Origin: Candidatus Hydrogenedentota bacterium
GTDB taxonomy: Bacteria; Hydrogenedentota; Hydrogenedentia; Hydrogenedentales; SLHB01
Reading direction: 5' to 3'
NCBI GenBank assembly: GCA_963745075.1
Contig: CAVUWV010000015.1
Location: 160,001 to 224,000 of the forward strand
Length of the DNA stretch: 64,000 nucleotides
Shown: piece after piece, positions 1 through 64,000 of the stretch
Position numbering within the stretch: position 1 is the first letter of the stretch
Layout: every line of letters begins with the position of its first letter
Made by a program: the position numbers and the translations under genes
The notes under the pieces: model-generated
What the model saw: only the letters and a program-made list of their open reading frames with translations
Database searches by the model: none
Told to the model about the DNA's origin: nothing

Positions 1-4
1 GGCG

Positions 5-3000
5 TTGGTGGACGTTCAACGTTCCCTCCCCGATCTGGGCAAACAGCTCGAGGACGTCCAACAGGAAAAGACAAGCCTGGAAGAGAAGCGTTCGGTTTAC
101 GAACGCTCGCTCGATCTATTGAAATTGTTGGAAGGCAAACCCGCCGCGTCCGCCCCGGCGCCAGACACAACATCCGAAGCGAAACCACAACCGAAGCCGG
201 AAGCCACCCCAGCGATTGAGGTGGACCCCGCGGACCGCGTGGATTTCAACCGGGACATTCGCCACATCCTGGCGAACAACTGTTTCGCATGTCACGGTCC
301 CGACGACAAAGCCCGGAAAGCCGGCATGCGGTTGGACACCCCGGAAGGCGCCACGGCTGCGTTCGCGAAGGGCGGGGCACCCGTCGTGCCGGGCGACCGC
401 TCGAAGAGCGAAGTCTATAAACGAATCACCGCACCGGATAAGGCGGACCGGATGCCGCCGAAGAGTTTTGAAAAGACCCTCACCCCGGAACAGATCGAGC
501 TGATCGGCAAGTGGATCGACCAGGGCGCCAAATATGAAAAGCACTGGTCCTTCGTGCCGCCGGTCAAGCCGGATCTCCCGAAGGTCGCGAAAACGGACTG
601 GCCTAAGAATGAAATTGACTATTTCATTCTTTCCAAACTGGAAAAGGAAGGATTGGAGCCGGCCCCCGAAGCCGACCGGCACACCCTGATTCGCCGGGTC
701 ACGCTCGATCTGACAGGACTCCCCCCGACGCCTGAAGAGGTCGAGGCTTTCGTCAACGACGAAAGTCCGGATGCCTACGAAAAGGTCGTAGACCGTCTTC
801 TGGCTTCGCCCCATTACGGTGAGAACATGGCGCGCCGGTGGCTGGACCTCGCGCGCTACGCTGACACCAACGGGTATCACATTGACAACGTGCGGTACAT
901 GTGGCGGTGGCGGGACTGGGTGATCGATGCCTACAACAAAGACATGCCCTTCGACAAGTTCACTGTCGACCAATTGGCGGGCGACCTGCTCCCGAACCCG
1001 ACGCTCGATGAGCGCATCGCGACGGGGTTCAACCGCAACCACATGATCACCTTCGAGGGCGGTATCATTCCGGAAGAGTATCGGGTTCAATACGTAATCG
1101 ATCGCGTGGACACGACCGGCGAGGTCTGGATGGGATTGACGGTGGGGTGCGCCCAATGCCACGACCACAAGTTCGATCCGATTTCCAACAAAGAGTTCTA
1201 CCAGATGTTCGCCTTTTTTAACACGGTCCCCGAACAGGGATCGGATGGGAGAGAAGGGAATGCCGTCCCGCGCATCGAAGCGCCGTTGCCCGAGCAGCAA
1301 GAACAGATGGACAAACTGGATTCGGACATTGACGCGCTCTTGGCCAAAATGCGCGCGCCTGTCCCCGAGGTGGACGAGGCCCAGACCGTGTGGGAAGCGG
1401 ACGCCGTGGCGAAACTCCAATCGCGCTGGACACCATTGGAGGCCGAGACAGCTACCTCCAGCGGTGGCGCGACGCTAAAGAAACGTACCGACCGTTCTGT
1501 CCTCGTCGAGGGAGAGAATCCGGATACGGACGTGTACGAGGTCGTCGCCAACACGAACGTTACCGGAATCACGGCCATCCGTCTGGAAGCCCTTACGGAC
1601 GAATCGATGAAAGACGGCCGGATCGGCCGCTCGGATAATGGCAACTTCGTCCTGACCGAATTCGAGGCGAAAATCTCGCCGGTCGACAACCCGGAACTCG
1701 AGCAACCGGTCACGTTTACCCTGGCGGCAGCGGACTACGCGCAGAAAGATTTCGACGCCAACAAGGCCATCGATGGCAACGCGGAAACTGGATGGGCCGT
1801 AGACGGCGCCAGCAACGAAGACCGCATGATTGTGTTTGTGGCGGACCGGCCCTTTGGATTCGACGTGGGCACCCGGATTCGGATCTGTCTACATCAAGAA
1901 TCGAAATTCGCGCACCACGCCATCGGAAGTTTCCGACTTGCCGCTACGACCGACCCGTCCATGGCGCCGTCCGAACTCGGCCCCTGGTACATGAACGGCC
2001 CGTACATCGCCGACAGCGGCAAAGTTGCCTACGAGACCGCCTACGGCCCCGAGGAAGGAGTCGACCTCGCGGCGACCTATGAAGACCACCGGGCCAAATG
2101 GCTGATTCAGCCGGACCTCAAAGACGGAGTCGTGCAGAATCTCAACGGCGACGTCTGTGCCACGTATTTCTACCGCACGATCTCGGCCCCCTCCGACCGC
2201 GACGTGACGCTGACGCTGGGCAGCAACGACGCCATCAAACTCTGGGTAAACGGCGAGGTGGTGCTGGACAACGACGTGCAGCGCGGCGTCGAACCCGACC
2301 AGGACCAGGTCAAGGCGCGGCTCAAGACGGGCGAAAACCAAGTCCTCATGAAGGTCGTCAATTACGGCAATGCGTACGCCTATTACTTCCGGCGCGCAGA
2401 CGAAGCCGTCGGTGAAATCCCATTGGACGTCGAGCACGCATTGACGACTCCCCCGGACGCGCGCAGCGACGCACAGATCGCCAAATTGCGCGAGTACTAC
2501 CGCAGCCGGAACTGGCCGGACTGGAAACCGCTCAACACGCAGTTGGCGAAGCTGCGCGAAGACAAAGATGCCCTCGAGGCGGAAATCCCGACGACCATGG
2601 TGATGCAGGAAATGGAGGAACCGCGCGACACCTTCGTCCTCGCGCGCGGCCAGTACGATCAACCCAAGGAGAAGGTGACCGCGGCGGTGCCGGCCGCATT
2701 GCCTCCCCTGCCGAAAGGCGCGCCGAACAATCGCCTCGGTTTTGCGAAATGGTTGGTCGATCCCTCCCATCCGCTGACGGCCCGTGTCGCGGTAAATCGA
2801 TATTGGATGAACTTCTTCGGCACCGGCATCGTGAAAACGGCGGAGGATTTCGGGGTCCAGGGGGAATGGCCGACCCATCCGCAACTGTTGGACTGGCTCG
2901 CATCGGAGTTTATCGATTCGGGGTGGGACGTGAAAGCCATGCAGAAGACGATCGTTCTGTCGGCAACGTACCGCCAGTCCTCCAAGGCTTCCAAGGATTT

Positions 3001-3685
3001 GGTTGCCCGGGATCCGGAAAACCGCCTGTTGGCACGGGGCCCGCGGTTCCGGATGGACGCCGAGGTGGTGCGGGACAACGCGCTCGCCATCAGCGGCCTG
3101 CTGGCCGGCCACATCGGCGGCCCCAGCGTAAAACCCTACCAGCCCGAAGGACTGTGGAAAGAGGTGTCCTACGGTGGAACCGAGTTCACGGGGCAAGTAT
3201 TCGTTCAGGATACGGGCGACAAACTCTACCGTCGCAGCATGTACACCTTCTGGAAGCGTCAGTCTCCGCCGCCCGGTATGCTCGTCTTCGACGCACCGAG
3301 CCGGGAAGTCTGCACGGCGCGCCGGGCACGCACGAATACGCCGCTGCAAGCGTTGGCCCTTATGAACGATACGCAGTACGTCGAGGCCTCGCGTGTGCTT
3401 GCCCAACGCATGATGAAAGAGGCGGGACCGGAACCCATGAACCGCGTCATGTATGCCTTCGAATTGGCGACCGCCCGAAAACCGAAGCCGGATGAGTGCC
3501 AGGTTCTCATTAGGACCTACAACGAACAGGTCGAGACGTACCGCCAGGACGAGGACGCGGCGAGGGCCCTCGTCTCCGTGGGCGAGTCCCCGCGGGATGA
3601 AACGTTGGACGTACCGGAGTTGGCGGCGTATACGACCGTCGCGAGCATCATTCTGAACCTGGACGAGACCATCACGAAAAGCTGA
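5..3685 (+). CDS. Planctomycete cytochrome c / DUF1549 (PSCyt2) / DUF1553 (PSD1) domain protein, probably 5'-partial
   Basis: [22 protein letters not shown] (CxxCH), [65 protein letters not shown]; large internal insertion resembling F5/8- and PA14-type modules; followed by DUF1501 as is typical. Confidence 0.9.
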
Positions 3686-3707
3686 GCCCGGCGAAGGGAG
3701 CTGCGCA

Positions 3708-5150
3708 ATGCACCCGGCACGCGAAAACCGTCTTATGCTCACGCGGCGCCAATTCTTCGGCCGGAGCAGCACGGGGATCGGGGTTGCGGCGCTGGCACAT
3801 CTCCTGGGTTCGAGTGCCCAGGCATCGGACGCCCACGGCTTGCCCCTCCCCCACTTTGCCCCACAGGCCAAACGCATCATCTACCTGTTCATGTCCGGCG
3901 GGCCATCGCAAGTGGATTTGCTGGACTACAAGCCTGGTCTCCAGGCCCTGTATGCCTCCGAGTTGCCGGACTCGATCCGCGGTAACCAACGCCTCACGAC
4001 CATGACGTCCGGGCAGAAGACCTTCCCCGTCGTGTCGTCCACGTTCAAGTTCATGCGGCACGGTCAATGCGGCGCCTGGTTCAGCGAACTCCTCCCTCAC
4101 CTCGGCAGCGTGGCAGACGACCTTTGCATCATCAAGTCGCTCAATACGGAAGCCATCAACCACGATCCCGCGACGACCTACATCACCACCGGCGCGCAAC
4201 GGGCGGGCCGGCCGAGCATGGGATCGTGGTTGAGCTATGGACTCGGAAGCGAGAATCACGATCTGCCGGCGTTCTGCGTGCTGATTTCCAAGGGCAGTCC
4301 CTTCGTCAACATGCAACCGCTCTACCCGCGCATCTGGGGCTCAGGGTTCCTGCCGTCGGAACACCAGGGGATTAACCTGCGGTCATCGGGCGATCCGGTG
4401 CTGTTTCTCAAGAACCCGCCGGGAATCTCGCCGGAAACGCGGCGGCGGATGCTGGACGGCCTGGAATCGCTGAACCGCAAGCTTTACGACAATTTTGCGG
4501 ATCCCGAAATCGTCACGCGAATTTCCCAATACGAAATGGCGTACAAGATGCAGATGTCGGTTCCGGACTTGGTGGATTTCTCGACGGAGCCGGATTCCGT
4601 GCTGGACCTGTACGGCGACGACGTGAAGAAACCCGGGTCGTTCGCCGCAAATTGCCTGCTCGCGCGCCGGTTAGCGGAGCGCGACGTGCGCTTCGTGCAA
4701 CTCTACCACCGCGGCTGGGACCAACACGCCAACTTACCCCGGGATATCCGCTCCCAGAGCAAGGACGTTGATCAACCATGTGCAGGTTTGATCGCCGATC
4801 TCAAACAACGGGGCCTGCTGGAAGACACGCTCGTGATTTGGGCCGGTGAGTTTGGGCGCACGGTCTACAGTCAGGGCAAGCTCGAACGCGACAATTATGG
4901 CCGCGACCACCACGGCCGGTGCTTCTCGGTATGGATGGCCGGCGGCGGCGTCAAAGCGGGGTTGAGCTACGGGGCCACCGACGAGTTCAGCTACAACGTC
5001 GTCGAGAACCCAGTGCACATTCACGATTTCAATGCTACGATCCTCCACATCATGGGTATCAACCACGAACGTCTCACCTACCGCTACGAAGGTCGCGACT
5101 TCCGTCTTACGGACGTGTACGGCAACGTAGTCCACGATATCCTGGTATAA
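3708..5150 (+). CDS. DUF1501 domain protein (sulfatase-like), twin-arginine-like N-terminus
   Basis: [75 protein letters not shown]. Confidence 0.92.
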
Positions 5151-5201
5151 TTCCTGTACGACGGGCCGTTCAATACGGCTCGCGAAAACGCATGGCGCAT
5201 C

Positions 5202-5748
5202 ATGAATTCAGAAACCCCAAATAGCGCGCCCCTGGTATTTACTATCGGGCATTCCAACCATCGAATCGAACATTTCCTCGATCTGCTCGCGCTCCATTCC
5301 ATCGACACCGTGGCCGACGTGCGTTCTCAGCCCTACTCGCGTCACAATCCGCAATTTTGCCGGGACGCGCTCCGGGACGCACTCGGGGAGCGGAACATCC
5401 GATACAGTTTTCTCGGCAAAGAGTTGGGCGGAAAAACGAACGATCCGGCATTGACTGGTCCGGATGGGAATCCCAGTTGGCCACGAATGGCCGAAGCGGA
5501 AGACTTTCGCCAGGGGCTAGACAAGTTGTACGAACTGATTCAATTGAGCCGAGTGGCGATCCTCTGCGCGGAAGAAGATCCATCGCGTTGCCACCGGCAT
5601 CATCTGATCGCCCCGGCGCTGCACGTGGACGGCATCCAGGTGCTTCACATCCGCCGCGATGGCAGCCTGAACGTCCGAAACCGAGCTTCGCGAAAATGAA
5701 GCGGCGGGTGCGAAAGGCCAATTGCTGCTCTTCTCGGAACGCTCCTGA
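5202..5748 (+). CDS. DUF488 domain protein; probable +1 frameshift near 5670 (given ORF stops at 5699)
   Basis: VFTIGHSNH, DVRSQPYSRHNPQF, LCAEEDPSRCHR; removing one A at ~5670 gives the tail TSETELRENEAAGAKGQLLLFSERS* ending 5748. Confidence 0.8.
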
Positions 5749-6206
5749 TGCGTCATGGAGCGGTCGCCTTGGCGCCCGCAGATCCGCGCGCCCCCCAGGT
5801 CCGTTACCATTGCGCCCCAGGGTATATTAGGCTATTATCACGGAAGCAAGAGCTTCGCGAAGCCCAAAGGCCAATTGGATTCGCGAACGAGATCGAAAAC
5901 AGGGGCCCCGCGCAACGATGGCGCCGGCACATCGAAGGCCCCGGCGCAACGCCCGAGGCGATGCCAGGTTTCCCGTCCACCTGAATGCAGACGGCTGTGC
6001 CAGTTCGCTCTTGCTGACGGTCTCGAAAATGGGCATAATAAAAGCAGGGTGACGCATGGACATGTCGCAACCCCCGTCTCACGGTCCCCCCGCGATTCGG
6101 TCCGCCAGGACCTTCGTAGTCCGTTTTGAACGTTGACGGGATGCAGACACGTCAGCCCCGAGAATCGCCGAATCGCGAAGGCATGAGAAGAGGGGACCGA
6201 AGCCGG

Positions 6207-9200
6207 ATGGACATCCGCCCAAGATTGCGCCGTGTACTGAGATATGCGCCAGCCGCATGGATTCTCACAATATCGATGGTATTCGGCACAATTGTGAATG
6301 CTCAAGATTCCGCACCGGCTTCGACGGATGCCAAAGCGCCGATTACCTCGGGTTGCGAAAGCGACTTTCCGCCGTTCTGCATCGTCGACCCCGATGGAGA
6401 AGCCAACGGGTTTTCGGTCGAACTGTTGCGTGCAGCCTTGACGGCCATGGGACGCAACGTCACCTTTCGAACGGGCTCTTGGCCCGATGTTCGCGGCTGG
6501 CTGGAGCGGGGCGAAATTCAAGCCCTGCCGCTGGTAGGGCGCACCCCGGAACGGGAGTCACTCTTCGATTTCACGTTTCCGTACATCACGATGCAAGGCG
6601 CCATCGTCGTTCGCAACGACACGAATGACATTCGCAAAATGGCCGACCTTCGCGGCCGCAACGTTGCCGTAATGAAAGGCGACAACGCGGAGGAGTTTCT
6701 GCGGCGCGAAGACCGCGGCATTCAAATCGTGACCACGGCTTCATTTGAGAATGCCCTTTTGGCGCTGTCAGAAGGCCGTTGTGACGCGGTCGTAATGCAG
6801 CGACTGGTAGCTTTGCGGTTGATTCAGGAAACTGGCCTCGCAAACCTCCAGGTCATCAACAAACCACTCGATGAATTCAGTCAGGAATTCTGCTTTGCCG
6901 TTCATGAAGGCGACCGCGAAACGCTTGCATTGTTGAACGAAGGTCTCGCACTCGTCATGGCGGACGGGACCTATCGCTATCTCCACGCAAAATGGTTTGC
7001 CGCGCTGGAACTTCCCATGCATCGGCACATCGTTGTCGGGGGAGATTACAACTATCCGCCCTATGAGTACCTGGATGAAAACGGGCAGCCGGCCGGATAC
7101 GATGTCGATCTCACGCGTGCCATCGCCCGGGAACTCGGTCTCGACATCGAGATTCGCCTGCGTCCCTGGGCGGAAATACTGGACGGGCTGGCCCAAGGTG
7201 AAATCGATGCGGTACAAGGCATGTTCTACTCCCCGGAACGCGACCAGCTTTTCGACTTCACGCCACCGCACGCCGTGAATCATTGCGTCAGTGTCGTGCG
7301 AACAGGCGAGGGGGCGCCGCCGACGATGGTCGCTGAACTTGCCGGGAAAGATATCGTTGTCCAGCGGGGCGACATCATGCACGATTTCGCCGTGGACAAT
7401 GGCCTCACCGATCGACTTACCACCGTGGACTCCCAGGAAGACGCCCTACGGGAACTGGCTTCGGGTAAGCACGATTGTGCCCTTGTTGCGCGAATGTCGG
7501 CTCTCTATTGGGCCAAGAAGAATGGCTGGAACAACCTGCGTGTAGGATATCGCCCGCTGATATCACCCGGGTACTGTTACGCTGTGCCCAACGGCCACGA
7601 TGCGCTATTGGCGGAGTTCACGGAAGGATTGAACGTACTGAAAGATTCGGGCGAATACCAGCGAATCTATGACAAATGGCTGGGCGTTTATCGAGAAGAA
7701 CCAGTGACGCTACTGACGGCCCTCCGCTACTCGGCCATGGTCCTCGCTCCTCTGCTTCTCATCCTCCTGCTGGTCTTCGGATGGTCGTGGTCGCTGCGCA
7801 AGCAGGTGGCTCACCGCACCGCCGACCTGCAAAAGAGCGAAGAACTGCAACGCGCCATCGTTGAATGCTCTCCCGTGGCGTTATTCAGCATCGATCTGCA
7901 CGGTACCGTGCTGATGTGGAACGCGTCGGCACAACGGATGTTGGGTTGGGCGGCGGACGAAGTTATTGGGAAACCCCTACCGACCATTCCAGAAGGTAAG
8001 GAAGAAGAATTTGCGTTTCATCGCAGCCAAGTAGCAAACGGGCAGAGTTTTATTAACAAGGAGATCGTCCGTCGTAAGAGGGACGGATCGTTGTTTGATG
8101 GAAGCCTCTCATCGGCTCCAATTCGAGACTCGAACGGGACCATCATCGGGATTCTGACGGTTATGGAGGACATCACGGAGCGCAAGCAAGCCGTCACCGC
8201 GCTGGCCGACCGCGAGCGCCAACTTGCTACTCTCATGGGCAACCTGCCCGGTATGGCCTATCGCTGCCGCAACGATGCGGACTGGACCGTGCTCTTCGTC
8301 TCGGACGGGGCCTACGAACTAACGGGATATCGCCCTGAGGAATTGCAGGACAATGCCCGCGTGGCCTACGGGAATTTGGTACACCCCGAAGACCGTGACC
8401 GCGTCTGGAAAGAGGTGCAGTCTGCCATCGCAGAATCCCGTCCCTTTATTCTGGAATATCGAATCACCGATGCGAACGGCGACGTTCGATGGGTTTGGGA
8501 GCGGGGACTTGCCGTTACCCCGGCCGGGGACGATCGAATCCTGGAAGGCTTCATATCAGATATCACCTATCGCAAACACGCCGAGGACCGAGTCGACCAC
8601 TTGAACCGGGTCTTACGGGCTGTGCGGGACGTGAACCAGCTCATTGTCCGCGAACGGGATCGAGACGCGCTTATCCAACAGGCCTGCCGGTTGCTTGTCG
8701 ATCACCGTAGCTACAACGCCGCTTTGATCGTCCTCACGGATAACGACGGTCGGCCGCATGCGTGGTCGGAGGCGGGAATGGGCAACGGGTTCCCCGCTCT
8801 CGCCGAAATGCTCGAACGCGGCGAACTCCCGGCTTGCTGCGCCTCCGCGCGGGACACGGATGCGCCATGCCTTATCGCGGACCGGGACGCCATCTGTGGC
8901 GATTGCCCGGAGCGAGGCGATGATTGCGAATCCGACACGTTGTGCGTTCGCCTGGCTTATTCCGACACGGTTTACGGCCATCTCGCCGCCACGCTGCCTC
9001 ACGATATCGGCCAGGACGCGGAGGAGCGGGAATTGTTCGCCGATTTGGCGGGAGATTTGGCCTATGCGCTGAACGTGATGGCGGATCGTGCCGCCCGCGC
9101 CCGAGCCGAGCAGGATCGAGAAGACATCCAAAAGCAACTGTTTCAGGCGCAGAAAATGGAGGCGGTCGGGCAGCTCGCCGGGGGTGTGGCGCACGATTTC

Positions 9201-10274
9201 AACAACATCCTGCAAGCCATGATGGGATATACTCAAATGCTCGTGGATACGGCGATTGCAAACGGCGATCCGTGTGAAGAACTCGAAGAAATTAACAAGG
9301 GAATCGATCGGGCGGCGACGTTGACACGCCAATTGCTGGCGTTTAGCCGCCGTCAAATCATGCAACCCCTGCCGATGGACCTCAACGCGGTCATCGAGGA
9401 CATGCTGCGTATGCTCCGGCGGGTCATCGGGGAACACATCCGGTTGGCGTGGCTTCCCGGGAACCATGTCGGACAGGTCTATGCGGACGTCGGCATGATG
9501 GAGCAGATACTGATGAATCTGTGCCTGAACGGCCGGGACGCCATGCCAGATGGTGGCGATCTGACCATCGAGACCCAAAACGTCTTGATCGATTCCGAAT
9601 ACTGCGCCAACCATGCCTGGGCCAAACCGGGACGCTTCGTCCTGCTCACCGTCACCGATACGGGCTGCGGCATGAATCCGGAAACGCTCGATCGCGCATT
9701 CGAACCATTCTTTACTACAAAGGGCGAAGGCAAAGGAACGGGTCTGGGATTGGCGACGGTTTACGGAATCATCCAACAGCACGAGGGCATGATTTCCGCG
9801 TACAGCGAGGAAGGTACGGGATCCACTTTCAAGGTCTATCTGCCCCTGTGCGAACGCAAAGCCGAGACTGTAGGCTCGTTAATCGAAGGCCCGGTGACCG
9901 GCGGCACTGAGACGATTCTGATTGCGGAAGATGATGAGATGGTGCGCGGGTTAGCCGTAAAGGTCCTGGAACGGGCCGGCTACACGGTGTTGACGGCGCG
10001 AAACGGCGAAGAGGCCGTCGAACGGTTCAAGCAGCACAAAGACGATGTTGCCCTATTGGTCTTAGATGTGATGATGCCCAAGACTAGCGGTCACGACGCG
10101 CTCCTGCGAATTCACGCCATTCGCCCCGGTGTTCCCGCGCTGTTTTCGAGCGGCTATAGCGAAATGGCCGTCCATACGAATTTCGTCCTTCACGAGGGCT
10201 TGAAGCTTCTCCCGAAGCCCTACGCTCCAGCCGCGCTCCTCCGAGCGGTGCGAAACGCTCTCGACCAAGCCTAG
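6207..10274 (+). CDS. Hybrid sensor histidine kinase: two family-3 solute-binding domains, TM, PAS, PAS, GAF, HisKA, HATPase, REC
   Basis: DFPPFC and DYNYPPYEY PBP motifs; QKMEAVGQLAGGVAHDFNNIL; NLCLNGRDAM, DTGCGM, FEPFFTTK, GTGLGL; receiver ILIAEDD..LDVMMP..KPY; start chosen at ATG 6207 behind GAGGGG (ORF track starts 6126). Confidence 0.93.
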   Translation: MDIRPRLRRVLRYAPAAWILTISMVFGTIVNAQDSAPASTDAKAPITSGCESDFPPFCIVDPDGEANGFSVELLRAALTAMGRNVTFRTGSWPDVRGWLERGEIQALPLVGRTPERESLFDFTFPYITMQGAIVVRNDTNDIRKMADLRGRNVAVMKGDNAEEFLRREDRGIQIVTTASFENALLALSEGRCDAVVMQRLVALRLIQETGLANLQVINKPLDEFSQEFCFAVHEGDRETLALLNEGLALVMADGTYRYLHAKWFAALELPMHRHIVVGGDYNYPPYEYLDENGQPAGYDVDLTRAIARELGLDIEIRLRPWAEILDGLAQGEIDAVQGMFYSPERDQLFDFTPPHAVNHCVSVVRTGEGAPPTMVAELAGKDIVVQRGDIMHDFAVDNGLTDRLTTVDSQEDALRELASGKHDCALVARMSALYWAKKNGWNNLRVGYRPLISPGYCYAVPNGHDALLAEFTEGLNVLKDSGEYQRIYDKWLGVYREEPVTLLTALRYSAMVLAPLLLILLLVFGWSWSLRKQVAHRTADLQKSEELQRAIVECSPVALFSIDLHGTVLMWNASAQRMLGWAADEVIGKPLPTIPEGKEEEFAFHRSQVANGQSFINKEIVRRKRDGSLFDGSLSSAPIRDSNGTIIGILTVMEDITERKQAVTALADRERQLATLMGNLPGMAYRCRNDADWTVLFVSDGAYELTGYRPEELQDNARVAYGNLVHPEDRDRVWKEVQSAIAESRPFILEYRITDANGDVRWVWERGLAVTPAGDDRILEGFISDITYRKHAEDRVDHLNRVLRAVRDVNQLIVRERDRDALIQQACRLLVDHRSYNAALIVLTDNDGRPHAWSEAGMGNGFPALAEMLERGELPACCASARDTDAPCLIADRDAICGDCPERGDDCESDTLCVRLAYSDTVYGHLAATLPHDIGQDAEERELFADLAGDLAYALNVMADRAARARAEQDREDIQKQLFQAQKMEAVGQLAGGVAHDFNNILQAMMGYTQMLVDTAIANGDPCEELEEINKGIDRAATLTRQLLAFSRRQIMQPLPMDLNAVIEDMLRMLRRVIGEHIRLAWLPGNHVGQVYADVGMMEQILMNLCLNGRDAMPDGGDLTIETQNVLIDSEYCANHAWAKPGRFVLLTVTDTGCGMNPETLDRAFEPFFTTKGEGKGTGLGLATVYGIIQQHEGMISAYSEEGTGSTFKVYLPLCERKAETVGSLIEGPVTGGTETILIAEDDEMVRGLAVKVLERAGYTVLTARNGEEAVERFKQHKDDVALLVLDVMMPKTSGHDALLRIHAIRPGVPALFSSGYSEMAVHTNFVLHEGLKLLPKPYAPAALLRAVRNALDQA

Positions 10275-10568
10275 CCCGGAATTCTCACACGCACGACACA
10301 CCTACCGTGTAACCACTGTGAGCACCATACCGTCTAACCACGACCAAGTTACCGGTCCGCAACAATTCAGCCTTCGGGCGGTGAGAAATGCGGACTAGTT
10401 CTTCCGAACTAAGTCGCGTCACCAAAACACGTTGCACACAAAATCCTCGATTCGCGGGCCGCGCCGGACCGGTCCATTTCTTTACATTTGCGAACGATTC
10501 TTATATGCTGCAATGGCTGCTTGTTGGAACTACTGGTGACCAAAATTGCGATGTGAGAGGTAGTCCGT

Positions 10569-12025
10569 ATGGATCCCATCCGCGATAATGAACTCCTGTT
10601 GACACGCCGCCACTTTTTTGGACGTTGCAGCGCCGGTATTGGCGTGGCAGCGCTGAGTTCCCTGCTGAACCCTCAGGCATTTGCGGCGCTGACGGACTCG
10701 TCCCATGGCGGCCTGGGGCAACCTCATTTCGCGCCGAAAGCCAAACGTATCATCTACTTATTCCAGTCCGGCGGCCCGTCGCAGCTCGACCTGTTCGACT
10801 ACAAGCCCGCACTTCAGGGTCAACACGGGAATGAACTCCCCGATTCGGTCCGGATGGGCCAGCGTCTTACTGGGATGACCTCGGGGCAAAGCAGCTTTCC
10901 CATGGTGTCCTCCATGTTCAACGTTCAACCAGCGCGGCCAGTCGGGCGCTTGGGTGAGCGATCGCATGCCGCACACTGGCGTCAATCGCCGACGACTTGT
11001 GCTTCGTGAAAACCGTGAATACGGAAGCGATCAATCACGACCCCGCCATTACGTTCATTCAGACCGGAAGTCAGCAGCCGGGCCGCCCGAGCGTAGGCGC
11101 GTGGATGAGCTATGGACTCGGCAGCGAGAACCAGGACCTGCCGGCATTCATCGTGATGCTTTCTCGCACGAGCATGAAACGTCCGGCGCAGGCCCTGTTC
11201 GATCGGCTCTGGGGCTCAGGCTTCCTGCCGTCGGAGTACCAGGGCGTGAAGTTCCGGTCGGGCGGCGACCCGGTGTTGTACTTGTCGAACCCGCCGGGCA
11301 TCGACGACGAGACGCGGCGCCGTATGCTGGACGGCCTGGCCAGGCTGAACGCGATGCAGTTCAAGGACTATTCCGATCCCGAAATCAACACGCGCGTATC
11401 CCAGTACGAGATGGCGTACCGCATGCAGGCCTCGGTGCCCGAATTGGCGGACACGTCGAACGAACCGGATTACATCTTCGACCTCTATGGCGACAAGGCC
11501 CGTCAACCGGGGACGTACGCGTCGAACTGCCTGCTCGCACGGCGCTTGGCCGAACGCGGCGTGCGATTCATTCAGCTCTACCACCGCGGCTGGGACCAGC
11601 ACAACAACCTGCCCAACGACCTCACCGAACAGTGCAACGACACGGACCAGGCTACGGCGGGCCTCATCACGGACCTCAAGCAGCGCGGGATGCTGGACGA
11701 TACGCTGGTCATCTGGGGCGGCGAATTCGGGCGGACGGTGTATTGCCAGGGCAAACTCACTGCGGAGAACTACGGCCGCGACCACCATGGCCGCTGCTTC
11801 ACGGTGTGGATGGCCGGCGGCGGGGTCAAGTCCGGCTGCACCTACGGCAAGACCGACGAGTTCGGCTACAACATCGTCGAGAACCCGGTCCACATCCACG
11901 ACCTGAACGCGACCATCCTGCACCTTATGGGGATCGACCACGAACGGCTGACTTACCCCTTCCAAGGCCGCGATTTCCGGTTGACAGACGTGCACGGAAA
12001 CGTGGTGCGCGATATCATCGCGTGA
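10569..12025 (+). pseudogene. Second DUF1501 paralogue with two +1 frameshifts (~10922, ~10978); pseudogene or sequencing error
   Basis: ORFs 10569..11009 and 10997..12025 match consecutive parts of 3708..5150; removing one base at each site restores [31 protein letters not shown]. Confidence 0.85.
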
Positions 12026-12075
12026 GGTGCGAGCGACTAGTGCCGGCAAGTGTGGTTGTTGATGTTCTGCACGTG

Positions 12076-12582
12076 CTAACGCGTGTCAAACTCGTATCGG
12101 ACCACATGATACGGTCCCGCCTGAAATTCGCTGTGCCGGACAAACCCGTTGCGTTCGTACACCGCGCAAAGCTTGGGCCTCGGCACGCAGTCCAGCCGCA
12201 GGAATTGCAAACCCAGTTCTCGCGTGTGAGCTTTAGCCCAATCGAGCATGGCCTTCGATAGTCCCGTGCCGGATGCGCACCGCCGCACGGCCAGCCGATG
12301 GATAAACGCGGATTCACCTTCTGGAACATCGGGCCAGAACATGTCGTCGCGCAGTTGAAAACGCAACGTACCGACCGGCTCCAAACCTTTCCACCCAAGA
12401 CAGTAAAGACCGGCCGCTATGTCGTCGGCGATGGAGTCCGGCGTCAGGTCCTCCAATTGCTACAGCGGTTGACCGATGGATTCCAGCCAACCAGCGGCCT
12501 CGGTCAGAATGGACGAGACATGCCCGGTATCCGAAGACGCGGCTCGCCGAATCTGAACTTCACTCGCATGCAGTTCCGTCAA
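12076..12582 (-). pseudogene. GNAT N-acetyltransferase with in-frame TAG at codon 41
   Basis: GGAGG plus TTG start at 12582; IRRAASSD..EAAGWLESIGQPL-TAG(12460-12462)-QLEDL continues in frame to FIHRLAVRRCASGTG, LRLDC, YERNGF. Confidence 0.8.
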
Positions 12583-12620
12583 TGTTCTTCCTCCCGCGCA
12601 AGAGGTTAATCGCTGGCCGT

Positions 12621-14357
12621 TTACTCTCCGGGTTCCGGTAACGAAAAAGTCAGACCGGACAGGGGGAATCCATCGGCGTCCCCTATCCGGAAGTTCAGAC
12701 CCCAACTGCCATGGGCGTTCACGCTGGTGATGGTCAGGCGGTGCGTCCCGTTGGTGATCGAAATCGGCGCGTGGTATTCAAACAAATACCGATCCCGGTA
12801 CAGAATGCCATGGCCCTTCTCCGGATAGCTGAGGTGATCCAATACCACGTCATCGTCCAGGCGTACGCTGCCGCCGTCATCGAAGTTGGCCCAGATGAAT
12901 CCGTCCACATCGTGGTCGGCCGTGACCGTAGTTACGAGATAGACCGAGCAATCGTCCGTACGCCGGTAGTCGAATGCCGTACGCAACTGGACAGCCCCCG
13001 TGGGTTCGTAATTATGAAACGGAAACCAGTGGACGACTCCGTCGCGCCCTTGAATGGACTGCCAGGGGTCCACGGGAGCCGTCGCCGCTTCGGGCGCGGC
13101 AAATGCCGGGGACACAAAGGGATTGCTCAGGTAACCCAGGACCATCCAGTCCCCGGGGATTCCAAATCGTGCGCACAGACCGGCGGCGTCCAATTCGCCT
13201 GCGTCGAATGCGGCAATGGCCCCTATGAGATCCTTGATCCGCGCGTCTTCGATCGCCTCCTTTGATTTCAAGATATGATGCCAACCCGTGATCGCTGCAT
13301 CGGCGTTTTCGAAATTGGGGACAGGCAGCCCGTACTGCTGCCGCAACTCCGCGGAGGCAGGCAACCACACAGGCGTACCCGTAAACGACCAGATATAGCG
13401 ATTGGCCACAGCCCGCAGCGTTGCCATCTGCTGGTTCAGTTCCGCCAGTTCCTCTACCCATGGACGAACGGGGTAGTTCGCGCCACCCGTCTCGACCATG
13501 TGCAGCGGCCACACACCCGGCGCCACCGTGCACCGGCGTCTCCAGTAGTCGAGTGCATCGCCGGTCAACATCGCTTCGGCAGCACAATCGCCGACGCGCG
13601 CGATGGCCACCTGGGAAGCTGGATCGAGCAGACAATAGGAACGTTCGTATCCCAGATGCATACCGCCTGTTGCATCGCGCGCCGCCATAACGTCGAACAG
13701 ACCCATGGTATAGGCTTCTTCGATGGGTCGGCCGCGCAATTCCCCGGGAAGTAGAAACACGACCGCGTCCGGAAACGCGTCCAGCAATGCTTCCATGCAG
13801 ACGCGGCCCTGTTTGGCGGCCGCCGACAACAGATCATCGGCGGTGTACCCGTCGTAGGTGTAGAGGGGATGGTCGAGGGCGTACCGCTTGTACGGATACT
13901 CGACATCGATGCTGACGCCCCGAAAACCCAATTCCTTCGCAGCCTCGCCAATCGCGCCAAAGTGTTGCGCCAACTTCGCCGTGAACTCCGGGTCGAGAAG
14001 CGTCTCCGGCGAAGGCCACGGTTCCTCCTGACCGAAACAGAATGCCAACAGGCTTTCCGTCGCCCCTGCTTCGCGCAAATGCGCAACGTTTGCTTTAACC
14101 TGTTCCCGCCACGATGCGTCCTCGACCGCGCGATCGGGTAACCCCAAGCACCTCACGACACCCGAGTCCCACGATCCGATATTGAAAAACAGACCGTCGT
14201 ATAGCTCGGCCACCTCGGCCGCGTGATCGTCGAAATACGCAGTTGGGCCCGCCGAATAGGCCAACATCTTGGGCGGCCCGTCGCCGATCGCAACGCATAC
14301 GGCCGTCATCAAGAGCCCCATAAACAAGACTGAAACTGGTTTCCTGGAAACTGCCAC
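12621..14357 (-). CDS. Secreted hypothetical protein (possible TIM-barrel glycoside-hydrolase-like domain plus C-terminal beta-sandwich)
   Basis: Long ORF; signal-peptide-like N-terminus from GTG 14357 behind GAGGGGGAG; GFRGVSIDVEYP resembles a GH barrel strand; C-terminal DDGGSVRLDD PA14-like; function unproven. Confidence 0.6.
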   Translation of the reverse strand: MAVSRKPVSVLFMGLLMTAVCVAIGDGPPKMLAYSAGPTAYFDDHAAEVAELYDGLFFNIGSWDSGVVRCLGLPDRAVEDASWREQVKANVAHLREAGATESLLAFCFGQEEPWPSPETLLDPEFTAKLAQHFGAIGEAAKELGFRGVSIDVEYPYKRYALDHPLYTYDGYTADDLLSAAAKQGRVCMEALLDAFPDAVVFLLPGELRGRPIEEAYTMGLFDVMAARDATGGMHLGYERSYCLLDPASQVAIARVGDCAAEAMLTGDALDYWRRRCTVAPGVWPLHMVETGGANYPVRPWVEELAELNQQMATLRAVANRYIWSFTGTPVWLPASAELRQQYGLPVPNFENADAAITGWHHILKSKEAIEDARIKDLIGAIAAFDAGELDAAGLCARFGIPGDWMVLGYLSNPFVSPAFAAPEAATAPVDPWQSIQGRDGVVHWFPFHNYEPTGAVQLRTAFDYRRTDDCSVYLVTTVTADHDVDGFIWANFDDGGSVRLDDDVVLDHLSYPEKGHGILYRDRYLFEYHAPISITNGTHRLTITSVNAHGSWGLNFRIGDADGFPLSGLTFSLPEPGE

Positions 14358-14429
14358 TACGTTCTCCCCCTCATCACTGATGCAACCGAAAAGGTCCGCA
14401 CAACACACTAGCAGCAAGACAGCCATGGG

Positions 14430-15932
14430 TCACAAAGCAGATTCTACCGTTTCCCGCAATCCTTCCATGAATCGCTCCGCCGCCTCTTGGGGCGTCATTC
14501 GCTGGTAGACGACTTCCTCAATATACCCTTTGCCCTCCTTTTCGAGCCATTGGTCGATGGCGGTGCGGAGGATGGCGTATTGGGCGGTGTAGGGGTCCTT
14601 GGGCGAGAGGGGTTCTTCGACGACAGGGATATCGCTTTCCATGACTTCGGTGTAGAACCGGACCCAGGGGTCGTCCATGCGAACGAGTTCGGGGAAGAGA
14701 CGCGCGAAGGCATCGGTGTCCGGCGGGAGGTGGCGGAAGCGGCGGAGCTGGGAGCGCGCGAGGTGGGCCGGGTCGGCCAGGAACTTTGCGACGCGGAGGG
14801 CGTTCTCCGTGTGGGCGTCGCCTTTGTAGGGGGTCTGTTTGAGCACGGAGAACCCCATGACGCCCGCGCGCGGAGCAGGCCACATGCCGGAATCGTGGGT
14901 GGGCATCCAGATGACGCAGAGGTTCGGGGGCTCGCCGCTGACGACGCCCGCGGTGAAGTCGGCGTCCCACACGTCGCGCCAAAGCTTGGCCGACCACGGG
15001 GTCTCGCCGAAGGTCATGCCGAGGCGGCGGTGTACGTAGACCTCGTCGTTGATGTCGTTCCAGTTCATGCCGAAGGTCGCGGGGTTCCAGGTCTTGTCGA
15101 CATTCACGAGTTCATCGAACAAGGTCAGCACCTGTTCGACTGCATCCTCGGTCAGGCCGGGATGTAGTCCCCACTCCTTCGTGTCAGGATCCTGGTAGAG
15201 GAAATGGCGCAACGACACCTCCCTTCCCCAAATCCCAGGTCCAAACTCGTCAATAAAGAGATGCTGCAAATGGACGAGTGCCGCGCCGAACCCCCACGTG
15301 TCGTTTGTGCCGTCGCCATCGGTGTCGCGGGTCATGGCCTTGCACGCGGCACGAAACTGATCGATGGTCCAGCCATGCTCGCGAATCGCCCCGTCGTTGA
15401 AACCGGCGCCTGTCAACGCGGTGCGGTTGGCAAGCAACACGCCGCCGTAGGCATAGCGGTAGATGGGAAACACCGTCGGCCGGCCGTCGCGAACGATCGC
15501 GCGTCGCACCAGTGGTCCCATGCCGTCGAGTACCGAGTCGGGAAAGTACTTCTCCGGGATCGGCACGGAGAGGTCCGTGGCTTTGCCGGTGTACTGCAGG
15601 CTTTCAAGGGTTGCACGGCCGCCCATGCAGACGTCCGGCGGCTGGCCTGTCACAATGGCAACGCGCAGCTTGCTTTCGTATCCTGCATGACTCATCACCG
15701 CCATCTTGATCTTCACGCGTGGATTGGTTGCGTTCCACAAGTCGGCGAGCTGGTAGTAGTAGGCCTCGTCCGGCGAGCCGATGAGTTCGTTGATCCAGAC
15801 CGTGACGGTGTCGGTGCCGGTTGCCACATCGTCGCCGCCAACAGCGTGCTTCGGCGACTCGAGTACGGTCCAGAACCAGAGCCAGCTCAAGGCGAGGGCG
15901 ATAACCAAAATCACAATGAGAACCTGTTTCAC
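14430..15932 (-). CDS. Carbohydrate ABC transporter substrate-binding protein
   Basis: N-terminal membrane anchor, WNATNPRVKIK, GQPPDV, WTIDQFRAACKAMTRDTDGDGTNDTWGF; downstream of two sugar permeases; start GTG 15932 inferred. Confidence 0.82.
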   Translation of the reverse strand: MKQVLIVILVIALALSWLWFWTVLESPKHAVGGDDVATGTDTVTVWINELIGSPDEAYYYQLADLWNATNPRVKIKMAVMSHAGYESKLRVAIVTGQPPDVCMGGRATLESLQYTGKATDLSVPIPEKYFPDSVLDGMGPLVRRAIVRDGRPTVFPIYRYAYGGVLLANRTALTGAGFNDGAIREHGWTIDQFRAACKAMTRDTDGDGTNDTWGFGAALVHLQHLFIDEFGPGIWGREVSLRHFLYQDPDTKEWGLHPGLTEDAVEQVLTLFDELVNVDKTWNPATFGMNWNDINDEVYVHRRLGMTFGETPWSAKLWRDVWDADFTAGVVSGEPPNLCVIWMPTHDSGMWPAPRAGVMGFSVLKQTPYKGDAHTENALRVAKFLADPAHLARSQLRRFRHLPPDTDAFARLFPELVRMDDPWVRFYTEVMESDIPVVEEPLSPKDPYTAQYAILRTAIDQWLEKEGKGYIEEVVYQRMTPQEAAERFMEGLRETVESAL

Positions 15933-16043
15933 CAACGAATTATAACCTTTCGCGTAATCGTCCTGCAGAAATGACTGCACCGGGATTCTCCGTATATGCT
16001 CCCGGGTCAACCGCCCCGAAGGGGCCAAAATATGTCAGCCCAG

Positions 16044-17730
16044 CGCGGCATAGCCGCAACCAAAAGTGAGGAGATGAATGGCGTTTCCCCTTTGCAGATA
16101 CAATAGGTATCCGCAGTGGTCTAACACGAGAAGGAGAAACGCCATGCTTGAGTTTATGCAGAAGTACCGGGATAAAGCCAGTTCGATTCTGAGCGGTTTT
16201 GATCGAATCGTCTTTCGAGGGCTTTTGCGGTCTATAGTCCATCCAGACGGCATGAAAAGGCACTTGTCGCGGTGTGACGTTCCCCGCCGCAACTTCGGAG
16301 CCCATGTGGAGGAGACGACCAAGAAACTGAAAAAGGCCTCGTTGGCTCAGGCTGAACATCTGGATAGACCGGTCATCTACGTGCAATCGAGTCAAACCCG
16401 TAAGGAGACTATCGCCAGACAGGTACTCGCGGAGAATCCCGTCGATTCCGGTTTGCTGTGCGTGCTTTCTTGTGTGGAGCCCTGCATGACCTACGAGATG
16501 TATCGCAATCGGGAGGCCAAGAAACTGGAACTCGTCTATCGTCTGCGTAAGTGTCTCCACTTGTATCATTACTACGTCGATCCTCTGTTCGGCTTCATGC
16601 ATGCCCGCATCCAAACCTGGTATCCCTTTCACGTCCAAGTCTGTGTGAATGGACGGGAATGGCTGGCTCGGCGAATGGATGCCGAAGGTTGCAAATACAT
16701 CCGCTACGAGAACAGTTTCCCGCATCTAGAGGACCCGGAGCGCGCCCAGCAATTGCTCGATGAACTGGTCCGTCTCAACTGGACCGAAACCCTTCACGAA
16801 ATCGCCGCGCGGTTGAATCCTGCGCATCAAGAGATCCTCGGTCCCTATGCCCGCTACTACTGGACCGCTCACCAAACCGAATGGGCCACGGACATCACGT
16901 TTACCTCGGCCCAAGACCTCCAAGATATCTATCCTCAACTTGTCTGGGGCGCCATCACCACCTTTTCCACACGGCATGTCATGCGCTTTTTGGGCAAACA
17001 ATTCCAACGCCACTTTGCCGGCGAAGTCCAGAGCCATTATCACGACCGTCTCGACGGCCTCTCCGTCAAACATGCCGTCAACAACAATTCCGTCAAGATG
17101 TATGACAAAGGGGCCCAAATCCTTCGCATCGAAACCACCATCAACAACCCCCACGACATCCCGGTCTACCGGCCCAAGGAAGGCGGTGACCCCAAAGACT
17201 TGGCTCACCGTTCCATGCGCAAAGGCGTAGCCGATCTCGAACGGCGCACGCAGGTCTCTCAACGCGCCAACGAACGCTACCTCGAAGCCCTGACACCATT
17301 CGATACCTCCACTCCCTTGGCACAACTCCTCGCCCCCGTCACCAAAAGGGTCACCAAAAAAGGAACGACCTATCGCGGCCTGCGGCCTTGGGCACACCAA
17401 GACCTCGAACTTCTGCAAACCATCAACAAACCCGAGTTTCTCATCGCAGGCTTCCGCAACAAGGACCTGTCCGCCATCCTTTATCCCAAGGATCAGGGCG
17501 ACCTCCGTGCCCGACGCGCCGCCTCCGGTCGCGTCTCCTATCGCCTACGGCTTCTCCGAGCCCACGGTCTTATTGCCAAAACATCACGCACCCGTCGCTA
17601 CCAAATCACCACCAAAGGAACTCAACTATGCGCAGCCATACTCATGGCCCAACACGCAACTATCCAACAACTTACCCCCAAGGCCGCTTAGACAAATGCG
17701 AAAGTTTTTTACGATGTTTGCGGTTAGGGA
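16044..17730 (+). mobile_element. Putative insertion element with Rep_trans-like transposase, inserted in a REP at CCCAG
   Basis: CCCAG on both sides (16039-16043, 17731-17735); excision restores a REP matching the intact neighbour; terminal hairpin GCGGCATAGCCGC; 8/9 subterminal IR TAGCCGCAA/TTGCGGTTA; single ORF opposite to the host operon. Confidence 0.85.
16144..17691 (+). CDS. Putative transposase (515 aa) with Rep_trans-like motifs and C-terminal winged helix
   Basis: AAGGAG RBS before ATG 16144; QTEWATD (244-250), KMYDK (Y320), LRIE (R328/E330); C-terminal RLRLLRAHGLIAKTSRTRRYQITTKG; fills the delimited element. Confidence 0.7.
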   Translation: MLEFMQKYRDKASSILSGFDRIVFRGLLRSIVHPDGMKRHLSRCDVPRRNFGAHVEETTKKLKKASLAQAEHLDRPVIYVQSSQTRKETIARQVLAENPVDSGLLCVLSCVEPCMTYEMYRNREAKKLELVYRLRKCLHLYHYYVDPLFGFMHARIQTWYPFHVQVCVNGREWLARRMDAEGCKYIRYENSFPHLEDPERAQQLLDELVRLNWTETLHEIAARLNPAHQEILGPYARYYWTAHQTEWATDITFTSAQDLQDIYPQLVWGAITTFSTRHVMRFLGKQFQRHFAGEVQSHYHDRLDGLSVKHAVNNNSVKMYDKGAQILRIETTINNPHDIPVYRPKEGGDPKDLAHRSMRKGVADLERRTQVSQRANERYLEALTPFDTSTPLAQLLAPVTKRVTKKGTTYRGLRPWAHQDLELLQTINKPEFLIAGFRNKDLSAILYPKDQGDLRARRAASGRVSYRLRLLRAHGLIAKTSRTRRYQITTKGTQLCAAILMAQHATIQQLTPKAA

Positions 17731-17990
17731 CCCAGGGCAACGCCCTGGGACTTTGCATGTCTCTTTGCGGAAAGCCCTGAAAGGGCGTGACAGAAATTCT
17801 GTCGTCTTGTCACGCCCTTTCAGGGCTTGTATTCCATTGCCATCCATGATCCCAGGGCGTAGCCCTGGGCTGTCATGTTGCGGCCCTTCGGGCCAAAATA
17901 GCGCTAAGAACGGCCTTCGCATCGCGTGGCTTACGTCGTGGCCCAGGCGCATGGCATCGACTGCCGCTGACACGTTCGCCTTCATTTCAG

Positions 17991-18857
17991 CTATCCCTTC
18001 ACGGCGCCGATCGTGAGGCCTTGGATAAAGAAGCGTTGTAGGGCTATGAATAGCACGATGATCGGAACGCTTGCCAGCACGGCTCCGGCCATGATGACGC
18101 CGTAATCCATTTCCCAGACAAATCCCTGGTCTACCCCGATGAGCGAAATGAGACCTACTTGCACCGTCATCATATCCTTGGAATTCGTAACGAGGTACGG
18201 CCAGAAATAGTCGTTCCACGCGGCGACGAAGTCGAGCAAAAACATGACCGCGAGCACGGGACGCGCCATGGGCATGACGATACGCCAGAAGATCGTCCAT
18301 TCGGAAGCGCCGTCCACGCGCGCGGCTTGCATGAGATCTTTCGGCAGTGTCGTCATGAATTGTTTGAAGAGGAACACGCTGCCCAGCCCGGCCATACGCG
18401 GAACCATCAACGCGAAAAAGGTGTCGAACCAGCCAAAGGAGAACATCATCTGGTAGAGTGGAATCAGCGTAACAAAGGCGGGCACGGCCATGACGGCGAT
18501 GATCAGCCAGAAGATGAGCAGCCGTCCCGGGAAATCGATCTTCGCCAAGGCGTAGCCCGCCATCGCGCTGAGGATCACGTTAACGCACGTGGGGAAAAGC
18601 GCTACCAGCGCGCTGTTTCGTAGCCACGTCCACGCCGCGTTGTGGGTGAGGTCGAAGAACCCCGCGAAATTGTCCCAGGCCCAATCGCGCGGGATCCAAT
18701 CCAGGTCGGAAAGATCGAACTTGGTCCCCAAATGCGTAAGGCTGCTGGAAATCATCAGGTATAGCGAGGCCAGCGACAACGCAGTAAAGAAGAGTAGAAT
18801 GGCGAACGCGATGATTTGCCCCGCCCACGAAACTCGATCTCCCCTGTACGCAGTCAT
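17991..18857 (-). CDS. Carbohydrate ABC transporter permease (MalG-like)
   Basis: AMAGYALAKIDFPGR, EAA-like LMQAARVDGASEW, WNDYFWP, QRFFIQGLTIGAVKG. Confidence 0.93.
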   Translation of the reverse strand: MTAYRGDRVSWAGQIIAFAILLFFTALSLASLYLMISSSLTHLGTKFDLSDLDWIPRDWAWDNFAGFFDLTHNAAWTWLRNSALVALFPTCVNVILSAMAGYALAKIDFPGRLLIFWLIIAVMAVPAFVTLIPLYQMMFSFGWFDTFFALMVPRMAGLGSVFLFKQFMTTLPKDLMQAARVDGASEWTIFWRIVMPMARPVLAVMFLLDFVAAWNDYFWPYLVTNSKDMMTVQVGLISLIGVDQGFVWEMDYGVIMAGAVLASVPIIVLFIALQRFFIQGLTIGAVKG

Positions 18858-18902
18858 GGTTCAGCACATTCCAGGGGAAAATCGGGTCGAAACCAGCGGC
18901 AT

Positions 18903-19063
18903 AACATCCCCCTTGGTCCCCCTTCAAAGGGGGAGTGGGCGCAGTGACGTTTATCGATGTTTGTGCCGTGACGTGCTTCGAATTGAGTGCTATATGGCAA
19001 CGCCTTACGCAACGCAGAGCGTTGCGGCAAACTCCCCCTTTGAAGGGGGATCAAGGGGGATGT
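18903..19063. repeat. REPIN/MITE-like element, copy 1 (ACATCCCCCTTGRTCCCCCTTCAAAGGGGGA inverted ends)
   Basis: ~30 bp terminal IRs with ~95 bp interior; intergenic between permeases. Confidence 0.9.
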
Positions 19064-19105
19064 GAATTGTGGCGCGTTCCTAACCCATATCGCGCTGCGT
19101 TTCAT

Positions 19106-20092
19106 TCAGTACTCCACGTCCGTGGCGAGCCACCGGTAGTTCGCGATAGAAACCGTAACTATCACCAACATCAACATAATCGCCATGGCGGAGGCCATGC
19201 CAAAATCGTTTTGATAGTAGAAGGTGCGGTAGACGTGGTAATTCACAAAGTACGTGGTCTTCAACGGTCCGCCTCCGGTGATGAGCAGGGCCGGAGCGAA
19301 GACCTGGAACCCCATGATAAGACCGGTCACGGTGACGAAGATGGTCGTGGGTTTCACCAGCGGCCAAGTGACCGCCGTGAACGTGCGCCAGGAGGATGCC
19401 CCGTCGATCAACGCGACTTCGTAAAAGGTCTTCGGAATGTTGCCGATCGCCGCCGCGTAGACGATGACGCCGACCCCGTTGGCGGACAGCCATGCCATGA
19501 CGATCAAGACCGGCATGGCCAGCGCGGGATCCCCGAACCAGTTCTGCGGCGGGAGGCCGGCGGACTCCAGCGCCGCGTTGGCAAACCCGTCGCCGGAGTG
19601 AAAGATCCACTTCATAATGGCAGCGCCGACGACCGGGCTAATCACTCCGGGCAGGTATAGTGCCGCCTTGAAGAAGGTTTGCAGCGGTTTCGGCTGTTTC
19701 AGGATCTGGATCGCCAGGAACATGCTGACCAAAATGCTGACCGGGAGTGTGGCCGCGACGAATATGAACGTTACCCAGAGGGTGTGCCACCAGAACGGGT
19801 CGGTGAGAATGCGCTGATAGTTTGCCAGGCCGACCCAGTCGGTCGACGTGGCGCTGGTCAGGCTGAAGTTGGTGAAACTCTGGGACGCGGCCTTGGCCAA
19901 CGGGTAAAACATAAATAGCGTCGACCACGCGAGCGCCGCGGCCAGGAAGATATACGCCCAGATCCACTGTTGATGTTGCACCCGCAACCGGCGCCGACGG
20001 TGCCGTCGGAGGTCCACCGCCACGAGCAACGTGCACGGCACCACCGCCCAGAATGCGATCAGCGCGACGAGATACCAGAGCGGATAGACCAA
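19106..20092 (-). CDS. Sugar ABC transporter permease (MalF-like)
   Basis: WVGLANYQRILTDPFWW, ALYLPGVIS, FYEVALIDGASSWRTF, FGMASAMA. Confidence 0.92.
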   Translation of the reverse strand: MVYPLWYLVALIAFWAVVPCTLLVAVDLRRHRRRRLRVQHQQWIWAYIFLAAALAWSTLFMFYPLAKAASQSFTNFSLTSATSTDWVGLANYQRILTDPFWWHTLWVTFIFVAATLPVSILVSMFLAIQILKQPKPLQTFFKAALYLPGVISPVVGAAIMKWIFHSGDGFANAALESAGLPPQNWFGDPALAMPVLIVMAWLSANGVGVIVYAAAIGNIPKTFYEVALIDGASSWRTFTAVTWPLVKPTTIFVTVTGLIMGFQVFAPALLITGGGPLKTTYFVNYHVYRTFYYQNDFGMASAMAIMLMLVIVTVSIANYRWLATDVEY

Positions 20093-20128
20093 ATTTCATC
20101 CCCTGTATGTCGGGCGATACGAAATGTA

Positions 20129-21163
20129 TTAGTCGAGTCGTGGCACCAACACGGCCGCATCATCCGGCGGCCGCGTCAGAAAGGCACGGCGCCGTTCCGC
20201 CGAGACTTTCAATGCGCCGGCGAGCCTGCAGTGACACCACGATAGTATCGTTTGCCCGACCAGCGCATGACGTTCCCCGGCATCGAGCGGTTCGACCCGA
20301 CGTTCGTATGAATTCAGAAATGCTCGAACCAGCGTCTCCTGCAGCGTCAACGGTTGGGTCAACGACCAGATGTCGCTCCCATCGATAATCGACTCGTGTG
20401 TCGAACAACAGAAAAGCAAAGCGAAGGCCAGATCGTAAATCCGCGGCCGCCACGCGCACCAGTCCAGATCCACGAACGCCACGACCGTCCCATCCTTCAT
20501 GAGGATGTTCGCGGGTTGTATGTCTCCGTGAACGAGGGTATGGGGCAGGGCCGCGAACCGGGGCGTGGGCAGTTCTTCGGTACCCTCGACCACCCAGCGG
20601 CGGTAGTTGCGGAGAACGGTCGTGCATCCCACGGATTCACGGTCGATGCGAGTGGCGATATCCAGCAGTTCCAGGGGATCGGTTTCTCCGCGCGGACCCA
20701 ACTTGTCGCAACGGTCCGGCAAGTCCACACCGGCCGCGTGAAACTTCCCCAACGCATCGCCGACCGCTGCGGCGTGGGCCGCATTGCCTTCGGCCGGGTG
20801 CGTACCGCCTTGAAAAGGGTACACCTCCCAGGCGCGACCGCCGTCCATCAGCCAGGTGGCGCCGTCCTGCGTCTCGTGAGGCAACAACACGGGCGCCTTC
20901 CGCTCGGCCAGAAAGCGAATGGTCCTGTGATCGAACGCAATACGGTCCGGTTCCGAATATCCGGAATACCGCCGCCGGACGAACCACGTCGCGGTCTCGG
21001 TTTCCAGCCGGTAATTGTTGTTTCGCGTCCCGCCGAGAACGGAATTGGACACGATCGGCGCAAGCCCGTACGCGGGAACCAGGTGCTTTAGCAGAAACGA
21101 ATCCATTACGAGCGAGTGTACGCGAATCCGGTCGGGATCTGCTACCTTCGTTTGCTCCGGCAT
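20129..21163 (-). CDS. APH / homoserine kinase type II family phosphotransferase
   Basis: GGTRNNNY, LGKFH, Brenner motif HGDIQPANIL, VDLD, RIYDLA. Confidence 0.85.
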   Translation of the reverse strand: MPEQTKVADPDRIRVHSLVMDSFLLKHLVPAYGLAPIVSNSVLGGTRNNNYRLETETATWFVRRRYSGYSEPDRIAFDHRTIRFLAERKAPVLLPHETQDGATWLMDGGRAWEVYPFQGGTHPAEGNAAHAAAVGDALGKFHAAGVDLPDRCDKLGPRGETDPLELLDIATRIDRESVGCTTVLRNYRRWVVEGTEELPTPRFAALPHTLVHGDIQPANILMKDGTVVAFVDLDWCAWRPRIYDLAFALLFCCSTHESIIDGSDIWSLTQPLTLQETLVRAFLNSYERRVEPLDAGERHALVGQTILSWCHCRLAGALKVSAERRRAFLTRPPDDAAVLVPRLD

Positions 21164-21212
21164 GGGCGAGTGGGATACCTTGGACGGCCTTGGACGGAGC
21201 ATTGGGGCGACG

Positions 21213-22196
21213 ATGGCTACGAAGAAGAAGACACGATCAAGAGTCCGGGTCGCATTGATCGGTGCAGGCGGAATGGCAAACGGCGTGCACTACCCGTCCT
21301 TGAGCGAAATGATGGACGTTGAACTCGCGGCGATTTGCGATTTGGTGCCCGAAAAGGCTGCCGAAACGGCGGAACGATTCGGCATCCCCAGAACATACAT
21401 TGATTACGGCGCCATGCTGGACGAGGTAAAACCGGACGCTGTGTATGCGCTCATGCCGCCGCATCACATCTTCGACGTCGCCATGAACGTCATGGACCGC
21501 GGCCATCACTTGTTCATCGAGAAACCGCCCGGACTGAATGCCTTTCAGAACCGGCGCATGGCGGAGTGCGCCGCCCGTAACAAGGTCATCGCCATGTGCG
21601 GGTTTCAACGGCGCTACATCCCGTTGTTCAATACACTTCGGAAGAAAGTGGAGAAGCGCGGCCCCGTCCACACCGTGGTGGTGACCTTTGTGAAATGCAG
21701 TTATCCGGCGGCTTCGTACTACAACGGCGCCGTCGATATCCTCTCCTGCGATGCCGTTCATGCCGTCGACACGTTGCGGTATTTTTGCGGCGGCGAAGTC
21801 GTGAGCGTCGCGAGCGACGTTCGGAACCTCGGCGCGGAAGACAACAACGCCTTTTATGCGCTGGTAAAATTCTCGACCGGCGCCACGGGCGTATTGCAGA
21901 CCAATTGGGCCGTGGGACGGCGGTTCTTTAAGCTGGAACTGCACGCGCAAGGGGTCTCCGCGTATGCCGACCCGGACGACGCGGGCATTCTGTATAAGGA
22001 CGGTGAACTCGAAGGGAAGACTTTCGATCCCGCCGAGTGCGCCGGGAATGCTGCTGATTGGCACCGATGGGGGTTCTTCGCGGAGAGTCGTCACTTTATC
22101 GATTGCGTCAAAAACGGCAACACGCCGGCGAGCAACCTGGCCGATACGGTCAAAACCATGGAACTGGTGGACCGCATCTACCACAGCCAAATCTGA
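21213..22196 (+). CDS. Gfo/Idh/MocA family oxidoreductase
   Basis: RVALIGAGGMA, HLFIEKP, GFQRRY, DAVHAVD. Confidence 0.92.
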   Translation: MATKKKTRSRVRVALIGAGGMANGVHYPSLSEMMDVELAAICDLVPEKAAETAERFGIPRTYIDYGAMLDEVKPDAVYALMPPHHIFDVAMNVMDRGHHLFIEKPPGLNAFQNRRMAECAARNKVIAMCGFQRRYIPLFNTLRKKVEKRGPVHTVVVTFVKCSYPAASYYNGAVDILSCDAVHAVDTLRYFCGGEVVSVASDVRNLGAEDNNAFYALVKFSTGATGVLQTNWAVGRRFFKLELHAQGVSAYADPDDAGILYKDGELEGKTFDPAECAGNAADWHRWGFFAESRHFIDCVKNGNTPASNLADTVKTMELVDRIYHSQI

Positions 22197-22215
22197 CCCC
22201 CGAAAGGAACACACG

Positions 22216-23076
22216 ATGGCCAAACTCTTCCGGCTCGCGGTAGCGTCTATCGACAATCCCGACGTTGAAGACCGGTCGGGCGTCATCGATCGCTGCGTAG
22301 AAGCCATCGCCGAAGCGGGCGACCGCGGCGCGGATCTCGTACTGCTGCCGGAAGAACCGGACATCATCGCGGGCGGCACCTACGGCGTGTATCCGCTGGA
22401 AGATCATCCTTCGTTCATTCGTTTCCGCGATCGGGCCGCCAAATCGAAGATTGGGATTATTTCGACACTTTCCGCTAAGGTCGAAGATCGTCACGCCAAT
22501 ACCGCCTTCCTATTGGACCGGAAAGGAAACGTAGCTGGTCTATACCGAAAGAAACACCCCGCTCCCAGTGAGGAAATGATTCTTACCGAATCGGTAATTC
22601 CGGGCGATCCGTTTCCGCTTTTTGATTTCGAAGGCGTCATGCTCGGTATCGCGACGTGCATGGACATCCACTTCCCGGAGATGTTCCGCATCTACGGACT
22701 TAAAGGCGCGGACCTGGTGTGCGTGCCGACCATGTACCTCGACTATACCGGGGACATGCTGGAAGCCATCGAGAAAGCCCGCGCCATCGACAGCCAGATG
22801 TATCTGGCCATTTCCCGCTACATTACTCGACCCTATCTCGCAGGGAAAAACATGGGATACGCGAAAGTCATCGCGCCGGATGGCCGGGTAATCTGCTCCA
22901 CCGCCCATCGTGCGGGCGTGGCAATCGCGGAGTTCGACCCGAAGTGGCGGATGGAATTCTGGGGTGAAGGCTACGAAGGCAACATGCGGTTCATGTTCGA
23001 CGTGATCCGCCGGCCCGACCTGTACGGCGACCTGGTGAAACCGAGAGAGATCGACAACGAAACCGATGAAGAATGA
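22216..23076 (+). CDS. Carbon-nitrogen hydrolase (nitrilase superfamily)
   Basis: E-K-C triad motifs LVLLPE, YRKKH, ATCMDIHFPE; GAAAGGA RBS before ATG 22216. Confidence 0.9.
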   Translation: MAKLFRLAVASIDNPDVEDRSGVIDRCVEAIAEAGDRGADLVLLPEEPDIIAGGTYGVYPLEDHPSFIRFRDRAAKSKIGIISTLSAKVEDRHANTAFLLDRKGNVAGLYRKKHPAPSEEMILTESVIPGDPFPLFDFEGVMLGIATCMDIHFPEMFRIYGLKGADLVCVPTMYLDYTGDMLEAIEKARAIDSQMYLAISRYITRPYLAGKNMGYAKVIAPDGRVICSTAHRAGVAIAEFDPKWRMEFWGEGYEGNMRFMFDVIRRPDLYGDLVKPREIDNETDEE

Positions 23077-23083
23077 ATCGAAC

Positions 23084-23314
23084 AACATCCCCCTTGATCC
23101 CCCTTCAAAGGGGGAATTCGGCGTACCGTCGTTTCAGGTGGAATACGCCGAGGAATACTCCGAATCCAGGCGAGTGCAAACTCTAGACACGCGACGCTTT
23201 GCGTCGCGTTCGGAACATCGGCAAGAAACCACTTCCGGAGAATGGCGCAGTACTCCCGCCCACAAACGCGCATACGCAAAACTCCCCCTTTGAAGGGGGA
23301 TCAAGGGGGATGTT
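23084..23314. repeat. REPIN/MITE-like element, copy 2
   Basis: AACATCCCCCTTGATCCCCCTTCAAAGGGGGA and its reverse complement at the two ends; ~165 bp interior. Confidence 0.92.
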
Positions 23315-23377
23315 CTTAAGGTCTGGAGTTTGGCGTGGAAATTGAAAAGCGAAACCAAAACACGGGAGACGGTTCAA

Positions 23378-24115
23378 GTGCTTTGGAAAGACGGGAAGAA
23401 GTGGGTGTACTCGATCACCTACGACGAAGGATGTGAAGATCTGCTGCGGTACGCGCTGCCCATTCATCGTAAGTACGGTGTACCGGGACACGTCGCGTTG
23501 GTGTCCAGCCAAATCGGGGTCCCGCGCAACGTGCCGGGCAGCAGCTACGACAAAATGATGATCTTATCCAAAGATCAAATCCACGACCTCGTCAAGGAAG
23601 GTTGGGGTGTCTCGTGTCACAGCATGACCCACTGCGGCGTAACATTAAATAACGGGGATACGGAAGTCGTGCAGGCCCGGCGTGTGATCGAGGAGACACT
23701 CGACATGGAGGTGCGCATGTTCTGCGTGCCCGGCGACAACAACGGACACCCCGGCGCGTTGAAATACGCGGACCTAGCCGGCTTCACGTCGATCCTGACC
23801 ATCTACGATCGCGTCAACACGCGCGACACGGATCTCCTCCACTTGGGCCGCGTGCCGTTGCACACGGAGTACCCCGCCCCCTTCTTCTCGCTGTATGATC
23901 CGTACAAACGCATCCACCAGGCCATCGATATGGAAGGCTGGATCATCGACTACTGCCATTGTCCCATGCCGGACAAGCCGATCCATCCGGCCAAGGATTG
24001 CACGACACAGGAGTTGGAAAAGCGGTTCGCGACGATATGCGATCTCGGCGGGGATGATGTGTGGATTGCGGAACCGAATGACGTTGTGAATTGGTTGCTG
24101 GAACAGCGGAAGTGA
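23378..24115 (+). CDS. Polysaccharide deacetylase (NodB-like)
   Basis: SITYDEG and GWGVSCHSMTH motifs; GTG 23378 behind GGGAG (ORF track starts 23330). Confidence 0.8.
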   Translation: MLWKDGKKWVYSITYDEGCEDLLRYALPIHRKYGVPGHVALVSSQIGVPRNVPGSSYDKMMILSKDQIHDLVKEGWGVSCHSMTHCGVTLNNGDTEVVQARRVIEETLDMEVRMFCVPGDNNGHPGALKYADLAGFTSILTIYDRVNTRDTDLLHLGRVPLHTEYPAPFFSLYDPYKRIHQAIDMEGWIIDYCHCPMPDKPIHPAKDCTTQELEKRFATICDLGGDDVWIAEPNDVVNWLLEQRK

Positions 24116-24513
24116 ACCTCACGTATGAATGTGCAGTAGTGAAAGAACATACGTCGCGGTGGACCCCATTGTATACCATAGCTGAATGCACCGACGAGCC
24201 TTTCTGTCGAACGTCAACTCATCCTAATCAGCGGACATCCATGGCATTCCACAAGAACCGTCTGCGCCACCGCTTCAGTACTCGGACACTTTTGAAGCCA
24301 ACGCCGGCATCCCCTTGCGCAAATTGGCTGTACCCGCTACTGTAAAAGCAGTTCACTCCGCCGTACCCAATGGAGCGCTGGGCGGAATGGCTTCTTGTGG
24401 AGCAAGACCCGATGCCGTCTCTTACTTTGTTCCGCTACTTGGAAGGGGGCGGGCCAATTGGGACCGGGTTTCGCGGCACGGGCACGGCGTAAACTTCAAA
24501 AGGGGATCAGACC

Positions 24514-27306
24514 GTGAAACAGGTGCTTTCGATCTTCACCGTCATCGTCATGGCTTCGCTGCCTGCCTTCGGGGCCGAATCCATCGACGACGACCCCGCC
24601 GCATGGGAGTTTTCAGACGGAAGTATCACCTTCGTTTGCATCGGCCCGGACGGCGAACCCGTGCCAGGCGCGGACGTAGCGTTCGCGGAGTGGGATTACG
24701 GCACGCCGCCACTCGCGGCGACTGTCGAACGAGCCCAAACTGACAACGAAGGCCGCTGTACCTTCACAAACTTAACGGGCCGGAAGTCCCACGCCGTTCA
24801 CGTGACGAAAGACGACTGGGGATGTTGGGCCGCCCAACGTTACCTCAAGCCCAGCGACAAGCATCCAACGGTGACGCTCACGCTGGACGTCTATCGTGAA
24901 ATCTGCGGAGTCGTTCTGGACAAGGCCGGCACGCCCGTCGACGGCGTCCAAGTGTTGAACCGCAGCGTTTTGCCTGGCGCAACAACCGACGAACGGGGCG
25001 CCTTTTGTATTGCCAACTTGCAGAATCAGCAGGAATTCATCTTTTACAAGGCCGGCTACGGTTGGTTGAATTCCGGCCTCTCCGGGCCGGTGGTCGCGTT
25101 GGAGATCACACTGCCCGAGGGGGGGATGCTGGAGGTGACCGTACTCGACAAAGCCAATCATCCCGTAGCGGGCGCAAACGTGACGTACTCTGGCGGCAAC
25201 CAATATTACGGCGGTGGCGCCGATGCGACCCAGGTCACAAACGATCAGGGAAAGACGACGACGGTTTGGTTGCCGAGTGACCGTGACACATCGGTCAGCG
25301 CGACGTTCGAGCGCGATGGCTACAATTGGGGAGACAAGATTGAAGTCCGGCCGATCGCGGGAAAAACGACACCGGTAACGGTACGGCCCAGGCCCCGGGC
25401 GAAGATCGTTGATGACGGTAACCGCTACGTTTCGCTTCGAAAACGTCCTAAGGGCGTGGTTACGGGGAAGGTGGTGATGGAAGGCACCGGCGAACCCGTG
25501 CTGGCGGGCATCCTCTATGACACTTCCCAGGAGTGGGTGCGCTCGGTTCGCGCGACTACCGATGACGAAGGGACTTTCCGATGCGATGGCTTGGAATATG
25601 GAGACTATTACTTTACCGCCTTTCCGCGCACTGCCGCCCTCTACTCGAAAGGAGGACTTGTCCAGGTAAGTCTGAGCGAGGCGCAGCCTTCGCGTGAGCT
25701 GACGTTTACGATCGTGGAAGGATGCGTCATTCGCGGCGACGTGAAGAGCGCCGACGGGTTGCCGGTTCCCAACGCACAGATTTCGTACTCGCCTGCCAAT
25801 CCGAATCACTACTTTCCCGTCGCCACCGATGAGATGGGGCATTTCTTCATTCCACATCTCGCCTTTCCGGAAAAGTCTTATCAGCTTACGGTTCATTCTG
25901 CTCAAGGAAATCGTGCAACAGTGGAGGTTGCGCCCGTCGGCCTTGGCGCCATCTCGGAACCCGCGTTGGTGTTAATGGAGGATGTGTACCTCAGAGCCGC
26001 GACGGCAGGTACGTTCCGTGGGCAGGTGATCGACCAGCATGACGAGCCCGTGCGCGCCGCTACTGTTTCGTTTTCGTCTGACATCGCACCAGAGGAGTCG
26101 GTGACGGATACGAATGGCCAATTCGCCCTCAGTCTCCGGCAAGGTGGCATCGGAAATTTCAGCGTTCGGTACGACGCAAGCATTCTCCTTAATGGCGTGA
26201 TCGGATCCATCCGGGAACCGCTGGAGATAATCGAGGGCGGTTCGGTTTCGGTCGATCCTGCCGGTGAAAACCCATTGCACACGATTCGCGTGGAGGTCCC
26301 GCCCTGGAAATACGTAGGGGGGCTCGTGACCGACGTCCACGGCAATCCACTCTCGCCGGATGTCAACGTGTATGTCGATGACTGCACGGGATCTGTCCGC
26401 GCGCAGGATGGCGCGTTCCTTCGAACGGGATGTACGAAACCGTTCGTGAAGGATCCGGTCTTGGTCGAATTTACATTGGACGGGTACCAGGCGCGGGTCT
26501 TGGAGAGCGGGCGCGACTTCGAGCTGGGCGACACGCGCGTTCGGGTCGTCATGAAGAAGGGCCCCTACGAACCGTTTGAGTCAATATTCGAGGCGGCTAC
26601 CGGTCGTCCTGTGGGGCAAGTAATCGAGATGTTCCGGGGTGATCGCATATTGGAGAATACCAGCCGGTACTGGCAATTGGCCCAAAGTTCGGGTTCGGGC
26701 CACCGCTATGGCCAACCGCCGAATTGGGTGATTGTGGTGGACGAAAACGGCAAATCGGTGACGCGCATTCTGCTGCGCTCGCCCTATGGGAACCGGCCCA
26801 TCATTCTGAGTACCGGAGAAGAATCGGACTATCCTCCCGAGTCTATGGAAGACGAGCGCGGCCACTACACGCTTCCTGACGAGGCGCGTTTTGTGTGGGC
26901 CGAGGGGAAGGGCATGGCGTTCCTTGAGCACCGAAGCAGGGAGCACGGCGCGGAACCGCGCGTCGTCGTGCTGCAACCCGCGGCAGATATCACGGTGAAA
27001 GCGTTAGACGCGAACGGTCAACCGCTCAGCGGCGTGATGATGGGTCTTAGCTCGTCCGATCCGGATTGGCCCCGCTTCATCGATACATCCCCGCCCCACC
27101 CATGGACAGACCAGTCCGGCGCACTTCGCTTCGCCCATCTCCCCCCTGGCGAATATGAAGCGTGGGCTTTCAAGGAAGGCTACCGCCCCGCGCGAACCAC
27201 GGTTACCGTGAAACCCGGGGAATCGAAGACGGTGGAGTTGAGCCCAACGACGCGGATGTCTACGTCTTCCCTTTTTGAGCGCGTGTTTCGGTATGTGCTC
27301 GGTTGA
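24514..27306 (+). CDS. Secreted protein with repeated carboxypeptidase-regulatory-like beta-sandwich domains
   Basis: Signal peptide; recurring GxVxDxxGxPVxGAxV...TDxxGxF modules. Confidence 0.8.
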   Translation: MKQVLSIFTVIVMASLPAFGAESIDDDPAAWEFSDGSITFVCIGPDGEPVPGADVAFAEWDYGTPPLAATVERAQTDNEGRCTFTNLTGRKSHAVHVTKDDWGCWAAQRYLKPSDKHPTVTLTLDVYREICGVVLDKAGTPVDGVQVLNRSVLPGATTDERGAFCIANLQNQQEFIFYKAGYGWLNSGLSGPVVALEITLPEGGMLEVTVLDKANHPVAGANVTYSGGNQYYGGGADATQVTNDQGKTTTVWLPSDRDTSVSATFERDGYNWGDKIEVRPIAGKTTPVTVRPRPRAKIVDDGNRYVSLRKRPKGVVTGKVVMEGTGEPVLAGILYDTSQEWVRSVRATTDDEGTFRCDGLEYGDYYFTAFPRTAALYSKGGLVQVSLSEAQPSRELTFTIVEGCVIRGDVKSADGLPVPNAQISYSPANPNHYFPVATDEMGHFFIPHLAFPEKSYQLTVHSAQGNRATVEVAPVGLGAISEPALVLMEDVYLRAATAGTFRGQVIDQHDEPVRAATVSFSSDIAPEESVTDTNGQFALSLRQGGIGNFSVRYDASILLNGVIGSIREPLEIIEGGSVSVDPAGENPLHTIRVEVPPWKYVGGLVTDVHGNPLSPDVNVYVDDCTGSVRAQDGAFLRTGCTKPFVKDPVLVEFTLDGYQARVLESGRDFELGDTRVRVVMKKGPYEPFESIFEAATGRPVGQVIEMFRGDRILENTSRYWQLAQSSGSGHRYGQPPNWVIVVDENGKSVTRILLRSPYGNRPIILSTGEESDYPPESMEDERGHYTLPDEARFVWAEGKGMAFLEHRSREHGAEPRVVVLQPAADITVKALDANGQPLSGVMMGLSSSDPDWPRFIDTSPPHPWTDQSGALRFAHLPPGEYEAWAFKEGYRPARTTVTVKPGESKTVELSPTTRMSTSSLFERVFRYVLG

Positions 27307-27376
27307 ATTTCGGTGATTGAATGAAAGTTGCCGCGTGGTGTCGGGTGCCGTCTGGCGAGCAATCATGTTATGGCGA

Positions 27377-27488
27377 CACTGGGAGCGCCTGGCTCCAGCC
27401 TGGCGGGGTTTACACAACAACTGCGATTGCACAGCCCAAGTGTTTTCACTCCGAACTTTCGCCAGGCTGGAGCCCAGCGCTCCCAGTG
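27377..27488. repeat. REPIN-like inverted doublet (CACTGGGAGCGC..GGCTCCAGCCTGGCG)
   Basis: 29 bp arms 27377-27405 and 27460-27488, 27/29 complementary; intergenic. Confidence 0.88.
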
Positions 27489-27653
27489 CCGTCCGTTCGT
27501 TGTCTCCCCCAACGGCTTGATGTACTGCAACTTGCGGCGTATGTTAACCTCTTCCGAGCAAGCGGCGTTCCCAGTCTCCGTTCGAAAGTGTACTGAGCAG
27601 TCTTCTTCCAGCGGGACCTGTCGCAAACTGGAAATAGAAAGGCGAGTCAAGAG

Positions 27654-28901
27654 ATGGCGCAGAAACTTCAGGCGGCAAAGTGGGGTGCGCAGGCGCATTT
27701 GGACGAGGTGGGGAAATTGCCCGTATCATTCCCCCGGACAATGGGGCCGAACGCGCTGAGATACGTGCAGGAAGTGGTCGATTCGGGGCTGACAGCGGAC
27801 ATGATGGGGCGGTTCGAGAAAGCCTTCGCGGAGGCGCTCGGCGTGAAGCATTGCATCGGTACGCCGGGATGCACGCCCGCCATTCACGTGTTGGCGCTGG
27901 CCTCGGGGATTGCGCCGGGCGATGAGATTGTCGTCAGTCCCGTGACCGACTATGGCACCGTGCAAGGATTCCTGGCCGAGGGCATCATTCCCGTCTTCGC
28001 GGATACGGCACCGGGCACGATCAACTTCTCACCGGCGACCATCGATCCCTGCATTACCGATCGCACGCGCGCCATTCTATGCGTCCACATGACGGGGCTT
28101 ATGAACGATATGGATGGCATTAACGCCTTGGCAAAGAAGCATGATTTGAAAGTCTACGAGGACGCGTGTCAATCGGTCTTCGGTGAATACAAGGGCCGGG
28201 TCGCGGGAACGCTTGGCGATGCGGCGTGCTTTTCGTTCGACGCGGAGAAGACCATGGGCTCCGACACCGGCGGGTGCCTGGTGACGAACGACACGGAGCT
28301 GTATGAACGCGCCCGGTACATGGGGCAGAGCCGCGGCGCGGTGATGCAGCCTCATTTCGGGCGACTGCACGCGGACGTGGGGTACGCGTACCGGATGCCG
28401 GGTTGCACGGCGGCGATTTGTCTCGCGCAGCTCGAGATCGTGCGGGAGCAGGTCGTCCACCGCGACACCATGGCGCGTTTGCTCTATGACAAACTCGGCG
28501 AGATTCCGGGTATCACGCCGCTGCCGATTCCGGAATCCACCAACGTCTATTCCTGCTGGATGGCGGGTTTTAATATCGATGCAAAAGCCTTCACATGCTC
28601 CACGGAAGACTTCGCCAGCCAACTCGCCGAAGCGGGAATTCCCGGCGCGGGGATGGGCGAGTATTATCTGATGCCGGCAGCGTTGACCTGCCTGCACAAG
28701 AAGGTCGCCGAGAAGCAGTTTCCGTATACCGTGCCACCCGCGTCGAGGGAGTATGCGTATTCGTCGGACAACTGTCCGACGGCGACGGAATTCCTGAAAA
28801 CCTTCATCCGCTGGTCGACGTTTTGTGAGAAGTATCAACCGGAACATTGCGAACTCGCGGCGCGGATCGTAGCCGAAGTCGCGGACAAGAACAGGGTATA
28901 G
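27654..28901 (+). CDS. DegT/DnrJ/EryC1/StrS family PLP aminotransferase
   Basis: FEKAFAE, PGDEIVV, VYEDACQS, CFSFDAEK (PLP lysine), GGCLVTND, GYAYRM. Confidence 0.92.
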   Translation: MAQKLQAAKWGAQAHLDEVGKLPVSFPRTMGPNALRYVQEVVDSGLTADMMGRFEKAFAEALGVKHCIGTPGCTPAIHVLALASGIAPGDEIVVSPVTDYGTVQGFLAEGIIPVFADTAPGTINFSPATIDPCITDRTRAILCVHMTGLMNDMDGINALAKKHDLKVYEDACQSVFGEYKGRVAGTLGDAACFSFDAEKTMGSDTGGCLVTNDTELYERARYMGQSRGAVMQPHFGRLHADVGYAYRMPGCTAAICLAQLEIVREQVVHRDTMARLLYDKLGEIPGITPLPIPESTNVYSCWMAGFNIDAKAFTCSTEDFASQLAEAGIPGAGMGEYYLMPAALTCLHKKVAEKQFPYTVPPASREYAYSSDNCPTATEFLKTFIRWSTFCEKYQPEHCELAARIVAEVADKNRV

Positions 28902-28905
28902 CTTC

Positions 28906-29826
28906 ATGAGAATCGGTGTAGTTGATGTCGACACGTCCCATCCCCAGAACTGGATCCCCATCGAACGTGAACTCGGCCACGAGGTCGTCGGTCTTTGGGA
29001 TGGGGGTTCGGTGCATTCAGAGGAATACGTCAAGAAGTTCGCGACCGACCACAACATCCCGACGGTGTACTCATCCCTGGAAACCATGGCGGCCGAGGTC
29101 GATTGCGCGATCATCCACGGATGCGACTGGGATACCCACATCGACAAGACGCGGCCCTTCGTGGAAGCGGGTAGATCCGTTTTGCTCGACAAGCCCGTCG
29201 CGGGGAACGTGCGTGACATTGACCAGATCAAGCAGTGGGTGAACGAAGGCGCGTGCATCAGCGGGGGTTCTTCGTTGCGGTTCTGCTACGAGACCCGCGA
29301 TTGGTTGGCCAAACCCATCGAAGAGCGCGGTACGCCTCACACGGCGATTTGCGGCTGTGGCGTGGACGAGTACAACTACGGAATTCATGGTTACGCGATG
29401 TTGTGCGGCATCCTGGGACCCGGGATCCGGTGTGTCCGGCATTTGGGCAAGGGGGTTCAGCGGCACATCGAAGTGACGTGGATGGACGGGACCTTCGGAT
29501 TCCTGGTCGTTGGGAAAATGGACGGATGGATCCCCTTTCACGCGGATATCATTACCGACAAGGGCGTCACCCAGTTCGTCGCGGACTCTGCGAACCTGTA
29601 TCGCGCGCTGCTCGAGCGGGTACTGCCGTACCTTGCCGGCGAAACGGATGAGCCGCCGGTCTCCATCGACGCGTTAGTCGAACCGGAGCTCTGCGCCTTG
29701 GCGGCAAAATATTCCTGGATGAACGGTGACGAAATCGTGACTCTGGAAGAACTTGCGGACGCGGATGTCTCATACGACGGCGCGGCCTTTGCCGAGGAGT
29801 ATGCCGCGGCGCGGGGCACAAAATAG
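28906..29826 (+). CDS. Gfo/Idh/MocA-like oxidoreductase
   Basis: MRIGVVDVDTSH, VLLDKP, GGSSLRF, YGIHG. Confidence 0.8.
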   Translation: MRIGVVDVDTSHPQNWIPIERELGHEVVGLWDGGSVHSEEYVKKFATDHNIPTVYSSLETMAAEVDCAIIHGCDWDTHIDKTRPFVEAGRSVLLDKPVAGNVRDIDQIKQWVNEGACISGGSSLRFCYETRDWLAKPIEERGTPHTAICGCGVDEYNYGIHGYAMLCGILGPGIRCVRHLGKGVQRHIEVTWMDGTFGFLVVGKMDGWIPFHADIITDKGVTQFVADSANLYRALLERVLPYLAGETDEPPVSIDALVEPELCALAAKYSWMNGDEIVTLEELADADVSYDGAAFAEEYAAARGTK

Positions 29827-29859
29827 ACCGGCCAAGACCGCCTCCAGAAGCGTCAACGT

Positions 29860-32349
29860 TTACGAGTCTGCGGTGCAATTCACCGACAATTCACCTTTGG
29901 CGCCACCGACCAGCTCCGTCACCGTGACGTTCCATGTGCCGGGCGCATCGTTGATGGCCGGGACAAATCGATACACACATTCGCCCTCGCGCGTGGTGGC
30001 GTAACGGGACCACTCGCTGTCTTGACCGCGCGGGTCGGTTACGTCGATGCGGAGCGGATGATTGCTGTTGAACGGCTTTCCTGACGCACCGATCACCTCG
30101 ATCGTCAATTCCACGGGCTCGCCGGACTTGCATTCCAACGGCTCCGTCACGCGCACGCTACCGATCACTTCCGGCAGCGCCGCGACAAGTTTTCCGCGTG
30201 CGGCGGGAAGGTGCAGCGAAAACGCTGCGTGAGCGTCTTGCGTTTGATACTCGATCCGCTTGCGCTGAAGCATGTCGTAGAGCACCGGGCGATCGGTCAC
30301 GTCCACACTAACCTGCGCCGTCTGCGGGACGCCCAGTTCGAAACGCAGTTTCCATTGACCAAACCTGGCTCCATAAGTCCGGTCGTCGTTGACGAAAAAG
30401 TAGTAACGCGCGTCGCCCGCTTCGAGCGCGTTGGTGAGCACACGCAGACTCTCCGACGATGCCGGACGTACGACCCCGGCCAGCAGCGGCGCGAGTTCCT
30501 TCGCGTACCCTTCCATCATCTCGCGCATGGCTTCGGCCGTCATCGCGTCGCCCTCGGCCAAGGCCTTCCCGTCCACCTTAAGCTGTGGCGTGAAGTCGAA
30601 CGCGGTTCGCTGCACGTTCGGAATTGAGGCACGAAGTGATTGATCCGCGATCACCGTTCCGCCGTTCGCGGCAAACACCTTGATCCGGTCGACCATGGAT
30701 TGCGTCAAGGTGTCGGCTCTCGGCATGACAAGCACGCGGTACTGGTCCAGCGCGCCTTCGACGATGTCGTCGTCGAGGAGCACGTCGAAGGGTACGTGGT
30801 TCATCATCAACAATGTGGCGTAGGGCAACGTTTGTTCGTTCGGATAGCCGGGCAAACGCGGACTGGCCGAGAACCACGTCGATGCCGCCGACATCAATAC
30901 GGCCACCTCCGGATGCACGCGCCGGCTCGCGCGAATCATGGGGCCGAAAGGCTTCACCAATTCGTCGCAAGTTTGCCCGATTGCGTCGAAGGTTTCCGGC
31001 GAACTGTAGGTTGGGTCCAACGTCGGATTGTCGGGAGAGAGCCTGCCGGCCGAGTAATAGCACAGGATGTCCGGTCGCTGCGACACGACCAACCACGTGG
31101 CTTCCCGGGCATAGTCCGGCCCCGCCGTAAAATAGGGATCATTCCCCGCGAAGTCCTGGCTCATATCCGCGGTCGAGTCGTCCAGCGCCACCGCGTACCG
31201 TCCGTACACGAAGAGCGTAATATCCTGCTGCACAAACTGGTGCTCCGGTCGTGCCGCCGCCTGGAGGTACGTCGTGTAACACAGGCGTTTGATATCAGGA
31301 TGTCCGTAGGTCCAGGTCGCGATGCAGTCGAGCCCTTTCATGGCGTTCCGCACGGGCGCGAGCCGGTACGGTTCATGCCACGTAATCGCGTCAGGACGGA
31401 ACTCCTTCACGATGGCGTTCTGCGCCGCGTTCAAGACTGCCGTGCCGTGACCACGCTGCCACCACCATTGGAGAAATCGGTAATTCGGCTGATCGTCCGG
31501 AATGACGCCGTTCACGATGTCTTCCTTGGGGATGGGAATTAAACCGCCTTTGTCATTAAAGAATTGCCGAATGTCGAGTCCTATTTGATCCTGTGCGTCC
31601 TGAATGGCCGCCTCGTTGATGCAGAACGGGGTTTGCCATTCCGAATTGAACATGACGTGCCGCATGCCGGGATACTCGGCCCAGGCTTCCATACTCAAAC
31701 GCGTCACATCCGCCGCATGGGCAATAACCGCGGGCTCCAACGGATAAACCTTGTCGCTGCGTGTACCGTCCGGCAACAGCGCGAGACTATTCTTGTCCTG
31801 TTCCAGTTTCTCGGAGTCCAGCGTGCGAAAGTAAAGACCTAACTCAAAATCATGTCGCGTGGCGTTATCGAGGAGCTGGTCGTAGTTCCGGACCACGGAC
31901 GTATCCGGTGTAAAAGGATCCTTCGGCGCGAAGATGAAGGCCCCGGTGAACCCGCGTTGCTCCCACCACTCTGGATTCGCATTGCCGCCGCCCCACCGCC
32001 ATACCGGAATTCGTTCGCCGTCGTGGACGGGTGCGATCGTTATCGGAAGCACCGCTTCTTCACCGGCATCCGTACGCGCTCGCACGAGATAGTCGCCCGC
32101 GCGAAGTACCGACGAATCGATCGAATACTTGCCGGCCCCGTCGGTCACCGCAAGATCCTCCGGCAACCAGCCGTTGATATCCACGTGCACGGTCGCCACG
32201 CCGGGCGCGGACACTCTTACCGCGATCGTCTCGCTCCTCTCGAAGACCTGACGGTTCGAAGGAAGCTTCAACGCCAAGTCGGAATGTGCTCTACATAGGC
32301 AAAACGTCAGCGCAAACAGAGACACGAGCAGACACTGCGCGAATCGCAT
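29860..32349 (-). CDS. Secreted glycoside-hydrolase-like protein with GH42-type trimerisation (GATase-like) domain
   Basis: Signal peptide; FNSEW; VAVLMS..HVPFDVL..LDQYRVLVMP..FAANGGTVIAD. Confidence 0.6.
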   Translation of the reverse strand: MRFAQCLLVSLFALTFCLCRAHSDLALKLPSNRQVFERSETIAVRVSAPGVATVHVDINGWLPEDLAVTDGAGKYSIDSSVLRAGDYLVRARTDAGEEAVLPITIAPVHDGERIPVWRWGGGNANPEWWEQRGFTGAFIFAPKDPFTPDTSVVRNYDQLLDNATRHDFELGLYFRTLDSEKLEQDKNSLALLPDGTRSDKVYPLEPAVIAHAADVTRLSMEAWAEYPGMRHVMFNSEWQTPFCINEAAIQDAQDQIGLDIRQFFNDKGGLIPIPKEDIVNGVIPDDQPNYRFLQWWWQRGHGTAVLNAAQNAIVKEFRPDAITWHEPYRLAPVRNAMKGLDCIATWTYGHPDIKRLCYTTYLQAAARPEHQFVQQDITLFVYGRYAVALDDSTADMSQDFAGNDPYFTAGPDYAREATWLVVSQRPDILCYYSAGRLSPDNPTLDPTYSSPETFDAIGQTCDELVKPFGPMIRASRRVHPEVAVLMSAASTWFSASPRLPGYPNEQTLPYATLLMMNHVPFDVLLDDDIVEGALDQYRVLVMPRADTLTQSMVDRIKVFAANGGTVIADQSLRASIPNVQRTAFDFTPQLKVDGKALAEGDAMTAEAMREMMEGYAKELAPLLAGVVRPASSESLRVLTNALEAGDARYYFFVNDDRTYGARFGQWKLRFELGVPQTAQVSVDVTDRPVLYDMLQRKRIEYQTQDAHAAFSLHLPAARGKLVAALPEVIGSVRVTEPLECKSGEPVELTIEVIGASGKPFNSNHPLRIDVTDPRGQDSEWSRYATTREGECVYRFVPAINDAPGTWNVTVTELVGGAKGELSVNCTADS

Positions 32350-32361
32350 TGTTACCCCCTC

Positions 32362-35328
32362 TTACTTTCGAATAATCGCCGCCGACCAGTCTTCGCCTAT
32401 GCGCAGCTCCGTATACGTCTTGCCGTCGAGGGTCACGGTCGGCGCGGCAAAGTCCTCGACCTCCCGGCCTGTATCGTCAAACACATGGACCTCACGGTCC
32501 GACGCATCGCCCCAACCGTAGAGGCCGCTCGTCTTCGTAATGATGCGTTCGTTGCCGATGATATATCCCGCGTGCAGTTCCAGGGGCGTGATGGGATACA
32601 TGTATCGGGTCAGATGATGATGCGTGGGAATCACGTTCACGTCGTTGTACCAATGATAGACACAGCCGTAGTCCAACGCCGCCAGCATCGTGCGATACGC
32701 GTCGAGTTCGCTCCGTTCGGTCAGGTGATCGCCCAGGGCGATGGGCGAATAGAGATGGGCTTGCGTACAATGCGTGATACTTCCAGTCTCGACAAAACAT
32801 GGAAATTTCAAGGCGGCCATGGCCCGCGTACGCGGAGGGCCGTTGCCAATGAGCGGCCCGCGAGACAAGATGTATTTCGCGAGATCGAGACGCCACGGTT
32901 CGGTCAACAGTGTGACCGAAGACTTGAGCCGCGTCACGGTCATCTTGGTGGGATCGATGTCCCCGGTAAAGCGGTCCCACGGATCGCCGTAGTGGTACGC
33001 CCACCGGCTGTACTCGTGCTCGTCCCAGTAGACGCCTTCGGCCTTGATGTCATCGAGAATGACGTCGACGTTCTTCGCCACCGCCGGTCCATACGAATTG
33101 TCCTTCATCGGAAGATAGATCTTGTGCACTTCCTGACCGTAATCCGCCTGTGAGCCGTCAGGCCGCAGCAGACGGGCGTCGGCAAATCGCTCCGGACCGT
33201 CCTCCGTCACGTCGATGAAGCAGTGAAAGTAGACGAGATTCTGCACGCCCGGCACCAACGCCCGGCGGCGCGCGAAGGCATTGCGGTAGTTGTCGTGAGT
33301 GATGCGTTGGAAGGCCGTGCCGTGCGGGTACTCGCCGTTGTACCGGGGATAATCGATGGATGCGCAAACGTATTTCGCGTCTTTGAACGTGATGAAGTTC
33401 GCGGTCTGTTCATCGGTCCAATCGTCCGTTAACGGACCCGCGCGGAAAAAGGCGAAGGCGCCATCGATGAGAAAGTTCGCGCCCACCAGGGGCCGGGCGA
33501 TATTGATAAAACGCCAATAATCCGGCGTATCTGACGGCACAATGGCCCACTCGGCGGTAAACGTCGCGTCCGGCGGCACCACGAGGTTGTTGTCGGCAAG
33601 GCCCACTGTCCCATCGACGCCGTAGTTCGTAATGTGATTTCGCATGACGTCACTCAACGGCAGGAGGCCAATTCCCGACGTGGCAGTGGTGGCGAATGTC
33701 GTCGGGTTGGCCGGCTCGTTTCCCGAACCGCTTAAGGCGGCTTGTTCGAGGCCGGAGAGCCACAGTCCTTTCAAGCGCGGGCCAAGCGCCACCTCGTGGC
33801 GTTGCATGATGGGCAGATTCTCGCTCGTGCGATTGGTAAACGTGTCGCGCACCACGACGGCGCCGTCGCCTTCCTCCATCGTCCGGGTATAGTCGAAGTA
33901 ATCATTCGCGCCGTGCACCCATTCCGGTTTCGGCGTCGAGAACCGCGAGGCGACCGTGTACACGTCGTCGCCGACTGTCACCGTGACTACGCCGTTCCCT
34001 TCCTCTTCGGCGCTAAACTCGACCGTCCGGCGCACTGGTTCGTATCGTTCCAGTGGGCCGGAAGGGGGACCCGCTTTTGCCTCCGCCGGAGGCGCGGGTG
34101 CTCGAAACAGCAGCTTTCCGTCCCCGGCCACAAGGACATTGTCGACCGATTCCGCTGCGGCATTTGCAATGCGAAGCGTATTGTCCCCCGGATGAATCAG
34201 GTCCGTCACATTCAACTCGAAGTCACAGGCCTTGATTCCGTCCAGCAGACCGTAATGGTTGTCCGTGTCCGGGCTTTCAAAATCTGGGCTGTAATACGTT
34301 GAATACCGGTCCCCCGCCGCCATGGAATACACTTGGCCACCGCGCGATTTAGCGCGCAACGGTTTGTTGACGAGTCGATCGCTGCTGAGGGTTTCCCCAT
34401 TGACGGAGACCTGCAACGCGGGTGTATGACCCGCAACGCGATCCGTTTGCATCCGGGCTTTCAGAGCTACGATCGTGTCGCGACCTTCCGGAACGCCATC
34501 GACCTTAAACGCAAACTCCTTTGACGCCCCGCGCTCCAGTTCGACGGTATCGTAGATCGTCAACTCGGATGCCGCCGGCTTTGCGACGCCGTCTGCGCCC
34601 GCAAGCGCGGCAAATCGCAGGCGTGAGCGGGTATGCTCCCACTTCGCGGATGATGTCGTCATTAGCGATTCTTGCGCGGGTTCCGAACTGTCCGTGTCGG
34701 AAAGCCCCACCTCGACCCGCAGCGTCATGCCTTCCGCGGGTTGCGGCACACCGAGCAAGGTCCACGGGATCGCGGCTTCCAACGTGTACCCATGTTCGGT
34801 CTGCTTGGACGCGACCAAGGCGCCCGCAGCGGGACCTTTCAGGGGCCGGTACACGAATACCTCCGGCTCGGTATCAATGAGCGGGTCGCCGGTTTCCCCG
34901 AAGTTTCCGGGGCTGATCGCAATCTGAAACTGACCTTCGCCGAAAGAATTCCGATCCGGCTCAACCTCGGGCGACACGTCCAAATAGAGCTCGATGTGAT
35001 CGCCCTTCCACAGCGAATCCCCGCGCTGGGTCTGCCGAATCATGTCGTCCGTTACCTCGGCGGCAACAAACAGATATTCATTCCGCCAGGCGATGTGAAC
35101 GGTTCCGCTGAGGTCGGCCGCATCGTTCCACATGCCCGCACCCCACACGACCTGCGCCGCGTCGCTCAACGTCATCGCGTTGGGCACGACATTCCAGTCC
35201 CCGAGATCTCCGTCTACGGCGATGGGCGGGTCCGGCTTAAGTGGAATGCCGATGATGTCTTCGGCGATAGCTTGGCATGCCACCACGACGCAGACAACCA
35301 ACAACGATGCGATGAATACTCTCTTCAT
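32362..35328 (-). CDS. Secreted protein with N-terminal CBM9-like sugar-binding domain and putative glycoside hydrolase barrel
   Basis: Signal peptide MKRVFIASLL; PIAVDGDLGDW, YLFVAAEVTDD, WKGDHIELYLD, YTLEAAIPW; GVYWDE in the C-terminal part. Confidence 0.7.
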   Translation of the reverse strand: MKRVFIASLLVVCVVVACQAIAEDIIGIPLKPDPPIAVDGDLGDWNVVPNAMTLSDAAQVVWGAGMWNDAADLSGTVHIAWRNEYLFVAAEVTDDMIRQTQRGDSLWKGDHIELYLDVSPEVEPDRNSFGEGQFQIAISPGNFGETGDPLIDTEPEVFVYRPLKGPAAGALVASKQTEHGYTLEAAIPWTLLGVPQPAEGMTLRVEVGLSDTDSSEPAQESLMTTSSAKWEHTRSRLRFAALAGADGVAKPAASELTIYDTVELERGASKEFAFKVDGVPEGRDTIVALKARMQTDRVAGHTPALQVSVNGETLSSDRLVNKPLRAKSRGGQVYSMAAGDRYSTYYSPDFESPDTDNHYGLLDGIKACDFELNVTDLIHPGDNTLRIANAAAESVDNVLVAGDGKLLFRAPAPPAEAKAGPPSGPLERYEPVRRTVEFSAEEEGNGVVTVTVGDDVYTVASRFSTPKPEWVHGANDYFDYTRTMEEGDGAVVVRDTFTNRTSENLPIMQRHEVALGPRLKGLWLSGLEQAALSGSGNEPANPTTFATTATSGIGLLPLSDVMRNHITNYGVDGTVGLADNNLVVPPDATFTAEWAIVPSDTPDYWRFINIARPLVGANFLIDGAFAFFRAGPLTDDWTDEQTANFITFKDAKYVCASIDYPRYNGEYPHGTAFQRITHDNYRNAFARRRALVPGVQNLVYFHCFIDVTEDGPERFADARLLRPDGSQADYGQEVHKIYLPMKDNSYGPAVAKNVDVILDDIKAEGVYWDEHEYSRWAYHYGDPWDRFTGDIDPTKMTVTRLKSSVTLLTEPWRLDLAKYILSRGPLIGNGPPRTRAMAALKFPCFVETGSITHCTQAHLYSPIALGDHLTERSELDAYRTMLAALDYGCVYHWYNDVNVIPTHHHLTRYMYPITPLELHAGYIIGNERIITKTSGLYGWGDASDREVHVFDDTGREVEDFAAPTVTLDGKTYTELRIGEDWSAAIIRK

Positions 35329-35453
35329 TTGATATACCCCGGCAAGCGATGTGGGCGTTTCCGCGTCAGGCCAGCATAGCAGGTGAAGTATTGGCGGGAC
35401 CAATCGCCGCGGCAGGGACAACGTATCCTTCCCCTGTCGTCGGGCAATCGCTG

Positions 35454-36836
35454 CTATTCGTGTACGAGCAGCTTTCGGAGCGAGCCGAGCAACACGTCCT
35501 CAACCCTAGGCGAAGTGAGAGACGCCTCCGGGCTGGTCTCGTAGCCGCCTTCGGCGTAGGCGACCGCCGTGCCAATGTAACCGGGCCCGCAATCCCCGTA
35601 GGCCGCCATGCAGACCATAATGTCCGGACGGAGCGCCTGGGCGGCCAACTGGTATTCGACAAACAACTCGCCGGGCATGTGAACGATGGCGACGGGACCC
35701 AGGTTGAGCAGGCCAATCGTAATCTTCTTGCCCTCTGCGACGCGTTCCCGGTATGCGATTTCGCCGATGGCGCTCATGCGGACGTTCTCCTCGGCATTCT
35801 CGTCCATGAATTTGGCCCGTTCCGCTTCCAGCGTCGTTCCTTCGCGGGGCGGCAATACAACGTCGTCGGCGACCCATTCCACGTCACTTGCGGAAAGCGG
35901 ATACTTCGTCGTATTCTCCCAAGCACGCCGCATCCCGTCCGCGAGCCGGCCGGCGAGTACCGGCCGGTTCTGAGGAGAGCCGTCATTCCATTTTCCCGCG
36001 CCGAGGTTGCCGCCCGCACCGTCAAAGTGTATGCAGGTCACGCCGGGTAAGGCCTTTTCGCGCATGGACCGCGCTATTCCGGGAAAGTCGGCGCTTATCA
36101 TTCCCTGGCCGTAATGACTCTGGGGATGGGTCGCGTAATAGGTCATGACAACCAACGGCGTGTCGCCATCCCAAAAGCTCACCGCTTTCAAATACGGATC
36201 GATGGTGCCCACCGGAAACGCACGGACTTCCGGATCTGCCGTCGCCGTCCAGCGCATGAATTGAACCTTGCCGTCCGGCCCGAGGATGCGCCGGTTGGAA
36301 GCTACGTTTTCGACCTCCGCCCCGCCGATGCCCACCTGCGTGATCGGGTGCGGATGTTTGATTGCCTCCGCAACTTCGTTGGCGGTGCGCCGGATGCAAT
36401 CGCGCGCAAACGCCGGGTCGAACATCGTTCCGCCAACCCCTTGCGACGCGGCGAGGTCTTCCATCGTAAAGTCGCAAAAGGGGGCGTCGTGCTGATGCAG
36501 CGTGTGAACGGAAACCCGCGACACATCCGTGTTCGCTGATTCCGCGATGGCCTCCCGCCACGCATCGTGCCCGCCGTTCGCGATGCTGACCCAGTCAATG
36601 GCGCACAAAACAATTGGCTTTTGTCCCGCCGGAAGAATGACAATCCCTCGCGCGCTCAGTGGATCGGTCACCGCCCGGGCGGGCATGCGGGCCCCGCCAC
36701 AGAGGACGGAACCCAACGGCGGCGTGACTTCCGCCTGGAACGTGGCGATGGATACGTCCTGGCAAAACGCCACAGGGGCGACCAGTACCGTCAATAGAAC
36801 AATCGCAAATCCGAACCGTCGCATCGTCACGTTCAC
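35454..36836 (-). CDS. Secreted neutral/alkaline ceramidase-like amidohydrolase, paralogue 1
   Basis: DPLSARGIV, HTLHQHDAP, YYATHPQS, SADFPG, GAGGN, HMPGELFVEYQL, GGYE. Confidence 0.7.
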   Translation of the reverse strand: MNVTMRRFGFAIVLLTVLVAPVAFCQDVSIATFQAEVTPPLGSVLCGGARMPARAVTDPLSARGIVILPAGQKPIVLCAIDWVSIANGGHDAWREAIAESANTDVSRVSVHTLHQHDAPFCDFTMEDLAASQGVGGTMFDPAFARDCIRRTANEVAEAIKHPHPITQVGIGGAEVENVASNRRILGPDGKVQFMRWTATADPEVRAFPVGTIDPYLKAVSFWDGDTPLVVMTYYATHPQSHYGQGMISADFPGIARSMREKALPGVTCIHFDGAGGNLGAGKWNDGSPQNRPVLAGRLADGMRRAWENTTKYPLSASDVEWVADDVVLPPREGTTLEAERAKFMDENAEENVRMSAIGEIAYRERVAEGKKITIGLLNLGPVAIVHMPGELFVEYQLAAQALRPDIMVCMAAYGDCGPGYIGTAVAYAEGGYETSPEASLTSPRVEDVLLGSLRKLLVHE

Positions 36837-36861
36837 TACCCCCTCCTTGTGTCGGCCACCG

Positions 36862-38232
36862 CTACCGTTGGAGCAACTTCCGTAGCGACCCCATCAACAC
36901 TTCCTCCACGGCAGGCGCGGTGCGGGAAACGTACAACCCGGTCTCGTATCCGCCCTCGTCGTATGCCACGGCGGTACCGATGTAGCCGGGACCGTAATCT
37001 CCGTACGCCGCCATGCAGACCAGGATTTCTGGACGCAGCGCTTGTGCCGCCAGTTGGTACTCCACAAAAAGTTCTCCCGGCATGTGGAGCACATACGCCG
37101 GACCGAGTTTAAGCAACCCGATTGTGATCTTCTTCCCCGCCTCGTGGCGTTCAAGAAAGGCCACCTCGCGAGCAGCCCCCATACGGGCATTATCATCCAG
37201 ACTCGTGTCGGTAAGACGTTTCCGTTCGCCGTCGAGTGTGATCTCCTCGCGCGGCGGCAGTACAACTTCGTCGGTAATCCACTCCACATCGGTCGCGGCC
37301 AACGGCGTTCTTTTCGTATTCTCCCAAGCTTTCCGCATGCCGTCGGCAAGGCGGCCGGCCAGGACCGGACGGTTCTCAGGTGCTCCGTCGTTCCACTTCC
37401 CCGCGCCGATGTTACCTCCCGCGCCGTCGAAGTGGATAAACGCGACGCCCGGTATTTCTTTTTCCCGCATGGATCGCGCCATGCCCGGGAAATCGGCGCT
37501 GACCATCCCTTCCCCATAATGGCTCTGTGGATGGGTTGCGTAGTAGGTCATAACCACGAGCGGTTTGTCGCCGTCCCAAAAGCTGATGGCCTTCAACATG
37601 GGATCGATGGTGCCCACGGGGAAGGCGCGCACCTTCGGGTCCGTGGTCGCCGTCCAGCGAACGTATTGCACTTTGCCGTCGGGCCCGAGGATACGCCGAT
37701 TGGAAGCCACCTTCTCGACTTCGGCTTGGCCGATGCCGATGTAAGTGACTGGCTGCGGGTTCTTCATGGCTTCGACCACCGCATCGGCGGTCCGTTGAAT
37801 GCACTCGTGCGCAAATTCGACATTGAACATCCGCCCGCTCATGCCCTGCCCGGCAATCAGTCGTTCCGTATCGAAATCGCAGAACGGCGCATCGTGCTGA
37901 TGCAACGTATGGACGGACACGCGGGACACGTCCGTCTTCGCCGCTTCGGCCAAGGCGGTCTCCCAATCGTCGTGGCCGCCATTCGCGATACCGACCCAAT
38001 CGACGGCGCACAAGACGATAGGGTCCTGCCCCTCGGGCAGGATGACGATCCCGCGCGCGCTGAGGGGATCCGTGATTTCCTTGGCGGGCTTGACGGCGCC
38101 TCCGCACAACGGCGCTCCCAACGGCGGCGTTGCGTCGACCCGGTACGTCGCAATTGCCACGTCCTGCGCCATCGCATACGGAACCGCAATGAACGTCAGT
38201 ATCACGAGAATGGATTGGAAACGTCGCATCAT
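36862..38232 (-). CDS. Secreted neutral/alkaline ceramidase-like amidohydrolase, paralogue 2
   Basis: Same motifs and collinear with 35454..36836 along its whole length. Confidence 0.7.
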   Translation of the reverse strand: MMRRFQSILVILTFIAVPYAMAQDVAIATYRVDATPPLGAPLCGGAVKPAKEITDPLSARGIVILPEGQDPIVLCAVDWVGIANGGHDDWETALAEAAKTDVSRVSVHTLHQHDAPFCDFDTERLIAGQGMSGRMFNVEFAHECIQRTADAVVEAMKNPQPVTYIGIGQAEVEKVASNRRILGPDGKVQYVRWTATTDPKVRAFPVGTIDPMLKAISFWDGDKPLVVMTYYATHPQSHYGEGMVSADFPGMARSMREKEIPGVAFIHFDGAGGNIGAGKWNDGAPENRPVLAGRLADGMRKAWENTKRTPLAATDVEWITDEVVLPPREEITLDGERKRLTDTSLDDNARMGAAREVAFLERHEAGKKITIGLLKLGPAYVLHMPGELFVEYQLAAQALRPEILVCMAAYGDYGPGYIGTAVAYDEGGYETGLYVSRTAPAVEEVLMGSLRKLLQR

Positions 38233-38280
38233 TCCTCCAATTCCGGTTCGGTTGACCTTTGCGCTGTTTGGCGCAGTGTA

Positions 38281-39189
38281 TCATGCCGCGTCGGCTGGAG
38301 CCTCCTTTGTCTCGCGATGTGCGTCGAGAAAAGTCTTGATATCGGCGAGCAATTCGCTGCCCAGCGCGGTAAGATGATTTGCGCCCTCAATGTACTTCAC
38401 TTCGTGATTCGACATGACCCCCGTGAGCCGGTCCACGCCGGCCCGCAACGGGTCTTCGGTCCCCACCACGGACAGCGTCGGCACCGTATTCGCACGAAGT
38501 TCGTCTTCGGTAACGGCTAACTCCCCCATACTCCGGATCACGGCCGCGAGGGCCTTCGGATCATTGATGGAATTCAGTTGCCAGTTCGTCAACCGTGTCG
38601 CGAGCCATCCCGGTCCTTTCCCCTCGGGATCGAGCATGACGAACAGGGGCCGAAAATCGCCCCGGGATTCGAGCGCCTCGGCGAGGCGTTCCCGAAAGTC
38701 GGACCCTTCACCGGGCGGTCCCCAACCGGCCCCACACGGCGCGGCGCTGATTACCCGCTCCGGATACATGGCGAGCAACTTCAACGTGATGAAGCCCCCC
38801 ATCGAATATCCCACGATATGGGCCTTTTCTATCTCGAGGTGGTCCATCAGACGAACCACGTCATCCACCATCTTGATCCCGTATTGATCCGAGTCGTGGG
38901 GTTTGCCGCTGAGCCCGTGACCGCGCGCGTCCAGCGCTATCACGCGATAGTCCCGGGCCAGCGCCTCGGTAATGCCCGGAACGCGCCAATTCAGGTCCGC
39001 GTTCGCCGCGAACCCGTGAATGAGAATGACCGGTTCGCCTTGCCCCTCGACCGTGTAGTGAATGCGGATGCCGTCGGAATCGAAGAACTGGCCAACGACG
39101 CGGTGGTGCCACCGGTACGCAAAAAACGCATAGCCTGCGCCCAGCAATAACACCAACACCAGAATCGTAACTGCGATCCGCGTCTTCAC
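38281..39189 (-). CDS. Alpha/beta hydrolase with N-terminal membrane anchor
   Basis: LIHGF, DARGHGLS, GYSMGG nucleophile elbow, GTED, GANH. Confidence 0.92.
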   Translation of the reverse strand: MKTRIAVTILVLVLLLGAGYAFFAYRWHHRVVGQFFDSDGIRIHYTVEGQGEPVILIHGFAANADLNWRVPGITEALARDYRVIALDARGHGLSGKPHDSDQYGIKMVDDVVRLMDHLEIEKAHIVGYSMGGFITLKLLAMYPERVISAAPCGAGWGPPGEGSDFRERLAEALESRGDFRPLFVMLDPEGKGPGWLATRLTNWQLNSINDPKALAAVIRSMGELAVTEDELRANTVPTLSVVGTEDPLRAGVDRLTGVMSNHEVKYIEGANHLTALGSELLADIKTFLDAHRETKEAPADAA

Positions 39190-39224
39190 GAGCGTGTTAC
39201 TCCGTCGATTCCTCTGAAACAGAA

Positions 39225-39266
39225 GAGCCGCCGTCGCGCCCGGCATGCCTCACGCGACGGCGGCTC
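39225..39266 (-). terminator. Probable intrinsic terminator hairpin after the HEAT-repeat gene
   Basis: Perfect 14 bp stem GAGCCGCCGTCGCG/CGCGACGGCGGCTC followed by TTCTGTTT on the minus strand. Confidence 0.6.
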
Positions 39267-39283
39267 AATACCATCCAACGTGA

Positions 39284-40060
39284 CTACATTCCCGCTTTGC
39301 CGAGGCCGATCTCTGCGGCCTTCCGTACGGGCGCCTCTTCCTTATCCCCAGTCAGGGCCTTGTAAATCGTTGCGGCATCCGCGGCGTTACCGGACGCAAG
39401 CAAATCCTCAGCCACGAGAAGTTGGGCGTCGGACACGGATCGTGCCAGGCTCGGATCGACGTTGCCCTTGACCTTGTACAGCGCCTTCGCAGCGTCCTTA
39501 CCGCCGATCTTGCCAATCGCCGCAATGGCGCACTCGGCCACGACATGATCGTCGCCGGTTGCGAGCTTGCTCAATGGCTTCAACGCGGCTGCCGTGCGAC
39601 GGTCACCCAGGGAATTGATGACCCCCGGAATGGATACCGAGTCGGCGTTGTCCAACGCATTCAACAGCACGGCGTCGGCCTTCGCACCCTGCATGCGCTG
39701 GATTGCATACCGGGCCATGTCGGCCGTACGGGCGTCCAACAGCAACGGTTCAAGCGCGGGAAGGTTCTCCTCCGAACCGATCACCGCGAGCTGCCGGCAC
39801 ACGAACTGTTTGCCGTCCATCGTCGTGTTTCCGGAAAGCAACCCTTCGAGCGCATGAGCGATTCCACGGCGCTCCCGATCTTTGTCGATGTACATCCGGA
39901 CCCAGTCCTCCGCGACCAGCAGGGGCACCCGGCTCTTTCCGTATTCGTACGTCGCAATTTGTTGAAGCAATTCATCGGCGGTCAGCGCCGAAGCCGGGAT
40001 CGCCATCATCGCGGCGCATCCCAGCGCGAGTATCGTCCCAAACGTCTTCGTTCTCTTCAT
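39284..40060 (-). CDS. Secreted HEAT-repeat protein
   Basis: Signal peptide; CRQLAVIG, ARYAIQRM, INSLGDRR, AIAAIGKIGG repeats. Confidence 0.85.
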   Translation of the reverse strand: MKRTKTFGTILALGCAAMMAIPASALTADELLQQIATYEYGKSRVPLLVAEDWVRMYIDKDRERRGIAHALEGLLSGNTTMDGKQFVCRQLAVIGSEENLPALEPLLLDARTADMARYAIQRMQGAKADAVLLNALDNADSVSIPGVINSLGDRRTAAALKPLSKLATGDDHVVAECAIAAIGKIGGKDAAKALYKVKGNVDPSLARSVSDAQLLVAEDLLASGNAADAATIYKALTGDKEEAPVRKAAEIGLGKAGM

Positions 40061-40125
40061 CGTTATCCCCTTGCACATATGGTGTGCTTCGTTATTGATC
40101 CTTCATCTTCGTACACGCCGCGACA

Positions 40126-41478
40126 CTAGATGTGCCAATTCCCGCGCATGGCGCGCTTCAACTTCCGTTCCGCCGTGGGATCGTTGGGGAAGGTCTCCGC
40201 CGCCGGATCCCAGTGCACTTCGCGTCCCAACTGCATGGCGATATTGCCGAGGTGCGCGATGGTAATCGCCCGGTGCGCCGCATAAATTGGCGCAACACAC
40301 TCTTCCCGGCTGCGCACGCAATCGAAGAAGTTCTGCGCGTGATTCTCGCTCTTGTACAAGTGGATTTCGTTGTCGCCGATCTTGGAATCCAGGATCGACG
40401 CCGGCTTGGCTTCGAGCGTGTCGCCGCGCCGCACGTAAATTTCGCCCTCGGTGCCGATGAAGCGGCATCCCATCGGGAAGGTCGCCTGATCCGCAACGAG
40501 CATCGTGAAACCGTCCGGAGCGACTGGACTCGCGCCCGGCGCATACGTGCACTCGAGGTTGTAGTTAATCGCGGCGTCGTACAAGCCCTCGGTCGGAAAC
40601 ACGCCCGTCCCTTTCACGGAAATGGGGCCGGTGTGTTCGGTGCCCATGCCCCAATTCGCGATGTCGCAGTGGTGGGCGCCCCAGTCCGTCAATTGTCCGC
40701 CCGAGTAATCGAGAATCCACCGGAAGTTCCAGTGGCAGCGCTTCTCGGTGTACGGCGCATCGGGCGCCTGGCCCAGCCAGAAGTTATAGTCAAAACCGTC
40801 GGGAACCGGCATGACCGGCTGCAACTCGATGGCGTGTCCCGTCGGAAGACCCACTTGCACGGTATGCACGGTGCCGACGCGACCGTTGCGCACCAGTTCG
40901 CAGGCCCGGTGGAAATTCGATTTGGACCGTTGCCAGCTACCCGTCTGCCACACCGTGCCATAGCGGTGAATGGCGTCGACCATGGCCCTGCCTTCGTTGA
41001 TCGTCAAGGCCAAGGGCTTCTCGGCGTAGATGTCGAGCCCCTTTTTCGCGCAGGCAATCGCAGGCATCGAGTGCCAATGATCCGGGACCGCGATGGACAT
41101 CCCATCCAAGTCATCGCGCTCCAGGATCTCCCGAAAATCGTTGTAGCCTTTACAGTCCTTGTTGCCATACGCGTCATTGATGATGTTCTGCGCGTTCTCA
41201 CGATGCCCGCGGTCAACGTCGCACACGGCAACGAACTGTGCCTCGGGAAAATTGAGGAAGCCCTTGAGATTTCCCGTGCCCTGGCTGCCGACGCCGATGC
41301 ACCCCATGACGATGCGGTTGCTGGGCGCGACCGTGCCGTCCTTGCCCAGCGCCGACGCCGGGACAATCATGGGCGCCGCCACGGCCGCCACTGACGCGGC
41401 GGTGGTCCGTTTCAGAAAGTCCCGGCGGCTAAGTGCCGACGCGGACGTTCCTTCTTGTTTCGAACTACGCTTCTTCAT
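40126..41478 (-). CDS. Tat-exported Gfo/Idh/MocA oxidoreductase
   Basis: SRRDFLK; IGVGSQG, VPDHWH, YAEKP, QTGSWQRS, DWGAHHCD. Confidence 0.93.
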   Translation of the reverse strand: MKKRSSKQEGTSASALSRRDFLKRTTAASVAAVAAPMIVPASALGKDGTVAPSNRIVMGCIGVGSQGTGNLKGFLNFPEAQFVAVCDVDRGHRENAQNIINDAYGNKDCKGYNDFREILERDDLDGMSIAVPDHWHSMPAIACAKKGLDIYAEKPLALTINEGRAMVDAIHRYGTVWQTGSWQRSKSNFHRACELVRNGRVGTVHTVQVGLPTGHAIELQPVMPVPDGFDYNFWLGQAPDAPYTEKRCHWNFRWILDYSGGQLTDWGAHHCDIANWGMGTEHTGPISVKGTGVFPTEGLYDAAINYNLECTYAPGASPVAPDGFTMLVADQATFPMGCRFIGTEGEIYVRRGDTLEAKPASILDSKIGDNEIHLYKSENHAQNFFDCVRSREECVAPIYAAHRAITIAHLGNIAMQLGREVHWDPAAETFPNDPTAERKLKRAMRGNWHI

Positions 41479-41578
41479 TCGCTGTCCTCCTCGCTATTTT
41501 CGGTATGCGGAGATCGCTCTCGGGTTAGATTTCCCGAGCATACCTCATTCTGAATCCATAATTCTCAATGCGTGTTTG

Positions 41579-44500
41579 TCAATGCTCGCTCGCGCCACGC
41601 CGCTCGGGCAACAGCCAGACTTCGTTGTTGAGCGACTGCAGAAAGGCCATCAGGTCCAGCAGTTCCTGCTGGGTCACGCCCGCGTCCAGTCCTTCCGGCA
41701 TGACCGACACGGGCGACGGAATCATCGACAGGATCTCGTCACGCGGAATGCGGACTTCCTCGTCCGCGGCGACTTTCAGCGTGATGGCGTCTTGCGTCTC
41801 GCGCCCGATGACTCCGGAGAAGGTCTCCCATTCGGTCTTTACTGTATACGGTTCGTAGGTCGGAACAAAACTCGCGCTCGGAAACAGCACCGCCTCCAGC
41901 AAATCGTGCCCCGAACGGACCGCCCCGATGGTGGTCAGATCCGGACCCAGATTACCGCCTTCCTCGCCCACCGCGTGGCAGGTGCTGCACGCGACCTTGT
42001 CGCCGAAGAATATCCGACGGCCGCGGCCCACGTCCCCCGTCTCCAGCAGGGGTTCCAGCGCCAGCAGCCGCTCGATGCGCGCTTTTTCCTCGGCCTCGGC
42101 CTGCGCCCGCAGCGGTCCCGCGGCCAGTTGCACGGAGTCCGGAAACTTCGCCAATAAGTCGTCCACGCCGCCGGGAATCAGATTGGGATTGATGGGAGCG
42201 TGTTGCAGACTCTTCACCAGCGCAAGCCCGACCGACGCGTCGTCGGAATCGCGGAATGCGTCCAGTAGCGCGGAAAAGGAAAGCGCGTCCGCTTTGGGTA
42301 GGCAATGGGTCGCCAGCCGGCGAAGCTGCTGCACGTCCAGTTCCGCGTTGGCCAAATCCTTCCCCGCCGAGAGCCGGACCGCCGGTTCGATGTCCGCGTT
42401 CAGGCACGACACGAGCATTTCAAATTGCGCGGTCCCGAGTTTCGGTTTCCGTTGGATCACCGTGCCGAGCGCGTTCACTCGCAAGCCGAGCGGCCGATCG
42501 GCGTCGTTCACGATGTTTTCCAGCTTGTCGTCGAACTGCGTCAAGTTGCGGCTGCGGATCAGATTGGCCGCGCGCCACCGCAGTTGTTCGTCCGCCGCGT
42601 CGAGATTGACCGCTACCGCGTCCACCCAGGATGCGGGCAACTCGCTGAGCGTCGATTTATCCACTACGTCGAAGAGGAAGAGGCGCCGCGCCGGTTCAAC
42701 CGTCTCGTCTTTCAGCATATCGGCCATCAGATCCTGAACCGCCGCGTCGCCCGCGTAAGCCAACAGAATTTCATTAAGCGACCCGGCCTTTTCCACATCG
42801 AAGGTCTCGGCACGAAGCTGGTCTTCCAGAAACGAAATCACAACGTCCGACCAGTCCGGATGACGCGACGCCACCCAAAGCCCCGTCTTGCGCATGGCCT
42901 CGTCATCGGCGGCCAGAAAGGGCACCACGTCGTTTTTGGAGAGCAAGGAACTGTTCAATTGGTCCAACACGATCAGTGCGGCCTTGCGGACCTGCGGTGC
43001 GCCGTTCTTCAGCGCATCAGCGGCGGGCTGCTCCGCATCCAATTCGATCGCGCCGTAAATCAAGCCGTGCTCTTCAAACCGATCCGCCGCATGGGCGCAG
43101 GCCGCCAACAACGCCGGCGCCGATGCTCTCGCCCCGATTCGTCCCAAGGCAAGCGCCGCTTCCCGCCGTACGCCGGGGTCGCTGTCCGTAAGCGCAGCCG
43201 TGAGTGCTTCGGCAGCTTGCGGGTCCCGGTTCATGCCAAGGGCGTGGGCCGCGTCCATCCGAACAGCGTACGACGGGTCACTCAGCGCTTCCCGCAACGA
43301 TCGTAATGCGCCATCAGTTGCGATACGGCACAGCGCCCAGACCGCCGCGGCACGTTCCACTTCCGATTCGCTCCGCTCCCGCGCCTTCGTCAGCGGCTTC
43401 ACCGCATGGTCTCCGGCTGCGGCCAGCAGTTCAAGCGCACGCGAGCGAACGCGCGGTCGCGGATCGTCGAGATAACCCACGATCGCTTTCGGACGCTTCG
43501 TTTCCAGCTTTTCTTCCCTCCCCCACGGATCGTCCACGACCGGGACGTCGTCCTTCCGAATGCGATAGATCGTGCCGCGCACATTCGGCTTGGACACGCG
43601 CGAGATCGGGCACGCATCCACGTACCACGCGCCGGTATCGGACACGAGCAGGCTGCCGTCCGCGTCTTCCACTACATCGGTGGGATAGAAATCCGGATTG
43701 GACGACGCCAAGAAGTCGGAGTCTTCGGTGCGGTACGTACTCGACTCGCGAATCAACAGATGATGCTGCACCCGATGCGGGTTGAACTGCGCGCTGAACA
43801 AGTTGCCCTTGTACTCCGCTCCCCACGAATCGCTCTGGTACCGTATCAGCCCTGCGGGCGCGATCCGCGCGAACTTTGTCATCACCGGCATGAGGTCGCC
43901 GGTGCGGATGAACTCGGACACGCATTCGTGGTACTTCGGATAGACACCGCCTTCGACCCAATGCATCAAGGCGTCGCGTTGACCGTTCTTCGGGTCGGTG
44001 AAATAGGTCATTGTGCCGAACATATCGCCGCTGTCGTTCCAGACAAGTTCGACCGGGTTATCGAACCCGCCGCCCGCGACCCGCTCCAACTGCGTGCCGT
44101 CGGGACGGCACCGCCAAATCCGCGACGCGAAGCCTTCCAACAGTTCGCCCTCTTTCGTCGCGATCGTGTACCCGTGGCGGCCGTGGGTCAGGTATAGCCA
44201 GCCGTCCGGACCGAGGAACGGGCCGTGGAGACTCGCCGTGTTGAGCACGTTCCACCCCGTGAGCAGGACTTCGCGCTCGTCGGCCACGCCGTCGCCGTCC
44301 GTGTCTTTGAACCGGAAGAAGTCCGGCGGCGACGCCACGTAAACGTTCCCCTGATAACACAACACGCCCATGGGCAGGCTGAGTTGGTCCGCGAACACCG
44401 TGCGTTTGTCGAACACGCCGTCATGGTCCACGTCTTCGAGCATCAGGATCATGCATTGCGGATTCGCCACCATCTCCTTGCCGGACTCGTCCTTCCCTGA

Positions 44501-44713
44501 AGACTCCGCGATGAACAAACGGCCCCGATCGTCGAGCGTCATCAGCATGGGATAAGAACTCAGTTCCGGCCCCGCCGCGATTTCCACATGAAACCCGTCG
44601 GGAACGCTCAACGCCGCCAACGCCTCCGGGCCGTCGGCATATGCGGGACTAAGTCCAAGGAATAAGGCGAGAAAGATGCAGGCGATGAATCGGGGGATGG
44701 TAAAGATCTTCAA
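41579..44713 (-). CDS. PVC-type heme-binding CxxCH protein (dehydrogenase-like beta-propeller, HEAT repeats, cytochrome c)
   Basis: VPDGFHVE, LEDVDHDGVFDK, DTDGDGVAD, GPDGWLY, HEAT repeats, CSTCH, GPDLT, SVMPEGL; AGGAG plus TTG 44713. Confidence 0.9.
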   Translation of the reverse strand: MKIFTIPRFIACIFLALFLGLSPAYADGPEALAALSVPDGFHVEIAAGPELSSYPMLMTLDDRGRLFIAESSGKDESGKEMVANPQCMILMLEDVDHDGVFDKRTVFADQLSLPMGVLCYQGNVYVASPPDFFRFKDTDGDGVADEREVLLTGWNVLNTASLHGPFLGPDGWLYLTHGRHGYTIATKEGELLEGFASRIWRCRPDGTQLERVAGGGFDNPVELVWNDSGDMFGTMTYFTDPKNGQRDALMHWVEGGVYPKYHECVSEFIRTGDLMPVMTKFARIAPAGLIRYQSDSWGAEYKGNLFSAQFNPHRVQHHLLIRESSTYRTEDSDFLASSNPDFYPTDVVEDADGSLLVSDTGAWYVDACPISRVSKPNVRGTIYRIRKDDVPVVDDPWGREEKLETKRPKAIVGYLDDPRPRVRSRALELLAAAGDHAVKPLTKARERSESEVERAAAVWALCRIATDGALRSLREALSDPSYAVRMDAAHALGMNRDPQAAEALTAALTDSDPGVRREAALALGRIGARASAPALLAACAHAADRFEEHGLIYGAIELDAEQPAADALKNGAPQVRKAALIVLDQLNSSLLSKNDVVPFLAADDEAMRKTGLWVASRHPDWSDVVISFLEDQLRAETFDVEKAGSLNEILLAYAGDAAVQDLMADMLKDETVEPARRLFLFDVVDKSTLSELPASWVDAVAVNLDAADEQLRWRAANLIRSRNLTQFDDKLENIVNDADRPLGLRVNALGTVIQRKPKLGTAQFEMLVSCLNADIEPAVRLSAGKDLANAELDVQQLRRLATHCLPKADALSFSALLDAFRDSDDASVGLALVKSLQHAPINPNLIPGGVDDLLAKFPDSVQLAAGPLRAQAEAEEKARIERLLALEPLLETGDVGRGRRIFFGDKVACSTCHAVGEEGGNLGPDLTTIGAVRSGHDLLEAVLFPSASFVPTYEPYTVKTEWETFSGVIGRETQDAITLKVAADEEVRIPRDEILSMIPSPVSVMPEGLDAGVTQQELLDLMAFLQSLNNEVWLLPERRGASEH

Positions 44714-44809
44714 GGGCAAAACTCCTACTGATTGGGATTGATATGGTGAATTCTGAGTGATCGAGTTTCGAAGTCCCGGGTGGTCGTGATGGTCTGGCAA
44801 TGGCCCGCT

Positions 44810-45045
44810 AAGAACATCCCCCTTGATCCCCCTTCAAAGGGGGAAACTCGCGCACGTGCGTTTGAGGTGAAATTCGTCGTGAACTTCTCCGAATTCGGGT
44901 GACTACGAGGTCCGAGCACGCGACGCTTCACGTCGTATTTCACGGCCGGGAAGATCCCTGTCTCGGAGCCCATCGCAACACGTTTAGCCACAAACGGGCA
45001 TATGCAAAACTCCCCCTTTGAAGGGGGATCAAGGGGGATGTTCTT
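44810..45045. repeat. REPIN/MITE-like element, copy 3
   Basis: AAGAACATCCCCCTTGATCCCCCTTCAAAGGGGGA and its reverse complement at the ends; interior homologous to copy 2. Confidence 0.92.
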
Positions 45046-45086
45046 GATTCCTTCTGTTTGTGTTGCGACGTACCGAAAAGCCGCCA

Positions 45087-46712
45087 TCACGCGAGCGCCT
45101 TCTTCAAAAAGTTATGCGTGATCCGCTCGACCCGCGCATCCGGACCATGCGGCCGGCCGTTGTGCGCGTAGGGCAACATGTGCCCCGGTGGACTGCTCAA
45201 CCCTTGCGCCCAGTAAATGGTCGACGCGTTAAACACCCAGTTCCCCTTCGGGCCGGGATACAACGTCGCGGTCCAGTGCGCGACCTCCTCCGCGCCGTTG
45301 ACGGCGTCGCCTTCCGCAATAACTTTCAATTCCTCAATCGGCGCAGGTTCGCCGTGGAACTCCCACCCCACAATGCCCGGGATGCGATCGCCGTTCTTCA
45401 TGCCGGTGCCTTCGAATAACCAGCACGTGTCGTCGGACACAATCCAGTCGCCGGACCCGTTGAACGGCATAATCGTCCGCGCGCCGATGAGGTCCCGTTC
45501 GTCCGGCCCTTCCATGGGGAAGGGTCCCATCACCTCGGCCTCCTTCTCGCTGACGCCGCCGAAACAGCCCTCCCGCGTGAACGTGCGGTGCGGCTGCCCC
45601 GTCGAACTCGGCGACAACGGCGACACGAAGCAGCACGTGTTACCGGAGAGAAACGCCACGTTCACGCCCGCGTCCACGGCGGCCTTCACGTGGTGGTACT
45701 GTTCCAGGCTCCAATACTCGTCGTGGCCGACGGACAAAAAGGCCTTGCCCCGCGTGACGCAGGCGGGGTCGGCATGCACGTCCGTGTTCGAGCAATACGT
45801 CACGTCGTAGCCTTCCCGCTCCAGCCAGAACGCCAGCGGAAACTCCCACAACAAAAACTCGCCGGACCCCTGCGACAAGGGCGCGTCGACGACCTGGCAA
45901 TATTTTCCATAGGGCCGGTCGTAGCTCACGCGGATGCCGGGTTTCAACGCCCATTCGGACTCGCCGTCGTCGTAGAGTGCAAAGTTATCCGGCCAGCGGT
46001 TGTAGGCCTGCCACGTGTTGTCGCTGCATTGAAACACCACGTCGGCCTTCCGGTCGTCGCGGACGATAAAGATGATGTAACTCTCGCACCGCCCCTCGAC
46101 GAGCCGCAGCTTGCCGAGGTACACCCCGCTCACCCAGTCCTCGGGAATGGTGATCGTCGTGCACGGCGTCCACCGGCACTCGCGCAGCCGCTCCTCGCCC
46201 ACCGGCGGGTCCTCCTGCGCCACGCCCTCGAACGGCCCCAGCGACAGCACATGCCGCCCGCCCGCGCCGCCGTAATACCCCATCCGGTACAGGTCGATCG
46301 TGAACGATGCCCCCCTCGCCCCCCGACTTTCGCGGAGGCTTTGCGGAGCGGGGACTGACCCCGTCTTTCGCGAAGGCTCCGCGGAGCGAAACGCGGGGTC
46401 TGTCCCTATCCCCATCCCAGTCCCTAGCCCGTCAGCCTTCACACTCACCATGATATCCAGCGACTCCCCCGCACGCACACTCGCCCGCGACACATACCCC
46501 TCGATCCACGGACACCGGTACTGCGTCGCCGGATCCACCCGCGTATACGTCAACTGCCAATCCGTCGTCCCCGGCAGTTTGTTCTCCCTACGAATCACAT
46601 CCCGCCGCGCCGCGTCCACCATGCTCACACCTCCCGTCCCCGCCCCCAACGCCGACGCAATCCCCACCGCCGCCGCACCTTTCAACACGGTCCGCCGGGT
46701 CAGCTCACCCAT
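45087..46712 (-). CDS. Tat-exported N,N-dimethylformamidase beta-subunit family domain protein
   Basis: TRRTVLK; ENKLPGT, YRMGYYGG, SGVYLGKL, TWQAYNRW, VSYDRPY, WLEREGYDVTY, SVGHDEYWS, FLSGN. Confidence 0.85.
   Translation of the reverse strand: MGELTRRTVLKGAAAVGIASALGAGTGGVSMVDAARRDVIRRENKLPGTTDWQLTYTRVDPATQYRCPWIEGYVSRASVRAGESLDIMVSVKADGLGTGMGIGTDPAFRSAEPSRKTGSVPAPQSLRESRGARGASFTIDLYRMGYYGGAGGRHVLSLGPFEGVAQEDPPVGEERLRECRWTPCTTITIPEDWVSGVYLGKLRLVEGRCESYIIFIVRDDRKADVVFQCSDNTWQAYNRWPDNFALYDDGESEWALKPGIRVSYDRPYGKYCQVVDAPLSQGSGEFLLWEFPLAFWLEREGYDVTYCSNTDVHADPACVTRGKAFLSVGHDEYWSLEQYHHVKAAVDAGVNVAFLSGNTCCFVSPLSPSSTGQPHRTFTREGCFGGVSEKEAEVMGPFPMEGPDERDLIGARTIMPFNGSGDWIVSDDTCWLFEGTGMKNGDRIPGIVGWEFHGEPAPIEELKVIAEGDAVNGAEEVAHWTATLYPGPKGNWVFNASTIYWAQGLSSPPGHMLPYAHNGRPHGPDARVERITHNFLKKALA
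46308..46432. repeat. In-frame palindromic (REP-like) insertion within the dimethylformamidase-family gene
   Basis: GGGACTGACCCCG/CGGGGTCTGTCCC IR (46351-46406), 24 bp near-duplicate 46327-46350/46365-46388, degenerate GGGNNN hexamers. Confidence 0.75.
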
Positions 46713-46853
46713 TGGGAATCACCTCCGAATCCCACGGATGCACTTCGCCCGTGGGGAATACCAATCATTCATTCCAACCTTGCAGCCGCGCGTCGCGCAG
46801 AGAGGTGCTTTGTAGCATGAACGGGCAGGAGGGTTCCATTGGATAGAGCGACA

Positions 46854-48440
46854 TGTCGAAACTCTTTGATAATGTCCCCTGGAAAACTCATTAGAAATGT
46901 CCCCATGGTTGCGGCCTTAGAAAGGAGGCTGCGTGGAAGGGGACATTTTGATGAGTCGCAAGGAGCGTACGCGCAAGTCGGTGTTGGATCGTGTGAAGAG
47001 TGGTGCGTTGAAGCTGCGTGAGGCGGCGGAGATGCTGGGGTTGAGCTACCGGCAGTGTAAGCGGGTGTATGCGCGGTATCGCCGGGAAGGAGATGTAGGG
47101 CTGGTTCACCGGCGGCGCGGGAAGTCGTCTGCGCGGGCCAAGCCCCCGGAAATGCGGGAGAAGGTGCTGGCGCGTTACGAGGAGCGCTACAAGGGCATGG
47201 GTCCGACGTTGGCGGCCGAGAAGCTGGCGGAGGAGGGTTTGGTGCTGGACCACGAGACGCTGCGGCGCTGGCTGATTGCGGCGGGGCTTTGGCAACGAGC
47301 CCGCAAACGGGGTCCCCATCGAACGCGGCGGCCGCGTAAGGAGCACTTCGGAGAGTTGGTCCAGTTCGACGGCAGTCACCACGCCTGGTTCGGTCCCGAC
47401 TATCCCCGAGCGTGTCTGATGAATCTGGTGGACGACGCCACGGGGCGTACCTTGGCTACGATGGATGTCCAAGAAACCACCGAGGCTGCCATGCGGACCC
47501 TGTGGAAGTGGATTGAGCGTTACGGCGTCCCCAAGGCGCTGTATTGTGACCGCAAGACCGTATATGTCACGGAGCGCGAACCGACGGTGGAAGAGCAGTT
47601 GGCGGACGAAGAACCCTTGACCAGCTTCGGAAAAGCCTGTAAAAAGCTGGGAATTCAGATCATTACCGCCTACAGCCCTCAAGCCAAAGGCCGGGTGGAA
47701 CGCAATCACGGCGTCTATCAAGACCGCCTGTTCCACGAACTGCGCTTACGCCAAATCACCACCATTGAGCAGACCAATGCCTTACTGGAAAACGGCTTCG
47801 TCGACCACCTCAACGAAAAGTTTGCCCGTCCCGCACAAAAGACGCATAACCTCCACCGTCGGCTCCCCAAGAACGTCGACCTGCGCGACGTGTTCTGCTT
47901 TGAAGAGTACCGTACCGTGGGCAATGACTGGACCGTTCGTCACCAAAACCGCTTTTTCCAAATACACAAAACCAAGAAGCACTTGCCCAAACCGAAGCAC
48001 AAGGTCCTCGTACGCACTTGGCTCGATGGAAGCATTCACCTCGTGTACAACGGTCACAAACTCGACTATGAACAACTCGACGAACCGCCGTGCAGACCCG
48101 CCAAGCCCGCCGCGAAAAAGCCCAAGGCCAGCACCCCCCCATCAAAACCAAAACCCCGCCACGACCACCCATGGCGCAAGCGGCGCGTGGCATGATGGCC
48201 AGTGGCATCGGAAAGAACCAATGAGTTTTTCGCTTTGCAGGATTCCGGTTACAAAAAGCCGGGACAGCCACCCCACCCGGGGTGGCTGTCCCGGAACCGT
48301 CTATCCACCTGACGGGCGCTCAGGTCGCTCTCCAGCGTTGCCCTATCCTCCCGCCAAGTCCACCTACTGTAGCAGAAAACAAAAAACAGGGGACATTTCT
48401 AACGAGTTAACACCGGGGACATTTTAATCGAGCTTTGACA
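46854..48440 (+). mobile_element. IS1202-family (ISNCY) insertion sequence
   Basis: Ends TGTC...GACA; internal AATGTCCCC/GGGGACATT repeats at both ends; flanks TTGGATAGAGCGACA (46839-46853) and TTGGGATAGAGCGACA (48441-48456). Confidence 0.88.
46933..48195 (+). CDS. DDE transposase (ISNCY/IS1202, rve-like)
   Basis: N-terminal HTH; GELVQFDGSHH, VDDAT, LYCDR, SPQAKGRVER; AAAGGAGG RBS. Confidence 0.93.
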   Translation: MEGDILMSRKERTRKSVLDRVKSGALKLREAAEMLGLSYRQCKRVYARYRREGDVGLVHRRRGKSSARAKPPEMREKVLARYEERYKGMGPTLAAEKLAEEGLVLDHETLRRWLIAAGLWQRARKRGPHRTRRPRKEHFGELVQFDGSHHAWFGPDYPRACLMNLVDDATGRTLATMDVQETTEAAMRTLWKWIERYGVPKALYCDRKTVYVTEREPTVEEQLADEEPLTSFGKACKKLGIQIITAYSPQAKGRVERNHGVYQDRLFHELRLRQITTIEQTNALLENGFVDHLNEKFARPAQKTHNLHRRLPKNVDLRDVFCFEEYRTVGNDWTVRHQNRFFQIHKTKKHLPKPKHKVLVRTWLDGSIHLVYNGHKLDYEQLDEPPCRPAKPAAKKPKASTPPSKPKPRHDHPWRKRRVA

Positions 48441-48715
48441 TTGGGATAGAGCGACAACCGGAAGTTCCCGAACACAGAATTGGCCCGTCAAGTACTGGGC
48501 GCATCCCAGAGACTTGTCAATTCTCGGATTCGTAGTAGAAAAATGGTAGTATGATCGCTCAGTGTTATGTGACGTGGTCGAGTCTAGTCGGAAGATCGGA
48601 GCCCAAACGCAACAATGACCGAACCTAGCGCCATAGTTCCGGAAAGGCGGTTCCCCGAATGCACGACAAAGAACTGCTAGATGGACTTTTCTATCGCCTG
48701 AAAGACATCAAGGAC

Positions 48716-49357
48716 TCAGAGGGTATCCACCACATAAGTGAGCTTACGCTGGATGGCCAACATCCGCTGACTTATTACTCGGAGGTTACGCATCGCCACT
48801 TGTCTCTTAACTTCTACCGCGAAGTAGTCCGTTGAATCTGCTGAGGTTACCTTAAAATCAAAACCGCACCCCCAGCGAGTAGTGTCCTTTATTGAACAGG
48901 GGGCAAACTCTGTGAATTCTCGGAATCTGCTTCGAAAATATGCCTCCGCTGCCTCACCCGTAATCAATCGCCTCGCAAAAGTGGACTCAGGTCCACCAAT
49001 TTCTTGCTGTAACACCTCCGACAGTTCAGGGAATTGACAGAGTCTCTTATCTCGGGGAAGGAATCCCTGCACAACTTTGCCCAGTTCAGACATCGCAAAG
49101 CCCTTGTAACATTCCATAATGCGCTTGCAGTGTGTGCGCAACGGACGCTTGTGCCACCCCTGACGGGCGTTTGGGAAGTAGGGATCCAGTTCATCACGAT
49201 AATTCTTGATGGACGCGGGTTTTGCATCTAAGAGCAATCCAAGTGTATTGAACGCTTCCGTAAAACTACTGAACCCCAGATGGTGCAAACCCTCTTGATC
49301 GTACATTGAGAGATACAAGCCGCACACAATCTGACGGTCTCGATGGGTTAGGCGCAT
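48716..49357 (-). pseudogene. DUF3883 (NOV-C-like PD-(D/E)XK) protein, apparently 3'-truncated near 48805
   Basis: SIKNYRDELDP, TGEAAEAYF, GCGFDF, AVEVK then an unrelated-looking tail; lower GC than the flanks. Confidence 0.6.
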
Positions 49358-49752
49358 TTCCTAGATTCCAAAGTTTCTGGGCTGTTCGCAGGGCTATCAA
49401 TGTGCGACGCTACTGAGAAACGTAGATATACTGACGCGGTTACCTCTAAATAGTACAACTTGAATCGGAAACTGACAAGGAGATTGAGTTGGGGGAGCAG
49501 CGTGTTTGGCGCAATAGCCGATTTCACTTGAGGGCATAGGTCTGCATCCAACCTCATCATACGGATTGTACTGCGAGTATCCCCAAACCGCAAGAACAGT
49601 GAAGGTTGGTACCTTTGCAGTCGCAAACTCTCTATTTTACCGGGCTCATGGTTCGGAGCTTGCACCGCGCTGGAGACCGGCAGTCGTTCATCTCCAAGCT
49701 GATCGCCAATCTCGCGAGGTGCTGGAGATCGCCGACCCGCTGTTGGGAGGAA

Positions 49753-51294
49753 TCAGTTCTCCGAATGTTCCGGCAATCGGCCGTAAATCTCCGTCAATTC
49801 CCGCAGCCGCTTTTCCGTGGCCGTTGTCAGCATGTCTTCGGTGAAGCGCCAGCACCAATTTCTACCGCCGGAACTGCCGGGCTGGTTCATGCGGGCTTCG
49901 GTACCGAGGCCCATGATGTCCTGGAGCGGGAAGATGACGGTGTCGGCCACCGACGCCATGGTCGCGCGGATGCAGACCCAATGAATGTCCTTGCCGGTTG
50001 TGTTCAGGTACTTCTTGGCGTACGCGCGCGCAGCTCGAATGTCCGCCTTGCTCTCGGTACTGGCGCCGGTAGCTTTCCACCAGCCGACGGTGGTGTCGTT
50101 GTCGGCGGTGCCGGTGTACGCGACCGTATTGTGTTCCCAAAGGTGGGGGAGCAGGCCGCTGTGCGCGGCGTCTTTGCCGAAAGCGAATTGGAGGACGGCC
50201 ATACCAGGAAAATCGTGGCGATGGCGCAAATTCTCCACCTCGTCGGTAATCAGCCCGAGGTTTTCCGCCACGATGGGGAGTTCCCCAAGGGCGTTTGAAA
50301 GTGCGTGAAAGAGATTATCCCCGGGACCCGGCACCCAGCGGCCGTTGATAGCGGTATCCTCGGACGCGGGGACTTTCCAGAACGCCTCGAACCCGCGAAA
50401 ATGGTCGATGCGCACGAGGTCCACCATGCGCAGCGTCGCTCGCATGCGTTCGGCCCACCAGTTAAACCCGCGCCGTTCCATCTCATCCCATCGATAAATG
50501 GGGTTGCCCCAGAGTTGACCGGTCGAGCTGAAGTAGTCGGGCGGAACACCGGCCACGACGGAGGGGTTGCCTTCGTCATCCAGATGATACAAATCGGGAT
50601 GGGACCACACGTCGGCGCTGTCATGGGCGACGTAGATGGGGATGTCGCCCATGATGTCGATTCCCCGTTCGTTGGCGTAGGACTTCAGCGCGCTCCATTG
50701 CTTGAAGAATTGAAACTGCATGAACTTCAAGACGAGGATTTCGTCCGCCAGCATTTTCCCCCAATGGCGGAGGGCATCCTCGCTTCGTTTCACGAGGTCA
50801 GCATCCCACTGGTTCCACGGTTTGCCGTTCTCGCGGTGCTTCATTGCCATGAACAGCGTGTAATCGCTCAGCCAATGGTTTTCTTTGCGGCAGAAGGCCT
50901 CGAAGGCGGGGTGATCGGGATGATTCTCGTCGGAGTGGAATCGTTCGCCGGCTTGCAGAAGTACGGACTTCTTGTACTCGATTACGGCACCGAAATCGAC
51001 GCGGTCTTTTGGAAACTCGGGCGCCTTGGACAGGTCGCGTTCGTCCAGCAGACCGGTCTCGACCAGGTCTTCTAGACCGATGAGTAAGGGGTTGCCCGCG
51101 AAAGCCGAGAAACACTGGTAGGGCGAATCCCCATACCCCGTGGGGCCGAGGGGCAGCACCTGCCAGACGCGTTGGCCGGTTCGCTCGAGGAAATCGATGA
51201 ATCGGTAGGCCCCGACGCCGAGGTCGCCAATACCAAACCGGCTCGGCAGCGACGTGGGGTGCAACAAGATTCCGCTGGATCGAGGAAATCGCAC
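49753..51294 (-). CDS. malQ: 4-alpha-glucanotransferase (amylomaltase, GH77)
   Basis: SGILLHPTSLP, WQVLPLGP, GDIPIYVAHDSADVW, GVPPDYFS, RIDHFRG, AENLG, RMNQPG. Confidence 0.96.
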   Translation of the reverse strand: MRFPRSSGILLHPTSLPSRFGIGDLGVGAYRFIDFLERTGQRVWQVLPLGPTGYGDSPYQCFSAFAGNPLLIGLEDLVETGLLDERDLSKAPEFPKDRVDFGAVIEYKKSVLLQAGERFHSDENHPDHPAFEAFCRKENHWLSDYTLFMAMKHRENGKPWNQWDADLVKRSEDALRHWGKMLADEILVLKFMQFQFFKQWSALKSYANERGIDIMGDIPIYVAHDSADVWSHPDLYHLDDEGNPSVVAGVPPDYFSSTGQLWGNPIYRWDEMERRGFNWWAERMRATLRMVDLVRIDHFRGFEAFWKVPASEDTAINGRWVPGPGDNLFHALSNALGELPIVAENLGLITDEVENLRHRHDFPGMAVLQFAFGKDAAHSGLLPHLWEHNTVAYTGTADNDTTVGWWKATGASTESKADIRAARAYAKKYLNTTGKDIHWVCIRATMASVADTVIFPLQDIMGLGTEARMNQPGSSGGRNWCWRFTEDMLTTATEKRLRELTEIYGRLPEHSEN

Positions 51295-51380
51295 AGTATA
51301 CTTCCTGTTTGTAATGCCATCCTCGCCGCGAAATTATGGTGGCCGCGGCGCGAGGGATAGCGGATTTTCGTTTGCGGGCG

Positions 51381-52151
51381 CTACTTTTCCAAGGGCTCGA
51401 TGCGGAGATTCCGGTACGCGACCGGACCATGATCCCCCTGAAGCATGAGCGGACCCAGCGGCCGTTCGTCGGAGAATATCGCGGCTCGAGTCGGCCCGCT
51501 GAGTTTTTCCTTCTCGTGGACGACGACGCCGTTGTGCTCGACTTTCACGAACTCGGCATCCGCGATCTTCTTGCCGTCCTTGTCAAAACGCGGCGCTTTG
51601 AAAATGACATCGAAGCTTTGCCATTCGCCGGGCTTCTTCGAAGCGTTCACGCGCGGCGGCAGGCCCTCATACCCCCGTTCGCTGTCGTCCAGTCCGGGTT
51701 CGTCGTGCCAGCGCTGATAAATCCCCCCGCAATCGCTGTACTTGGGATGCTCCACGCCCCAACTGTCCAGCACCTGGATCTCGTAGCGTCCCTGAAAGTA
51801 CACGCCCGAATTCGAATCCTTGGGGACCATGAACTCGATATGCAGTTTCACGTCGCCGTGTTCGACCCGGCTGACGAGGTGGTCGGTGTGTCCGTCTTTT
51901 CCGTTCACTACCGTACCGCCGCCGGGCGACCAATCCAGCAGTTTTTCGTTGTCCGGGTTCGTAAAGGTGTCGCCCACGATCGTCCAGTCGCCGATGGGCT
52001 CGCGGAACGAGTCGCCCAGGTTATTGACGTCGAAAAGGTTCATGGGCTCGTTCACCACCGGCGATTGAGCAGATACGCTGGGTATCCACAGCAACACGGC
52101 CAGGAACAGGCCGGATGAAACCAGGCTTCGCGTGCGGGCACTCTCTAACAT
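51381..52151 (-). CDS. DUF1080 (3-keto-disaccharide hydrolase-like) secreted protein
   Basis: SNSGVYFQGRYEIQVLDS, PGEWQ, NGVVVH, LQGDHGPVAYRNL. Confidence 0.92.
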   Translation of the reverse strand: MLESARTRSLVSSGLFLAVLLWIPSVSAQSPVVNEPMNLFDVNNLGDSFREPIGDWTIVGDTFTNPDNEKLLDWSPGGGTVVNGKDGHTDHLVSRVEHGDVKLHIEFMVPKDSNSGVYFQGRYEIQVLDSWGVEHPKYSDCGGIYQRWHDEPGLDDSERGYEGLPPRVNASKKPGEWQSFDVIFKAPRFDKDGKKIADAEFVKVEHNGVVVHEKEKLSGPTRAAIFSDERPLGPLMLQGDHGPVAYRNLRIEPLEK

Positions 52152-52269
52152 CTCGTTTCCTCGTCCTACGGATTCTTTGTCCAATCAACGGAGGGAGTTC
52201 TTCCCGGAGACGATCATACCTTGATCGTGTTCACGTTGTATAGATGGGAGACGGCAGGCTTTCGGGCCG

Positions 52270-53049
52270 CTATTTGAGCAGCGAGCGCACATGTTTCTGT
52301 ATTGATTTGAATCCCGATCGCAGCGGCTCCGCGTCGCCCTTCACGCCGACAAAATCAATCCGGACCGTTCGCTTGCGGGGCTTGCCCCACGTCTCGGCAT
52401 CAAAAGCGCCGAGCACTTCAATGCCGGCCAGGCGTATGGCCTCTTCGACTTGGCATTGGTCGTACACGCGTTCGTACAACGTATACTCATCGCCGCGGTT
52501 TACCTGGATGCGCGTTTCAACAACCTGAGTGACACGGTCATAGTCGCACCGCCAACGCGTGGAGAGTTTTCCGTCCTTTTCCGTCCAACGTTGCCCCGCG
52601 AAATGATCCAGCACCATACGTTCCGTGACGATGTCGAAATAGAGCACACCGTCCGGTGTGAGGCAATCGGCCATCGCGCGCACCCCGGCGCTCATGTCAT
52701 CGTCGGTCAGCAGGAAATTGAGGCTATCAAAGAGGCAGGTCACGTAGTTGAACGATCCCGCGAACGGCAACGCCCGGATGTCTCCCGCTGCGACGGGCCA
52801 GCGGCTTTGGTGATTCCGGCCGGCGCGCAACATGGAAATGGAGAGGTCGACGCCTGTGCTGTTCCATCGGTCGTGGAGAAGTTTGCGGAGCAAAACACCG
52901 GTTCCGCACGCGACATCGAGGTGGGTGAAGGACCGGGGGAGCAGCCCGGCAATGGCATCGGCAATCAGGTACCACCGGTCGTAATCCACGTGCCGCATAA
53001 TTCCGTCGTAGAACCGGGCAAGGTCGATAAAGGAATCCTGGGCACTCAC
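52270..53049 (-). CDS. Class I SAM-dependent methyltransferase (YqeM-like)
   Basis: ARFYDGIM, LDVACGTG, GVDLSISML, CLFDSLNFL; GTG start overlaps the yqeK stop (GTGA). Confidence 0.88.
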   Translation of the reverse strand: MSAQDSFIDLARFYDGIMRHVDYDRWYLIADAIAGLLPRSFTHLDVACGTGVLLRKLLHDRWNSTGVDLSISMLRAGRNHQSRWPVAAGDIRALPFAGSFNYVTCLFDSLNFLLTDDDMSAGVRAMADCLTPDGVLYFDIVTERMVLDHFAGQRWTEKDGKLSTRWRCDYDRVTQVVETRIQVNRGDEYTLYERVYDQCQVEEAIRLAGIEVLGAFDAETWGKPRKRTVRIDFVGVKGDAEPLRSGFKSIQKHVRSLLK

Positions 53050-53666
53050 TGGGGCTTTCCAGCCAGGAGCCAATTGTGAAAGGCCTGAGTCTGGGGATCG
53101 ATGGCGGCGCCCTTTTCGGCGAGATGGGCGAGTTTCCCCTCCGCCGCAACGCAAAGCGCCGCATCGAATCCATCGTTATCGTAGACGCTCAGCGCTTTAT
53201 CCGACATGGGATGGCGGCGTAGGGGCTCGGCGAAGTCGGCGAAAAACAGGGCTTGCCCGAGAAGACCCAACCCGGCCCGCCCGGTCACGTGCCAGAATAT
53301 TGCTTCGTAGACTTCGGGTGAATCGACACCGAGACGAGCTTGACTCTCCGCCGCGGCGACGTAGCCGTGCAGCAGGTTCGGCTTCGCCATCTGGATCGCG
53401 TTGATGGCGATTCCGTGATCGCGCGCCTTTTCCAGCATGGCGTCATTCTTCAGCCCTTTGCACGAGTCGTGCAGCAATCCGGCGGCGACTGCGTTCGCCC
53501 GGTCCAGGGCGAGATCTCCAGCAATGACGTAGAGCACTTGCGTGACCGAAATGGAGTGGACCACCCGGCGTTCCCCCACGCAGCCGTGCAGGTATTCGAG
53601 AAATTCCGGCGCGCGTTCCACTTGTTTCCACTCGCCATTCAAGTTCTCGACCCGGGTTCTAAGCAT
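53046..53666 (-). CDS. yqeK: HD-domain bis(5'-nucleosyl)-tetraphosphatase YqeK
   Basis: RVVHS, GLLHDSCK, LLHG, HVTG, ADFAEP; follows nadD. Confidence 0.88.
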   Translation of the reverse strand: MLRTRVENLNGEWKQVERAPEFLEYLHGCVGERRVVHSISVTQVLYVIAGDLALDRANAVAAGLLHDSCKGLKNDAMLEKARDHGIAINAIQMAKPNLLHGYVAAAESQARLGVDSPEVYEAIFWHVTGRAGLGLLGQALFFADFAEPLRRHPMSDKALSVYDNDGFDAALCVAAEGKLAHLAEKGAAIDPQTQAFHNWLLAGKPQ

Positions 53667-54283
53667 CGCGCCCACCGTTCGGAGGATTCACCGGGCACGA
53701 ATCGATATACCCCGTCGCGTTCGATGATCTCGCGCACGGCCGGGGGCAGAGTCGAGGCCAAGGGGTCTCCGTCGACGATGCGGCGCCGGACTTCCGTCGA
53801 CGAGATTTCCGTTGGTTCAAATTGGAGCACGTCGTAGTGGCCCCGCACCGCATCGGGGACTTCCCAATCGCCGGGCCGTGGCACAACCAGCAGGTGGGCC
53901 CGCTCCAGAATTCGCTCGGGATCCCGCCAGCGTGGAAGGTCGATTAGGGCATCCATCCCGAGGACAAGATACAAGCCGGCTTGTGGGAATTCATTGTGTA
54001 ATGCATCGAGCGTATCTGCTGTGTAGGATGGTCCCTCGCGATCCAATTCAATACGACTGGCTTCCATTTTGGATTCACTCGCCACTGCCGTTTCCACGAG
54101 ACGATACCGCTCCTCCGCCGCGGCGAAGGTGGCGTCGCGTTTGTGCGGCGGTTCCCCGGCGACCACGAACAACAGCCGATCCAGATTGGCCTGCGCGACC
54201 GCCGCGCGCCCGATTTCCAAATGCGCGGCATGAATCGGATCGAAGGTCCCGCCGAAGACGCCTATACGCAGATCCTCAGCCAA
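53639..54283 (-). CDS. nadD: Nicotinate-nucleotide adenylyltransferase
   Basis: GVFGGTFDPIHAAH, PPHK, SYTADTL, LGMD, ISSTEVR. Confidence 0.96.
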   Translation of the reverse strand: MAEDLRIGVFGGTFDPIHAAHLEIGRAAVAQANLDRLLFVVAGEPPHKRDATFAAAEERYRLVETAVASESKMEASRIELDREGPSYTADTLDALHNEFPQAGLYLVLGMDALIDLPRWRDPERILERAHLLVVPRPGDWEVPDAVRGHYDVLQFEPTEISSTEVRRRIVDGDPLASTLPPAVREIIERDGVYRFVPGESSERWARCLEPGSRT

Positions 54284-55553
54284 GGACTTGACCCGAGCCC
54301 CGAATCACGTACTTGAGGGACGTCAGCTCTTTCAACGCCATGGGGCCCCGGCAATGGAGTTTGTTGGTGCTGATCCCGATTTCGGCGCCCAGCCCGAACT
54401 GAAAGCCATCGGTGAAACGCGTGGATGCGTTAACGTAGACTGTCGCGCTGTCTACATCGTTCAAGAACCGCTCGGCCGCATCGTAGCTCCGGGTCACGAT
54501 CGCATCGGAGTGATGAGAACCGAATTCGTTGATATGATCGATGGCCTCCTCGATTGATTTCACGACCTTGATCGCAAGGATCTTGTCAAGGTACTCCGCC
54601 GTCCAGTCCTCTTCCGTCGCGGCGGTGCAATCGATGATTGTGCGCGTGCGTTCGCACCCGCGCAGTTCGCATCCGCCATCGCGCAGGGTCCTGCCAACGA
54701 CGGGCAAGAACTGTTCCGCTACCGCTTCATGAACCAGCATGGTTTCCATGGCGTTACAGACGCCGGGCCGCTGCAGTTTGGCGTTGACACAAATCGATTG
54801 GGCCATTTCGAGGTCCGCATCTTCGTGCACGTACGTGTGGCATACGCCGTCGAGATGGGCCACGACGGGGATCCGCGATTCGTCGTAGATTCGTGCAATG
54901 AGGTTCTTCCCGCCGCGGGGCACGATAACGTCAATATACTTGTCCAGCTTCAACATGGCGCCGACCGCGTTCCGGTCGGTAGTCGTAATGATCTGGACCG
55001 CATGAACGGGCACGCCCGCTGCGGTGGCACCCTCCTGGAACACCTTCGCAATCGCGACGTTCGAGTGAATCGCCTCGGAGCCGCCTCTCAGGATACAGGC
55101 GTTGCCCGACTTCAGGCAAAGCGCGGCCGCGTCGGCGGTCACGTTCGGACGGCTTTCGTAAATGATGCCCACCACGCCCAACGGTTGGCGAACCTGGGCG
55201 ATGCGCAGGCCGTTGGGACGAATCGTCTGACTGACGATGTCGCCAACCGGATCGGGTAACGCCGCGACCTGTTCCAAGCCTTCCGCCATCGCGTCGATGC
55301 GTTTGTCCGCCAACTCGAGACGGTCGAGCATGGCGCTCGACAGGCCCTTTTCCCGGCCGGCGTCGAGATCCTTCTTGTTCTCCGCCTGGAGCGCTTTGCG
55401 TGCATCACGGAGCCGTTGTGCGATGCTGCGCAACGCGGCATCTTTGACAGATGAAGACAGCGAACGAAGCCGGTTGGACGCCTCGCGGGCTTGCCGGCCG
55501 ATCGCTTCGATTTCCTGGTTCAAGGCGGTGCCCTTGGCTTCAATGGTCGCCAC
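54276..55553 (-). CDS. proA: Glutamate-5-semialdehyde dehydrogenase
   Basis: PLGVVGIIYESRPNVT, LRGGSEA, CNAMETML, NASTRFTDG, EIGIST. Confidence 0.97.
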   Translation of the reverse strand: MATIEAKGTALNQEIEAIGRQAREASNRLRSLSSSVKDAALRSIAQRLRDARKALQAENKKDLDAGREKGLSSAMLDRLELADKRIDAMAEGLEQVAALPDPVGDIVSQTIRPNGLRIAQVRQPLGVVGIIYESRPNVTADAAALCLKSGNACILRGGSEAIHSNVAIAKVFQEGATAAGVPVHAVQIITTTDRNAVGAMLKLDKYIDVIVPRGGKNLIARIYDESRIPVVAHLDGVCHTYVHEDADLEMAQSICVNAKLQRPGVCNAMETMLVHEAVAEQFLPVVGRTLRDGGCELRGCERTRTIIDCTAATEEDWTAEYLDKILAIKVVKSIEEAIDHINEFGSHHSDAIVTRSYDAAERFLNDVDSATVYVNASTRFTDGFQFGLGAEIGISTNKLHCRGPMALKELTSLKYVIRGSGQVLG

Positions 55554-55585
55554 GGTATCTTCTCCCAATTGGCTGAGGCCGTCCG

Positions 55586-56725
55586 CTACAGAATTACCAG
55601 ATTATCGCGGTGTATGACCTCGTCAAAATCTTTTCGTCCTAGAATGGACTGAATATTTGCGCTTTTGCAACCCTTGATGCGGTTGATCTCATCGCTCGAG
55701 TAATTGACCAGTCCCCGGGCGATGTCTTGACCTTTGGCATCGAGAATTCGCACGGCGGCCCCCATGTCGAAAGCGCCGTCGACGCTGGTAATCCCCGCCG
55801 CGAGCAGGCTTCGACCCTGGTCGAGCAAGGCCCGGCGCGCGCCGTCGTCGATCCGAATCGCACCTTTGGTCGCACGGCCGAAGGCGATCCAGCGCTTTCG
55901 GTGGGACATGGCCTCGACCGCTTTGCCGAACGTCGTGCAAAGGGCTTTTCCATCGAGCACGTCGCGCACGATGCCCGGCCGGTGTCCGTTCGCGATCGCC
56001 ATGACGTACCCCGAAGCGCACGCAATTTTTGCGGCGTCCAGCTTGGTCTTCATTCCACCAACGGACGTGGCGACTTCCGTATCGCCCGCGAGCGATTCGA
56101 TTGTATCCGTCACCGTTTCCACATGGGGAATGAGTTCGGCATTCGAATGGAGGTTGGGATTCTTGTCGAACAAACCATCAACGTCGCTGAGAATAATCAG
56201 CATGTCGGCGTCCACTTTGCCGGCGACTCGCGCAGACAGGCTGTCGTTGTCGCCGAAGCGCAACTCGTCCGTCGCCACCGAGTCGTTCTCATTCACAATC
56301 GGAATGACCGATTTCAGGTCGAAAAGCGTGTGAATCGTATTGCGAATGTTGATGTAGCGTTGCCGATCGTCCAGATCCGCCGCGGACAACAGGACCTGCG
56401 CGGCGTGGTATCCGTTTCCATACGTTTCAAACATGACCTCGTAGTAATGCATGAGGCGGGACTGCCCGACGGCGGCCGTTGCTTGTTTGAGGGGAAGCAG
56501 CTTGGGCCGTTCGGTCATCCCGAGCAGGTTCATGCCGCAGCCGATGGCGCCCGAGGAAACCATCAGCACGTTCAGGTCGCGTTCCCGTTTGAGAACGGAC
56601 AATTCCTGCACGATTTGTTCCAGGATACGTCCGTCAAATCCGGTGGGCCCGGCCAGCAACGACGTGCCGACCTTTACGACGAGTGTTTTCACCCGATCGG
56701 GCAGGTTATTCGGCGTGGTACTCAA
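55586..56725 (-). CDS. proB: Glutamate 5-kinase with PUA domain
   Basis: VVKVGTS, VSSGAIG, PIVNEND, FGDND, GGMKTK, RKRWI; start uncertain (56725 or 56740). Confidence 0.97.
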   Translation of the reverse strand: MSTTPNNLPDRVKTLVVKVGTSLLAGPTGFDGRILEQIVQELSVLKRERDLNVLMVSSGAIGCGMNLLGMTERPKLLPLKQATAAVGQSRLMHYYEVMFETYGNGYHAAQVLLSAADLDDRQRYINIRNTIHTLFDLKSVIPIVNENDSVATDELRFGDNDSLSARVAGKVDADMLIILSDVDGLFDKNPNLHSNAELIPHVETVTDTIESLAGDTEVATSVGGMKTKLDAAKIACASGYVMAIANGHRPGIVRDVLDGKALCTTFGKAVEAMSHRKRWIAFGRATKGAIRIDDGARRALLDQGRSLLAAGITSVDGAFDMGAAVRILDAKGQDIARGLVNYSSDEINRIKGCKSANIQSILGRKDFDEVIHRDNLVIL

Positions 56726-57959
56726 GTTCGATATCCCCAATCACGATGGTTTCGCCTTCCTTGGCGCCCAATCGTTTTAATGCTTTAAGCAAACCCATGC
56801 GCTGAAATCGTTTCTGCAAATGGCGCACGGCCTCGTCGTTGTTGAAATCCGTCATGAGCACCGCGCGCGTCACTGCTTTCCCTTCGATTTCAAATCCGTT
56901 ATGGATACGCGCAATCTGAAACGGTGCTTCGAAGACAAACTCGACTTCCTGCTGGGGCGTTTCCTCGATGTCCTCTTCGGCCTTCAGCCGGTCAACGATG
57001 GCCCACAGATGTTCGAGGAGTTCGGGAATTCCTTCGCCGGTGGCCCCGGAGATCAGCCAAGGTCGATCGAAGTCATGCGACACGGTATCAAATCGGGCGC
57101 GGTTCTCCGAAACGTCCGCCTTATTCAGCGCGAAAATTTTGGTCCGTCGCGCGAATAGGTCGCTGTGCTGCGCCAACTCCTTTTCCAGGACGTCCCGCGT
57201 CGCTACTGGGTCCGCGTCCCCCAAGTCGATGAGAAACAGCAGTACGCGCGTGCGTTCGATGTGGCGGAGAAAATCGTGTCCAAGCCCTTTCCCATCCGCC
57301 GCGCCTTCGATGATGCCCGGAATATCCGCGATGGTAAGCGATCGGTGATCGCTCAAAGGCGCAACGCCAAGGTTGGGGGACAGCGTCGTGAACGGGTAAT
57401 CGGCGATCTTGGGACGGGCGGCGCTCACGGAGGCCAGGAAGGTCGATTTGCCTGCATTGGGGAGCCCCACCAGGCCGACCTCGGCGATAACCTTCAGTTC
57501 CAGCACGAACCGGCGATCTTCGCCGGGCTCGCCCTTCTCGGCAAACTTGGGCGCGCGATCGGTTGACGTGGCGAATCGAGCGTTTCCCCGTCCGCCGTGA
57601 CCCCCGCGTGCCGCGAGGAATTGTGCCTGGTCGTCCGTCAGGTCGGCGACAACCCTTTCCGTTTCCTCGTCTTTAATGACAGTGCCGGGAGGCACGTGAA
57701 TGAAGACATCCTCGCCGGTTTTTCCGTGGCAATCGCTGCCTTGACCGTGGACGCCGTGATTGCCTTTCCAGTGGGCGTGAAACCGAAGGTCCAGGAGGGA
57801 AGAATAGCGGGAATCCGCGATGAAGTATATCGAGCCGCCGTCGCCGCCGTCACCGCCATTGGGGCCGCCCCGGGGCACGTACTTCTCGCGCCGGAAGCTG
57901 CAGCACCCATTGCCGCCCGCACCACCCGTAACCCGAATTCGTGCGCGATCGACAAACAT
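56706..57959 (-). CDS. obgE: GTPase Obg/CgtA
   Basis: FRREKYVPRGGPNGGDGG, GLPNAGKS, YPFTT, DIPG, NKAD. Confidence 0.98.
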   Translation of the reverse strand: MFVDRARIRVTGGAGGNGCCSFRREKYVPRGGPNGGDGGDGGSIYFIADSRYSSLLDLRFHAHWKGNHGVHGQGSDCHGKTGEDVFIHVPPGTVIKDEETERVVADLTDDQAQFLAARGGHGGRGNARFATSTDRAPKFAEKGEPGEDRRFVLELKVIAEVGLVGLPNAGKSTFLASVSAARPKIADYPFTTLSPNLGVAPLSDHRSLTIADIPGIIEGAADGKGLGHDFLRHIERTRVLLFLIDLGDADPVATRDVLEKELAQHSDLFARRTKIFALNKADVSENRARFDTVSHDFDRPWLISGATGEGIPELLEHLWAIVDRLKAEEDIEETPQQEVEFVFEAPFQIARIHNGFEIEGKAVTRAVLMTDFNNDEAVRHLQKRFQRMGLLKALKRLGAKEGETIVIGDIELEYHAE

Positions 57960-57983
57960 GATAGGCAGCCATCGGCCGCAGCA

Positions 57984-58250
57984 CTATTCGGCTGCGGCCG
58001 CCTCGACTACGTCAACACATTTGCGGTCTTTGCGCGTCTGACGAAACGCGACTACGCCGTCCTTCAGGGCGAACAAGGTGTCGTCCTTGCCGATCCCTAC
58101 GTTTTGGCCGGGGTGAAATTTGGTGCCCCGTTGACGAACGAGGATATTGCCCGCACGGACCGCTTGGCCTCCGAATTTCTTGATGCCGAGGCGTTGTGCT
58201 TGGCTGTCGCGCCCGTTGCGCGAGCTGCCGCCAGCTTTCTTATGAGCCAT
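57984..58250 (-). CDS. rpmA: 50S ribosomal protein L27
   Basis: [26 protein letters not shown]. Confidence 0.98.
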
Positions 58251-58263
58251 GATCTATTCTCCC

Positions 58264-58575
58264 TTAGGCCTGGATGTCGCGAACTTTGAGCTGCGTGTAA
58301 GATTGCCGGTGGCCTTGTGTCCGGATATAGTTCTTGCGGCGTTTTTTCTTGAACACGCGAATTTTCTTCGCGCGATCCTGCTCGGTCACCTCGCAGATGA
58401 CTTTGGCCTTCTTCAGTTTCTTGGGATCCACCACCAGCGAATCCTCATTGGCCAGCAGACACACGTTCGACAGTTCGATCGTGTCGCCCACGGGCGCTTC
58501 GATTTTCTCGACGCGAACAACGTCGCCCTTGGCGACCTTGATCTGTTTGCCGCCCGTCGCTACCACTGCGTACAT
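58264..58575 (-). CDS. rplU: 50S ribosomal protein L21
   Basis: MYAVVATGGKQIKV, FKKKRRKNY, GHRQ. Confidence 0.98.
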   Translation of the reverse strand: MYAVVATGGKQIKVAKGDVVRVEKIEAPVGDTIELSNVCLLANEDSLVVDPKKLKKAKVICEVTEQDRAKKIRVFKKKRRKNYIRTQGHRQSYTQLKVRDIQA

Positions 58576-58652
58576 GTTGGGTTCTCCATCTTTACGTGCG
58601 CCCGATACGCACCCGGCCAATCACATTCTACAAAAAACGTCTCGTTCTGCGT

Positions 58653-59462
58653 TCAATGACGCGTCAAAAACTGCGCTGCGGCCGCGCGAAGCTCGGCTAC
58701 GGCCGACAAAGAGGCCAGATAGCTGGACTTCGCGTTCCGCGGTGACGGCAAATTTTCCGTCATCGTCTTCATCTGCCCGAAGGCGCCTTCCGCGGTCACC
58801 TCGTGCGAGTTAACGGTGGCGTGGGGGTCCGCGATAACGCGAACCCGTGTCTCATCCGGGCCGATCCCTGCCAGACTCAACACCGCCGCGACATTTGCAC
58901 TATGCGGAAACGCCCGGCACGCCTCTCGGGCGGTGCCTTCAAAAACCAGTCTTGGTTTCGTCAAACTCTCCACATCAATGTCGTGTTCGACGAGATACGG
59001 CGCGCCCGATAAGCCTCTTGGGGGCTTGCGCGTGGTCAGCGTCACGTGATGCAGTCCCGCTTCCATCGCGGCGCGGATCCCGTCGAGGCCGCACACAGCG
59101 CCCGACGGCAATCGGATCTGAACGTTGTTCTTCCGGGCCGACTCGAACAGTTCCGGGTGCTCCATCAGTCCCCCGACGCTCAAGATCAGACAGTCGCTTC
59201 GATGGCGAATGGCCGCATCCACGACATCCTTGACGACCGAGGGTTGCGCGCATTCGAGCAACAAATCGACTTTGGCTGCGGCCGCGTCGAGGTCGCATAT
59301 TTCAGCATTCAAATTGAATGAATTCAAGAGAAGCGTCGCGCGTGCTTCGTCGATATCCGTCAGTGCCACGATTTGCGCGGGAATCTGGCCCCGTTGGAGG
59401 GCGATGCACAAGTCCGCTCCGATGTTGCCACAGCCGACGAGGCCCACTTTCATCTTGGACAT
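58653..59462 (-). CDS. nadX: L-aspartate dehydrogenase
   Basis: VGLVGCGNIG, LSVGGL, PSGAVCGLD, TTRKPP, FEGTAREA, FPHSANVA, ENLPSPRN. Confidence 0.9.
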   Translation of the reverse strand: MSKMKVGLVGCGNIGADLCIALQRGQIPAQIVALTDIDEARATLLLNSFNLNAEICDLDAAAAKVDLLLECAQPSVVKDVVDAAIRHRSDCLILSVGGLMEHPELFESARKNNVQIRLPSGAVCGLDGIRAAMEAGLHHVTLTTRKPPRGLSGAPYLVEHDIDVESLTKPRLVFEGTAREACRAFPHSANVAAVLSLAGIGPDETRVRVIADPHATVNSHEVTAEGAFGQMKTMTENLPSPRNAKSSYLASLSAVAELRAAAAQFLTRH

Positions 59463-59647
59463 AGATATCCCGTCGCAAAGGCACCGGGCGAAAACGTGTC
59501 GCTCGAACGGGGCCTCTCGTTGAATTCATTGCGCCAGACACATACGGCGCACAAGTCGAATGGCGGAGGGTACCACACGATGGAGCCGCAAGTCAAACTC
59601 GTGCGGAGGCTTAAGCGCTACGGCGCTGGCGTCGTCGTCGAAACGCG

Positions 59648-61105
59648 CTAACGGGCTTGTATTTCCAACAAATCCAGCACGTCTGCCGCAGTGTACGACG
59701 TGGCGCCGTTGTGCAGATAGCGCCCGAGTGTCTCCAAACTGTCTCCTGCAGTAACGAGGGGGAGTTCGGTTGCCCCCGTTTTCTGAACCTGACCGTAGCC
59801 AACCGCGGCGGAAAGCCCGTTGCACAAGCACTTACGGCCCTCGGTATCCGCCACATCGCCACCCTTTTTTGCGTATTCGTCCACCGGCTCGGCCGGACAG
59901 CGGTATCCAAGGGTGCCATCCGGCTTCTTATATACTTGCCGGAGATAGCCCAAATCGCAGAGGCGCTCCCTTTCTTCGTAGGCGCGGGCATCGGCGAGAC
60001 TTTCCGGTACGTTTGCTACCTTGAAGGGGAACCCCGTCGGTGACGCTTTTGGATCGGTGAACACCGCAATGCTGCCGTCGGCAATACGGCTCAAAACCGC
60101 CTTCTTAATCTCGGGCGTGAATCCCGACTCCTCGCAGAAGGCGAAGGCCGTGCCCACCTGAATCCCCTGGGCTCCGGCGTCCAACGCTTCCTGCAACCGC
60201 TCGGGCATGCCGTAGGAGCCGGCCAGCCAGAACGGCAACCCCAGGCTTCTGATTTTCTCGAGGTCCACCACGTCCTTGGGTCCGTAGACCGGCTCGCCGG
60301 CCGGGCTGAGCGCGTCTTTGGCTCGCGGCGGCGCGTTATGTCCGCCGGCGGTGGGACCTTCCACGATGAACCCATCCACGCGCCCCGTGCTCTTCTTGAT
60401 GAGCGCGATCGCCAAGACCGCGGACGAAATAATTCCCAGGAAACGGGGACGTTTCAGCGGCGGAAGGTCGTTGGGGATCAGTTGCTTGGGTTCGAACTCG
60501 GTAATGTATTCCTCTCCGTGATCCGCGCCGGTTACCGGGACCCGGAGACGGGCGGTTTCGTGTTGGGCGAACTTGTCGAGCACGCCGGGGATTTCCAGTG
60601 GAATGCCCGCCCCCATGAGTACGTAATCGACGCCGGCCAGCATGGCCCCGTACAACGTGGAGAGATTTGGCAGTAAGATCTTTTCGAGGAGGTTGAGGCC
60701 TACAACGCCGTCGTGCCCTTCTTTGGCCAGATAAACCTCGGTAAAGGCGGACGTTACGGTGAGTTCAAGCAGGTCCATGGCAGGGCGCAGCGTATACATC
60801 GGGTGGCGTTTGAAGGGAGCACCCGAGGGGATACCTCCCGACACGTACCAGCGGGACAATATCCGTTCTGCAATTTCCGGGGACGGGAATTGTTCGAGCG
60901 CCCGGCGAATGTGGCCGCCGGTGTCACCCGATTGCAGGCGGCGCGAAACGACGGTCGCTAACGCAGTGCCCGAGACTACACCAAGCTCTCCCCGCATCGA
61001 GACGGCCCTGGCCAGCGGCCAATGGGACACAGCGGCCCCCATACCTCCCTGAATGACGGTCGGGAATCGTTCCAAGAGTATTATCCTTTCCCCTGGGTCG
61101 GGCAT
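59648..61105 (-). CDS. Nitronate monooxygenase / FabK-like FMN oxidoreductase
   Basis: IQGGMG, MGAGIP, EGPTAGGH, LAGSYG, GIQVGTAF, SPTGFPFK, CDLGYL, CLCN. Confidence 0.88.
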   Translation of the reverse strand: MPDPGERIILLERFPTVIQGGMGAAVSHWPLARAVSMRGELGVVSGTALATVVSRRLQSGDTGGHIRRALEQFPSPEIAERILSRWYVSGGIPSGAPFKRHPMYTLRPAMDLLELTVTSAFTEVYLAKEGHDGVVGLNLLEKILLPNLSTLYGAMLAGVDYVLMGAGIPLEIPGVLDKFAQHETARLRVPVTGADHGEEYITEFEPKQLIPNDLPPLKRPRFLGIISSAVLAIALIKKSTGRVDGFIVEGPTAGGHNAPPRAKDALSPAGEPVYGPKDVVDLEKIRSLGLPFWLAGSYGMPERLQEALDAGAQGIQVGTAFAFCEESGFTPEIKKAVLSRIADGSIAVFTDPKASPTGFPFKVANVPESLADARAYEERERLCDLGYLRQVYKKPDGTLGYRCPAEPVDEYAKKGGDVADTEGRKCLCNGLSAAVGYGQVQKTGATELPLVTAGDSLETLGRYLHNGATSYTAADVLDLLEIQAR

Positions 61106-62040
61106 CTGTGTTGCGCAATGCGGGTGCGCCAGGCGGGTGTGCGATGGCGCATGCGCCTCCCCCGAGGACATGCGTGGCATTCTCGCATCAGATGGTGATT
61201 CTCAAATATCTGCCCTATTATCCGCTACTGGGCATCGGGAATCAATGTTTCAAAGCCAAACCCGGCGGCATACGGCTGGGTCAACGGCGGGGTGCTCTCT
61301 GGGGCGGCGGCGAGATTTGGCGGAGTTCCTCGATCGTGATGCTACCGTCACGATCGACGTCGGCTTCCATCATGCGATGCCGCAATTGCTCAGGAATCTC
61401 GGTTAGTTCGTTCGGCGTGAGTCCTTGGTTCCCATCCTCGTCAAAACGCCGCATGAGTTCCACCGGCTCTTCGATTTTGACCGGGAAGCGCCGGCCGTCG
61501 CCGGAATCGTCCGAATCGAACGCGCCAAGGAGCTTATCGCGTGCGTGCTCCCATTCTTCGCGAGTCATCGTGCCGTCATTGTTCGTATCGGCCAGGATCG
61601 CGGCGCGCCGCCGCCTTATCGGGAATTCCGTCACGGAAAGAACGCCATCGTGGTTCTTGTCGCCGATGGCGAGAAGTTCGTCGAACAGGGGCGACTCCGG
61701 ATTGGATTGTGCCCGGTTCGCGGTGGCGCCGGGAGATTTTCGCAGGTAGCCGATCGTGATTCCCACGATCGCCAGGAGGCAGACCACGGCCGCTGCGCTC
61801 CACCGGAGCAGGCGACGTGAGGGCCGGGCGGTAAGCGGGTCGGCTTCCACAGCGTCCGGCGACGCAACCGCGCGACCGTCCATAGGGGTTGTCTTCGCAA
61901 GAGCAGCGTCGTCGCGGCCGGACAGCAACCGCTCGATCGCCGCGATGGTTTCCTGCGCCGATGAGCACCGGTTCGCCGGATCTTTGGCCAGCAAACTCGA
62001 TACGAAATCTTGGAGCCCCGGCGCCACGTCGGCGACATAC

Positions 62041-63365
62041 CAGGGCAATCGCATTAAAAGTCATACCTGCATGAGGAGTTCCTCGAGGTAGTCGTTGTTC
62101 CATGCGGCTTGCTTTCGTTTTCCCTTTACGCCGCGTTTACTGGACTTGTTTCTCTTGACGGTGTTGAGGGCAATCTTGCGGATGGTGTTCATGTTTTCGG
62201 CGGCGTGTCCGATTCGTATTCGGGACTGGTCTTCGTTGAAGGCCACGTCGAGCACCCAATGCAGGCTGTTCTCGATGCCCCAGTGGCTTCGGATGCTTTG
62301 TGCAATGGTGGCCACATCCTCATCCTTGGCGCTGGTGATGAAGTAGCGGTCTTCGACGGACGTGTCTGCCTTAAGGGTCCGTGTGGCGCGGCACATCACC
62401 ATGCCACGCAATCCAGGCCATTTGTCGGCCGTGCCCAGACCCGCGATGTCCTGGGTATACCAGTACTGGCGCTGCTCGATGCGCCCGTGCCCCTTGTCCA
62501 GCGTCTCGTGGTAGTGGTGCTCCATGTGGGCGAAGCCGTCGGCCATGGCGTGCTTGAATTCCATTTCGACGTCCTCGGCCAGGGTCTCCTGGTTGCCTTT
62601 TACGGCCAGCAAGTAGTCGGCGTGGGCGTCGATGATGGTCTTGGCGATCCCGCGCTGACATCCCATCGCGTCGATGGTGACCAGACAGCCCTTCAGGTCC
62701 AACTGGCGTACGAGTTCGGGAATGGCGGTGATCTCGTTGGACTTCTCGTCCACCGTAACCTGCCCCAAGGCCAAGGAAGATTCGCGTGCCCACGCGCTCA
62801 CTACATGGATGGCCTTCTTTCCCCTGCCCTGGTCATGGGAACGCCGGGCCGTCTTGCCGTCGATGGCTACTAGGCCCCGGACCCGCCCCTGAATGGCTTT
62901 CACCCACTCCCGGAAGGCTTCCTCGAATTGGTCGGGGTCCAGCAAGCTGAAGACCCGGCCAAAGGTGTCGTGAGAGGGGATACCATTGGGGAGCTTGAGG
63001 AAGGTGCGCAGCCAATCCTGCTTGGCGTGGCCGAAGTCGGCGATCTCCGTCCAGCTATCGGCGCCGGCGATGGCGGCACAGACGGCGATGGCCATGATGT
63101 CGAGCAAGCTATGCTGCTTCTTGCGGTCCAAGCGGGGGTCCTCGACGCGCCCGAAACACGAAATGAATACGCTGCCATTTTCCGTCATTGGGTTCAATCT
63201 CCCTCGTGGTTTGGTTTCCGGGGAGAGGATATGTTTTCAGATAGTTATATATCAAACTACTATTACTTCGCAGATCGATCCCTCCTGGGAATTCAAGCGG
63301 AATACACGGGGTCACGGACGCGGAGGTGTAGCTAGCGGCGCAGAACTTTTAATGCGATTGCCCTA
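62041..63365 (-). mobile_element. ISAs1-family insertion sequence
   Basis: 21 bp TIRs (C/T)AGGGCAATCGCATTAAAAGT; exact 10 bp TSD GGCGACATAC at 62031-62040 and 63366-63375. Confidence 0.96.
62061..63197 (-). CDS. ISAs1 family transposase
   Basis: DPR, GIPSHDTF, AIDGK, KSNEITAIP, TIDAMGCQ, VKGNQ, HGRIE, HWGIENSLHWVLDV. Confidence 0.97.
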   Translation of the reverse strand: MNPMTENGSVFISCFGRVEDPRLDRKKQHSLLDIMAIAVCAAIAGADSWTEIADFGHAKQDWLRTFLKLPNGIPSHDTFGRVFSLLDPDQFEEAFREWVKAIQGRVRGLVAIDGKTARRSHDQGRGKKAIHVVSAWARESSLALGQVTVDEKSNEITAIPELVRQLDLKGCLVTIDAMGCQRGIAKTIIDAHADYLLAVKGNQETLAEDVEMEFKHAMADGFAHMEHHYHETLDKGHGRIEQRQYWYTQDIAGLGTADKWPGLRGMVMCRATRTLKADTSVEDRYFITSAKDEDVATIAQSIRSHWGIENSLHWVLDVAFNEDQSRIRIGHAAENMNTIRKIALNTVKRNKSSKRGVKGKRKQAAWNNDYLEELLMQV

Positions 63366-64000
63366 GGCGACATACCGGGTGAGCGGTTCCGGCGCGTCTT
63401 TGGTAATTTTGAAAATCAGGCTGGCGGGGGTGTCGCCCTGGAAGGGCGTGCGCCCCGTGAGTAGTTCGTAAACGGTGACCCCCAACGAAAACAGGTCGCT
63501 GCGGGGGCCAACCTCGCCGACACCGCATTGTTCGGGAGACATGTATTGGGGCGTACCGATGAATGTTCCGTCTGCGGTGAGTTGAGTCGCCGCCTGAGTG
63601 ACCTTCGCAACGCCGAAATCCGTGACGCGCACGCGCCCTTGGTGGTCGACCAGGATGTTGGCCGGCTTAATATCGCGGTGAACGATGCCGTGCCCGTGGG
63701 CGCAATCCAACGCCGCGGCTACTTGCTGGACGATGCGCAGCGCCTCGTCCCACCGCATGGCGCCGCCCTGCCGCAGAAGGTCGTCCAGGGGTGTGCCGTC
63801 CACATATTCCATGGCGATATAGGGTAGCGTGTTGTCCAGCCGTACGCCGTAGATTTGGACGATATTCGGATGGCTGAGTTTGGCCGCCGCCTTGGCTTCA
63901 CGCTCAAAGCGCTCGAGAATCCCGGGCTGCCCCGCCAGCATTTGCAGCAAGACCTTAATCGCAGCGGGACGGTCGAGCGTCACATCCTGGGCGAGGTACA

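Follow-up and report, generated by a model that had tools for sequence, protein, structure and literature searches.

A six-copy, hairpin-ended insertion sequence encoding a predicted Rep_trans-like tyrosine nuclease

The window, i.e. the whole 64,000-nucleotide stretch of Candidatus Hydrogenedentota DNA that was analysed, contains at positions 16040-17731 one of six identical copies of a mobile, multi-copy, single-gene insertion sequence of 1,692 bp. The 515-aa protein encoded by this element is a predicted Rep_trans-like tyrosine nuclease, and we consider with moderate confidence that it moves the six-copy element by nicking and rejoining single strands at Y^NYRG, with no target-site duplication. 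The features of the locus are the following.

16016-16039, no strand assigned: left flank, the left half of an interrupted REP-like unit, ...GGGGCCAAAATATGTCAG followed by C, the conserved pre-insertion base at 16039
16040-17731, plus strand: insertion sequence, 1,692 bp, defined by six identical copies with different flanks and by an empty allele, with the register taken from the family
16040-16043, plus strand: left-end tetramer CCAG (family NYAG), taken to be the first bases of the element itself
16045-16057, plus strand: left-end hairpin GCGGC (16045-16049)-ATA-GCCGC (16053-16057), a fold predicted on both strands
16058-16064, plus strand: AACCAAA box, directly 3' of the hairpin
16078-16145, plus strand: stem of 16078-16092 with 16131-16145, pairing the ribosome-binding site and start codon
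16144-17691, plus strand: the only credible gene, for the 515-aa protein, with ATG at 16144 and GAAGGAG 7 nt upstream
17692-17731, plus strand: non-coding right end, ending in TTAGGGAC (17724-17731; family TTAGTAGT)
17731-17749, no strand assigned: target hairpin of the REP-like unit, CCCAGGGC-AAC-GCCCTGGG, fold predicted
17732-17735, plus strand: right-junction tetramer CCAG (family NYRG, mostly ACAG), read as target DNA
17851-17895, plus strand: neighbouring intact REP-like unit, Rfam RF01687 Acido-Lenti-1, 41.5 bits (gathering score 37)

The six genomic copies show no difference over 1,697 bases, both CCCAG pentamers included, and their flanks differ. As CCCAG is repeated, the exact boundaries slide jointly by up to 5 nt, and 16039-17730 is equally possible. 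An empty allele of the window locus is present on a contig of a public run (X1), where 16038 is joined directly to 17731 and CCCAG is single; exactly 1,692 nt are missing, and the five letters fit either side. In the five same-genus genomes the gene pair is conserved (5/5) and the orthologous intergenic region carries no element (5/5), but the intergenic DNA there is unrelated, so that these genomes provide no exact empty site. One MITE-like derivative, at G000 C10:322218-322537, has kept both element ends. No circle junction or tandem back-joint was seen in the assembled contigs of 20 public runs.

The two ends of the element are asymmetric, the conserved hairpin and AACCAAA lying at the gene-upstream end. 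The GCGGC/GCCGC hairpin reported in the initial annotation is recovered by folding and is conserved in relatives: the stem is paired at 5/5 positions in 62 of 66 related loci, the loop taking 17 different forms, and the longer 'loops' of some relatives correspond to an extra C-G pair (GCGGCC...GGCCGC). A plasmid homologue of 29% identity presents a different stem, CCGG-ACGAG-CCGG, ahead of AACCAAAC. The spacer between the left tetramer and the hairpin is C in 65/66 loci, and the left boundary is sharp, since the base preceding the tetramer is C in 64/66. The AACCAAA box was the anchor used for locating left ends, and this choice partly accounts for its constancy in those loci; it is found in a distant Paraburkholderia homologue too. 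Solo left-end hairpins head unrelated short repeats at seven places in G000.

The right-end ~40 nt are common to the MITE-like element. End alignments showed no conserved hairpin on this side, with fold z-scores of only -1.8 and -2.5. The view that long terminal inverted repeats are lacking is borne out, the best end-to-end inverted pair being 12 nt at 83% (16051-16062 / 17715-17726), which ranks 22nd of 80 within the element. By contrast with that view, the 9-bp subterminal inverted repeat (8/9) described at the same time is at chance level, 6 of 50 shuffles reaching 8/9, and it lacks conservation, with best 9-mer matches of 6-7 in 50/52 elements for a shuffled mean of 6.4. Additionally, the stem that pairs the ribosome-binding site and start codon (15 nt, 93% complementary, DNA fold z -4.7 and -5.9) presents compensatory changes at 8 of 12 consensus pairs (16 sequences) and is likely a translational control.

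Known transposases fall into the DDE, DEDD, HUH Y1 and Y2, serine, tyrosine and Cas1 classes. Judged by its sequence, the 515-aa protein is none of the known types: no catalytic domain was matched in Pfam or NCBIfam (E up to 1), searches of both for DDE, DEDD, serine or tyrosine recombinase domains were negative, and HUH, Y1_Tnp, Y2_Tnp and helicase domains were not among the Pfam families listed for 58 family members (E up to 10). Pfam, NCBIfam, PHROGs and PDB sequences returned the C-terminal winged helix only, and winged-helix Pfam matches occur in 21 of the 58 members. The family is very large and unnamed, and its catalytic part has no Pfam or NCBIfam model. It comprises 7,876 clusters at 90% identity among the 7,999 candidates scored (5,907 representatives at 50%); all source names among the 120 matches listed are 'hypothetical protein', and the Protein Atlas holds unnamed clusters only. 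One plasmid homologue is annotated as an ArsR regulator. A single longer relative, of 905 aa, has no helicase or other informative domain. A search for related loci with the single protein returned one genome locus.

In the structure models (pLDDT 92.9 and 90.7), a double TBP-like saddle spans residues 1-390, with matches to TBP-like folds over 1-387, and is followed at ~390-515 by a winged helix, which matches 4rs8 (Z 9.1) and MepR (Z 8.5). The homodimer prediction for residues 1-390 scored 0.01 (mark 0.42) and weighs neither way. Among 48,161 solved chains, whole-domain matches spanning both lobes were TBPs and Rep_trans initiators only. The TBP match has a Z of 7.5 over 180 aligned residues; the Rep_trans initiators 4cwc (Z 7.0, 180 aligned, rmsd 4.9, model 13-390 on chain 39-240) and 4cij (Z 6.9, 186 aligned, rmsd 4.5) follow. 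On the tool's own scale a Z of about 7 denotes a common arrangement, and TBP does no worse than Rep_trans. Foldseek gave 4cij the top probability in its list, 0.93, with a non-significant E-value of 2.8e-3; with the domain alone the match was weaker (E 1.1e-2, probability 0.63). Against BFVD, Inoviridae Reps were among the Foldseek matches. At the sequence level, the PF02486 (Rep_trans) profile had no match in 58 members (E up to 10), and hhalign against four Rep_trans proteins gave a probability of 0.2% over 11 columns only, GFDR being aligned with SFD.

Invariant in the family are D20 (in GFDR), E246, K318-x-Y320-x-K322 and R328-x-E330. According to PMC4797284 and PMC13107129, the Rep_trans residues with assigned roles are D46 (SFD), D142, R189-x-Y191-x-K193 and R212-x-E214, the catalytic Tyr191 being flanked by Arg/Lys and D46, D142 and E214 being the metal-binding carboxylates. 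Considering motif order and alignment ranges, the element's residues may be weakly equated with these, the structural alignment of 13-390 on 39-240 placing D20 near D46. Two more invariant tyrosines, Y141 and Y143, have no place in this scheme and are counted against the Rep_trans-like reading. The 515-aa protein, as modelled, weakly resembles Rep_trans rolling-circle initiators (RepC/RepD of pT181-type plasmids, RepSTK1; PF02486). The likeness would lie in a double-lobed crescent or TBP-like sheet (Z 6.9-7.0, 180-186 residues), in the same order and local form of a strand-1 carboxylate, a second carboxylate, a basic-x-Tyr-x-Lys and an Arg-x-Glu, and in action on a DNA site adjoining a hairpin, which for the element is proposed. 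The differences are a catalytic domain of ~390 residues here versus ~210, a MarR/ArsR-type winged helix where RepD has a helical DNA-binding domain, and a carrier that is a 1.7-kb chromosomal insertion sequence and not a plasmid, phage or conjugative element. At the pT181 origin the nick is in the hairpin loop, as stated in PMC4797284; the element would differ in this, its nick not being in the loop, since the hairpin loop varies.

A second relation is with Rep-Arvir (DUF7845), described in PMC13107129 as archaeal pleolipovirus and plasmid initiators with a TBP-fold catalytic domain and a MarR-like winged helix. This architecture is also that of the modelled 515-aa protein. PMC13107129 also reports for Rep-Arvir the identical two BFVD matches, A0A2N9QVX7 and A0A345MNV4, a catalytic Tyr beside Lys/His with three carboxylates, to which the element's predicted residues may correspond, and a conserved hairpin beside the gene. 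DUF7845, on the other hand, is absent from the Pfam families listed for the protein and the 58 members, the third C-terminal domain is missing here, and the carrier is a bacterial insertion sequence versus an archaeal replicon.

Under the Rep_trans-like reading, Tyr320 in K318-x-Y320-x-K322 would be the catalytic residue, with D20, E246 and E330 binding a metal. The enzyme would recognise NYAG/NYRG at the left junction, the right junction and the target, and form a covalent 5' link. Excision would yield a circle with the junction TTAGGGAC|CCAG and restore the target exactly, and the winged helix likely reads the hairpin/AACCAAA end. Apart from the weak fold evidence, the absence of a circle junction from the assembled contigs, of a conserved hairpin from the right end and of a consistent orientation relative to replication weighs against this reading.

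The junctions were compared across the family. CCCAG is indeed present at both, at 16039-16043 and 17731-17735, and on the minus strand the element starts with TCCCTAACCGCAAA after CTGGG and finishes with ...TTGCGGCTATGCCGCG-CTGGG, as first described. The family rule is flank-Y ^ (NYAG-C-hairpin-AACCAAA ... TTAGTAGT) ^ NYRG-flank. The right-flank tetramers of the 66 loci are ACAG in 47, ATAG in 9 and GCAG in 4, plus five others, and on the minus strand the CTRN-like core is near-constant across related loci, in agreement with the constant CTRG/CTGG-like core that had been put forward as a check. In the source genome, CCCAG stands at both junctions in 6/6 copies; other samples show additional flanks next to a right end followed by CCCAGGG. 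Head-to-tail neighbours of different elements, with exactly one tetramer at the joint, likewise count towards the target motif. The element inserts at C^CCAG, in most cases at the base of an Acido-Lenti-1-type hairpin. Ten REP units without an insertion have the sequence ...AACATGACAG-CCCAGGGC..., and of the 15 REP-like hairpin loci in the genome five carry the element, in the same orientation in 5/5. The intact REP-like unit at 17851-17895 provides a paralogous empty site.

The left tetramer travels with the element, while the right one is a property of the target. At the five identical copies in genome G039, the left position is constantly CTAG (5/5) while the flanks vary; the right tetramer is ACGG in four copies and ACGA in one, in line with the CACGGA/CACGAA repeat of the local flanks, whose unit is restored only with the element taken as CTAG...TAGT. 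In the same way, loci L129-131 have TTAG on the left versus GCAG on the right; GCAG belongs to the flanking CGCAGAGA units, and the TTAG at the left of these loci and of L121 lies outside the flanking repeat unit. The two CCCAG of the window are then look-alikes and no duplication, since the left belongs to the element and the right to the target. The suggestion that the repeated pentamer is a shared junction motif, with no staggered-cut duplication, is thus supported, the left and right tetramers differing in 24 of the 60 metagenome loci that had both ends found. Some of these 24 single-copy loci could be old mutated copies.

An alternative that we judge unlikely is a double-stranded circle whose joined ends undergo site-specific recombination with a target sharing the NYRG core, in the way of IS110/IS1111 elements or integrases, catalysed by a novel recombinase on a TBP-like scaffold. 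It would account for the similarity of the junction tetramers on both sides (36/60 identical), for the strict CCCAG target of all six copies, for the exact loss in the empty allele and for the fact that different elements adjoin head to tail with exactly one tetramer between (L072, L087, L091; G000 C10:322533). IS110/IS1111 elements and IS1397 use REP-type hairpin repeats as targets, with a single insertion position and orientation, and the REP-type hairpin targets of this element, used at one position and orientation (5/5), are of that kind. Unlike them, the element has no DEDD or DDE enzyme, and no serine or tyrosine recombinase domain either. There is also little room for a guide RNA, since the non-coding ends are only ~100 nt upstream, most of it the stem occluding the ribosome-binding site, and ~40 nt downstream; no long region for a bridge or seeker RNA is present, and Rfam found no RNA family inside the element. 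Finally, the G039 cores differ outright (CTAG versus ACGG), which a staggered exchange in a shared core should not allow.

Quite improbable, in our estimation, is an ordinary cut-and-paste or copy-paste insertion sequence with a strong target preference and a true 4-5-bp duplication, CCCAG here. Identical pentamers flank all six copies, a single CCCAG in the empty allele is also predicted by it, and in the 36/60 loci with identical tetramers, taken alone, a 4-bp duplication is indistinguishable because both tetramers are the same. This explanation is opposed by the five G039 copies, none of which has a flanking repeat (CTAG on the left versus ACGG/ACGA on the right), by TTAG versus GCAG in L129-131 and by the 24/60 loci whose tetramers differ, as well as by the lack of terminal inverted repeats and of a DDE domain. 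On the protein tree, the left tetramer tracks the element lineage, requiring 13 changes versus at least 17 in 200 shuffles, but the right one clusters as well (11 versus at least 13), so that the tree test cannot separate element from target.

Membership of IS91/ISCR or of the Helitron-like elements, with rolling-circle transposition by an HUH Y2 or Rep-helicase enzyme, has practically no likelihood: the layout is similar (hairpin upstream of the gene, a motif shared by end and target, no duplication), but HUH, Y2_Tnp and helicase domains are lacking in the 58 members scanned, the modelled fold is a TBP-like saddle and the protein stands alone at ~515 aa. This membership is ruled out by the domain and fold tests, and the IS91/Helitron-like label of the initial annotation may hold only as a description of the mode of working.

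Returning to the predicted Rep_trans-like nuclease, its element can be set beside the known single-strand transposons. IS91 has asymmetric ends, makes no duplication, uses a target tetranucleotide resembling one end and carries its hairpin end upstream of the transposase gene; the present element is alike in its asymmetric ends, gene-upstream hairpin, absence of duplication and insertion by a fixed tetranucleotide resembling one end. It differs from IS91/ISCR in an enzyme with neither the HUH Y2 (Y2_Tnp) nor the N-terminal zinc-binding domain, and in showing no sign of read-through or capture of adjacent DNA. One-ended transposition with capture beyond the hairpin end had been predicted; none was seen, and the left boundary is sharp, as noted above. 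As for Helitron-type termini, the minus-strand 3' end is hairpin-G-CTRN across the family, but the 5'-TC start taken as a Helitron sign is specific to this sub-lineage, most relatives beginning 5'-AC (ACTACTAA), and unlike Helitrons the 515-aa protein has no helicase domain.

IS200/IS605 elements (IS608, ISDra2) insert beside a fixed 4-5-nt motif without duplication, have a subterminal hairpin, carry a target-like motif at one element end also and restore the target exactly. The element shares insertion by a fixed motif without duplication, the subterminal hairpin, the target-like motif at its end and a predicted exact restoration of the target. Unlike them, it has no Y1 HUH TnpA and a conserved hairpin at one end only, and no consistent orientation relative to replication was detected by GC skew in G000 and G039. 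In G000, the three copies with clear local skew agree (the antisense strand being the G-rich one) and three are ambiguous; in G039 (forty 20-kb samples), the turning points lie near 2.7 and 6 Mb, and copies on both replichores point both ways.

In a literature search that covered neither most subscription journals nor ISfinder, no description was found of an insertion sequence with a Rep_trans-like or TBP-fold transposase. We regard it as evenly poised that the family constitutes a further prokaryotic transposase class, in which a Rep_trans/TBP-fold tyrosine nuclease with a winged helix would drive thousands of small hairpin-ended insertion sequences in bacteria of soil, sediment and groundwater, homing to NYRG in REP-like repeats without duplication. 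Such a class would parallel IS200/IS605, IS91 and Helitrons by convergence, with a non-HUH enzyme, and would be the bacterial sister of Rep-Arvir. The mechanism is directly testable with oligonucleotides, since the junction motif is short and nearly fixed. According to PMC13107129, reports of non-HUH rolling-circle initiators have so far been limited to plasmids, filamentous phages, conjugative elements and archaeal viruses. If the Rep_trans-like reading is true, such initiators would have been recruited for transposition and thousands of metagenome genes would gain a function. It would also explain in part how REP-like repeats and the short elements adjacent to them have spread, and a compact, sequence-specific single-strand DNA integrase would be open to study.

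The stretch at window positions 16040-17731 is a mobile element. Six copies of 1,697 bases, including both CCCAG motifs, are found with 100% identity and unrelated flanks in the genome holding the window (G000), and the element is absent from the orthologous intergenic region in 5/5 same-genus genomes. In the public sequencing run X1, a 151-nt contig links 16038 to 17731 and omits exactly 1,692 nt, five letters fitting either side, so that the empty site carries a single CCCAG; its short side is just 23 nt, exact and locus-specific, and its long side 128 nt with one difference. The same run links the left (gene-upstream) end to a different flank (...CCTAATAA/CCCAG), and in run X2 the right (gene-downstream) end of a ~97% relative, with CCCAGGG, is linked to additional flanks. 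One otherwise identical copy (G000 C14:72609-74153) presents an in-frame TAG in its gene. Run X17, a metatranscriptome that may contain DNA, gave two contigs, one per strand, that map to the 3' portion of the gene (window 17289-17585).

Features of the element and its target in the window
16040-17731, plus strand: element, in the family register
16144-17691, plus strand: gene (515 aa), preceded by GAAGGAG
16045-16057: left-end hairpin GCGGC-ATA-GCCGC, predicted to fold on either strand
16078-16092 with 16131-16145: second conserved stem, pairing the ribosome-binding site and ATG
17851-17895: REP-like target unit, intact (Rfam RF01687, 41.5 bits)
16016-16039 and 17731-17775: REP-like target unit, interrupted, split by the element

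Five of the six copies occupy the identical place and orientation within a REP-like unit (...GGCCC-GAA-GGGCC-nnAACATGACAG-CCCAGGGC-AAC-GCCCTGGG...), whose exact hairpin occurs at 15 loci in the genome, 10 of them unoccupied, while the sixth lies outside any REP (...GTCTAAA-CCCAG-GGGATG). The unit matches Rfam RF01687 (Acido-Lenti-1), with 10 matches in the genome, 5 above the cut-off. Acido-Lenti-1 RNA is catalogued in Rfam as an sRNA; here it acts like a dispersed repeat and a landing site for the element.

Sequence reading confirmed CCCAG at 16039-16043 and 17731-17735, where the initial annotation had placed it. Between the two motifs the stretch starts with CGCGGCATAGCCGCAACCAAAAG and ends with ...GTTTGCGGTTAGGGA, and it holds one credible gene. 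The hairpin claimed at the gene-upstream end was recovered by fold prediction on both strands, and the claimed lack of long terminal inverted repeats was borne out, as the best end-to-end inverted pair is 12 nt at 83%, ranking 22nd of 80 inside the element. The proposed 8/9 subterminal inverted repeat did not hold: it was equalled in 6 of 50 shuffles and is not kept by relatives. In a set of 52 elements (the window's and those of 51 two-ended loci out of 60), 50 had a best 9-mer match of 6 or 7, against a shuffled mean of 6.4.

The comparison of homologous insertions that had been suggested was carried out on relatives gathered from a whole-genome search, one named Candidatus Hydrogenedentota genome locus and 80 metagenome loci. 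The junction scan covered 74 loci, namely L064 and 73 metagenome loci, the other seven (L071, L088, L116, L132, L137, L139 and L142) being excluded for truncated or irregular gene matches. Left ends were located in 66 of these loci and right ends likewise in 66, with 60 loci showing both. The tetramer, i.e. the 4 bases at the junction, was on the left ACAG in 44 loci, ATAG in 10, TTAG in 5, CTAG in 2, ACAA in 2 and three singletons, and on the right ACAG in 47, ATAG in 9, GCAG in 4, ACAA in 2 and four singletons. A C precedes the left tetramer in 64/66 loci. Left and right tetramers were identical in 36 of 60 loci and different in 24.

Another genome (G039) holds five identical copies with a protein identity of 37% to the window element, conserved from CCTAG-A-GCAGCC-GTT-GGCCGC-AACCAAAG to ...GGATAGTAGT and flanked by CACGGAA arrays; to the right, four copies read ACGGA and one ACGAA, this last having CACGAA in its arrays. 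To restore the repeat unit, the insertion has to be C^ACGGA, with CTAG...TAGT as the element; the copies therefore lack a flanking repeat, and their left tetramer belongs to the element. In relatives L129-131, flanked by CGCAGAGA arrays, the right GCAG lies inside a unit and the left TTAG does not. It is mainly these two sets of loci that weaken two rival readings, a genuine duplication at a strictly defined target and a double-strand site-specific recombination via a shared core. Together with the differing tetramers, the G039 copies uphold the earlier view that the repeated CCCAG is not a staggered-cut target-site duplication. The family register reads flank-Y ^ [NYAG-C-hairpin-AACCAAA ... 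gene ... TTAGTAGT] ^ NYRG-flank, which places the window element at 16040-17731 with the target C^CCAG; a fifth base is repeated by chance, since the flank C happens to match the last base of TTAGGGAC.

Where distinct elements adjoin head to tail (L072, L087, L091 and G000 C10:322533), a single tetramer separates the right end from the hairpin, as expected if the element's own left junction resembles its target. Many relatives have arrays of 8-10-nt units on either side, every unit containing the target motif: L068, L079, L110 and L140 lie within CACAGAG arrays, the G039 copies within CACGGAA and L129-131 within CGCAGAGA.

The left-end stem is 5/5 paired in 62/66 loci with 17 loop variants, apparent longer loops being an extra C-G pair (GCGGCC-NNN-GGCCGC), and a plasmid homologue with 29% identity presents a different stem, CCGG-ACGAG-CCGG, ahead of AACCAAAC. 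The hairpin is thus conserved as a structure; at the right end, fold prediction gave no conserved hairpin. In the second stem, compensatory changes affect 8 of 12 pairs (16 relatives), and we read it as a probable translational control. Relatives L064 (432-496) and L089 (527-602) carry, inside the left end after AACCAAA, 7-nt tandem arrays (GGGTTTA x4.6, CGGGTAT x3.7, AGTGACA x4.4, AGTCCAC x4.9) that the window copy does not have and that may serve for binding or have arisen by slippage.

Additionally, the genome holds five short AT-rich repeats (AACCAAAT-yCGAAATyCGAAGCACGAAAT...; C8:215371, C10:322539, C13:59247, C14:268640, C29:8881). At the head of every one stands a left-end-type hairpin, GCGGC-NNN-GCCGC, whose loop differs from repeat to repeat. 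CCCAG precedes 3/5 and a right end is present in 0/5; these repeats may derive from the element in non-autonomous or one-ended form. Immediately ahead of one of them is inserted a MITE-like element of ~320 bp (C10:322218-322537) that carries the insertion sequence's two ends (CCCAG-CGCGGCAAGGCCGC... at the left, ...GGCGGATAGGTAC at the right), the sole one of its kind in this genome, where the right-end motif is otherwise found in the 6 full copies.

Searches of Pfam, NCBIfam, PHROGs and PDB sequences gave no match to the protein beyond its C-terminal winged helix. The family comprises 7,876 of 7,999 scored candidates (5,907 representatives at 50% identity), all named 'hypothetical protein' among the matches listed, typically of ~515 aa and on ~1.7 kb contigs, because multi-copy elements assemble so. 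It is present in 18/135 genomes of the phylum (E up to 1e-60), and distant copies lie on plasmids of Paraburkholderia, Burkholderia, Rhodococcus and Mycobacterium. One of them, a full-length homologue (29% identity) on the Paraburkholderia phytofirmans plasmid pOLGA1 (L198:1492-3006), is labelled 'ArsR family transcriptional regulator', since only the C-terminal winged helix was recognised.

The AlphaFold model (pLDDT 92.9; 90.7 for residues 1-390) predicts a double TBP-like saddle in residues 1-387 and a MarR/ArsR-type winged helix in residues 390-515 (4rs8, Z 9.1). A comparison with 48,161 solved chains gave matches to both lobes for two groups only, TBPs (Z 7.5) and Rep_trans rolling-circle initiators (4cwc, Z 7.0 with 180 residues aligned; 4cij, Z 6.9 with 186). 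The scores are modest, as a Z under 8 may reflect a common arrangement according to the structure-comparison tool. Foldseek matched 4cij with a probability of 0.93 (E 2.8e-3) for the whole model and 0.63 (E 1.1e-2) for the domain alone, and found Inoviridae Reps and viral TBPs in the viral library.

Rep_trans catalysis uses Y191 with R189 and K193, the metal being bound by D46, D142 and E214, according to PMC4797284 and PMC13107129; these residues are invariant in an alignment of four plasmid Reps. The element family keeps D20 in GFDR (SFD in Rep_trans), E246, K318-x-Y320-x-K322 and R328-x-E330. These residues follow the Rep_trans order, lie on sheet strands and persist in members whose identity is as low as 19-37%; the structural alignment, which starts with model residue 13 on chain residue 39, places D20 at D46. 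This invariant pattern raises the odds of a Rep_trans-like reading. According to PMC13107129, archaeal Rep-Arvir initiators use such a Tyr, as shown by mutagenesis. They have the two-domain architecture of the element protein, and the same two viral-library neighbours were obtained for them. Profile comparison with Rep_trans detected no relationship (hhalign probability 0.2%, just the GFDR/SFD stretch aligned). The element protein probably has fold class, motif order and architecture in common with Rep_trans and Rep-Arvir (DUF7845); the searches gave no match to the sequence profile of either.

Membership of IS91, Helitron, IS200/IS605 and IS110 was rejected, as the defining enzyme was found for none of them; the IS91/Helitron-like description in the initial annotation is thus dropped if read as family membership. 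GC-skew tests of the element orientation gave nothing consistent. As known homes of Rep_trans, PMC13107129 gives plasmids, filamentous phages and conjugative transposons; literature searches, mainly of non-subscription journals, turned up no insertion sequence that encodes an enzyme of this type.

We propose that a tyrosine nuclease of Rep_trans kind would nick the NYAG/NYRG motif at the left and right junctions and hold the 5' ends covalently. The element would then close into a circle, its ends meeting at TTAGGGAC/CCAG, and the flanks would be rejoined with exact restoration of C/CCAG. Integration would run this process backwards at a Y^NYRG site, a kind of site that REP hairpins often expose. 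This mode of action would resemble that of IS200/IS605 or IS91, although the enzymes are unrelated. Such a nick-and-rejoin mechanism would explain why the tetramers look alike, why no duplication is found, why the empty allele is exact, why the ends are asymmetric and why neighbouring elements lie head to tail.
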